From IMG/VR virus record IMGVR_UViG_3300035212_002004, positions 1 through 40,099 of that record: a stretch of 40,099 bases of DNA; one strand, written 5' to 3'. Shown here piece by piece: positions 1-40,099 of this stretch (its first letter is position 1; each line of letters begins with the position of its first letter). Both the position numbers and the translations under genes were made by a program. The stretch is from a virus (Duplodnaviria > Heunggongvirae > Uroviricota > Caudoviricetes). The notes under the pieces were generated by a model. The model made no database searches. It was not told the origin of the DNA and was given only the letters and a program-made list of their open reading frames with translations.

Positions 1-57
1 CTCTGTGAACCTGATTAAATCATCTAAATCTTTTAAGGACATTGTTTTGGCTTTCAT
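1..57 (-). CDS. hypothetical protein, 5' part only (runs off window start)
   Basis: ATG at 57 overlaps the TAA of the upstream ORF (TAATG); reads MKAKTMSLKDLDDLIRFTE without a stop to the window edge. Confidence 0.5.
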   Translation of the reverse strand, partial: MKAKTMSLKDLDDLIRFTE

Positions 58-413
58 TATTTGATTTTAAGGGTTCGTTTTTTTCTTACTTTAGGTCTAT
101 CTTCAGGAAAGTTATTATACCATATCTCATTTATTTCATTTTCCAATTGTTCAATTTCTAACTTGTCTGCTTTAGTGATACGTTGTTTACGTTCTTTACC
201 ATTTAACTCATACTTATCTAATAGAGTTCGTAATTGGTTTTCTTTTTTATCAAAAGTACTCCATTGTGGGTCTTTAATAGTAACACTTAATGGACCATTT
301 GGGTTGATAGTTTTATCCCATTCCCAAGTAAATATTTCACCTGTATGGTCTCTAAATTCTTGAGTATAAACTTTAATAACAACATCATTTTCAGTTGGTC
401 TACCTTTTGCCAT
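57..413 (-). CDS. hypothetical protein
   Basis: 118-aa ORF directly downstream of the promoter motif at 431-462. Confidence 0.7.
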   Translation of the reverse strand: MAKGRPTENDVVIKVYTQEFRDHTGEIFTWEWDKTINPNGPLSVTIKDPQWSTFDKKENQLRTLLDKYELNGKERKQRITKADKLEIEQLENEINEIWYNNFPEDRPKVRKKRTLKIK

Positions 414-430
414 AACTCTTATTTTATACT

Positions 431-462
431 TAAATATACGAAGGAAAAATTAAATTGCCAAA
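431..462 (-). promoter_or_regulatory. Bacteroidota-type promoter (-33 TTTG, N20, -7 TATATTTA)
   Basis: minus strand TTTG-gcaatttaatttttccttcg-TATATTTA, intergenic, one of 11 copies. Confidence 0.75.
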
Positions 463-463
463 T

Positions 464-1111
464 TTACTTATTATAAGAAATAAAATCATCATCCCTATCA
501 TCCTCATCTATTAGACCTAATGACCTGAAATGTTCCTCAGCGTAACTATCTAATTCCCATGTCACCTGTTGTGTTTTAGGAACGTCCATATAATCTTCTA
601 TACCTTGTTCTTGTTTCTTAGTAAATACATCTCCTATTGTTAAAAAGTAACAGTTATAGCAAAGAAATTCTAAATTGTCTTGTTTCCAATTACGTTTATT
701 GTAATCTTTAAAATTAATTAGTAATGGTACTCTATAATCTGATACTCGTTGTTCTTTAAATCCACAGCATGTACATTCCTCTGCTAGTATAGCCTCTTGA
801 ATTAGACGACGTTTGAATTTATCAATACTAAATGATTCAGTGTATAATTCCCCTGTTAGTATTTTTTGCAGGTCAGGTTCCTTACCATGATGTTTTAAAA
901 ATTTAGGGATACCTTTTCCTAATTGGTTTTTATGAGTGTCAAATAGGGTGGGTGAATTTATATCATTATCATCTACACGATATGATTTAAAGTATGGTTT
1001 AACATGTTGGTATGAACAGTTGAGGTAACGTGCCGCAGCTCTAATTGATTTTGTAACTTTCATAGCACGGAGTAAATCTTCCTTACTATATATTTTTGCG
1101 GCTCTAGCCAT
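464..1111 (-). CDS. HTH plus Zn-binding degenerate HNH-fold protein
   Basis: N-terminal HTH-like SIRAAARYLNCSYQHVK; C-terminal CTCC...LLINFKDYNKRNWKQDNLEFLCYNC resembles HNH spacing but lacks the His. Confidence 0.6.
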   Translation of the reverse strand: MARAAKIYSKEDLLRAMKVTKSIRAAARYLNCSYQHVKPYFKSYRVDDNDINSPTLFDTHKNQLGKGIPKFLKHHGKEPDLQKILTGELYTESFSIDKFKRRLIQEAILAEECTCCGFKEQRVSDYRVPLLINFKDYNKRNWKQDNLEFLCYNCYFLTIGDVFTKKQEQGIEDYMDVPKTQQVTWELDSYAEEHFRSLGLIDEDDRDDDFISYNK

Positions 1112-1114
1112 AAC

Positions 1115-1543
1115 TTATTTCTCGTTTAGAAAATTTGGGTTTATTTTTACTAAGTAACTATAAAGATCCTCAGGTGTGTTTAATATTACTTCAGATTCAG
1201 TTCCGTCTTCATTCATTTGAAATAAACAATTAATTGAACCATCTAAAGCAATTCGTTCATGTAAGTAAAAAGTGATTAAATCATATCCACTCTCACCCCA
1301 CATTAATAGCATTAATTTATCTATAATACTGTAGTAAGTTTCTTCATATTCAAATAAATCTATACCAAATTCTGCTTGTAATCTATTAGATTTAATTAAA
1401 GATTTCTCATATTGTTCTATTAAAGATAAGAACAATGATTTTTTCTTTAATGCCTTATTTTGTCTTTGTTTTTTTAATATAACAGGTGTGTTAAATAATT
1501 TTTCAAAGCCTTCTTCAAGATTGTTTTTTAGTTCTTTGTCCAT
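1115..1543 (-). CDS. hypothetical protein
   Basis: 142-aa ORF in tightly packed operon. Confidence 0.7.
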   Translation of the reverse strand: MDKELKNNLEEGFEKLFNTPVILKKQRQNKALKKKSLFLSLIEQYEKSLIKSNRLQAEFGIDLFEYEETYYSIIDKLMLLMWGESGYDLITFYLHERIALDGSINCLFQMNEDGTESEVILNTPEDLYSYLVKINPNFLNEK

Positions 1544-1844
1544 TTTCTATTTCTTGGATTAATTCATTAATTTGAGAACATTTTAAATAATCTTCAGTCT
1601 TAATAAAATAGTCTAATGAGGATTTTAAAACAGGAATAAAACCAGATTTTGGTATTGTTATATTTACTTCAAGTTGATTTATACTACAAATAGTAAATTC
1701 CTTTTTATTACCTTTAATAGCTATTTTTATCCCCTCAACAACCATTTCAAATAATAAATGTTGTATTTTAGGAGTAAAAAGGGTATCTAATATACCCCTC
1801 AAACTATATTCTAGAAATACTATATTAGGCGATTGCTTCTTCAT
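1515..1844 (-). CDS. hypothetical protein
   Basis: 109-aa ORF overlapping both neighbours. Confidence 0.65.
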   Translation of the reverse strand: MKKQSPNIVFLEYSLRGILDTLFTPKIQHLLFEMVVEGIKIAIKGNKKEFTICSINQLEVNITIPKSGFIPVLKSSLDYFIKTEDYLKCSQINELIQEIENGQRTKKQS

Positions 1845-2244
1845 CTTCAGAACCTCTTATTGTTTGTTCTTCACCTCCACCTAGTATTTTATCTCTAATG
1901 AATGTGAACACTGAATCTAATGGTATTTGAAAATTAGCTGCACTTTTATCTGGTGCGTCTGTGTCTCTATCAAATTCTAGACCATATTCATTAAATTTTT
2001 TAGATATAGTTGTAGCAATACTATTTTGTAATGTATCTACTTCTTCAGGTGATAAATTAGTTAATACTTGTCCTGTTTCATTAACAGGAAAAAATTTAAC
2101 TTTAATACCTTTTTTAGTTGGGTTTTTATTTACATCGACCACAACTTTAAAGTTTTCACCTCCATAAGTGGCGTTGTAATTTAATTCACCTTCTTCATTG
2201 AGAAATTCTTCATTTAAAAAGAAATCACGTAATTTATATTCCAT
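1825..2244 (-). CDS. hypothetical protein (acidic)
   Basis: 139-aa ORF preceded by ATATTTAT motif at 2259-2266. Confidence 0.7.
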   Translation of the reverse strand: MEYKLRDFFLNEEFLNEEGELNYNATYGGENFKVVVDVNKNPTKKGIKVKFFPVNETGQVLTNLSPEEVDTLQNSIATTISKKFNEYGLEFDRDTDAPDKSAANFQIPLDSVFTFIRDKILGGGEEQTIRGSEDEEAIA

Positions 2245-2265
2245 AATTTTGTTTTAGTATAAATA

Positions 2266-3033
2266 TTAAATATACTTTGAGTTTGTTATAGGATCATATT
2301 TAATGTAATCTCCCCATTTATATTTAAAATACTCACTTGCATAACGTTGCATTTCATCTCTATAATTACTTTTTTCAGGATTGGAGCGAGTGGATAATGA
2401 CTCAAAGTGGTAGAAAGTACAATTGTAAGTTCTCATCATTTTCAATCCTACCATTTGACACTTCATAAAAAATTCCCAATCAGCAGTTAATCCTAAAGGG
2501 TAAGATTCATCCCATCCTCCCAACTTTAAGTAATCTAATTTACTCATCATGAATGGAAGAGTCCCCCCATTAGCTTCTAATAAATTTTTACTTATTGAAG
2601 ATTCAAAATCCCAATATTTTTCTATATTAAAGGTTTTAGGATCTCTTCCTAAATCTTTTTCTATAAATTGTCTAAACATACTATAAGTTGGTTCAATTTG
2701 ATTTGGAGTTAAAACCATACCTTCAGAGTAATTATTTAATAATTTTTCATCCCACTTATCAGGAGCTACATTATCATCATTGATAATTAAAACTAATTTA
2801 TGTTGAGCATTATAAACTCCTAGATTAGTTCCCCGACATAAACCCACATTTTCTTCTAAATTAAGTATTTCAATATGAGACTCCCATCTATCTAATACAG
2901 TTTTATTAATATCATAGAAACCATCCACAACTACAATAAGTTGATTTTTATTTACTTGCCCTTTAATTAAAGATTCTAAACATATATCTAGAGCATCTGG
3001 GCATTTATATGTTGGTATTATAACTGAAATCAT
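2266..3033 (-). CDS. glycosyltransferase family 2
   Basis: ISVIIPTY start, VVVDG, NLG..., INDD (DxD equivalent), GGWDE...ADWEF. Confidence 0.9.
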   Translation of the reverse strand: MISVIIPTYKCPDALDICLESLIKGQVNKNQLIVVVDGFYDINKTVLDRWESHIEILNLEENVGLCRGTNLGVYNAQHKLVLIINDDNVAPDKWDEKLLNNYSEGMVLTPNQIEPTYSMFRQFIEKDLGRDPKTFNIEKYWDFESSISKNLLEANGGTLPFMMSKLDYLKLGGWDESYPLGLTADWEFFMKCQMVGLKMMRTYNCTFYHFESLSTRSNPEKSNYRDEMQRYASEYFKYKWGDYIKYDPITNSKYI

Positions 3034-3621
3034 TTAGTTATATTTTGAGTTAAAAATGTATGAAGTATATCTTTCAAAAGCCCATGGAGAAGCATAATCT
3101 GTTTCTAAGATATTTTTTAAGTTCTTATAAAAATCCAATGTTCGTATATGGATTGCATCTTTATGAATAATAAAATGACATGATGGAGTGAAATATAAAT
3201 GAGTGGGGCAACTCTGTTCAAAAGTATTATTCCATAGGTTTTCTATAGGAAGTCCTGGATGGTGTGGAAAACCCTCAATATCCGATGTGAGAACTCCCAT
3301 ATTAGAGAAAAAATAACATCCAGGTTGTTGATATGTGGCTACTACTTCCCAGAGATTTTTATCCCCTAATATTATAGATTCCCAATCATGTACATGAACG
3401 AAAGGATTATCCTGAGAAAATATGGTCCATTTAGCTAATGAATTATAATTCTCTATAATATGGTGAATATAAGTATGAGGTTCCCTTCCTTTATTTTCTA
3501 ATTTAATAAAACCCTGAGATTTGTTGCTTTTATCATATATGATTGAGTTTAAAGATTGAGGAGTTTTAGACACCCAAAATAGATCTTGTTCATAATGAGA
3601 TACTACTAACTGTTTTTCCAT
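3034..3621 (-). CDS. DUF3431-like protein (glycosyltransferase-associated)
   Basis: LVVSHYEQDLFW, LENKGREPHTYIHHIIENY, FSQDNPFVH, WAFER motifs. Confidence 0.75.
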   Translation of the reverse strand: MEKQLVVSHYEQDLFWVSKTPQSLNSIIYDKSNKSQGFIKLENKGREPHTYIHHIIENYNSLAKWTIFSQDNPFVHVHDWESIILGDKNLWEVVATYQQPGCYFFSNMGVLTSDIEGFPHHPGLPIENLWNNTFEQSCPTHLYFTPSCHFIIHKDAIHIRTLDFYKNLKNILETDYASPWAFERYTSYIFNSKYN

Positions 3622-3624
3622 TTT

Positions 3625-4725
3625 TTAATTTAATATTTTTTGTGTTAATTCTAATGCTATAAAAATAGTTTCATCCATGTTTAAATATTTATAACTTCCC
3701 ATTCTTCCCCCAAATATCACATTAGATTCTTTATTAATTAATTTCTCATATTTATCATAAATTTCTTGATTCTTTTTATCATTAACCGGATAATAGGGTT
3801 CTTTACCTATACTCCAATCATCAGGATATTCTTTAGTTATAATAGTATGGGATTGTTTACCAAATTCAAAGTGCTTATGTTCTATTATACGAGTAAAATC
3901 ATATTCAGGTTCAGGATAACTTACCATGAAAGTTCCTTGATAATCATTAATTTCCAATCTTTCTTCTTTAAATATTAATGAGCGATATTCTAAGGGCCCA
4001 AACTCATAATTAAAATATTGATCAACTGGTCCAGTGTATATTACATTTGTAGTTAATGAATTATAATAATCTTTATCATTAAAATAATCAGTTTTAAGTC
4101 TTACTTCAATATCTTTACTTAAGTTATTAAAGAGTTTATTGTAATTAGGAATACCTTGGTAAGGATGATTATAATAACTATCCTCATGTACTAATCTAAA
4201 TACTTGTCTTTTTAATACTTCAGCAGGTATATCTTTTGGATCTTTTTTCCATTGTTTTCTTAAATACCCATCATAAAATATATTATACAGTTCAGGTCCT
4301 ACTAATTGCATTCCCCATTCATAAGCATTCTGTGGATTAGGATAAAGTTCTTTAAATGGTTGAGTTACCTCTTGTATTTTATCACGTGCTTGTTGTGGGT
4401 TAAGAACTCCATATACCTGGTGAAGGGTTAGGAGATTTATTGGGAAAGAATATAAAGTTTGTTTATATCTGAGTTTGGGTCGACATGAAAAATGATTTAG
4501 AGTTGTATACATGTTTATAAAATCCCAAACTTGCTTATTATCAGTATGGAATATATGAGGACCATATTTATGAACTTTAATCCCATCCACATCTTCAGTA
4601 TAACAATTTCCCCCAATATGGTCTCTTTTATCAATTACAAGGCAACTTTTCCCTGAGTCTTTTAAAATCCTGGCGCAAACTAACCCATATAATCCTGCTC
4701 CTACTATTAAATAATCATATTTCAT
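3625..4725 (-). CDS. glf: UDP-galactopyranose mutase
   Basis: YDYLIVGAGLYG FAD motif, HIGGNCY, HKYGPHIFHT, TRIIEHKHF, EPYYPVN, GRMGSYKYLNMD. Confidence 0.95.
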   Translation of the reverse strand: MKYDYLIVGAGLYGLVCARILKDSGKSCLVIDKRDHIGGNCYTEDVDGIKVHKYGPHIFHTDNKQVWDFINMYTTLNHFSCRPKLRYKQTLYSFPINLLTLHQVYGVLNPQQARDKIQEVTQPFKELYPNPQNAYEWGMQLVGPELYNIFYDGYLRKQWKKDPKDIPAEVLKRQVFRLVHEDSYYNHPYQGIPNYNKLFNNLSKDIEVRLKTDYFNDKDYYNSLTTNVIYTGPVDQYFNYEFGPLEYRSLIFKEERLEINDYQGTFMVSYPEPEYDFTRIIEHKHFEFGKQSHTIITKEYPDDWSIGKEPYYPVNDKKNQEIYDKYEKLINKESNVIFGGRMGSYKYLNMDETIFIALELTQKILN

Positions 4726-4738
4726 TATTTTTCGGTTT

Positions 4739-5629
4739 TTATCTATAATATTTTAATAAGTATTCATGTAGACATATTTTCCAATCTCTCATATAGTTTC
4801 TGTTTAAATCGTTTAGGGATTTATTAATTAACTTTTCTGAGTAAGGTCTTGGTGCTGAGTATTCTTCTGCAAAAAAACTACTATCGACTTTATTAACGAC
4901 TACCCCTAGGTTTAGAAAGCTATTCATCTCTACTGCAGTCTGGTATCTACTAGCTTCTCCTGAGCTAACCATGTTGTATAGTCCATAGGGAAGATCATCC
5001 TCTAGGTGTTTTAGTATTGAATATGCAAAGTCTTTTGTGTATGTAGGCACTCCTAATTTATCATCTACAACATTAAGCTCTTTTACTCCTGCTTTAATCT
5101 GCTTCATGATCTTATTTACAAACTTCTTATCCTTAGAAGGACCTCCTCCCATCATCCATCCAGCTCTAAAGATCCAATACTTTTCATAGCCTTGATTCTG
5201 CAATAACTGCTCTGTGTAGTATTTACTTTTTCCATAAGCACTTAATGGATAGGGAGTATCCTCTTCTGTATAGAATTCTTTATCGTTACCAAAGATTCCT
5301 GCTGTACTGATAAAGACGTAGGGTATGTTTAAATCCTTTGCTAAATTAAATAAATGTATAGCTGCAATTGTATTAGTTAAATAGCAATCATCTTTTTCTT
5401 GTTCACAGTACTCTAGGTCTACTAACGCAGCAAAGTTTAAAATAACATCCGGCTTATATGCTGCTACAATCTCGGTAGTGTGTTTTAAATTTCTAATATC
5501 GCAGAAAGGCATTCCTCCTTCTACATCTTTATCTGTAAGAAGATATTCTGAGGTGTCTGTTAGGTTTTGTAAAGTAGTTCCTAGCATTCCATTAGCTCCT
5601 GCTATGAATATTTTTTTATAATGTGTCAT
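4739..5629 (-). CDS. rmlD: dTDP-4-dehydrorhamnose reductase (RmlD/RfbD family SDR)
   Basis: GANGMLG Rossmann motif, PDVILNFAA, YGKSK catalytic motif, PTYT, APRP. Confidence 0.85.
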   Translation of the reverse strand: MTHYKKIFIAGANGMLGTTLQNLTDTSEYLLTDKDVEGGMPFCDIRNLKHTTEIVAAYKPDVILNFAALVDLEYCEQEKDDCYLTNTIAAIHLFNLAKDLNIPYVFISTAGIFGNDKEFYTEEDTPYPLSAYGKSKYYTEQLLQNQGYEKYWIFRAGWMMGGGPSKDKKFVNKIMKQIKAGVKELNVVDDKLGVPTYTKDFAYSILKHLEDDLPYGLYNMVSSGEASRYQTAVEMNSFLNLGVVVNKVDSSFFAEEYSAPRPYSEKLINKSLNDLNRNYMRDWKICLHEYLLKYYR

Positions 5630-5633
5630 TTAT

Positions 5634-6254
5634 TTACTGTTCTAATAATTCTATTTGAATATCTTCTTCTTTCATTCCCATAAGTAAGTAGTGTCTGTGA
5701 ACTACCTCTTTACTGTCGGGAGAGTCTATGGTAAGTATTTTAAAATCTAATGCAGGATGTGTTCTCTGTATACTTGCTTGTAGTGAACTAACATCCTTAT
5801 TAAATCTAGTTACTACAAAGGTAACCTCATCTCCTTGTTGTGTATACTTTCTAAAACTATCAACTCTCCTATTATACCTCTCTTTTAGTAGTAAGAAGTC
5901 ATCCTTAATGTAATGGTCAATACCTCCTGTCCATCCTTGGCTTACGTATAAGTTTGCATGACCTGGTGATTCGTGGTTGAATATGAAGTTGTACTTTGTG
6001 TTATACACAAGATACTCTCCTTCTACAATACCCCCTATGCTAAAAGGAGCTTGGAGAACTTGCAGGTACTTTTCATCCATGAAGTATTTAAAATCATCTG
6101 CAAGACATTCTTCAACTCCTTTTAAGTTTGTTATCATCTCATCGAAAGGACAAGTTTTATATCCAACTCCTTTTCTCTCTCTCAACCCTACTTGTACTCC
6201 GTAACCGGCTGAATGGTAATTCCATCCTAATGAGATTCCTATTGGTTTATTCAT
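5634..6254 (-). CDS. DUF1796-like (putative papain-like peptidase) protein
   Basis: ISLGWNYHSA, L-R...CPFDEM, FNHE, ERYNRRVDSF pattern; expected Cys is Tyr. Confidence 0.55.
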   Translation of the reverse strand: MNKPIGISLGWNYHSAGYGVQVGLRERKGVGYKTCPFDEMITNLKGVEECLADDFKYFMDEKYLQVLQAPFSIGGIVEGEYLVYNTKYNFIFNHESPGHANLYVSQGWTGGIDHYIKDDFLLLKERYNRRVDSFRKYTQQGDEVTFVVTRFNKDVSSLQASIQRTHPALDFKILTIDSPDSKEVVHRHYLLMGMKEEDIQIELLEQ

Positions 6255-6284
6255 TCTATACTTAGATTTGTTTAGTTAAAATTA

Positions 6285-6896
6285 CTACAGGGTGTCATAA
6301 TAGTTATTTTGTCTTTCCTGTTTGTCAATTGTCTTTGGATGGTATAGGCTACAGTATTCTTCTGCGGGAAGAACTGTTACTGTTTTAAATCCCTCTAGTA
6401 CTTCGTGTACCTTATTCTTCCACTTTATACTAGGATCATTTCTATAAATTCTCCATTGGTAATCTGGGAAGTTTACCCATCCATTGTGGTTTATGTTCCA
6501 TCCCCACTTATATACGTGCTCGTCTGTAAGCCCTACTACGGAGTTAATTCTAGGTACTCTAAAAACATCTACTTCTGGGTTAAGTTCTAGAAGTTCAGGT
6601 AGAATCTCTATGAGAGTTTTATTTGGAAGTTCGTCTGCATCTATTTGAAAGATATAATCTCCTATACAATACGATGTTAGTTTGTTTTTCCAATCAGCAA
6701 AGTGTCCTGTGAAATTATCCTTTATGTTCTCTATCTCATCTACACTATCTATGTAATCGTAAACTTCTATATTACCATTGGTGTCGTATAAGATAACTAT
6801 CTCATCTTCTTCTCGTTTGTTGGAAAGGAGGAAGTTGACTAGTCTTTTCACTTCCTCCAATTCATTACAAACTGTTATTGCATAACTTATTTTCAT
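6285..6896 (-). CDS. glycosyltransferase family 2
   Basis: ISYAITVCNE, FADWKN, YIFQIDADE (DxD), PRIN, PDYQWRIY, VHE. Confidence 0.9.
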   Translation of the reverse strand: MKISYAITVCNELEEVKRLVNFLLSNKREEDEIVILYDTNGNIEVYDYIDSVDEIENIKDNFTGHFADWKNKLTSYCIGDYIFQIDADELPNKTLIEILPELLELNPEVDVFRVPRINSVVGLTDEHVYKWGWNINHNGWVNFPDYQWRIYRNDPSIKWKNKVHEVLEGFKTVTVLPAEEYCSLYHPKTIDKQERQNNYYDTL

Positions 6897-6900
6897 CTTA

Positions 6901-7353
6901 TTAATTAAAAAATCCTATATAATCTAAGGCTTCAATAAAATCGTTTTGTGGATAACTTTTTAAAGTCTTTATATCAGTTTTATGAGTATAAAATTCTTCA
7001 GTTCCAGGTATTTTAAATTTACCTTTCTCATCTTCGTTTACTTCAACAGCTAATATACCACTCCATTGCCAGTTATCTTTATGAGTACCGTTGGCAAATA
7101 CCGTTCCTTTTTCTTGAATATTAATAGTTATTGGATACCAAACACGTTTTTCTGAGTCTATTGATTTAATATCTTTATAAAGTTCAGGTAATGTTTCTTC
7201 ATATGATTCGAAGTCAAATTCTCCTTCAACCATTAAATCATTAGTTTGGAAACCACACCCAAAACAATAATAATTGTTTTTAAGTTCATTTACTGGAGTA
7301 ATATAACATGCATCACTGCCACATCTTGGGCAAATACTTAATTTATCTTTCAT
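6901..7353 (-). CDS. hypothetical protein with Zn ribbon
   Basis: CPRCGSDAC...CFGCG; start moved to MKDKLS (7353) to avoid overlap with upstream gene. Confidence 0.7.
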   Translation of the reverse strand: MKDKLSICPRCGSDACYITPVNELKNNYYCFGCGFQTNDLMVEGEFDFESYEETLPELYKDIKSIDSEKRVWYPITINIQEKGTVFANGTHKDNWQWSGILAVEVNEDEKGKFKIPGTEEFYTHKTDIKTLKSYPQNDFIEALDYIGFFN

Positions 7354-7357
7354 TATT

Positions 7358-8035
7358 TTATTTTTTGTTATTTTTATATTTCCAAATATACCCAAAAGCA
7401 GTTTTTTGTTTACCTATACAAACTGAATTTATATCTCCCACTCTCCCAGGTTTATTTAGGTAAGTACAAGCTTCTGTCATACTTGAAAATTCATTTATTT
7501 TATTATTTTTTAAATCGTATTGTTCAACAGGGCGAGAACGTTTTCCTTTATTAGATAAAGATTTTTTATTTTTAACATTTTCGTTATCAGGTTTTCTATT
7601 CTTATTAGGTAAATATAAATTTTTACTTACTAAATAATTTCTAACAGTATTATAAGTTAAATTTAATTCCTTACAAATACTATATATACCTTCACTTTTA
7701 TATAATTCTTCAATAACTCCTTCAGAAATATTTTTTAATTTATAATTATTTCCTAATTTACTATTAGTTATTTTTTGTTTAGAACCCTCACTTAACTTAG
7801 TAGGACCCCCTCCCCCTTTATTTTTATTTTCTAAATTAAACCCTTGGGATTTAAATAAAGCAATATAATACCTTTCTGTGACTTTCCAATCTTCATCCTC
7901 TACTAATTCTAATACTTTAATATTAATACCTTCCCCATAAGTTTTTTTATGTTGACAATACCTAACATTGATATTATTACATTTACCTACATAAAAAGGT
8001 ATATGGTTTTTTTCTAAGAGATATATTATAATCAT
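7358..8035 (-). CDS. GIY-YIG homing endonuclease with NUMOD3/NUMOD1 DNA-binding motifs
   Basis: IIYLL...FYVGK..N...R...H, E-RYYI, LENKNKGG; C-terminal VEQYDL...EFSSMTEA...TAFGYIWKY. Confidence 0.85.
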   Translation of the reverse strand: MIIIYLLEKNHIPFYVGKCNNINVRYCQHKKTYGEGINIKVLELVEDEDWKVTERYYIALFKSQGFNLENKNKGGGGPTKLSEGSKQKITNSKLGNNYKLKNISEGVIEELYKSEGIYSICKELNLTYNTVRNYLVSKNLYLPNKNRKPDNENVKNKKSLSNKGKRSRPVEQYDLKNNKINEFSSMTEACTYLNKPGRVGDINSVCIGKQKTAFGYIWKYKNNKK

Positions 8036-8081
8036 AATTTATTATTTATGATAAATATATTAAAATTCAATCTCTTTCAAA

Positions 8082-9392
8082 TTAGGGTTCAATTTTTTTT
8101 AAAGTTGGAAGAGAAATTTTTTTAAGTTGGGGCAACTTCAATTGAACTTGTTTAGGAAATTCAGGTATTTTAGAAGTTAATATGATATCTAATTTTTCTT
8201 GCATTTTTTCAAATGAAAAATTAGTTTTGCAATGAAAACCTAACCGTTTACCTTTTTCTTGATATTTTTTATAATTCTCAAAATAATCTTTTAATAATCC
8301 ACTTGCAAAACCATAATCAGCTGTAAACCATTGTGATCCTTCAATTAACATATCTTTAACTTGAGCTGAAGGGTGTATTGGGGTTAAATTACCAGGTACT
8401 AAAGAAGTAAATTCATGATTTAAGAAATCAATTTGACCACTCCAGTTAGGAGCAATAATAGGTTTTTTAGTTTGAGTAAATTCTAATAATGGTCTACCAA
8501 AACCTTCACCTTTAGTTAAACTAACCATAGCTTTAATTTTAGTATGATTATACAATTCATTCACTTCACTATCTGAAATTTCACCATGGAATAGATAAAT
8601 GTTAGGTAAATTTTTAGAATTAATAGTATTTTTAATCATATCAATCTTTTTTAAGATTTGGTTACGATCTACTATACTAGCAGGACCTGACATGGTTTTT
8701 AGAATTAATGCTGGTTTATTCTTTTTATTTTTAAATGAATCCAAGAATATTTTTATTAAACCACTAACATCTTTTCTATCTTGACCTAAATCACCTTGAA
8801 GCCAATGACCTACAAATAAGAATGCAAAATCCTCTTCAACTGTATCTAAGGCTTGTTTAATTTCTGAGGTTGGATTTAAGGATGAAGCAAAGTATTTAGT
8901 AATATCAACTCCTTCAAATAACACTTCAATTGGGGCTGTTAATTCTATATTACCAACAACTTGTTTAGTTTTTTCATCTTGTTTCTGAAATTTAGAATCT
9001 TGGAATACTTTTTTAGAATGTTCTGATGATACTAAATTTAAATTCATTTTATTCATACCTTCAATCCATTGTGGGGCACAAAGTGTAGTTTCAATTCCAG
9101 CTGTTATTCCAATATTAAATTTTCCTACAGGTTGAAATTCATTTGGAACTGTAATTTGAGCCCAAATATCAGGTTGTTGAGTCAATTGACCTTGTAATAT
9201 ATGGGATTTTAGGAAACCCCATTCTTCTCTATGGTCATCTATAAAATTCCATGGAGTGCCACCCCATCTTTGTGGTATTATTTTAACGTCGTATTTATCT
9301 AAATTAATCAACGCTTTAACTAAATCTCTACTACGAGAACCATATCCACTGTAAGTGTCAATTGGACAGCTTATTACAAATGTATTTTTCAT
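8082..9392 (-). CDS. glycosyltransferase family 4 (GT-B)
   Basis: SGYG, FLFVGHW, RKD, GEGFGRPLLE (EX7E), PIIAPNWSGQIDF. Confidence 0.85.
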   Translation of the reverse strand: MKNTFVISCPIDTYSGYGSRSRDLVKALINLDKYDVKIIPQRWGGTPWNFIDDHREEWGFLKSHILQGQLTQQPDIWAQITVPNEFQPVGKFNIGITAGIETTLCAPQWIEGMNKMNLNLVSSEHSKKVFQDSKFQKQDEKTKQVVGNIELTAPIEVLFEGVDITKYFASSLNPTSEIKQALDTVEEDFAFLFVGHWLQGDLGQDRKDVSGLIKIFLDSFKNKKNKPALILKTMSGPASIVDRNQILKKIDMIKNTINSKNLPNIYLFHGEISDSEVNELYNHTKIKAMVSLTKGEGFGRPLLEFTQTKKPIIAPNWSGQIDFLNHEFTSLVPGNLTPIHPSAQVKDMLIEGSQWFTADYGFASGLLKDYFENYKKYQEKGKRLGFHCKTNFSFEKMQEKLDIILTSKIPEFPKQVQLKLPQLKKISLPTLKKIEP

Positions 9393-9397
9393 ATTTT

Positions 9398-9895
9398 TTA
9401 TTTTCTCATTAATGCTATCCCTTCAGGATTGCTTTTATCTACCATATACTTATCTTTATCCTTTATTTGAGAAATAAAATAATCATAAATTCTAGTTTTT
9501 TGCCCTTGGGCCTTCTCCTTATTCTGGATTTTACGATAATCGTCTGCTCCTTTTATTTTTAGCCCTTTAGGTTCATATTTATCTAAAAATTGAGAAGTTG
9601 CACTAGCCACTGTAGATAATAATTTTGTATAATCTTTTAAGGTATAATTAACATCTAAATCTTTAAAACTAGTGTTATTGACCATAAAATCTATTTCATA
9701 CAAACCATTACCTTCGTTGTAAAAAATGATTTTAATTTCATTATCTTGGGGATCTTGAAATGGAGTTATAACAACGTCCTTGTAGTTATTTAAACCAAAA
9801 TTAAAATTATTTTTAAAAGGCTCACTATCAAAAATCTCATCTAACATCTCAAATAATAATATTCTATCTCTATAGGTTTTAAAACTTTGTCCCAT
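9398..9895 (-). CDS. hypothetical protein
   Basis: 165-aa ORF between the two GT4 genes. Confidence 0.7.
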   Translation of the reverse strand: MGQSFKTYRDRILLFEMLDEIFDSEPFKNNFNFGLNNYKDVVITPFQDPQDNEIKIIFYNEGNGLYEIDFMVNNTSFKDLDVNYTLKDYTKLLSTVASATSQFLDKYEPKGLKIKGADDYRKIQNKEKAQGQKTRIYDYFISQIKDKDKYMVDKSNPEGIALMRK

Positions 9896-9904
9896 TTTAT
9901 CTTA

Positions 9905-11332
9905 TTAATACGTTAATGTATGAACTATTTCTAATGGAGCCAAATCTTTTACCTTAATGAATTCAAAAGTCTTTCTAGGTTTAAATGATGATAAGGTGTT
10001 ATCAATATCTCTGATGACATTATTACACATTGTTCTAGCTGACATACCTGATTCCTCAGATGTTGCCCATTCTCTACCTTTTAATCCTTTAGCATTTCTA
10101 TCTTCAGGTGTTAATTCATAAACTTGTTGGATAGCTTTAGCTAAATCTCTAAAATCTAATCTATCATCCCAAATATAAGGTGTAGTAGGTGAACCAACTA
10201 ATGACATATTAGAAGGGAATACAGGTACTGCCCATTCTCCATGTTTTTTATAAGTTCCAAAGTGGTTTGATGGGAAGTCTTTAGTAAATTCAATCCATCT
10301 CCCCTCTTCATCTTCAAAACGCATCTGATCTTGCATACCACCTGTTACATTAGCAATAATCATAGTTCCTGCCATCATAGCTTCAGTTAAAGCTAATCCC
10401 CACCCTTCGTTTGAAGAAGGTAAAACTGTTACATCTGCAACATTATATAAGTTATTCAATTCAGCTGTATCAATTCTTTGATCTGAAAAGAATATATTTG
10501 AGTTTTTACCAAATAATAATTCTCTTACAGCATATAAATCGGTACCATTATCATCTACGGGTTGAGTGTGAAGTACTAAAGCAATTTTATCAGCTTTTTC
10601 TTTAGGTAAACCATCTACAAATAACTTATGAGCAGCCATTAAATCACTAACAGATTTACGTCTAATATTTCTTGAATTAAAAAATACTGTAAAATCAAAT
10701 TCTTTATCTCCAAATAATTTTTTCTTAGTAGCTTCTAGTAAGGATTTATCTTCTACTGGATAGAATTGTTTTTCATTAATACCATGTGGTACATAAGTAA
10801 TAATTTTATCTTTAGCTAAGTCTCCTAGTACTAATTCATTAATATTTTTGGTTTGTTTTGAAATAGCTAATAAGGTATCACATGACTCATAAAAATGTTT
10901 GTTATATAATGGAGCTGGTAGATCATCCCAAATATTAAGATAAACCATTGGGATTTTTTTTCTTATTTCGTTTTCCATTGCAAATAACCAATCCCAATAT
11001 CTTGGATCAGTAAAAAAGAATATAGCATCTGGTTTTTCATTATTAATCAATGCTCTAATGAGTTCAGGGTTACCATAACCATTATTTGGGTATAATATAA
11101 CTTTTGAATCTGTATTACCAGTTTCTTGGTTAGTAGCTTGAGATAAATCAAGTCTTTGACCAGCTTCAGGATGATTAATAGCGGCTCCTAATGAAACCCA
11201 ATTGTAGTGATGAGCACTTCCTAAGACTATTTCTCTAGCCATTGTTGCAATACCCGAGTGCATTCTAAGATCATCACAAAGAAAAAGTATAGTTTTTCTC
11301 TGTTCTGGTGGTAAATAACCTTCTTTTGACAT
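9905..11332 (-). CDS. glycosyltransferase family 4 (GT-B)
   Basis: HSG, VPHG, SRNIRRK, NEGWGLALTEAMMAG (EX7E), TGG. Confidence 0.9.
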   Translation of the reverse strand: MSKEGYLPPEQRKTILFLCDDLRMHSGIATMAREIVLGSAHHYNWVSLGAAINHPEAGQRLDLSQATNQETGNTDSKVILYPNNGYGNPELIRALINNEKPDAIFFFTDPRYWDWLFAMENEIRKKIPMVYLNIWDDLPAPLYNKHFYESCDTLLAISKQTKNINELVLGDLAKDKIITYVPHGINEKQFYPVEDKSLLEATKKKLFGDKEFDFTVFFNSRNIRRKSVSDLMAAHKLFVDGLPKEKADKIALVLHTQPVDDNGTDLYAVRELLFGKNSNIFFSDQRIDTAELNNLYNVADVTVLPSSNEGWGLALTEAMMAGTMIIANVTGGMQDQMRFEDEEGRWIEFTKDFPSNHFGTYKKHGEWAVPVFPSNMSLVGSPTTPYIWDDRLDFRDLAKAIQQVYELTPEDRNAKGLKGREWATSEESGMSARTMCNNVIRDIDNTLSSFKPRKTFEFIKVKDLAPLEIVHTLTY

Positions 11333-11363
11333 AAATTTTATTTTATAACGATTGTTTTTTATT

Positions 11364-11552
11364 TTATTTGTTTAAATCTAGATCCATATGATTATGGATG
11401 GCTTTTCTAAATTCTTCATCTGTAAGGTATAGATGCATACCTCTTTCTGCTAATTTTTGAAGTGAAAATTTGGTTTTAACACATTCGATTTTAAATGCTT
11501 CGAAGATATCTTTATCTACTTTAACACTTGTTAGTTGTTGATTTTGTGACAT
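11364..11552 (-). CDS. small protein, possible ribbon-helix-helix DNA binder
   Basis: LTSVKVDKDIFEAFK alternating strand then two helices; 62 aa. Confidence 0.5.
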   Translation of the reverse strand: MSQNQQLTSVKVDKDIFEAFKIECVKTKFSLQKLAERGMHLYLTDEEFRKAIHNHMDLDLNK

Positions 11553-11590
11553 AATTTGTTTTATTAATTTATATTGTTATATATAAATAT

Positions 11591-12574
11591 CTAAGTAGGT
11601 TGGAAGAATGCAAACATTGTCTTAGGTTTTTCATTCTGGTCACATAAATCAGAGTTATCCTTGTAAGGGCAGAAATGACAGTTGTGCTTATTAGGACGTT
11701 TTTCAAAATCAGTTGGTTTATACCCACCATCACTATTAAAGGCTTCTAATAAGAAATTATCTAATAATTGCCCAGCTTTGTTCAACTTAACTTTACCTGA
11801 TGCTGGGATGAATTCTTGGATACGTTTTTGAGGGTAATCTCCTTCTTCGAATATTTTTCTACGAGTAATAAAGAATTCTATTTCAATGTTATCAACTGGA
11901 AAGTTATATTGTTCAGCAAATAATTTTTTGTATAAGATTAATTGGGTTTGTTTTACCTCGTCTTTTTTATCTTTATCACCCCAACCTCTTGTAGATGTTT
12001 TGATATCAAAAATTTTAACTGTGTTTGTATCTTCATGATACAAAACTAAATCCAGGTATCCAATAAATCTTACATTTGGGATTGACTTGTGGGGTTGTAG
12101 GTTTAAAGGTATCTCTACACCAACTAAATGCCATCCCCTTTTGGAAAAATATTTAGCTTTTTTAGCCTTAATGTATTTGATAATGTTAACTCCATCATCA
12201 TAAAATTCAGCTAGTTCAGCAGTGTCACTAAAATGGATGTTTTTATTCTTTTTGTAGGCATTTTGATATTCAACTCTCAGCGATTCTTTAAGTAAAGAAT
12301 TTAAATCTAATCTATCAGCCGCTGCTACACTTACATTGTAAAATACAGTTAGATACTGCTGAATAGTTGTATGTAGTGCAGTACCAAATACAGCATGTAT
12401 ACTAGGTGTATAGATTTTATGACCGTCTCTATACCTTAAACCCCATTGGTGAGGGCAATTAGAAAACATGCTAAGTTGTGAGTAAGATATTGATTTTTGG
12501 AACCCATATTGTACTTCGGGAATCACTATGGATTTTATATCTTTAAGTATTTTAGGGGTTACTTTCTTTTTCAT
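11591..12574 (-). CDS. PD-(D/E)XK exonuclease, Cas4/AddB-like with Fe-S cysteines
   Basis: SYSQL...CP, GTALH, GYLDLV, DIKTS, QLILY, C-terminal CHFCPY.....C. Confidence 0.85.
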   Translation of the reverse strand: MKKKVTPKILKDIKSIVIPEVQYGFQKSISYSQLSMFSNCPHQWGLRYRDGHKIYTPSIHAVFGTALHTTIQQYLTVFYNVSVAAADRLDLNSLLKESLRVEYQNAYKKNKNIHFSDTAELAEFYDDGVNIIKYIKAKKAKYFSKRGWHLVGVEIPLNLQPHKSIPNVRFIGYLDLVLYHEDTNTVKIFDIKTSTRGWGDKDKKDEVKQTQLILYKKLFAEQYNFPVDNIEIEFFITRRKIFEEGDYPQKRIQEFIPASGKVKLNKAGQLLDNFLLEAFNSDGGYKPTDFEKRPNKHNCHFCPYKDNSDLCDQNEKPKTMFAFFQPT

Positions 12575-12577
12575 TAC

Positions 12578-13069
12578 CTACTTTTTCCATTTACCTTTAC
12601 TAACTATTTGAGCTATAATTCCATAATTAGTTAAATCAATCCATGAATCCATGGTTGGTTCATTATCTAGTGGGTTTTTGTTACCCAATAATACTAGATT
12701 TTTTAATCTGTTCATCTTATCATTCATTCTGATCCAAATTGAAGTAAGTGAAAATTTAACTTCATCTTTGGTTTCTAAATTAGAACCCATTGAAATATTT
12801 CCCATTCCATATGATAACATTTTTTGAGCAAATAACTCATATTGTGCTACTATTATTTCTTGGAACTCATTAGCAATAATAGGATATTCTTTTTCTAATC
12901 TATTAACTATTTCTGATTTGTAAGGATAAGGTTTATCATCTAAATCTATAGTATAGTTAGGTTTTACGTCTATATTTTTTGTCATTTCTTCATTTGCTTT
13001 TTTAAAGACATTTATAGCTTGTTCTTCTTGTTGTTTTCTATCAAAGAAGGCATTTACTGAATCGCTCAT
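12578..13069 (-). CDS. DUF1599-like (nucleotide modification associated) protein
   Basis: K..SYG..N, IRMNDKMNRLKNL, DSWIDLTNYGIIA. Confidence 0.7.
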   Translation of the reverse strand: MSDSVNAFFDRKQQEEQAINVFKKANEEMTKNIDVKPNYTIDLDDKPYPYKSEIVNRLEKEYPIIANEFQEIIVAQYELFAQKMLSYGMGNISMGSNLETKDEVKFSLTSIWIRMNDKMNRLKNLVLLGNKNPLDNEPTMDSWIDLTNYGIIAQIVSKGKWKK

Positions 13070-13485
13070 TTTAATAACTTTTTAATTTCTTTATCAGTTG
13101 TTCCTGTTTGTAATAATATCTCTATAACATCTTGTTTAGTAATAATACTACAGTAATCTATAACTTCTCTAGTACTAATTTGGAAATAAGAAGCTAGTAA
13201 ACCTAGTACTTCATTATTGTAAATAGCTTTAGTGGGTTTAATATACTTTGAAAACGATTTTTGTTTGGGTAAAACTTGGCAATAAAATTGATATAACTTT
13301 TCTTTTGGTATAGAGAATTCTTGTATTTCAGCAACTATTTCAATATGGTTAGGATTCATTGATATGATCTTATTAACCATAAAGTTACTAAAAATATCAT
13401 GCTCCTCGTTCGAAAACGAGGACCATGGTAATTTGTCGTATTGCATTTGCTTTACCCAATCAAAAACTGATTTAATTTGAGTCAT
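13066..13485 (-). CDS. clamp loader small subunit (T4 gp62-like)
   Basis: FD....., FMVNKIISM, LY.FY...LPK....KYIK, YF.IS..E; adjacent to large subunit. Confidence 0.75.
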   Translation of the reverse strand: MTQIKSVFDWVKQMQYDKLPWSSFSNEEHDIFSNFMVNKIISMNPNHIEIVAEIQEFSIPKEKLYQFYCQVLPKQKSFSKYIKPTKAIYNNEVLGLLASYFQISTREVIDYCSIITKQDVIEILLQTGTTDKEIKKLLK

Positions 13486-13714
13486 CTTCGATTATGAATT
13501 TTAATTCTTCAGGTAATCCTTCTTTTAGAATTTCTCCTGTCTCAGGATCATAAAATACTTGAATTGGTAAAACATTATCATCAGCTGTACCTGTTACAAA
13601 TTTAGATACTTTTCTTAGTAAATATCCTTGATGCCAAATTTTACCTCCAGCTGCTGTTAAAATTGGAGTTGTTTTTTTAATGTCTAAACTTAATTGTGGT
13701 TGTTGATCTGTCAT
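13472..13714 (-). CDS. hypothetical protein
   Basis: 80-aa ORF between clamp loader subunits. Confidence 0.65.
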   Translation of the reverse strand: MTDQQPQLSLDIKKTTPILTAAGGKIWHQGYLLRKVSKFVTGTADDNVLPIQVFYDPETGEILKEGLPEELKFIIEDDSN

Positions 13715-13720
13715 TTTTAT

Positions 13721-14632
13721 TTATTTTGTTGTTAATAATTTTGAGATGCAAGCCATCATAGTCACCTCTTTATCAGGAGCCATAAGACTTTTATATTGGT
13801 AATCTGCTATTATAAGTGTAGCTACTGCTGAATTACTATATTCATCTGATCTTTCAAATAATACTCTATAAAGCTCATTATAATCTCTAATATTTGAATC
13901 AGCAACTATTTGTCTTATAGTATTAAAATCTCCAATTTTATGAAGTGAAAGTAATTCTATAATCTTATTAGATATTTGGTTAAGATTTGTAACTTCTCTA
14001 CTTTGCTGTAATTCACCATCTTTAATTGAGGATTGTAATAAATTTAAAGTTTTTCTAATATCAGGGTAAGTTTGTTTAACAATATTTACCACATCTATAT
14101 TAATAAAATATATATTCTCTTCATTTAATATATTAATACATTTAACAGCCACATCCTTCATAGATGGAGGAGTTAATTCAAATATTACAGTTCGAGATTG
14201 AATAGGATCTATAACACGTTCAATGTAATTACAAGTAAAAATAAAACGTGTATTTAAACTAAATGTTTCAATCACATTACGAAGTGCGGCTTGAGCGTTG
14301 ATAGTCAAGAAATCAGCCTCATCCATTACAACTACTTTTTGTGGTTTAAAACTAGCAGCAGAAGCAAATGATTTTACCTTATCTCTAATAGTATCAATAC
14401 CATTTTCATCAGAACAGTTAATATATAATGAATCACAATTGATATTGTTCACTATTAATTTAGCTGCAGTTGTTTTACCTACTCCTGCACCACCACAAAG
14501 TAGTAAGTGAGGGATATCATTAGAATCAATCCATTGTTGTAAAGACGATTTAAAATCATCATTACCAATGTATCCTTCTAGAGTATCAGGTCTGTATTTT
14601 TCTGTATAAAGAGTATGTTTTTTATTTATCAT
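13721..14632 (-). CDS. clamp loader large subunit (RFC / T4 gp44-like AAA+ ATPase)
   Basis: EKYRP, GGAGVGKTT Walker A, MDEAD Walker B, AQAALR, IQSR, PDIRK. Confidence 0.95.
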   Translation of the reverse strand: MINKKHTLYTEKYRPDTLEGYIGNDDFKSSLQQWIDSNDIPHLLLCGGAGVGKTTAAKLIVNNINCDSLYINCSDENGIDTIRDKVKSFASAASFKPQKVVVMDEADFLTINAQAALRNVIETFSLNTRFIFTCNYIERVIDPIQSRTVIFELTPPSMKDVAVKCINILNEENIYFINIDVVNIVKQTYPDIRKTLNLLQSSIKDGELQQSREVTNLNQISNKIIELLSLHKIGDFNTIRQIVADSNIRDYNELYRVLFERSDEYSNSAVATLIIADYQYKSLMAPDKEVTMMACISKLLTTK

Positions 14633-14645
14633 AACTTAAATATAT

Positions 14646-14665
14646 GGAGGAGCTTTCGCTCCTCC
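14646..14665 (-). terminator. GC-rich hairpin after groEL, overlapping a promoter-like element (14637-14668)
   Basis: minus strand GGAGGAGC-GAAA-GCTCCTCC perfect 8-bp stem with GNRA loop; weak U tract. Confidence 0.6.
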
Positions 14666-14672
14666 TAATTTA

Positions 14673-16310
14673 TTACATCATTCCTTGTTGAGGATTTTGT
14701 TCTTCTTTATCTTCTTTTTTCTCATAAATTACAGATTCTGTTGTTAAAATAGTACCTGCAACTGATGCTGCGTTTTCTAAAGCAATACGAGTTACTTTTT
14801 TAGGATCAATAATACCAGCTTCTTTAAAATCAATAGTTGATAAATTTTTATAATTAAGACCCGCCCAATTATTTTCTTTTTCTGAATCGGTTAATTTTGA
14901 ACCTAAGTATTGTACTTCTACAATATCGTGGCCTGCGTTAGTTAATATCTTTTGGAATGGAGCTGCTACTGCTCTATAAACAATTTTCTTACCTAAAATA
15001 AAATCATTTGAACCTTCAAATGTGATTGATTTTCTAGCATATAATAAAGCTGTTCCACCACCTACTACAATACCTTCTTCTAAAGCAGCTTTTGTAGCAA
15101 ATAAAGCATCTTCTACTCTATCTTTTTTCTCTCTAATTTCTAATTCACTGTTACCACCTACATTAATAATAGCTACCCCTCCAATTAGTTTACCTAAACG
15201 CTCTTGTAATTTCTCTTTTTCAAATGGTGAACCCGCATTATCAATTTGAGTTTTAATCTCTGCCGCTCTAGCTGTAATAATAGCTTCTTCACCTTTACCA
15301 TCTACAATAGTAGTTTTATCTTTACCAATTGTAGCAGTACGAGCAGTACCCATACATTGTTTTAAAGTAGCAACATCAATTTTATCTAATTTATGACCTT
15401 TATCTTTAGATAATACTTGACCACCTGTAATAATAGCTAAATCTTCTAAAGCCATTGTTCTGCGATCTCCAAAATCTGGTGCTTTAACTGCAACTACATT
15501 TACAACTCCTCTCATTTTGTTAACTATTGTCACAGCTAATGCTTCTCCATCAATATCTTCTGCAACTATTAATAAGGATTTAGTTTCTGAGTTAGCTATT
15601 GTTAAAGCGTTTACTAATTCATTTACATTACCAATTCTACCATTATAAATTAAGATATAAGGATTGTCTAATATAGCGGTCATTGTATTATTATCTGTAA
15701 CAAAATAAGGTGATTTATAACCTCTATCAAATTGCATACCTTCAACAATCTCTAATGAAGTTTCACCTGTTTTAGATTCTTCAATAGCTACAACTCCATC
15801 TCTACCTACTTTTTCTAAAGCAGTAGCGATTAAGTTACCAATTTCTTCATCATTGTTACCTGAGATAGTAGCAACTTCTTTAATTTGTTGGTTATCTGAA
15901 ATATCTTCTGTTAGATTATTAAGAGATGTTTTTAATTCTTCAACTGCGGCATCAATACCTTTTTTAATTTCTACTGCGTTTTGTCCGGCATTAACATGTT
16001 TAAGACCTTCTTCTAGGATAGCATATGTTAATAAAGTACTTGTAGTTGTACCATCACCTACTTCATTAGCAGATTTAATTGATACTTTTTGCACTAATTC
16101 AGCTCCTGTAGATTCAATTGGATCTTCTAATTCTCTAAAAGCTTTAGCTACTGATACTCCATCTTTAGTCACTGTTAATTGACCATAATCTCCTTTAATT
16201 AATACTGTTCTACCTGCAGGTCCTAGAGTAGAAGAGACACTATCATTAAGTTTTTTTACCCCTGATAGTAATTTAGTTTTTAATTCTGTTCCGAATGATG
16301 TTTCTGTCAT
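14673..16310 (-). CDS. groEL: chaperonin GroEL
   Basis: TLGPAGR, TKDGVSVA, GDGTTT, EGMQFDRGY, KAPDFGDRR, EKLQERL, GIIDP; 545 aa. Confidence 0.97.
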   Translation of the reverse strand: MTETSFGTELKTKLLSGVKKLNDSVSSTLGPAGRTVLIKGDYGQLTVTKDGVSVAKAFRELEDPIESTGAELVQKVSIKSANEVGDGTTTSTLLTYAILEEGLKHVNAGQNAVEIKKGIDAAVEELKTSLNNLTEDISDNQQIKEVATISGNNDEEIGNLIATALEKVGRDGVVAIEESKTGETSLEIVEGMQFDRGYKSPYFVTDNNTMTAILDNPYILIYNGRIGNVNELVNALTIANSETKSLLIVAEDIDGEALAVTIVNKMRGVVNVVAVKAPDFGDRRTMALEDLAIITGGQVLSKDKGHKLDKIDVATLKQCMGTARTATIGKDKTTIVDGKGEEAIITARAAEIKTQIDNAGSPFEKEKLQERLGKLIGGVAIINVGGNSELEIREKKDRVEDALFATKAALEEGIVVGGGTALLYARKSITFEGSNDFILGKKIVYRAVAAPFQKILTNAGHDIVEVQYLGSKLTDSEKENNWAGLNYKNLSTIDFKEAGIIDPKKVTRIALENAASVAGTILTTESVIYEKKEDKEEQNPQQGMM

Positions 16311-16312
16311 AA

Positions 16313-16606
16313 TTAATCTTCAATAATTGATAAAATGTTTTCTTGTGAAGTAATAAAATATTCTTCATTGTCTAATTTATGTTTTTGTACTCCCATTGGT
16401 GGTAATACAACTTTCATACCTACTTTTAAATCTGTTGGTATAAATTCACCTCTATGGTAATTATAAACATCAGATACTGCTGTAATAATAGCGGTAAGTG
16501 TTTTTTCATTACCTACATCTGGTATAATAATATTACCCACCATCATTTCTGATTCTTCTAAGGGTTTTAAAATAATTTGGCCCATTCGGGGTGTTAATTT
16601 ACTCAT
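16313..16606 (-). CDS. groES: co-chaperonin GroES
   Basis: 97 aa, P....IILKP, GNIIIPD, LKVGMKV, EYFI...NILSII; immediately upstream of groEL. Confidence 0.85.
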   Translation of the reverse strand: MSKLTPRMGQIILKPLEESEMMVGNIIIPDVGNEKTLTAIITAVSDVYNYHRGEFIPTDLKVGMKVVLPPMGVQKHKLDNEEYFITSQENILSIIED

Positions 16607-16901
16607 AAGAAATTAAATTTTTTAAATTGGTTAAAGTTGTTTCTAATTCTGTAATATACTCTTTAATAGTGTATACAGGTTTTTTTTCTATAATTTGGTT
16701 TTTAACTACTTTTTTTAATGCGTAATTTAAATTAGTAAAATAACCTACTATTTTTTCTTTTTTAGTTATAGGATCAGTAAAGATTAGATTATAAGATTCT
16801 TCATCAAAGATTATTTTATAATCTCCTAAAACAGGATCTTCAATAAGTGATGTTTTTTTAATAGAACCTGCTTGACGACCTTTAAAATTTGGATTTGCCA
16901 T
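16599..16901 (-). CDS. hypothetical protein
   Basis: 100-aa ORF downstream of promoter motif 16927-16958. Confidence 0.65.
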   Translation of the reverse strand: MANPNFKGRQAGSIKKTSLIEDPVLGDYKIIFDEESYNLIFTDPITKKEKIVGYFTNLNYALKKVVKNQIIEKKPVYTIKEYITELETTLTNLKNLISYE

Positions 16902-16926
16902 ATTTGTTTATGTTTTTTATATTAAA

Positions 16927-16958
16927 TCAATATACGAAAGGTATTTATGGAAGCCTAC
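16927..16958 (-). promoter_or_regulatory. variant promoter copy (GTAG-N20-TATATTGA)
   Basis: TTCGTATATTGA core with same spacing as other copies, intergenic. Confidence 0.55.
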
Positions 16959-16961
16959 CCT

Positions 16962-17684
16962 TTATTCAGAGAAAGCAACAAGATAATATTCTGATTTAAT
17001 TCCATCTTCTTCAAGTTGAATTTTCATTAAACCATCTTTGAAGATATATGCTTTACCCTTAGCATTTTTACTAACTGATACTATTTCTCTTAGATTAGTA
17101 GCACTAAATGGGATAGGTTTTATTTTATTTGTTATAGTACCTGGTTCAAAGAAATTTACTTTGTTTGAATAAGATGATTTTTCCCCTATAATAAAATTAA
17201 TAACGTCTTGACCTTGAAAATCAGTATCAAGACCAATTTCTAGTCTTGGTGGTTTATCAAGTGCATTATGGGCTTTAACTAATTTTTGACAAAATTCAAA
17301 ATTAATATCAAATTCTAAATCATGAGGTGGTAAGTTTGATATAACGCTTGGGTCTTGAATTAGACCTAAATCACTTAAGTTATAAACTAAATCAAATTGG
17401 TTATCGCTGATATTTAAACGTAAGAAATGATTACCTTGTTTAACAAGGTTAAGTTCAATATGCTCGTTGGTTATACCAAGTAGTTTAAGCAATTGTCCTG
17501 TATTGTAAATACCGATTTCACAGTCTTCTAATTCGATTGGTGCTGATATTTCACCAATACAATCTTTATTATCAGTGGCAAACTTAATGTGTACTTGTTT
17601 ATCTTGTACTTTAAGTTTTACTTGTGAAGTTAGTCCATTTAGATAGAAACTATCTATTGTTTGTACAAATAATTTTTTGTCCAT
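16962..17684 (-). CDS. DNA polymerase sliding clamp (T4 gp45-like)
   Basis: 240 aa, EIGIYN..QLL.LL, DGLMKI....SEYYLVA; sits between polymerase and clamp loader. Confidence 0.75.
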   Translation of the reverse strand: MDKKLFVQTIDSFYLNGLTSQVKLKVQDKQVHIKFATDNKDCIGEISAPIELEDCEIGIYNTGQLLKLLGITNEHIELNLVKQGNHFLRLNISDNQFDLVYNLSDLGLIQDPSVISNLPPHDLEFDINFEFCQKLVKAHNALDKPPRLEIGLDTDFQGQDVINFIIGEKSSYSNKVNFFEPGTITNKIKPIPFSATNLREIVSVSKNAKGKAYIFKDGLMKIQLEEDGIKSEYYLVAFSE

Positions 17685-17686
17685 GT

Positions 17687-18622
17687 TTATGAGAATGTGA
17701 AAAATTTATATATTAAGGGATTTGCTGGGGGTAATGACCATTCAAGATCATCATAAAATCCTTGTAGTTTATTTTGTAATATAGTTTGAAAACTCTTATC
17801 TCTATCAATATACTCATTAATAAAGTCTCTAATCTTATCAGGCATGTCAAATTCCATAAAAGCAATTGCTTCCATTTTATACGGATTATCTTTTAAATAA
17901 ACCCATTTTATTTTATCACCTTGTACAATTTGACTGTAGTCCTTATCTAAACTCCAAAATCTTAATAAGTCATTATAACAAGTGGCAGCTTTAACATTAG
18001 CACCTGCTCCTTTTTTAAGAATAGATAATATCTTGCCGGGTTTTGGGATAGATTCAACATAATCATTTAATACTTTAACTGATGTTGGATTTCCAATTAA
18101 ACAAAAATTTATATTAGGTGAAGTTGCTTCTGTTCTAAAATCTGATATTTGTTTATCTATAATAGACTGAGGTGTACCTTTAATTATTAGTTCTAATAGA
18201 TTTTGATAAAATATCCCGAAATATTTAGGGAAATTAGCTTTTTTAAATTCTAATCCTTTAATATCAAGTTCTTCTACAGCTCTACCTTCTTTCTTAGTAA
18301 TCCATTGAGCATATCTTCTTGTTGCTCTAAAATAAGCAGAACGAATAACAGCTTCGGTTTTCATTTCTAATCTGTGAGTTGAAACATTAAATGCCTCTTT
18401 AGCCAGCACATCATAGTGTTCAGTTATGATGTCTTGGTACTTAAGAGCTACTTTCTCTAATATATCATCTTTTTCTTGATCAGTTTTAGTTTCAAAATCA
18501 GGATAAAGATGTAATAGAAGAGGTTCAGCATTGAAATAATTAGAGTCTGTATCCACATAAGCACAAAAGTTGAAATCATCTTCATCACAAATCCACCATG
18601 GAGTATCTTCTAAATGTTTCAT
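17687..18622 (-). CDS. family B DNA polymerase, C-terminal subunit (motif C palm + thumb)
   Basis: YVDTDS motif C, RRYA, IKGLE, GDKIKWVY; likely start MKHLED at 18622, 1 nt after the upstream stop. Confidence 0.9.
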   Translation of the reverse strand: MKHLEDTPWWICDEDDFNFCAYVDTDSNYFNAEPLLLHLYPDFETKTDQEKDDILEKVALKYQDIITEHYDVLAKEAFNVSTHRLEMKTEAVIRSAYFRATRRYAQWITKKEGRAVEELDIKGLEFKKANFPKYFGIFYQNLLELIIKGTPQSIIDKQISDFRTEATSPNINFCLIGNPTSVKVLNDYVESIPKPGKILSILKKGAGANVKAATCYNDLLRFWSLDKDYSQIVQGDKIKWVYLKDNPYKMEAIAFMEFDMPDKIRDFINEYIDRDKSFQTILQNKLQGFYDDLEWSLPPANPLIYKFFTFS

Positions 18623-18623
18623 A

Positions 18624-18887
18624 TTAAAATGTTCTTTCTCCTGGTACTGGTGGTAAATTAATGGGTCTGTTACCTCTTGAATCAATGTCTGTTCTTTCTT
18701 TAAGAATTATTTCAAAAGAGTTTCCATTAACTTTACATTTACCTCCTTGTTGTAACATTTTCTTAAAGAACTTTTCTTGTGAAGCATCCCAATTTTCAGA
18801 TAGTTCAATAACTAATTGTTTTTCAGCTTTAACTCCATTTAAGTTAATAGTAACCCCGTTTCTAATTGATTGTCCTTTTAATGCCAT
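18624..18887 (-). CDS. hypothetical protein inserted between the two PolB genes
   Basis: 87-aa ORF, ATG overlaps PolB-N stop (TAATG), stop abuts PolB-C start. Confidence 0.7.
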   Translation of the reverse strand: MALKGQSIRNGVTINLNGVKAEKQLVIELSENWDASQEKFFKKMLQQGGKCKVNGNSFEIILKERTDIDSRGNRPINLPPVPGERTF

Positions 18888-20617
18888 TATATATCTAGTG
18901 TTATTTCGTTTCTAATTACTTTGTTCATGTGTCTATTAGCACATAATGCTGATTCTTGAATAATTCGTTGACCACTTAATGTAATGGCTTCTGATAGAAT
19001 TACATTACCATATCTAAATTTAGGTAAAGCTGTTGCTCCATATAAACTATTTAGTAAGATCTTCATAGTATATTGCATTAAATGATATTTTTCACCACCT
19101 ATAATATCACCAGCTTTATAAGCTTTCTTCATTAAGTTTTTATATAAAACTCTTTCATCAAACCATTTTGCTAATATAGTAGATAATACAGATGGATTAT
19201 CAGTTTGAAATATAACACCATTTGCTGAGATGGCCAAATTATATTGTAAGAGAAGTTTAACTAATTTTGAACTTGTCCAATCAATTTTATTGAATTTGTT
19301 TTGATTAGTAAACCATTCCATATTTCGGGGTTGATCATCAGTATCAGCTTGTAAATCATTTAGACCTAATCTATTGTTTCTATCATTAAAATCTAAAATT
19401 CTACCTACTAATGTTTCCTTACCAATGTTTAGAGACATAATAATTGAAGGGTATAGTGAAGTTAAATCCTCATCAAACATATAGCGATATAAACCTGCTT
19501 TAGGGCAGAACAAATAACCACCAGCATAATTCTTTTTAGAAACAAGATTTCTATCTCTTGAAGGTGGAACTATACCTTCTGATAAAAGGTAAGCTGAAAT
19601 CGCACCATCGTGAATTTTAGAGGATTGGTAAACATCATCATAATGAATTTTACCTTTATGTGCTAGGTTTTTAGTTAGACCAATATAATTGAATTTAGAA
19701 TCTAATGCTTTAAGAATTTCAACATCACGAAAGTTATATTCGATGAATTTTTCTTTATCAGTATTAAATAACCTATCTAAACTACCATTATACTCAATTT
19801 TACCTAATTTACAATATTTTTCACCTAAAGCATCTAATTTATAAGAGGGTTCATCAGACATTGAATATTTTTTATGTAAACGGATATAATCTAAAGAATA
19901 CATACCTTCAATTCTAATTGGTTGATCAGGATTGTATATAGTGTTTCCGTCTGAACCCTGAAATGATGGTTCTTTAACAGAACCTATTGGGGAGAATGAA
20001 TTAGCTTTACGTTCACCTAACTGATTGTAAATTCTCCAGTATAGGTAAGGTATATCGAAATAGTCACTATTATAACCAATTAAGATATCAGGTTGTACTT
20101 TGTTTAGATAATTTAACCATTTAGTTAGTAATTCTCTTTCGTTAGGAACAGAGATAATTTGTTTATTACCTATGGTTGTAGATTCAATTTTACCTTCTTT
20201 ATCTAAGATTAAGATATACCACTTATCTTCTTGTTTGTACCACCAAGCAATTGAAGTGACAGGTTTAGGTGCTCTTTTAATATAATCAGGTGTAAGAGCA
20301 CCCCCCATCTCAATCTCAATATCGAAAAATATTTCTTTGTGTGAAGTTGAAGGTTCATCATTAATACCGTATTTATCAATTAAGAATTTTTGATGAATAG
20401 GCATATCATGGTAATGAATAAATGGGTTATCACGTTCCCAATATGTAACCTTTTTTAGAGGTTCACCCTTTAAACTAACATGAGTTGAATCTTTTTCATA
20501 GCATTTTTCATAAGCATAATTTTGGAATTCATACTGTTCTACTCCATCATCTGTCCATAAAGTAATGTTATGGCGGTTTTTTCCTAAAGATGTGGTAACT
20601 ATGTTTTTATAACTCAT
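18887..20617 (-). CDS. family B DNA polymerase, N-terminal subunit (3'-5' exonuclease, motifs A and B)
   Basis: FDIE (ExoI), GYNSDYFDIPY (ExoII), YNFRDV (ExoIII), DLTSLYPS (A), KILLNSLYG (B); stops before motif C. Confidence 0.95.
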   Translation of the reverse strand: MSYKNIVTTSLGKNRHNITLWTDDGVEQYEFQNYAYEKCYEKDSTHVSLKGEPLKKVTYWERDNPFIHYHDMPIHQKFLIDKYGINDEPSTSHKEIFFDIEIEMGGALTPDYIKRAPKPVTSIAWWYKQEDKWYILILDKEGKIESTTIGNKQIISVPNERELLTKWLNYLNKVQPDILIGYNSDYFDIPYLYWRIYNQLGERKANSFSPIGSVKEPSFQGSDGNTIYNPDQPIRIEGMYSLDYIRLHKKYSMSDEPSYKLDALGEKYCKLGKIEYNGSLDRLFNTDKEKFIEYNFRDVEILKALDSKFNYIGLTKNLAHKGKIHYDDVYQSSKIHDGAISAYLLSEGIVPPSRDRNLVSKKNYAGGYLFCPKAGLYRYMFDEDLTSLYPSIIMSLNIGKETLVGRILDFNDRNNRLGLNDLQADTDDQPRNMEWFTNQNKFNKIDWTSSKLVKLLLQYNLAISANGVIFQTDNPSVLSTILAKWFDERVLYKNLMKKAYKAGDIIGGEKYHLMQYTMKILLNSLYGATALPKFRYGNVILSEAITLSGQRIIQESALCANRHMNKVIRNEITLDI

Positions 20618-20637
20618 TTATAACCTTTTTTATTTTA

Positions 20638-20949
20638 TTAAATACTAGTCTTTGGTTTTTTAGGATAATATTTCCTTTTTTTACTAGGTTTGGTAGGTTC
20701 TACTATTGTCTCTAAAGTTATTGTTGTTGACTCTGGTGTTGTTTTAGCAATTTCTACTACTTTTTCTAAAACCTCTGGTGTTATTTGTTGAGAGGTTGTT
20801 TTTGTTCTGTTGTCGGTCTCTTGTTGTATGTCTTGCACAGTTTTGTATAGATCCGACATAGGTAATTGACCTTTCTGTACTTGGTATGATACCGTTAGAG
20901 CTACCGCTACGATAGCTGCTATTAAAATAATTGATAATAAAATTGACAT
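20638..20949 (-). CDS. membrane-anchored hypothetical protein
   Basis: hydrophobic N-terminus, Thr-rich middle, basic tail KKRKYYPKKPK. Confidence 0.6.
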   Translation of the reverse strand: MSILLSIILIAAIVAVALTVSYQVQKGQLPMSDLYKTVQDIQQETDNRTKTTSQQITPEVLEKVVEIAKTTPESTTITLETIVEPTKPSKKRKYYPKKPKTSI

Positions 20950-20958
20950 ATAATTGAT

Positions 20959-21441
20959 TTAATTGTTAAAAAATTGTTTTAAATTTGGTCTGAAATAATT
21001 GATGTTTTTCATTACTTTTCTATCTCTACTTCTATAAACGATATAGTAGTTGCCAACTTTTTCATAATGACATTCTTCACCCTGTTCGCTCGATCTTTTA
21101 ATGACAGTTGCTTTAGCATCTTCTTCTGTTTTGCAAGCTTTCGACATATTTGAAGCTTGTACTTCTTGATATGCCGGCCATATCTTATCCTTAAGGCCAT
21201 GTAACATAGCACCGTTCCCAAGGGAAACATAAGTAATATCGCACAAAGCATCCAGAATCTCAACGATGTCTCCTCTTTCGCAAGCCTCTCTATATTCTTC
21301 AAGTTCTTCAAGGATGAAATTGTAGACAAACATCCATTCGTCTTTGGGGGGGATTGTTGGTTCATAATTGTTTGGTTTGCCCATTGTGGCATTAAATTCT
21401 TCTACCTCATCAATGAAAGGCACATTTGGTTTTGTAATCAT
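20959..21441 (-). CDS. MazG-like / PRA-PH-like nucleoside triphosphate pyrophosphohydrolase
   Basis: VEEFN, EELEEY, EILDALCDITYV, EVQASNMSK, KVMK...YFRPNL. Confidence 0.85.
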   Translation of the reverse strand: MITKPNVPFIDEVEEFNATMGKPNNYEPTIPPKDEWMFVYNFILEELEEYREACERGDIVEILDALCDITYVSLGNGAMLHGLKDKIWPAYQEVQASNMSKACKTEEDAKATVIKRSSEQGEECHYEKVGNYYIVYRSRDRKVMKNINYFRPNLKQFFNN

Positions 21442-21450
21442 AACTTGTTT

Positions 21451-21831
21451 TTAAATTGTTTTTTTAACTGCTCCTATTAATATGTAATAGGGCCAGTCCG
21501 AATATAATAAATGTTCTTCAGTCATCAAAATTTTATCGCCAGGAATAAATGAAAATGATGTTCTTTGTTTAGTAGCATTTATTTGATGTATTACTTCATA
21601 TACACCCAACTCAGCTGCTGGGTAATCCGATGGATTATATAGGGGAGGGGAATTTGATTCATAAGGCATAACCCCATTTACCCATTCTTGTCTATCTCCA
21701 CAACCACAATCTTCTATACCTAAAGCTTCAGTTATTACTTCTACAGCTTTGGCTATACCAGTAGCATGAGTGAATTTAGCAATTGTATCTCCTAAACCTC
21801 TTGAAGGTTGAGTTGGATCAAAGTTTTCCAT
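21451..21831 (-). CDS. hypothetical protein
   Basis: GLGDTIAKFT...DCGC..RQEW pattern; 126 aa. Confidence 0.65.
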   Translation of the reverse strand: MENFDPTQPSRGLGDTIAKFTHATGIAKAVEVITEALGIEDCGCGDRQEWVNGVMPYESNSPPLYNPSDYPAAELGVYEVIHQINATKQRTSFSFIPGDKILMTEEHLLYSDWPYYILIGAVKKTI

Positions 21832-21832
21832 T

Positions 21833-22231
21833 TTATTTTTTTAAGTAATCTTGTATAACTTCAGAATCTCTTCTTTCCCAAGGATAAATGACCCATTCAT
21901 TACCTTCATGTATGATGGCATAAATATCAGGTTTATAACAAGAAGTGTGGGGTTTGTAATGTAATACTGCTGTGTAACCTCCTATACAATTTTTTAATGT
22001 TACTCCCGAGTCACAAATGTCATCTACTACTAAAGTATTAGGCAACATCACGTCAGACCACGGTAAACCTAATCTATGTGATACCATCACGGCAGGTATA
22101 AGCCCGCCGCGTTTTAGCCCAAATACTGAATCAATATTGGGTTGTTTTGTAATGATTTTTTTGCATAGGGTATCAATTAAATCACTAGTATCATCCCAAC
22201 TTAAATAAATTTTGTTTCCTACTTTTAACAT
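21833..22231 (-). CDS. purine phosphoribosyltransferase (Gpt/Hpt-like), compact
   Basis: SWDD, RGGLIPA, PRPP-binding LVVDDICDSGVT, WVIYPWE. Confidence 0.9.
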   Translation of the reverse strand: MLKVGNKIYLSWDDTSDLIDTLCKKIITKQPNIDSVFGLKRGGLIPAVMVSHRLGLPWSDVMLPNTLVVDDICDSGVTLKNCIGGYTAVLHYKPHTSCYKPDIYAIIHEGNEWVIYPWERRDSEVIQDYLKK

Positions 22232-22926
22232 TATACTGGGTGATTGCCGTTATTAATTTTAATTGAATCGAAGAATTCTTCACGAGCTAAATTTCCATTT
22301 TCCATAAATACACCATTTGCTTTAGTTGTTATCATAGATGCTCCGTTATGTCTAACTCCTCTACATGAAACACAATTGTGAGTACCTACTACAGTTACGA
22401 TTACACCTCTATTGTTTTCACAAATTTTATCTACTGCATTGTGAATAGCGGATGTTAGTTGTTCTTGTATTGCTCCTCTTCTACCAAACAATTCAACAAT
22501 TCTGTTTAGTTTAGATAAACCAATTACTCTACCATTTTCACCTACTACATAACCTATATGAACTACTCCTCCAATTGTTTGGTGGTGATGTGAACACATT
22601 GAAGTTAATGGAATATTTCTTTCGATTACAATACCATCGTAACCATCAGAAGGGAATGAAGTGATTTCAGACATTGGAGTGTATCTACCTTTCCATAAGT
22701 CATTAACGTAGGCTTTAGCTACACGTCTTGGTGTATCAGCACTGTTTGGATCATTTTTCCAATCGCAACCTAATGCATCTAAAAATTGACCATAGGCTTC
22801 AGCAGCATCATCAATCATAGATGATTTTTCTTTTTCAGTAAGTGGGAAACCTGGTGCAATACCGTTTGCATAACCTACAGGAACGATTTCTAAATCGTTA
22901 TGGATTTTTTTTCTGTTTTCTGTCAT
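22231..22926 (-). CDS. folE: GTP cyclohydrolase I
   Basis: TPRRVAK, SMCSHH, GLSKLNR, QEQLT, HNCVSCRG. Confidence 0.95.
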   Translation of the reverse strand: MTENRKKIHNDLEIVPVGYANGIAPGFPLTEKEKSSMIDDAAEAYGQFLDALGCDWKNDPNSADTPRRVAKAYVNDLWKGRYTPMSEITSFPSDGYDGIVIERNIPLTSMCSHHHQTIGGVVHIGYVVGENGRVIGLSKLNRIVELFGRRGAIQEQLTSAIHNAVDKICENNRGVIVTVVGTHNCVSCRGVRHNGASMITTKANGVFMENGNLAREEFFDSIKINNGNHPV

Positions 22927-23104
22927 AAGAATAAATTGTTTTTTTATCTTTACTTGTAAATTTATATCCGTCTAATGTAATAAAGTCTAATTCAAGATCC
23001 AAATCTTCTACATAATATTGTACTTTAAAACTGCCAATTCTTTCATTGCAGTATAACCACCATAAGGTGTTAAGTATTTCAAAATGGTTTGGTTGCACTT
23101 TCAT
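22898..23104 (-). CDS. hypothetical protein
   Basis: 68-aa ORF coupled to queE stop (TAATG). Confidence 0.55.
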   Translation of the reverse strand: MKVQPNHFEILNTLWWLYCNERIGSFKVQYYVEDLDLELDFITLDGYKFTSKDKKTIYSYDRKQKKNP

Positions 23105-23940
23105 TACACAAATCTATTTTTACCAAACATCATTATATGTAATCTAGGAGCAAATCTCCAACCTCTTTTTAATGCTTGTTCTGCAATCCACCCTGTTCTA
23201 CTATTAAGAGTATTTACATCTACTCCTTCTGGCATTAGGCATATATCTGAAGGTTCCCAACCGGTTAATTGGTTTAATATTTGTTCTATTTCTATAATAT
23301 CTTGATCTGTAGCTATAACAAACTTTAATTGAAAGTCAGTTAAATACTTTTTACTTCCATCAATATAAGATTGAATTACGGGAATATTAATTCTCAACTT
23401 TTCATGTTTAGTAGCCCATTTTTCACTATACTCAATTCCGGTTTCTACAAGATTAGCTTGATGAGGAGTTGAAGTTGATAATTTAGGTGACATTGAAACT
23501 AAATCTGTATGTTGAGATATTTTATCACTAAATATAGTTGCATTTGTTTCAATTGTTGTATGATAACCTAATGTTTGTAATTTTTCTAATAGTTCTTCTA
23601 ATGCCTCGGTTTGCATTGTAGGTTCTCCTCCTGAAATAACTATATGTTTAATTCTTTGTGATAATGTATTCTCTACAACTACTTGAATAATATCATCAAT
23701 AGTCATAGGATTTTTTTCGGGTTTATGGGAAGAATATGGTGTATCACAAGGTGATCCTTTTCCGTCTAATCCAATCCATGCACATCTTAAATTACATGCA
23801 GATGTTCTAATGAATAGACAGGCAGTTCCTGTTAATTTTCCTTCTCCTTGAAAGGTACCTGAGTATTTGAATCCGGTTGAATCTTCTATAAGATTTTCTT
23901 TTATGGGAAAAATTCCCCCATTTACTAAATTTAGTTTCAT
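23104..23940 (-). CDS. queE: 7-carboxy-7-deazaguanine synthase (radical SAM)
   Basis: TFQGEG, FIRTSACNLRC...CDT, SGGEP, IETN, SMSPK, LMPEG, PRLH. Confidence 0.92.
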   Translation of the reverse strand: MKLNLVNGGIFPIKENLIEDSTGFKYSGTFQGEGKLTGTACLFIRTSACNLRCAWIGLDGKGSPCDTPYSSHKPEKNPMTIDDIIQVVVENTLSQRIKHIVISGGEPTMQTEALEELLEKLQTLGYHTTIETNATIFSDKISQHTDLVSMSPKLSTSTPHQANLVETGIEYSEKWATKHEKLRINIPVIQSYIDGSKKYLTDFQLKFVIATDQDIIEIEQILNQLTGWEPSDICLMPEGVDVNTLNSRTGWIAEQALKRGWRFAPRLHIMMFGKNRFV

Positions 23941-23957
23941 GTAAAACTTTTTAATTA

Positions 23958-24338
23958 TTAAATTTTTAATTTTAAATATTCCTTAAAGGTGTTAACAATT
24001 TTGTTCCTTTCCAAATAGTGAAATTCCATATGACAGTTTCTGCAAATCATTACACATTTTCTAATTTCATCTTTAATAAGTTTTATACCATAAGCATTAA
24101 ATTGAAGATTAGTTACATCTTTATACTTAGTACTTGGATCTAAATGATGAAATTCTAGTAAATATGGTTTATGAGATAACTCACACTTAACACATTTACA
24201 CATTTTTTTATATCGTTGAATGAATTCTTTATTTCTTTTTTCAAATTCTTTTTTCTTTGATTTATTTGTAGCTTTATATTTATTTTCATAATACCAAGCT
24301 CTATACTCAGCAGTACCACTTTTAGGTTTTGTTTCCAT
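23958..24338 (-). CDS. HNH endonuclease
   Basis: CVKC, LEFHHLDP..K, EIRKCVMICRNCH...H. Confidence 0.85.
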   Translation of the reverse strand: METKPKSGTAEYRAWYYENKYKATNKSKKKEFEKRNKEFIQRYKKMCKCVKCELSHKPYLLEFHHLDPSTKYKDVTNLQFNAYGIKLIKDEIRKCVMICRNCHMEFHYLERNKIVNTFKEYLKLKI

Positions 24339-24388
24339 ATATTATTTTACTATAAATATTGGAGGGCTTCATTAAAATGGTATTCTTT

Positions 24389-24625
24389 TCATTTGCTTAT
24401 TTTTTTATTTATTTCATCTCTAGCAAATAGAGATATAAACTCAGGTGTTGTTCTTCCTTCCGGTACTAGTATTTCTGTTAGAGGAGCTGCTATTGAAGTG
24501 TCCCCTGGATGTATTATTAAAATTTCTTCATCCATGTCAAAAGTTGTTAGAAACTGTATTACCTGTCTTATGGTTAGTGGTTTTCTTTCATCTTGGTTAA
24601 GTAGTAGTTTCATATTACTCTCCAT
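24389..24625 (-). CDS. hypothetical protein
   Basis: 78-aa ORF overlapping queD stop. Confidence 0.55.
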   Translation of the reverse strand: MESNMKLLLNQDERKPLTIRQVIQFLTTFDMDEEILIIHPGDTSIAAPLTEILVPEGRTTPEFISLFARDEINKKISK

Positions 24626-25076
24626 ATATTGCTGTGTTTTTATTATGTTCCATAAACTCTACACTCACTACTCTAACTCTATTATTTGTTTCTTCGAGTA
24701 CAAATGTATTTACTTTCTCGTAAATGTATTTTGCAAATTGTTCTGCTCCTGTAGCTGGGATTATTCTTAGTTGGATAAGTCCTTTATTCTGCATTTCTCT
24801 GAAGAGTTCAAGAGATGGATCATCCATAGCTATGATTGTGGTATGATCAAACATATAGTCCATCCATGCTTTTGGATTCATTCCTCCAATAGTGTTCTTA
24901 GCTCTTTTCATTCCTCCAAAGTCCCATACCCAGTTTCTTTCGTCTAGGTCTCCTTCGAAGATAATCTTGAAAGAAATACCATACCCATGCAGGAACCTAC
25001 AATGTGTTTCATCTGCTCTCCATTGACGAAATACTGTTGAGTATCCATCAAATACTTTTGTTGATTGAAATTTCAT
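24615..25076 (-). CDS. queD: 6-carboxy-5,6,7,8-tetrahydropterin synthase
   Basis: HCRFLHGY, WVWDFG, FDHT, GAEQFA, VEFME..N.A. Confidence 0.9.
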   Translation of the reverse strand: MKFQSTKVFDGYSTVFRQWRADETHCRFLHGYGISFKIIFEGDLDERNWVWDFGGMKRAKNTIGGMNPKAWMDYMFDHTTIIAMDDPSLELFREMQNKGLIQLRIIPATGAEQFAKYIYEKVNTFVLEETNNRVRVVSVEFMEHNKNTAIYGE

Positions 25077-25077
25077 A

Positions 25078-25176
25078 TTAAAATATTAAGTTGTAAATTA
25101 TTGTCCATAATACTATTGTAACTGCTCCTATACTAGTCCATAAAAGAGGTTTAACATAATCTGTTTTTCGTTTCAT
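25078..25176 (-). CDS. small membrane peptide (32 aa)
   Basis: MKRKTDYVKPLLWTSIGAVTIVLWTIIYNLIF; fills gap between promoter 25194-25225 and queD ATG. Confidence 0.55.
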   Translation of the reverse strand: MKRKTDYVKPLLWTSIGAVTIVLWTIIYNLIF

Positions 25177-25193
25177 TGTTATATGTTTTTATT

Positions 25194-25225
25194 TTAATAT
25201 ACGGACTTTATTTTGTTATTCCAAA
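25194..25225 (-). promoter_or_regulatory. promoter (TTTG-N20-TATATTAA) upstream of queD-queE-folE block
   Basis: minus strand TTTG-gaataacaaaataaagtccg-TATATTAA. Confidence 0.65.
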
Positions 25226-25419
25226 CTTTTCTTAACAAATTCATCTCTATTTACAATTACATTAATTATACTTGGTAATTCACCTTGTGGACATCCTGCT
25301 GGTATTCTCTCCATTAGCTGTTTGTATGTATCATCGCCAACTATTCCATCAATAGTGTATTCTGTTTTAGTTCCATTTTCATATATTGCAATTGAATATG
25401 TCTCTAGCTTACTTTCCAT
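25216..25419 (-). CDS. hypothetical protein
   Basis: 67-aa ORF in operon. Confidence 0.55.
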   Translation of the reverse strand: MESKLETYSIAIYENGTKTEYTIDGIVGDDTYKQLMERIPAGCPQGELPSIINVIVNRDEFVKKSLE

Positions 25420-25639
25420 CTCCTAAATGTTTTTTTATTTGTTCGTCCCATTCTTCATTTATTTTATCTAAAGCATCTGCAATACCTCTTAGGGCATATG
25501 AACTCCAGTACCCTGATGTTTCTGTTGTGTAGTATCCGTAGTATCCATCATCCTGCATGATAAACTTTCCTATTACCTTTGTATTGAAATAGACTAAGTG
25601 AACTCCGTTTGTAACGTAAGATAGGTGTATCATTTCCAT
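25409..25639 (-). CDS. hypothetical protein
   Basis: start likely at 25639 or 25633 (ATGA overlap); QDDGYY..., WSSYALRGIAD. Confidence 0.6.
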   Translation of the reverse strand: MEMIHLSYVTNGVHLVYFNTKVIGKFIMQDDGYYGYYTTETSGYWSSYALRGIADALDKINEEWDEQIKKHLGDGK

Positions 25640-25968
25640 ATTAATTGAATTAACATTATACAAACTGCTAGTGCTAAACAAACTAGAGTTTTTGCTGTGA
25701 GAGGTTCTCTAAACCACATCCAAGACATTGCCATGAACACTACTGCTCCTATGGCAAATCCTAGTAACCTAGAAGGCCATAGATTTCCATCAAAATGTGC
25801 TACCATATATTTTACTGATTGTAAATATAAAAGCGATAAAGGAAATCCTAAAATAGCCATATACATTGGATTATCTTTTGCCCATTGGAATTTGAACTGT
25901 CCCTGTAGTTGTAAGAATGTTAGTACTTGTGCTAAAATTCCGTAAAGTAATCCTAGTATGAAATTCAT
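25630..25968 (-). CDS. small 4-TM membrane protein, DMT/SMR-like
   Basis: four hydrophobic segments, FREPLT..TLV motif; start MNFILG at 25968. Confidence 0.65.
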   Translation of the reverse strand: MNFILGLLYGILAQVLTFLQLQGQFKFQWAKDNPMYMAILGFPLSLLYLQSVKYMVAHFDGNLWPSRLLGFAIGAVVFMAMSWMWFREPLTAKTLVCLALAVCIMLIQLIWK

Positions 25969-25969
25969 A

Positions 25970-26635
25970 TTAATTGTTTTTGTATTTCCAAATAAACCCA
26001 CCTACACTCTTTCTTTTACCTCTTCTACAAGAACATATATCACTTGAATCTATTTTTAATTTAGTTCCAGCTTGTTTAGCAGATTCCCATTCTTTTATAA
26101 AATTTCCTTGTAGGTCATACTGACATGCTGGGATGCTTTTGGCTTTAGCTAGGTTTTCTCTATGTTTTGGTGTTTTTATAAGTCCTGTTATACTGTCTTT
26201 TAAATTCTTTCTGTGAGAATCAGTCATAGGAGGTTTTTTTACCCCTTTCTTAGATACTCCCATTTTTAATCTAGTTTCTAGTGATTTTGGGATTTGTTTC
26301 ATCATATCAGCATGTTCCTGCCTTATTCTCTCGTACTGTCTATTTCCTATCTTATAATTCCTATTAGCTGTTTTTTGATTTGACATTGCCCATAGTGCAA
26401 ATTTTAATTTAGGTTCAACTAAGTAAATTCGACATAATAGTTGGTGACAAACAAAATGTTCTCTCGCTGTTAGTAGAATAATATTAGGATGTATTCTCCA
26501 TTGATGTGTTTTTCCTTCTCCACCAACACATTTTGGTATTATATGATGCCTCTCATAATATACACCTTTACCATATAACCTACCTTCTTTTCTTGCTCGA
26601 TCAATTATTTGATCATAAATTCTTTGATAATCCAT
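25970..26635 (-). CDS. HNH homing endonuclease with NUMOD3 repeats and NUMOD1
   Basis: YERHHIIPKCVGG...NIILLTAREHFVCHQLL; ETRLKMG, HRKNL, HRENL; QYDLQGNFIKEWES...GGFIWKY. Confidence 0.9.
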   Translation of the reverse strand: MDYQRIYDQIIDRARKEGRLYGKGVYYERHHIIPKCVGGEGKTHQWRIHPNIILLTAREHFVCHQLLCRIYLVEPKLKFALWAMSNQKTANRNYKIGNRQYERIRQEHADMMKQIPKSLETRLKMGVSKKGVKKPPMTDSHRKNLKDSITGLIKTPKHRENLAKAKSIPACQYDLQGNFIKEWESAKQAGTKLKIDSSDICSCRRGKRKSVGGFIWKYKNN

Positions 26636-26641
26636 AAAAGA

Positions 26642-26733
26642 TAAAAGCTACGGCTTTCGAGGTGGACGTCTCTACTTGCCTGTAGCTTTTAGTTAGTATT
26701 TTCTATATACGTAGCGTCCACTCTACACATATA
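26642..26733 (-). ncRNA. putative structured RNA (two hairpins with complementary loops, loop-E motif)
   Basis: hairpin 1 loop AGUGGACG, hairpin 2 loop ACGUCCAC, internal loop AAGUA/GAAA; fills the thyX-HNH intergenic gap. Confidence 0.6.
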
Positions 26734-26745
26734 AATATCAACTTT

Positions 26746-27396
26746 TTATGAAAAACTAAAAGCTTCTATTGTATATTTGAAAGGATTTCCTTCAATATTT
26801 TTTACTAAATCAAGCATTTGCTGTGCTAATTCTCTAACTTCTTTTTGACTATGCTCGGAGTTTCTTAATCCTTGAAAGTGAGCGAAGCTTCTGAAGTTAA
26901 AAGAAATGTCCATTGTAATTTGAGAGTTCATAGTTTTAAAAAATCTAGCTGATTCCTTTGCTCTCTTTCTTCCTAATACTGGTGTTAATTCTTCTAAGCA
27001 TTGATGATAGTAGTGATTACCTTGATTAGTAAAATTCTGTAATCTCTCTGCCCAGGTAGTAGTACAGTCGCTTACTTCCACCTCAAACCAATCTTCAGGT
27101 AAGTAGGATTTGTCTTCTTTTAATTCTTTATATCTAGCACTCTCACCATTAATAGAAACTCCAATACGATGTTTAAGTAAATGAATGTGAGTCGCTTGAT
27201 CTACATTTACTAAAAAATGTAATTGACTTTTTTCAAAAGGAGTATGATGTCCCTCAGATGCTAACATTTTTAGCAACTTAGGAATCCTTTGTATCTTTTC
27301 CTCAGTTAACTCTCTTGAAGTTGATGTCCATGCACTGCTTGCATGTACTGTATCGTTTCCATAATATCCTAATAATTCTACTGTATTTTTATTCAT
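26746..27396 (-). CDS. thyX: flavin-dependent thymidylate synthase
   Basis: GHHTPFE, KHRIGVSINGESARY (RHRxxS..SxR variant), AKESAR, NFRS..HF..LR...HSQKEVR; start MNKNTV at 27396. Confidence 0.9.
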   Translation of the reverse strand: MNKNTVELLGYYGNDTVHASSAWTSTSRELTEEKIQRIPKLLKMLASEGHHTPFEKSQLHFLVNVDQATHIHLLKHRIGVSINGESARYKELKEDKSYLPEDWFEVEVSDCTTTWAERLQNFTNQGNHYYHQCLEELTPVLGRKRAKESARFFKTMNSQITMDISFNFRSFAHFQGLRNSEHSQKEVRELAQQMLDLVKNIEGNPFKYTIEAFSFS

Positions 27397-27679
27397 CTGA
27401 TGTATTAATTGATGTTTGTACTTCTCCATAAAATCCCTCCTCTGAGTACCATGCAGTTGCATACTCTCCTCCTTCTCTCCAATATGCTTTGTAGCTATTA
27501 TCCATTGAATCAAATTGACATATAACTACTTTTACTGAATCAGGCTTTGCATACATAACTGTACCGTAAGGATACTTTTCTTCATACACTGTTGCTGGTT
27601 GTTCCTGAAGTTGTTCTTCCTGCTTATTGTTACAGCTAATTGCTACAATTGCTAGTAATATTATTAGTATCTTATTCAT
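27389..27679 (-). CDS. putative lipoprotein
   Basis: MNKILIILLAIVAISC lipobox-like signal. Confidence 0.65.
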   Translation of the reverse strand: MNKILIILLAIVAISCNNKQEEQLQEQPATVYEEKYPYGTVMYAKPDSVKVVICQFDSMDNSYKAYWREGGEYATAWYSEEGFYGEVQTSINTSDE

Positions 27680-27866
27680 CTAAATACTTATTGAAGGTTT
27701 CTTTGGCTTTTTCTAAATTTTCCTTATCCTCTTCCATTATAGTTAGAATAATAAAGTTTGCTTCTTCTTCAGTACATTTATGATCTATTATTTTAATATA
27801 AGTGTAAAGATCAACTCCTAATTCATGTGCGATGGCATCATCCATCATATCAAATAATCCTCCCAT
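27672..27866 (-). CDS. hypothetical protein
   Basis: 64 aa, overlapping start/stop packing. Confidence 0.6.
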   Translation of the reverse strand: MGGLFDMMDDAIAHELGVDLYTYIKIIDHKCTEEEANFIILTIMEEDKENLEKAKETFNKYLDE

Positions 27867-28090
27867 TAGTTTTTATTTTTTATATCTTGTTTTAAGCTCC
27901 ATAATAAATTTTCAAACTTATCATTAATATGTGTAGTTTGGTAATAAGGCATTCCTTCCTCTCTTAATCTCTTAATATACAGTCTTACTACTTTTTTGAC
28001 ATTGATACGATGTCTTAATGTCTCGCATGAATTAATTATTTTCTCAATCCAAATTTCAATATCTACTGGTGTGTTGCTTTCTGCTGCCAT
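27866..28090 (-). CDS. hypothetical protein
   Basis: 74 aa, TAATG coupling. Confidence 0.6.
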   Translation of the reverse strand: MAAESNTPVDIEIWIEKIINSCETLRHRINVKKVVRLYIKRLREEGMPYYQTTHINDKFENLLWSLKQDIKNKN

Positions 28091-28326
28091 TATAGACTAT
28101 TAAATTGTAAATATTTTGAAGCCTCTACCATCTCTAGGAATTTTTTAATAGCAGATGATTCTGATATTTTTCTTCCTGAGGGTGTTGTATGTTCTACTCT
28201 AGATTGTTCTTGAGATGCTCCCCAGTAACTAAAGTATTTTTTTGTTTTAGTATCTTGTACTAGTACTACTTTACTGTCTCCTACATTAGCTTGTGCTAAA
28301 AATCTGCAATCGTTATATTTTTTCAT
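28090..28326 (-). CDS. hypothetical protein
   Basis: 78 aa, TAATG coupling. Confidence 0.6.
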   Translation of the reverse strand: MKKYNDCRFLAQANVGDSKVVLVQDTKTKKYFSYWGASQEQSRVEHTTPSGRKISESSAIKKFLEMVEASKYLQFNSL

Positions 28327-28330
28327 TGTT

Positions 28331-28564
28331 TTATTTTTTATAATTTCTGTCTATTAAATTGTACCAAGTTAAAATTCCTACTAAGTGATACATTGACAAA
28401 GAGTCTGTGTACATTGAACCTTCTTCACCTTCTTCTACAAATTGAACTTCGTACTGGTCTCCTGTAACTATTACGGTACATTCTGAGTTGCTGTAACTAT
28501 CTCCTCCAATTCCTTTAAATCCATTCTTAAGTAGGAAGGATGCTATGTGAGAGTTTGGTTCCAT
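28331..28564 (-). CDS. hypothetical protein
   Basis: 77 aa, TAATG coupling. Confidence 0.6.
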   Translation of the reverse strand: MEPNSHIASFLLKNGFKGIGGDSYSNSECTVIVTGDQYEVQFVEEGEEGSMYTDSLSMYHLVGILTWYNLIDRNYKK

Positions 28565-28911
28565 TATAAATTATTTAATACTGTGTCGAGCATGTTTGTT
28601 TCATTTACAAATAACTTGTTCTCAAGAATTTGTCTGTTGTCTTCTAAGTGTGCATGAATATTATTTACAATAACTTCATATGCTTTTGGATGTAAAGACT
28701 TTGAGAAAGAGAATTTAGAATTTGTAAGCTGAATGCCACTATCTCTTAAAAGAATGTAGTAATGTTTTTGCTCATTGATAAGAAAGTACTTATCTGTGAG
28801 TGGAGTCATCTTTAGAGATGTCTTAGGATGTTGTAATAGTTTGGCAACTATTTCAATGAATTGTTGCTCTTGTGGTGTGGGTGTGTACTTGAAAAACTTT
28901 TTGAATATCAT
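28564..28911 (-). CDS. hypothetical protein
   Basis: 115 aa, AAAGGTTATG start context. Confidence 0.65.
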   Translation of the reverse strand: MIFKKFFKYTPTPQEQQFIEIVAKLLQHPKTSLKMTPLTDKYFLINEQKHYYILLRDSGIQLTNSKFSFSKSLHPKAYEVIVNNIHAHLEDNRQILENKLFVNETNMLDTVLNNL

Positions 28912-28916
28912 AACCT

Positions 28917-29255
28917 TTATTTTTTATTTAACCAATTATTAAACTGCCCTGCATATTCAGATCCTTTAAGAACAATCCAAATTACTACTCCTAGTATAAG
29001 TCCAATTACTATTATTACCCATGTCACTGGTGCTAAATAAGCCCACCAATGATGTCCAATAACTTTAACATCATCATCATACTTTAGATCTTCCCAATTT
29101 AGGACTATCATAAAAAATGCTGGAATGCTTATTAAAAATATAGTACCGAGTGCTACGTCCTCTCCCATACAGCATAAAATTATAAATGCTAATAGAGCTA
29201 ATCCGTTCCAAAAGAAGACACTATTTGGTGTGTCTTTAAAAAATTGTTTTATCAT
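28917..29255 (-). CDS. membrane protein (about 3 TM)
   Basis: long hydrophobic stretches; first gene after promoter 29274-29305. Confidence 0.65.
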   Translation of the reverse strand: MIKQFFKDTPNSVFFWNGLALLAFIILCCMGEDVALGTIFLISIPAFFMIVLNWEDLKYDDDVKVIGHHWWAYLAPVTWVIIVIGLILGVVIWIVLKGSEYAGQFNNWLNKK

Positions 29256-29273
29256 AACCTTTTTATTTATAGT

Positions 29274-29311
29274 ATAATATACGAAAAAAGACTTGAGTAA
29301 ACAAGCCTTTT
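29274..29311 (-). promoter_or_regulatory. promoter (CTTG-N20-TATATTAT) overlapping a terminator-like hairpin
   Basis: minus strand AAAAGGCTTG-TTTACT-CAAGTCTTTTTT-CGTATATTAT. Confidence 0.7.
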
Positions 29312-29316
29312 ATCAT

Positions 29317-30036
29317 TTATTTTACAAATTCTATTGTATTTTTTTCTTTATCCCAATCAAATGTCATTGGCTTTTGAGTGTATTCGTAACTCTCATCCAG
29401 TACTGAAGCATTGAAGAAGTGTGTACCATCTTTAAACACATAGCCGTATCCTGAATGTATGTGACCACAGATATGAATTTTAGGTCTTAGTCTTTCAATT
29501 CTTTGTGCTAGCAACTCACATCCTAAAGCATCCCAAGGACGACCTACTACTGTATCTAAAGTTCCAAATGCTGGACCATGAGTAATAAGAATGTCTGTGT
29601 TGTCAGGAATTGCTTCCCACTTACCTGCTAATTGTATTCCATTTTTAGGAAGATTAAATGCCCAAGAATAAAATTCTGGTTGCCAAGGTGAACCGTAAAT
29701 ACGAATATTGTCTTCTGTATGATCCCCATTTGGACCATCAAAGTACATTGTTACTTGCTCGTCTTCTAGATAATCAATCATTGGGTAATCCTTCAAGTAT
29801 CCTTTTACTACTTCAGGCTCAAGTTCAAACAATCGATCATGATTACCTGCAATGAAGAATTTATCATTGTATCCTTTTATGTTTGAGAACCAAGTACAGA
29901 AATCATGGATATCATTTTTATTGTACCCTGAGTTCATTATGTCTCCTGCATGAATAAGAATATCTCCTCCAGGTAAATCTGTTAAGGGAATTAATCCATG
30001 TCTTGTATGCGTATCGCTCAAAATTGTCAGTCTCAT
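29317..30036 (-). CDS. calcineurin-like metallophosphoesterase (MPPED-like)
   Basis: SDTH, HAGD, AGNHD, YGSPWQP, LITHGP, CGHIH. Confidence 0.92.
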   Translation of the reverse strand: MRLTILSDTHTRHGLIPLTDLPGGDILIHAGDIMNSGYNKNDIHDFCTWFSNIKGYNDKFFIAGNHDRLFELEPEVVKGYLKDYPMIDYLEDEQVTMYFDGPNGDHTEDNIRIYGSPWQPEFYSWAFNLPKNGIQLAGKWEAIPDNTDILITHGPAFGTLDTVVGRPWDALGCELLAQRIERLRPKIHICGHIHSGYGYVFKDGTHFFNASVLDESYEYTQKPMTFDWDKEKNTIEFVK

Positions 30037-30037
30037 T

Positions 30038-30883
30038 TTATTCTATTTTTAATCTCTTTTTTACTAATCTCTTTAATGCTTTTTGTTTTACAACATTGCT
30101 TCCTGGTTTAGAAACAAATTCCCAAAACTCCTCTATCGATAATACTTTTGCATTTACTATGACGTAGTACTGTGCTGTTTCAAATGTTGAGAAGTATTTT
30201 CTTTCACTATACTGTCCACATCCATCAGATGCATTAGGTGCTAAACTAATCTTAAGATTTGTATCTACAAAATAGTATGAGTATCCTTTCTTAATACCAA
30301 CTCCATCTTCTGTTGTAAAAAGTACTTTGTTTTTTTCAATATACTCTTCGGCTGCTGCTCTTGTTTCGAAGTATACATTTCGATCAGAATAAAATTTTAC
30401 TTCGGGATATGCTATAGTGTAGTGGAAGTATAGATTTTCTTTATTTACATACCATATTGTATCTCCTGCAAAAATATCTTTCCCATCGTGTGTTAAAAAG
30501 ATTGGATTTTCTACTTTAATAGCATGGGTCATATGTGAACTACCTGAATCATATCTAAACCATATTCCTTGTTTAACTAAGGCTTTACTATCATTTACAA
30601 CAATCTCAGTAATAGTTTTTATAGAACCATATTCATACACTTTTACTTTATCACCTACTGTAAATACTTCTCCATCTGAGAGACGTTTTACTGAGAGTAT
30701 TTGTGGTGGTACTATTCTTGATATCAGTATTTCATAATCTTTCTCAATTACTTCTTCCCAGTATTCAGGATAAGTTTCATAATAGATAGTTCCTTTCCAA
30801 AGATCAATTTTATTTTCACTACTAGCAATAATGCCTAAGGGTAAACTTCCTGGATATTCTTTTATAAGTCTATATTTTTTCAT
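30038..30883 (-). CDS. hypothetical protein with internal repeats
   Basis: repeated (T/S)xDGxxxxxGD and YF.T...A..Y modules. Confidence 0.7.
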   Translation of the reverse strand: MKKYRLIKEYPGSLPLGIIASSENKIDLWKGTIYYETYPEYWEEVIEKDYEILISRIVPPQILSVKRLSDGEVFTVGDKVKVYEYGSIKTITEIVVNDSKALVKQGIWFRYDSGSSHMTHAIKVENPIFLTHDGKDIFAGDTIWYVNKENLYFHYTIAYPEVKFYSDRNVYFETRAAAEEYIEKNKVLFTTEDGVGIKKGYSYYFVDTNLKISLAPNASDGCGQYSERKYFSTFETAQYYVIVNAKVLSIEEFWEFVSKPGSNVVKQKALKRLVKKRLKIE

Positions 30884-30901
30884 TTTATCTTTTTATATAA
30901 C

Positions 30902-30933
30902 TAAATATACGAAATTTATTTTAAAAATCCTAA
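30902..30933 (-). promoter_or_regulatory. promoter copy (TTAG-N20-TATATTTA)
   Basis: TTCGTATATTTAG core, same spacing. Confidence 0.65.
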
Positions 30934-31494
30934 TATTTTTTCTTTTATTCCTGATTGTTTTATTCCTTCTGACATTCTAGGAGTTTCAACAAAATTGGTC
31001 AATCCCCACTTGCTACTACCATCAGACATGTTAGGGTAGATTCCCATTTTTAAATCATCTACTGCTACCCAGTGAGTAATTTCAGGATGATCTGTTAGAA
31101 ATTGATTTATTTCTAATGCTCTTTGTTGTTCGTACATTGAACTTCTATGCCAAACAAAATCATCAACCCTATCACAACCAATATATCTTTTGGTACAAGC
31201 TATTGGAGATTTTACTATACCTTGTTCTAAATAGTATCCTTGCAATTCTTCTAGAGTAGCATGTAGTTTCCAATCTGAGGATACTACTATTTCGGCACCA
31301 GTTTCTTCTAGAATACAATTTAATACCTTAATTGCTTTTTTATCAAAGTCATCAAACCTATAGTAAACAGGAGCATTAGTATCGCTTAATTCTTCTGGGT
31401 TGAGTTTTTTATACTCTTTCCATTTTTTGGTTCTTCCACCCCAGTTGTTATCTAAGCAAATTACTCCATCATTATCCAAGAATATTACTTTCAT
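30916..31494 (-). CDS. HAD phosphatase of the Swiss-Army-knife RNA repair type
   Basis: KVIFLDNDGV (DxD), IVVSSDWK, R..EI, WVAVDD; start MKVIF at 31494 (ATGA overlap). Confidence 0.8.
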   Translation of the reverse strand: MKVIFLDNDGVICLDNNWGGRTKKWKEYKKLNPEELSDTNAPVYYRFDDFDKKAIKVLNCILEETGAEIVVSSDWKLHATLEELQGYYLEQGIVKSPIACTKRYIGCDRVDDFVWHRSSMYEQQRALEINQFLTDHPEITHWVAVDDLKMGIYPNMSDGSSKWGLTNFVETPRMSEGIKQSGIKEKILGFLK

Positions 31495-31898
31495 ACTGTA
31501 TGTTCTATTTGTACTCTTACACAATTCTGAGGTAATCTGTGGATATGTCTGTAGTTGTTTATGTACCCCATCATGTTGCCACTACCGACTGCATTTGCAG
31601 AATGTACTACAACATCAACAACACAAGCTCCATCCAACCATTGATTGACCAACCATTTTGTGCAATCCATTCCAGTCTTCTCTGTAATATTATCATAGTT
31701 TAAAGTATAGTTGTAATATACATTTTTATGCCATTCAGCCATTGCTGTATCTCCTAAATCGTGATCTAGAGAGATTACATCTATGTTTTCCAATCCAATG
31801 TAAGTGACTGTATCAACAAATTGTTCGTAGTTTCTTACTACGGTCCAAGATGGATCAACAGGTGTTCTTACATCGTCTAAGTATATTTTCTTTTTCAT
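31491..31898 (-). CDS. cyclic-phosphate processing receiver-domain protein
   Basis: IYLDDVRTP, W.VVRNY, ISLDHDLG, TGMDC.KWL, VHSAN.VG; start MKKKIY at 31898. Confidence 0.8.
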   Translation of the reverse strand: MKKKIYLDDVRTPVDPSWTVVRNYEQFVDTVTYIGLENIDVISLDHDLGDTAMAEWHKNVYYNYTLNYDNITEKTGMDCTKWLVNQWLDGACVVDVVVHSANAVGSGNMMGYINNYRHIHRLPQNCVRVQIEHTV

Positions 31899-31899
31899 C

Positions 31900-32154
31900 T
31901 TATTTCTTTTTAAATTGTTCAAACCATTTAGCAATACTATGAGGTGTTCCTGAAGATGAATTTATATCTCGTGAAGAAAATTCCATAAGTAACTTAAACA
32001 CTTCTTCCTCACTATAACTTTTTTCTTGTTGCCATTTAGCACCTTCAATCCATTTTTCTCTGAAAACTTCTCCTATATCATCATATATTTCACTTTCATA
32101 TCCATCATTTGGGTATATTTTATTTGATGCTTCTTCAAGTGTTTCTTGTTTCAT
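31900..32154 (-). CDS. hypothetical modular protein (KQETLEE / GAKWQQE-YSEEEV / WFEQFKKK blocks)
   Basis: shares three DNA blocks with the C-terminus of 32243-33184. Confidence 0.7.
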   Translation of the reverse strand: MKQETLEEASNKIYPNDGYESEIYDDIGEVFREKWIEGAKWQQEKSYSEEEVFKLLMEFSSRDINSSSGTPHSIAKWFEQFKKK

Positions 32155-32155
32155 C

Positions 32156-32239
32156 TTATTTCTTTTTAAATTTATTTTCCACTAATAAGGTTATTATAAC
32201 ACAAATTATAAACCAAAAAACCATAAACTTAATATCCAT
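32156..32239 (-). CDS. small membrane peptide (27 aa)
   Basis: MDIKFMVFWFIICVIITLLVENKFKKK; exactly fills the gap and ends in the same FKKK-stop junction as its neighbours. Confidence 0.55.
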   Translation of the reverse strand: MDIKFMVFWFIICVIITLLVENKFKKK

Positions 32240-32242
32240 ATC

Positions 32243-33184
32243 TTATTTCTTTTTAAATTGTTCAAACCATTTATTATCTTCAAATGCATTAGACGAAATT
32301 CCAAACCAATTTAATCTTAGTTTTAATATTTCCTTAACTTCTTCCTCACTATAACTTCTTTCTTGTTGCCATTTAGCACCCGCAATAAATCCATTTTTTG
32401 TAGTTACTAATAAAGGTTGTTTAGCATAATTTAAAGCAACTTCTTCAAGTGTTTCTTGTTTAGCATTTGCAATAAATCTTTCCACTATTTTATCTTGTTT
32501 AGGTAATGAGTCGTAAGCCATTTTAGCATTCATTTGCATAATTTTTGTTATCATACATTCTTGTTTAGGTTCTTCTTCTATTCCTTTACAAGTTTTTGTT
32601 AAATAACCAAGACATTCATCTGTACAAGTGCAAGTTTCTTCTGTTGGTTTAAAATCTTCCACAGTTCCTCCATTTTTAAAATGTTGAACAAAATGTTCTT
32701 TACCTTTAATAGATTTTTCTAGTCCTTCTTTTATTTTTGAATAATCTTTTGGAATGATTATTTTGTATTCCCAACCTTTTTTTATATCAAAAAAATTCTT
32801 AGGTTCGTAGATAGTATCAACCTCTTCACAACTTGGATTCTTAACAAACCATTCTAAAAATTCATCATCAATAGATTGTACACCATCTTTGATTAAGTCT
32901 TGGTCTGTTGTTAGGATTATTTTTTTAAACCATCTATTTACATAGGTATTAGATTCCCCAATCCATTTAGTTATTTTATTAAAATTAGTATCGTAATACC
33001 ATTCATTTTCTTCTCCTTCTTTAATTTCTTCATCAGAAGTTATGTAGATGTGTTGGTTTTGAGTTCCACTGCCAAAATTCTCTGTAAACTCTGGATTATT
33101 AGAAGTAATACCTAATTTGTTATTTGATTTAATTAAGTAAATTCTACTTGGTTTGTCTGTTGGCAATACGTGTAAGTTTTTCAT
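32243..33184 (-). CDS. hypothetical modular protein
   Basis: 313 aa, MKNLHVLPTDKPSR, KIILTTDQDLIKDGVQ, PKQE repeats, modular C-terminus. Confidence 0.75.
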   Translation of the reverse strand: MKNLHVLPTDKPSRIYLIKSNNKLGITSNNPEFTENFGSGTQNQHIYITSDEEIKEGEENEWYYDTNFNKITKWIGESNTYVNRWFKKIILTTDQDLIKDGVQSIDDEFLEWFVKNPSCEEVDTIYEPKNFFDIKKGWEYKIIIPKDYSKIKEGLEKSIKGKEHFVQHFKNGGTVEDFKPTEETCTCTDECLGYLTKTCKGIEEEPKQECMITKIMQMNAKMAYDSLPKQDKIVERFIANAKQETLEEVALNYAKQPLLVTTKNGFIAGAKWQQERSYSEEEVKEILKLRLNWFGISSNAFEDNKWFEQFKKK

Positions 33185-33213
33185 AACCTTTTATGTTTTT
33201 AAATTTCTATACC

Positions 33214-33245
33214 TAAATATACGAATAATATTTCAATATACCAAA
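33214..33245 (-). promoter_or_regulatory. promoter (TTTG-N20-TATATTTA)
   Basis: minus strand TTTG-gtatattgaaatattattcg-TATATTTA. Confidence 0.8.
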
Positions 33246-33265
33246 CTTTTTTTAATTTATTTCTA

Positions 33266-33883
33266 CTAGTCCCACCAACCCTCGATATTCTGTTCCATTA
33301 TTTTAAACAACAGCTTCCTTGCCCTATCGTGATTCAAATGACCTATATTCATAGCAATTATTCTTTTTATATCAGATTCATCCCTACCGTCTAGTGTAAA
33401 CACTCCTTCTCCTTTCATTATTTTTTTATATACTAAAGGGTACTTTTTAAAGTACTCATCATACTTTTCCCATACCTCTTCTGAGTTGTACTGAGAAGAT
33501 CCTGGTCTGTCTTCACAATCTGTAAACCATACTCTGTCTTTGCAGTAGTCCATGTACTCCATTGCATAATCTTCTTCCTGTACTTTCTTAATTAAAGAGA
33601 TACAAAGTCTCATTCTTTTAGCATCAAGCTGTGCTCGGGTATGTCTGTCTTTACTACCAATGTAATTGGCTTGTGCTTCCAATTTATGTTGTAGTATTTC
33701 AAAGATGTAATGACCGTCCCAATCTCTATCCTTCCAGATAATTGGAAACCAGTACCAAATATTTATTACTCCTTGTTTAAAGTACTTGTGATAGTACTTT
33801 CCGTCATGTGCCCACCAAAGGTATATTCTTCTGAATAAGTTTGGTTTAGGTCTGTTGTTTAAGTCTTCGAAAAAATCTTGCAT
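33266..33883 (-). CDS. hypothetical protein
   Basis: 205 aa, WFPIIWKDRDWD, C-terminal GWWD. Confidence 0.75.
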   Translation of the reverse strand: MQDFFEDLNNRPKPNLFRRIYLWWAHDGKYYHKYFKQGVINIWYWFPIIWKDRDWDGHYIFEILQHKLEAQANYIGSKDRHTRAQLDAKRMRLCISLIKKVQEEDYAMEYMDYCKDRVWFTDCEDRPGSSQYNSEEVWEKYDEYFKKYPLVYKKIMKGEGVFTLDGRDESDIKRIIAMNIGHLNHDRARKLLFKIMEQNIEGWWD

Positions 33884-33885
33884 AA

Positions 33886-34068
33886 TTATTGTATAAAGTT
33901 TTTTAATAATATTACCATAATTACAATTTCTATTAAATTAAGAATAAATATCCCTACTCCTACTTCACTATCCATTGTTTTTCTAAATGCCCAATTTAAC
34001 AAGTGCGTTAAAACTGTGTGTAATACAAATATTAGTATTACGATTGATAAAATTGATACTGTTACCAT
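33886..34068 (-). CDS. small 2-TM membrane protein
   Basis: two hydrophobic helices, 60 aa. Confidence 0.6.
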   Translation of the reverse strand: MVTVSILSIVILIFVLHTVLTHLLNWAFRKTMDSEVGVGIFILNLIEIVIMVILLKNFIQ

Positions 34069-34070
34069 AG

Positions 34071-34634
34071 TTAATTGAATTTATTTTTTAATTGTCTTTT
34101 GCTAATGATTGCTTTTAATCTCTGAACGTATGTCGGATCCTCAGCATAATTTTGTTTTAAGTACTCAAAGTATTCTCCTTCAGTTCTAAGATCGTGAAGG
34201 TAGGTTGAATAAAATAAAGCATAGTCAATAACTGATTCTTGCCATGTTTCATAAAATGCATGACCTCTACTTGTTCCTTTTGCTAAATTGGATCTTAGCT
34301 TAGCTTCCTTCATTCCAAATAGATTATTATTCTCTAAAAAGATACCTGACTTGTAGTGTCCTGTCTCTTGGTATGATTGAGCTAAAATAATGTAAGGGAA
34401 TTTAAAATTTAACTGTTTAATTTTCTCAATTAGCTTTGGTTCTGAGAATCCATTATGCTCTCTAATGACGATTAGTTTTTCTTCTTGAGAAAGATTTTCT
34501 ACCTTATTTGCAGGATTGGAAGTAAATCCAAATACTAATAATAATCCTACTGCTGCTCCTAAACCTATTAATGATTTATTACTAAGTTTTACTGTTTCGA
34601 AGTCTAATGTGTGTTGATTGAATTTATAATACAT
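34071..34634 (-). CDS. membrane-anchored glucosaminidase (GH73/FlgJ-like peptidoglycan hydrolase)
   Basis: AQSYQETG, NNLFGMK, Y.TWQESV.DY, YAEDP.Y; N-proximal hydrophobic segment. Confidence 0.85.
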   Translation of the reverse strand: MYYKFNQHTLDFETVKLSNKSLIGLGAAVGLLLVFGFTSNPANKVENLSQEEKLIVIREHNGFSEPKLIEKIKQLNFKFPYIILAQSYQETGHYKSGIFLENNNLFGMKEAKLRSNLAKGTSRGHAFYETWQESVIDYALFYSTYLHDLRTEGEYFEYLKQNYAEDPTYVQRLKAIISKRQLKNKFN

Positions 34635-34659
34635 AACCTTTTTTTAAATTTGTAATACC

Positions 34660-34691
34660 TAAATATACGAACTTTATTCTAATTCTCCAAC
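34660..34691 (-). promoter_or_regulatory. promoter (GTTG-N20-TATATTTA)
   Basis: minus strand GTTG-gagaattagaataaagttcg-TATATTTA. Confidence 0.75.
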
Positions 34692-34849
34692 TTTTTAACG
34701 CGAGAAGTTTTTAAACAATACAGCATATCATCTCCTATGTGTTCGTACTCTAAACCGTTGATTTCTACTGTTTTTCCGTGTTTCTTAGACGCTCTAATAT
34801 TTTTTAGTATTGGAGATATGTCTTCACAATATGTTCTTTTTCCTCTCAT
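34679..34849 (-). CDS. hypothetical protein (56 aa)
   Basis: MRGKRTYCEDISPILKN...KKLEN; fills the gap, below ORF-track cutoff. Confidence 0.5.
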   Translation of the reverse strand: MRGKRTYCEDISPILKNIRASKKHGKTVEINGLEYEHIGDDMLYCLKTSRVKKLEN

Positions 34850-34854
34850 AACAG

Positions 34855-35091
34855 TTATTTTATATTTGATTCTGGGTAGGCATTTAGGATTGAATTGCAG
34901 TCAACATATTCGTCACAATATTCAGAACCTGTATTGCCAGAATATTCATATTTAATTTTTGCTTTTTCACTTGCTTCTTTTAAAGCTGCTTCTACATGAA
35001 GTTTTGCAAATTCAATCAAAGCTTTATGGTGATTGTCTGGACCATATGTATGTTTAAATTTCATAAAGAATTTTTCTGCTGTTGGTATCAT
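34855..35091 (-). CDS. hypothetical protein
   Basis: IEFAKLHVEAALKEASEKA...SILNAYP; first gene after promoter. Confidence 0.65.
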   Translation of the reverse strand: MIPTAEKFFMKFKHTYGPDNHHKALIEFAKLHVEAALKEASEKAKIKYEYSGNTGSEYCDEYVDCNSILNAYPESNIK

Positions 35092-35119
35092 AACCTTTGT
35101 TTTATTTGTTTTTAATACT

Positions 35120-35158
35120 TAAATATACGAAAAAAAGCCTGCTGAAGCAAGCCTTTTA
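35120..35158 (-). promoter_or_regulatory. promoter (CTTG-N20-TATATTTA) overlapping a terminator-like hairpin
   Basis: minus strand AAAAGGCTTGC-TTCA-GCAGGCTTTTTTT-CGTATATTTA. Confidence 0.75.
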
Positions 35159-35168
35159 TCAATTATTT

Positions 35169-35861
35169 TTAAATTATTTTGTCTCTTTTTTTAATATTAT
35201 CTAGATGCCACATAGGTCTTAAATTAGAATAATGATTTAATTTTTTAACTTCTTCTAAGGTATTAGCTGAACTAATAGGGGTAAAGTGATCTATAGACCA
35301 ATCTGTTTCTACTTTATTACCATAGTTACTCCAATTCATTCCTTCAGTAAATTGATTTTCTAAATGTTGTTTGAAATCTTCCCAACTGTCTAATCCTATT
35401 ATATTTAAAGTAGGAAGGTCTTTAGTAGAATTAATTTCTCTAATCCTCATAGAGATAGAAGCTCTCATATTTTGAGATAATTTAAATACAGGATCATTTT
35501 GTTTACGAACTTTCATATACTCATTATCTCTTTGTTTAATATGAGGTTGAGCATTATAAAGCTTACGTTTATCTTTATTTTCAATATTATATTGAGTCTG
35601 TTTTAACTTTCTATAATCTTGATCTTTTAAATAAGCAACCTTATTCCTTTCAGAATATGTTTCTTTATTATTAAAATAACGTTGTTGTTGTTTTTCTTTT
35701 ATTAAACTTTGATTTTTTGTTTGAAAGGTTTCAACTTGGAATTTCCAACAAATTTTACAAACAGGCATTACACCATATTTGCATCCTTCTTTCTTATAAA
35801 ATTCTAGGGTAGATTTTTCCTGCTCGCATTGGGAGCATTTCTTTTGAATATGTATCGTCAT
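35169..35861 (-). CDS. HNH-type endonuclease with N-terminal Zn finger
   Basis: CSQC...FY...CKIC; HLENQF.EGMNWSNYG, WSIDHFTP, LNHYSNLRPMW..DN..K. Confidence 0.8.
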   Translation of the reverse strand: MTIHIQKKCSQCEQEKSTLEFYKKEGCKYGVMPVCKICWKFQVETFQTKNQSLIKEKQQQRYFNNKETYSERNKVAYLKDQDYRKLKQTQYNIENKDKRKLYNAQPHIKQRDNEYMKVRKQNDPVFKLSQNMRASISMRIREINSTKDLPTLNIIGLDSWEDFKQHLENQFTEGMNWSNYGNKVETDWSIDHFTPISSANTLEEVKKLNHYSNLRPMWHLDNIKKRDKII

Positions 35862-35903
35862 AATAAATTATTTGGCGATAATAAATATTATAAAAGCATA
35901 GAA

Positions 35904-35923
35904 GGGCGCAATAAGTTGCGCCC
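35904..35923 (-). terminator. hairpin after RNA ligase gene
   Basis: GGGCGCAA-CTTA-TTGCGCCC perfect 8-bp stem followed by TTCTATGCTTTT. Confidence 0.6.
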
Positions 35924-35931
35924 ATTTATGA

Positions 35932-37074
35932 CTAATGACTATCCCCTATGTCGTGTTTCTCACCATAAATAAGATAATCGCTATTGATTACCTTTGCTAC
36001 TTTTTTTCTATCACCTGAACTGTGTTTGATTACAATTCCTTCATGTGGTACTTTTGTTCCTTCAATGAAGTTGTTAAATACAAACTTATCCTGTACTTCT
36101 TGATTCCAAAGTCCAAAATAAAGTACTTCAATATAAGGTAAGTCTAGTGAATGAAATGCACCGTAAGTACCAGCTGGTGAATTATAGTCACCTTTCATAG
36201 TTGTATCAAATCCTATAAATTTAATATCATCCAATCCATAGTCATAGTTCTTTTGAATACCTGCTCCATAAATTTCTCCATAGATTACTATACCACTTCC
36301 AATGTCTACAATATTAGCTGTATCTTTAACATATTTCCAAAGCTTAGCTTTAATATCATACTTCTCAGCAATTGTTTTCCAAACATCTTCAGAATAAAAT
36401 CCTTGAGAGTCACTTCCTTTCTCACAGTTATGTGAACCGTAAATGTATTCGTAGTTAATCCACTTATCAGCTAATCTAAAGAATTTTTTTACTTTATCCC
36501 AGAATGACAATTTAGTCTTTTTTACAATACCATATCTAGCATTTGTACCATGAATTTTACGAGAAATCTCTACTGTATCTTCTTCTGTAAACATTCCACC
36601 TACGTTTTTAAGGTTAGGGAATTTATAGTAGATATGGAAGTTCTGATTGTCTCTCCATTTAATTTTTCTACCTGAAGCAAGTTGAATTTGTTTAACTGGT
36701 GGTTCGTATTTGGTAATACCTAACAACCCCATACAGTCAGTTCCTTCTTTTATATCCCAGTCACCCATTGTGACTTTACCCTTAAGGTAAGTCATTGGAA
36801 TGATTAAACATTCAGAATAAACTCCTCTTAACTTTACAGTTCTTACTCTGGTACCTTTTCTTAGGTAGTTTGCAACTCCCATCTTTTCAGATAGTTTCTC
36901 AGGAATTACTGCATCAGTAGTTGCAATGACAGTTAAGTCACCTTCTTTGAATTCACCTTTTTTAGTGATTGCATTCCATCCACCTGCAATTACTAATTCG
37001 ATGTTATCAGCTCCTTCGATTGCTCTTACTTCATTTATTTTTGCTACAAAACAGCAGCTGTTGTTATTTTCCAT
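35932..37074 (-). CDS. ATP-dependent RNA ligase, DRB0094/Rnl5 type with N-terminal OB fold
   Basis: IEGADNIEL, VKLRGVYSECL, GITKYEPP; motif I KIHGTN, GEIYG.GIQKN, FD, HEGIVI, AKVIN..Y. Confidence 0.9.
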   Translation of the reverse strand: MENNNSCCFVAKINEVRAIEGADNIELVIAGGWNAITKKGEFKEGDLTVIATTDAVIPEKLSEKMGVANYLRKGTRVRTVKLRGVYSECLIIPMTYLKGKVTMGDWDIKEGTDCMGLLGITKYEPPVKQIQLASGRKIKWRDNQNFHIYYKFPNLKNVGGMFTEEDTVEISRKIHGTNARYGIVKKTKLSFWDKVKKFFRLADKWINYEYIYGSHNCEKGSDSQGFYSEDVWKTIAEKYDIKAKLWKYVKDTANIVDIGSGIVIYGEIYGAGIQKNYDYGLDDIKFIGFDTTMKGDYNSPAGTYGAFHSLDLPYIEVLYFGLWNQEVQDKFVFNNFIEGTKVPHEGIVIKHSSGDRKKVAKVINSDYLIYGEKHDIGDSH

Positions 37075-37381
37075 TTTCAAATTCTTCTTTTAGTTTTAAA
37101 TAACTTTCATATTTCCTTTGCTTCATTTCTTCAGCACTTTTATTATTTCTTGCAATTCTTCTATTAAACTCTTCATCGGTCTCCTCAACTATTCTGGTAA
37201 TCTGATTATGCCAGTACCCATGATAGTCAAAATTGTCATCATCAACCCATCCTGAGTAGATTACATCCTCGTCTTCTAATTGTAAATTTTTAATGTCTGA
37301 CCATTTCATTGGAGCATTGTTATATCCATGGAATATTTGTTTTTCTAGTTCAATTTTCTTTGGTGATTTATTATTTTCCAT
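37064..37381 (-). CDS. hypothetical protein
   Basis: 105 aa, ETDEEF..R..., YLKLKEEFE. Confidence 0.65.
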   Translation of the reverse strand: MENNKSPKKIELEKQIFHGYNNAPMKWSDIKNLQLEDEDVIYSGWVDDDNFDYHGYWHNQITRIVEETDEEFNRRIARNNKSAEEMKQRKYESYLKLKEEFENGK

Positions 37382-37625
37382 CTTTATGTTCTTGTATTAC
37401 TTTTATTACTATTTCTTTTTTCTCATCATTGAAAACATCTTCGAGTTTAATTTCTTTTTCTGCAAAATACATAAACTCTAGACATTTATAAACACTCATT
37501 CCACTTTTACAACAATCTCTGATATATCCTTCGTATTTAGTAAAATCCTCATCAGTGTACTTGTAATTGTCTTCTGTACGTCTGTCTTTTAGTCTTTGTA
37601 AGTAATCTTCAAATGCTTCTTTCAT
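37371..37625 (-). CDS. hypothetical protein
   Basis: 84 aa in operon. Confidence 0.6.
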   Translation of the reverse strand: MKEAFEDYLQRLKDRRTEDNYKYTDEDFTKYEGYIRDCCKSGMSVYKCLEFMYFAEKEIKLEDVFNDEKKEIVIKVIQEHKDGK

Positions 37626-37632
37626 AACTTTA

Positions 37633-37938
37633 TTAATATAAATCTTCTGAGTATAGTTCTATTGAATTGTAATTTAGTTTTCCTCCATTTTTGACCCAAA
37701 TCTTAGCACCTTCTTCTCTATCAACAAATCTATTCTTATTTGTTATAAATCCCTGTATATGTTCCCCATGTTCATGTAATCTCTTTCCTGTAAGTGATAC
37801 TATAGAAGAAATACAATGACCATGTCTAAACCCACTGATAACAACTCCTCCAGGTGTGTTGATAGGTCTGTGAGTTGCTCTTTCTGCTTCTATTAGCCAT
37901 ATTGCAGCACATAGTATTTGTTCTTCGTTTTGTTTCAT
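37633..37938 (-). CDS. hypothetical protein
   Basis: ILCAAI, G.RHGHC, QGFITNKNRFVDREE, LYSEDLY. Confidence 0.7.
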   Translation of the reverse strand: MKQNEEQILCAAIWLIEAERATHRPINTPGGVVISGFRHGHCISSIVSLTGKRLHEHGEHIQGFITNKNRFVDREEGAKIWVKNGGKLNYNSIELYSEDLY

Positions 37939-37940
37939 AA

Positions 37941-38243
37941 CTAAATAGTTTTAGCAAATTTCCAATAATCGATTGACCTGAATTCTTCCTCAGTATCGGC
38001 ATCGGTTTTTATATTATTTGATGTTACATAGGTTCCGTTTGTTACCGCAATTACATTTCTTTTTTTCCAATTTTTTCCATCCATACTAACCATCATTGGT
38101 ATATTAACTAATTCTGGAATTGTTTCTTTTTTAGGTTTACCAATTACCATATTGATAGTACCTTTTGGTATTCCTCCTAAATACTCTTTTGGTACTTTAA
38201 ATGCATTCAACATATACTCCTTAGCTTCTTCAGATGCTATCAT
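37941..38243 (-). CDS. hypothetical protein
   Basis: 100 aa, first gene after promoter 38267-38298. Confidence 0.65.
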   Translation of the reverse strand: MIASEEAKEYMLNAFKVPKEYLGGIPKGTINMVIGKPKKETIPELVNIPMMVSMDGKNWKKRNVIAVTNGTYVTSNNIKTDADTEEEFRSIDYWKFAKTI

Positions 38244-38266
38244 AACCTTTGTTTTAAATTTATACC

Positions 38267-38298
38267 TAAATATACGAAATTTATTTCGATTCTACAAG
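38267..38298 (-). promoter_or_regulatory. promoter (CTTG-N20-TATATTTA)
   Basis: minus strand CTTG-tagaatcgaaataaatttcg-TATATTTA. Confidence 0.75.
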
Positions 38299-38675
38299 CA
38301 AATTTCAAATCTATTTTTCATTTTATCTAAAGTTTCTTGTGGCACACCGTGTTCATTTATTCCGCCATGCCTGTTCTCCACTATTAGTGAAAATACTTTA
38401 TAACCGTATTTTTCAGCTAATTGGTAATAAGGCTCTAATTCTTTTTCCTGAGTAAATGTGTTTGATACTACTACCTTTTCCGTACTATTTACCATCCAAA
38501 CTTTTACTGCATTCTGACACCAAGCATGAGCTTCCTTTAATTTAGTAGGGTCAAATTTATATTCACCCATATCCATAAAATACTTATCAGCCTCCATATG
38601 TGATCCACCTAATGACTTTGCTAATGTTGTTTTACCTGATCCAGGAACTCCACGAAGGAGAAATAACTCTTTCAT
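38292..38675 (-). CDS. P-loop polynucleotide kinase-like protein (AAA_33)
   Basis: LLRGVPGSGKTT, EAD.YF, AH.WC, VVSNTF, N.HGVP; start MKELFL at 38675. Confidence 0.85.
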   Translation of the reverse strand: MKELFLLRGVPGSGKTTLAKSLGGSHMEADKYFMDMGEYKFDPTKLKEAHAWCQNAVKVWMVNSTEKVVVSNTFTQEKELEPYYQLAEKYGYKVFSLIVENRHGGINEHGVPQETLDKMKNRFEICL

Positions 38676-38676
38676 A

Positions 38677-38988
38677 TTATTTATTTTTAAATTGTTCAAT
38701 TACAGTATTTTCGTGTTCTCTAAATTCAGTAGCTCTATATCTCATCAAAGTAATTGTTTCTTGAATAGCTTTTCTCATATCTTCTTCACTATACATTCTT
38801 TCTTTTTCTTTTACTTCATCTGATTTAAGTTCATCTTCAAAAGCATAATGCATTTCACCTTCTCCATCAACAACCTCAATAATTTTATGTTCTGTGTATA
38901 GAGGATGTTCTCCTTTTTCATAAACTTTACCTGTTAGTGTTACTGCAATAGGTTGCATCATTGCATAGGGTCTGAATTGATATTTCAT
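38677..38988 (-). CDS. hypothetical protein with degenerate YSEE / EQFKNK end module
   Basis: C-terminal KERMYSEEDM...IEQFKNK resembles the blocks at 31900-32461. Confidence 0.65.
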   Translation of the reverse strand: MKYQFRPYAMMQPIAVTLTGKVYEKGEHPLYTEHKIIEVVDGEGEMHYAFEDELKSDEVKEKERMYSEEDMRKAIQETITLMRYRATEFREHENTVIEQFKNK

Positions 38989-38989
38989 A

Positions 38990-39640
38990 TTAAATTCTCT
39001 TTTCGTGATGATCCTTTGGTAAGGCTAATTTTTTAATTGGTTGATCTTTCATTATCATAAGGATCTGTCCTAGTGATAAAGGCTCTAAACCATTTCCATC
39101 TACTCCAACATCCATTGCTTTACCCTCTGCTATTCGTAGGTGTGAAGGTAAATGAACGTGACCATGCAAGTGAATTACTCCTTGGTTCATATCATGCCAT
39201 GATGCGATTGGATAGTGCATACAAATGAAAATATGCTTATCTGTTAACGACTTATTAATTGGCTTTACAACTTCCAATCTCAAGTAGTTTTGTACTGAAG
39301 AGAATAGTTTTTGTACCCCTTCCCTATCTCTTTCGATGTGGTGATCGTGATTACCAAGTACCAAGTGAATGTTTTTACAAAGTATTCTACTTCTGAATTC
39401 TTGTATTCTGTCAAATCCTCCAAATGACCAGTCTCCTAAGTGGATTAAGATATCATCCTCACCAACCATGTTGTTGATGTTGTTGACTAAGGCACTGTTC
39501 ATATGATCAAGTGACTTAAATTCTCTTGTCAAGTTTGAAGCACCTACCCACTTAGTGGTTGCACTGCAGATTGAAGAATGGCAATAGTGAGTATCACTTG
39601 TAAAAAATAATCTTTGTCCTTTTTCTAATACAATTTTCAT
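38990..39640 (-). CDS. calcineurin-like metallophosphoesterase
   Basis: FTSDTHY.H, HLGD, LGNHD, MHYP, HLHGHVH, DVGVD; start MKIVLE at 39640 downstream of promoter. Confidence 0.9.
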   Translation of the reverse strand: MKIVLEKGQRLFFTSDTHYCHSSICSATTKWVGASNLTREFKSLDHMNSALVNNINNMVGEDDILIHLGDWSFGGFDRIQEFRSRILCKNIHLVLGNHDHHIERDREGVQKLFSSVQNYLRLEVVKPINKSLTDKHIFICMHYPIASWHDMNQGVIHLHGHVHLPSHLRIAEGKAMDVGVDGNGLEPLSLGQILMIMKDQPIKKLALPKDHHEKRI

Positions 39641-39658
39641 AACTAATTTATTAATAAT

Positions 39659-39690
39659 TAAATATACGAAATATTTTTTATAAATCCAAA
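39659..39690 (-). promoter_or_regulatory. promoter (TTTG-N20-TATATTTA)
   Basis: minus strand TTTG-gatttataaaaaatatttcg-TATATTTA. Confidence 0.75.
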
Positions 39691-40097
39691 TATTTACTAA
39701 TAATTTTTTCAATATTATTCATCTCAGTATAAGGTATTCTAAGTAGTTGAATATTGTTATTATTACAATATTCATTTTTTATACTATCCTTTAACTGTTG
39801 ATATTCAAAATTATAATCTGATCTTCCGTGTAGCCATTTTATAGGTTCGTAGTGTTGCATTCCGTCAAACTCTATTATTAAATTATATTTGGGTAAATAA
39901 AAATCAAATAATAGTTTGTTCTTGTACTTACAATCCTTGTAAGAATGTTGAGGTATGAATTCTATTTTGTTTGATTCTAAGAAAACTCTTATTTTTGTCT
40001 CCCCTTTTGACTCTTTGCAGCTAGGACATCCCTGTTTACTATCCTTGTGAGCATTTGGAATTTGAAAGAAAGATCCATGTTTTTTACATACTATTTC
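39678..40097 (-). CDS. Vsr/DUF559-like endonuclease with Zn-finger repeat, 3' part only
   Basis: frame open to window end: CKKHGSFFQIPNAH...GCPSC.ESKGE...FDFYLPKYNLIIEFDGMQHY...K..YC....LLRIPY. Confidence 0.8.
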   Translation of the reverse strand, partial: EIVCKKHGSFFQIPNAHKDSKQGCPSCKESKGETKIRVFLESNKIEFIPQHSYKDCKYKNKLLFDFYLPKYNLIIEFDGMQHYEPIKWLHGRSDYNFEYQQLKDSIKNEYCNNNNIQLLRIPYTEMNNIEKIISKYLDL

Positions 40098-40099
40098 AA

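Follow-up and report, generated by a model that had tools for sequence, protein, structure and literature searches.

A conserved two-hairpin RNA with a loop-loop helix at the start codons of unrelated homing nuclease genes in a phage clade

Introduction

A conserved RNA composed of two hairpins, whose loops pair with each other in a 7-bp helix, is found at the start codons of homing nuclease genes in a clade of uncultured phages, where selfish nucleases unrelated to one another have it in common as a portable control module, exchanged between genes at the ATG. Its carriers are AT-rich myoviruses with Bacteroidota-style promoters and without Shine-Dalgarno sequences. We consider it probable that the element is a cis-acting structured leader that doses or times expression of the homing nuclease, following the logic of T-even phages in a new fold. 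This type of regulation is known from T-even phages, whereas the RNA fold is undescribed, both in Rfam and in the literature.

In T-even phages, homing endonucleases are regulated by promoters located inside hairpins that sequester the ribosome-binding site (RBS), by internal terminators and by RNase E sites (PMC2988022). A late or middle promoter is embedded in the leader hairpins of I-TevI, I-TevII, I-TevIII, segB and Aeh1 mobE, and intrinsic terminators in or beside T4 mobE and segF lower the levels of the endonuclease transcripts (PMC2988022).

A structured leader between thyX and an HNH gene

The window analysed here is a stretch of 40,099 nucleotides at the beginning of a virus record of 168,099 bp (G000). 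The parts of the element and the neighbouring features are collected in Table 1.

Table 1. Positions of the leader, its structural parts and surrounding features in the window.
Feature	Position	Strand	Remarks
thyX (flavin-dependent thymidylate synthase), upstream gene	26746..27513	minus	Pfam Thy1, E 1e-29
Leader RNA	26750-26633	minus	between thyX and the Mob-like HNH gene; gap 110 nt
5' A-run CAUAAAAAG	26742..26750	minus	kept in both leader families (alignments)
ATATTTAT box, putative second (late-type) promoter motif	26731..26738	minus	motif statistics; inferred start 26726
Hairpin 1	26704..26733	minus	arms 26733-26723 / 26714-26704, 11 bp
Hairpin 1, conserved core GUAG/CUAC, 4 bp	26726-26723 / 26714-26711	minus	
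Hairpin 1, loop AGUGGACG, 8 nt	26722-26715	minus	
Kissing strand 1, GUGGACG	26715..26721	minus	complement of 26668-26662
A-rich single-stranded linker GAAAAUACUAACU	26691..26703	minus	family consensus AAAAUAUCAAC
Hairpin 2, 48 nt	26643..26690	minus	AAAAGCUAC-A-GGC-AAGUA-GAG-[ACGUCCAC]-CUC-GAAA-GCC-GUAGCUUUU
Hairpin 2, outer stem	26690-26682 with 26651-26643	minus	
Hairpin 2, bulged A	26681	minus	
Hairpin 2, GGC/GCC	26680-26678 with 26654-26652	minus	
Hairpin 2, loop-E-type internal loop	AAGUA 26677-26673 opposite GAAA 26658-26655	minus	
Hairpin 2, GAG/CUC	26672-26670 with 26661-26659	minus	
Hairpin 2, loop ACGUCCAC, 8 nt	26669-26662	minus	
Kissing strand 2, CGUCCAC	26662..26668	minus	pairs with strand 1
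U-rich tail AUCUUUU, hairpin 2 to AUG	26636..26642	minus	most copies: U7-8, then AUU
HNH homing endonuclease gene, free-standing, 221 aa, Mob-like	25970..26635 (ATG at 26635)	minus	Pfam PF22083
Early-type promoters	442, 16938, 29285, 30913, 33225, 34671, 35131, 38278, 39670	minus	34 more in G000

A first-pass annotation of the window had drawn two hairpins with their loops, a tail, the ATG and a motif at the 5' edge on the minus strand, and all of these were found where it had placed them. The 7-bp complementarity that it read between GUGGACG and CGUCCAC is exact, has a perfect counterpart in every copy of the window's family and involves a 7-mer that has no third occurrence in the 40-kb window. 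The two loops belong to one strand of a single leader and fit into about 60 nt, their 7-mers being about 46 nt apart, so the kissing contact is intramolecular; by simple arithmetic, the chance that two given loops of 8 nt show Watson-Crick complementarity over 7 nt is about 2 in 10,000. The G-U pairs said to work on the minus strand only are also present, two G-U/U-G pairs of hairpin 1 becoming mismatches if read on the plus strand. The internal loop of hairpin 2 has the sequence of a loop-E motif, A-AGUA opposite GAA-A, flanked by GGC/GCC and GAG/CUC.

The 121-nt stretch folds at -31.8 kcal/mol, compared with -19.95 +/- 2.9 kcal/mol for shuffled versions (z = -4.0; 0/200 as good). Alone, the stem of hairpin 2 reaches -17.1 kcal/mol and the 4-bp core stem of hairpin 1 a marginal -1.4 kcal/mol, while the duplex of the two kissing strands of the window is calculated at -10.5 kcal/mol, the contribution of the kissing duplex being put at about -9 to -11 kcal/mol (free duplex about -9.4). 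The kissing helix is 61% G+C, vs 32% in the rest of the element. In the minimum-free-energy fold of the window copy, and of this copy only, CAUAAAA (26750-26744), which includes the stop codon of thyX, pairs over 7 bp with UUUUAUG (26639-26633), which includes the start codon of the nuclease gene. The thyX stop codon TAA (26748-26746) and the last codons of this gene are themselves derived from the 5' edge of the leader. Because the A-run lies upstream of the putative promoter box, it would be present only on read-through RNA.

Covariation across the family

A second copy of the leader is found in the same virus record (C1:40623-40727), 78% identical and located before a different gene that encodes a 312-aa endonuclease-like protein; both of its loops are changed yet matched, GUCGGAC pairing with GUCCGAC. 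A strict core pattern retrieved 21 stretches from IMG/VR, to which relaxed patterns and a covariance model added the divergent members L109, L114, L131/L139, L137, L152 and L154. The extra matches of the relaxed pattern CAAGTAGAG...CTCGAAAG, found in coding DNA, were mostly due to chance and were discarded.

Covariation was assessed in 28 copies from viral contigs, using an alignment model that does not contain the loop-loop helix. Across this set 96.4% of the cells pair, with double (compensatory) changes at 23 of the 27 base pairs. In the kissing helix all 189 of 189 cells pair, each of the seven positions has undergone double changes and none of 500 shuffles was equal, whereas sliding the kissing partners against each other, as a control, drops pairing to 28-45%. 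In addition, 16 further metagenome copies that entered no model carry, without exception (16/16), a perfect 7-mer complement at the expected place. The window's family comprises 15 different loop pairs, perfectly complementary in all copies, and the loop pair is the fastest-evolving part of the leader (mean pairwise identity 0.60 vs 0.82 elsewhere). In nine multi-copy sets the loop pairs are all distinct; as random sampling gives the same result with a probability of 0.09, orthogonality of loop pairs within genomes is not established.

The stems behave similarly. The upper four pairs of hairpin 1 are formed in all copies and show compensatory changes, and the lower three in approximately 60-75% of them; an extension in which the 5' box GUUG(A/C)UAUUU pairs with the linker AAAUAUCAAC could form in most copies, with uncompensated changes in L008, L009, L012 and L013. 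Hairpin 2 shows compensatory changes at nine of ten outer-stem pairs and at one inner-stem pair, its inner stems covarying in L152 (GGU-GAGUA-GGG...CCC-GAAA-ACC), L131 (AGC...GCU) and L109 (AAC...GUU). G-U pairs that fit the sense strand only occur in L154 (GAG/CUU), in L137 and in hairpin 1 of the window. The AGUA/GAA internal loop, recognized as loop E already in the first reading of the window, is invariant in 27 of the 28 copies (L152 has GAGUA), and the core C-AAGUA-GAG...CUC-GAAA-G is nearly invariant in four subfamilies whose stems and loops all differ. The proposed tertiary-structured RNA is hence borne out, as covariation establishes both hairpins together with the loop-loop helix, and the covariance-model search that had been suggested as a check yields homologues with compensatory changes in the stems and kissing loops that are linked to HNH and GIY-YIG genes. 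We also considered whether UAUGG/CCUAAG, present in many copies, is an 11-nt GNRA-tetraloop receptor; this candidate was rejected, since its register misfits the outer stem, its bulged base varies (U, A, C) and the covariation favours plain Watson-Crick pairing.

The family appears to be absent from existing collections, in line with the initial view that it could not be assigned to a known one. Searches with Rfam 15 gave no gathering-level match in the window or in eight loci with other copies; the best sub-threshold matches had E-values of 1-7.5, for example RT-2, at 12.7 bits where the threshold is 40. By BLAST, neither leader type matched any of 50,697 GenBank phage records, the core pattern is absent from 185,579 prokaryote genomes, and a full-text literature search found no description of the leader. 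The RT-2 similarity (26591-26689, E = 2, not significant) rests on AAGUA, a 3-bp stem, a loop, a 3-bp stem and GAAA. A related observation comes from the G+C-rich phage L122 (about 5590-5760, minus), where the core C-AAGUA-GAG-loop-CUC-GAAA-G is part of a long terminator-like hairpin before a 483-aa ORF; no complementary upstream loop was seen there, and this occurrence may reflect chance or a recurrent loop-E hairpin module.

A sister family with the same plan

Weak matches of the covariance model led to a sister family with 39 distinct copies (L156, L158, L159-L197; one at about G000:C1:46725-46840). It shares with the window's family the 5' box (AAAAAGTTGCTATTTAT), the A-rich linker (AUAAAAACAUUAC), the U7 run and the kinds of nucleases that follow (GIY-YIG, HNH and endonuclease VII-like), and differs in the sequence of hairpin 1, in that of hairpin 2 (GGAGAUUUU...AAUUUCUCC) and in having no loop E. 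Its kissing loops are again complementary over 7 nt, in at least 12 versions; 95.9% of the cells pair, double changes are found at five of the seven positions and none of 500 shuffles was equal. Hairpin 1 of this family begins about 8 nt after the inferred transcription start (see below).

Sister leaders also contain an 11-bp A-U helix, formed between a segment that starts in the box and a stretch that ends in the AU of the AUG; it is paired in 93.5% of cells, with a few compensatory changes. A transcript beginning at the inferred late start would retain only 5 nt of this helix. By folding prediction, positions -12 to +6 have an unpaired probability of 0.225 in the long RNA, against 0.443 in the short one and 0.428 when the upstream DNA is replaced by control sequence, pointing to sequestration of the start region on the long transcript in the sister family, though not in the window's family.

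Nuclease genes behind the leader

Every copy has an ATG 14-17 nt downstream of its core and 8-9 nt from the end of the hairpin 2 stem, and no copy was found without an ORF start right behind it. The downstream ORFs belong to at least five unrelated endonuclease families, namely Mob-like HNH, GIY-YIG with NUMOD1/3, NUMOD4-HNH_3, DUF723/zinc-finger and endonuclease VII-like proteins; another GIY-YIG group is also represented. The HNH protein of the window has a NUMOD domain of the I-HmuI type and, across 99% of its length, shares 33-34% identity with MobB/MobE-type endonucleases of T-even-like phages. The suggestion that the element travels with homing endonucleases is thus well supported by the number of families and the fixed distance from the ATG. 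Moreover, one loop pair was found with different nuclease families, which argues that the leader is a module recombined at the ATG. The gene context of the divergent copy L109:3272-3392 (loops GUGGUGG/CCACCAC), which precedes a replication-initiation-like gene (phrog_270) and no nuclease, counts against reading the element as a nuclease leader. We also note that in L017:6017-6271 the leader is intact (141 bits) and the HNH ORF is truncated after 44 codons, as in a decaying nuclease gene.

The thyX loci of relatives provide a view of the locus without the insertion. None of 80 such loci carries the element, the end of thyX being different there and usually overlapping the next gene, and in L032 queD directly follows thyX; the element consequently arrived with an insertion. 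Relative to L032, this insertion corresponds to window positions 25087-26745; besides the leader and the HNH gene it contains an early promoter at about 25194 and three small ORFs of 123, 90 and 67 aa.

Promoter motifs around the leader

All genes of the 168-kb record G000 are on one strand, and neither genes nor promoters were seen on the other. The early-type promoter TTG-N20-TTCGTATATT occurs 43 times in the record, always on the minus strand, and is confined to 0-51 kb and 149-168 kb; the leader sits in this early-promoter region, downstream of thyX. The motif ATATTTAT is found 63 times on the coding strand, 46 of these sites being intergenic (intergenic DNA makes up 11.5% of the total) and 35 lying within 60 nt of a start, whereas its reverse complement occurs 23 times with only four intergenic sites. 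It precedes the portal and tail-sheath genes, whose presence identifies the phage as a myovirus, and from this association we infer that ATATTTAT is a late-type promoter. In three genes (G000:C1:166938, 141666, 100145) the ATG follows exactly 4 nt after the motif, with no case at 0-3 or 5-7 nt, and of 46 sites, 35 have A and 7 have G at box end + 5; as the simplest reading, this suggests leaderless late messages transcribed from box end + 5. For the leader, transcription would accordingly be expected to start at 26726, the first base of the GUAG core stem, and the box-to-GUAG spacing of 4 nt does not vary among the main family, the second G000 copy and L131. Both the promoter class and the start point are derived from genome-wide motif statistics. 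What counts against the promoter reading is that most leader copies have CTATTTAT and not ATATTTAT, which is invariant at the G000 promoter sites. The A-run and the GTTG before the box are common to both leader families, and ordinary late-type promoters lack them.

Other endonuclease-like genes of G000 (106076, 95188, 54951, 35861) are preceded by a plain terminator, the same box and the ATG, and in L100 the box alone stands before a GIY-YIG gene that follows thyX. From these loci it appears that nucleases of the clade typically lie behind the ATATTTAT promoter class; the kissing leader runs from the box through the hairpins and the U-run to the ATG. An endonuclease VII-like gene of the window (35169-35900, minus) has a G+C-rich terminator hairpin, AATATTTATTAT, about 20 nt and then the ATG.

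Two other promoter assignments were rejected. A T4-type TATAAATA late promoter on the opposite strand is at odds with the location of all genes on one strand, and ATAAATAT is not enriched in intergenic DNA; if the 5' box were an early promoter (TTG-N20-TATATT), its -7 position would fall in the variable loop. Many early genes of the window (for example at 33184, 34634, 35091 and 38243) start behind a conserved A-rich stretch, with (G)GTT immediately preceding the ATG (AAAGGTTATG). Leader-bearing nuclease genes do not have this context, and their start reads U-rich AUUAUG instead.

The U-run and the start region

A U-run directly follows the stem of hairpin 2, reading GCUUUUUUU(U)AUU in nearly all copies and GCUUUUAUCUUUU in the window, and a run of U7-8 after the stem is found in both leader families. 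No Shine-Dalgarno sequence precedes the HNH gene of the window. Hairpin 2 and the U-run together resemble an intrinsic terminator abutting the AUG, but with its 48 nt and A-U-rich base the hairpin is far longer and more irregular than a typical terminator and is not called by a consensus terminator scan. Because the promoter box precedes the hairpin, transcripts of the cassette's own would also meet this terminator-like structure, which counts against an attenuating role.

Transcripts from the inferred late start would lack the A-run upstream as well as the lower stem of hairpin 1. In the window's family (23 copies), however, the unpaired probability of positions -12 to +6 is 0.337 on the long RNA, 0.341 on the short RNA and 0.323 with control upstream DNA, that is, no effect by thermodynamic folding, a method that cannot model kissing loops. 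As long and short RNAs are equally accessible, thermodynamic folding does not support, for this family, the T-even logic by which the late RNA lacks an inhibitory arm.

Discussion

The leader is best compared with those of T-even homing endonucleases. In both cases a homing-endonuclease ORF located within an earlier transcription unit has a structured leader directly before it, the 5' part of this structure contains a late-type promoter motif, transcripts of the cassette's own would be shorter than the read-through RNA, and the arrangement presumably serves to hold expression of a selfish nuclease down or to delay it. They differ in that here there is no Shine-Dalgarno sequence to sequester and a U-run stands against the AUG; in that two hairpins are joined by a 7-bp loop-loop helix, T-even leaders having one hairpin; in that the sequence family is common to unrelated nucleases and present in several copies per genome; and in that the window's family has no predicted long/short difference in accessibility of the start site. 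In the T4 mobE and segF terminators, similarly, a U-run follows a stem where an HNH Mob-type gene begins, and the proposed role is one of dosing, but in the present case the stem precedes the ORF, extends over 48 nt that include a bulge and a loop-E-type internal loop, and has its terminal loop tied to a second hairpin.

As in ColE1 RNA I/RNA II and R1 CopA/CopT, loops of 7-8 nt pair over their whole length and the specificity resides in the variable loop sequence; unlike in those plasmids, a single strand of one leader carries both loops and no antisense transcript is involved. Guanidine-II (mini-ykkC) riboswitches and the L2-L3 contact of purine riboswitches likewise involve neighbouring 5'-leader hairpins that interact by their loops next to an expression platform. 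The loops of these riboswitches are conserved (ACGR or specific L2/L3 nucleotides) and make a ligand-dependent or ligand-supporting contact of few pairs, whereas the leader forms seven Watson-Crick pairs of free sequence and has no conserved pocket. The ACGR tetraloops of guanidine-II are not present, the leader loops being 8 nt long with 15 different sequences and without an Rfam match. The analogy to riboswitches drawn in the first-pass annotation is therefore unlikely to hold, given hypervariable loops and a sister family that does without loop E.

How the leader could act may be outlined as follows. The G+C-rich 7-bp kissing helix would lock the A+U-rich leader into one compact fold, in which hairpin 2 and the U-run could serve as an attenuator and as a barrier at the start site. 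Expression of the nuclease would thus be kept low on read-through transcripts from early genes, here thyX, while the late-type promoter of the cassette itself would supply a timed and dosed message, with the outcome of a low or late nuclease and little disturbance of the upstream host gene. Termination, translational repression and timing are the steps that we infer for this mechanism. The fast evolution of the loop pair is not accounted for by dosing or timing and counts against this reading. Rather unlikely, in our estimation, is the further idea that diversifying selection acts on the kissing pair as a private lock, or that a short leader RNA made from the late promoter acts in trans on the read-through transcripts of its own cassette only.

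Several other explanations of the element were weighed. It could be a stand-alone small RNA (box, about 85-90 nt, terminator) with a role in trans or in a structure, the nuclease being expressed by occasional read-through. The promoter-like box upstream and the terminator-like hairpin and U-run downstream would indeed bound a discrete unit, this unit is exchanged as a module between unrelated ORFs, and the L017 leader has stayed intact (141 bits) before a truncated 44-aa HNH ORF. We regard this explanation as unlikely: all copies keep a fixed spacing of 14-17 nt to the ATG, none of those found lacks an ORF start behind it, and the variable loops are occupied in cis, which leaves no obvious conserved and accessible seed except the A-rich linker. 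A similarly low probability is given to a processing or stability element, in which hairpin 1, the kissing helix and hairpin 2 stack into more than 30 bp and form an RNase III-type site or a nuclease-resistant cap, either severing the nuclease message from the upstream mRNA or shielding the 5' end of the late transcript. Transcripts of T4 segB/segG and Aeh1 mobE are processed by RNase E (PMC2988022). In the window, the inferred start at the first base of the hairpin 1 core stem would leave the 5' end flush in a helix, and the kissing duplex, at about -9 to -11 kcal/mol, would reinforce a 4-bp stem that is marginal by itself (-1.4 kcal/mol). The flush 5' end is not general, however, hairpin 1 of the sister family starting some 8 nt after the inferred start, and the conserved U-run would be left unexplained.

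Loop-E motifs are frequent protein-binding platforms, and Rom binds the ColE1 kissing RNAs, so that a factor-sensing switch can be envisaged in which a protein or small ligand on the loop-E platform or on the kissing complex tips the balance between termination and read-through. The near invariance of the core C-AAGUA-GAG...CUC-GAAA-G across four subfamilies with changed stems and loops would fit such a switch; nevertheless we hold it to be very unlikely, because the sister family has the same architecture and genes without loop E and the hypervariable loops offer no conserved pocket. The nuclease itself, proposed earlier as a possible ligand, is an unlikely autoregulator since unrelated nucleases stand behind one and the same leader, even with an identical loop pair. 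Loop-loop contacts are used by several small ribozymes, and loop B of the hairpin ribozyme has a loop-E-like motif; a self-cleaving ribozyme whose loop-loop contact docks two helices is nonetheless highly improbable here, with no Rfam ribozyme (hammerhead, twister, pistol, hatchet, HDV-like, hairpin, VS) among matches up to E = 10, neither a conserved junction nor, loop E apart, a candidate core for a cleavage site, and a sister family that lacks loop E. Equally implausible is a feature acting at the DNA level, the 7-mers being an inverted repeat for protein binding or recombination and the RNA fold incidental. The loops do constitute a 7-bp inverted repeat about 46 bp apart, yet the 7-mers are always exactly in the loops of two hairpins with independently covarying stems, the G-U pairs work on one strand only, and the 15 7-mers of the window's family and at least 12 of the sister family show no link to the nuclease family.

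A dosing or timing leader, which we continue to favour, would carry the T-even idea of a nuclease kept quiet until late over to phages whose hosts do not use Shine-Dalgarno sequences, where a G+C-rich tertiary contact may substitute for the RBS-sequestering stem. With their strong covariation, this uncatalogued RNA fold and its sister fold join the few known cis-regulators of homing endonucleases. Their mutually different matched 7-nt loop pairs, at least 15 in one family and at least 12 in the other, on constant scaffolds, constitute a library of kissing pairs for RNA engineering. They also raise the evolutionary question of why the loop pair changes fastest in the leader. If it were a private lock, the loop code of each cassette would avoid cross-pairing of co-resident or co-infecting leaders, and this reading or that of an RNA acting in trans, if true, would amount to a plasmid-like incompatibility among selfish genes inside one phage genome.
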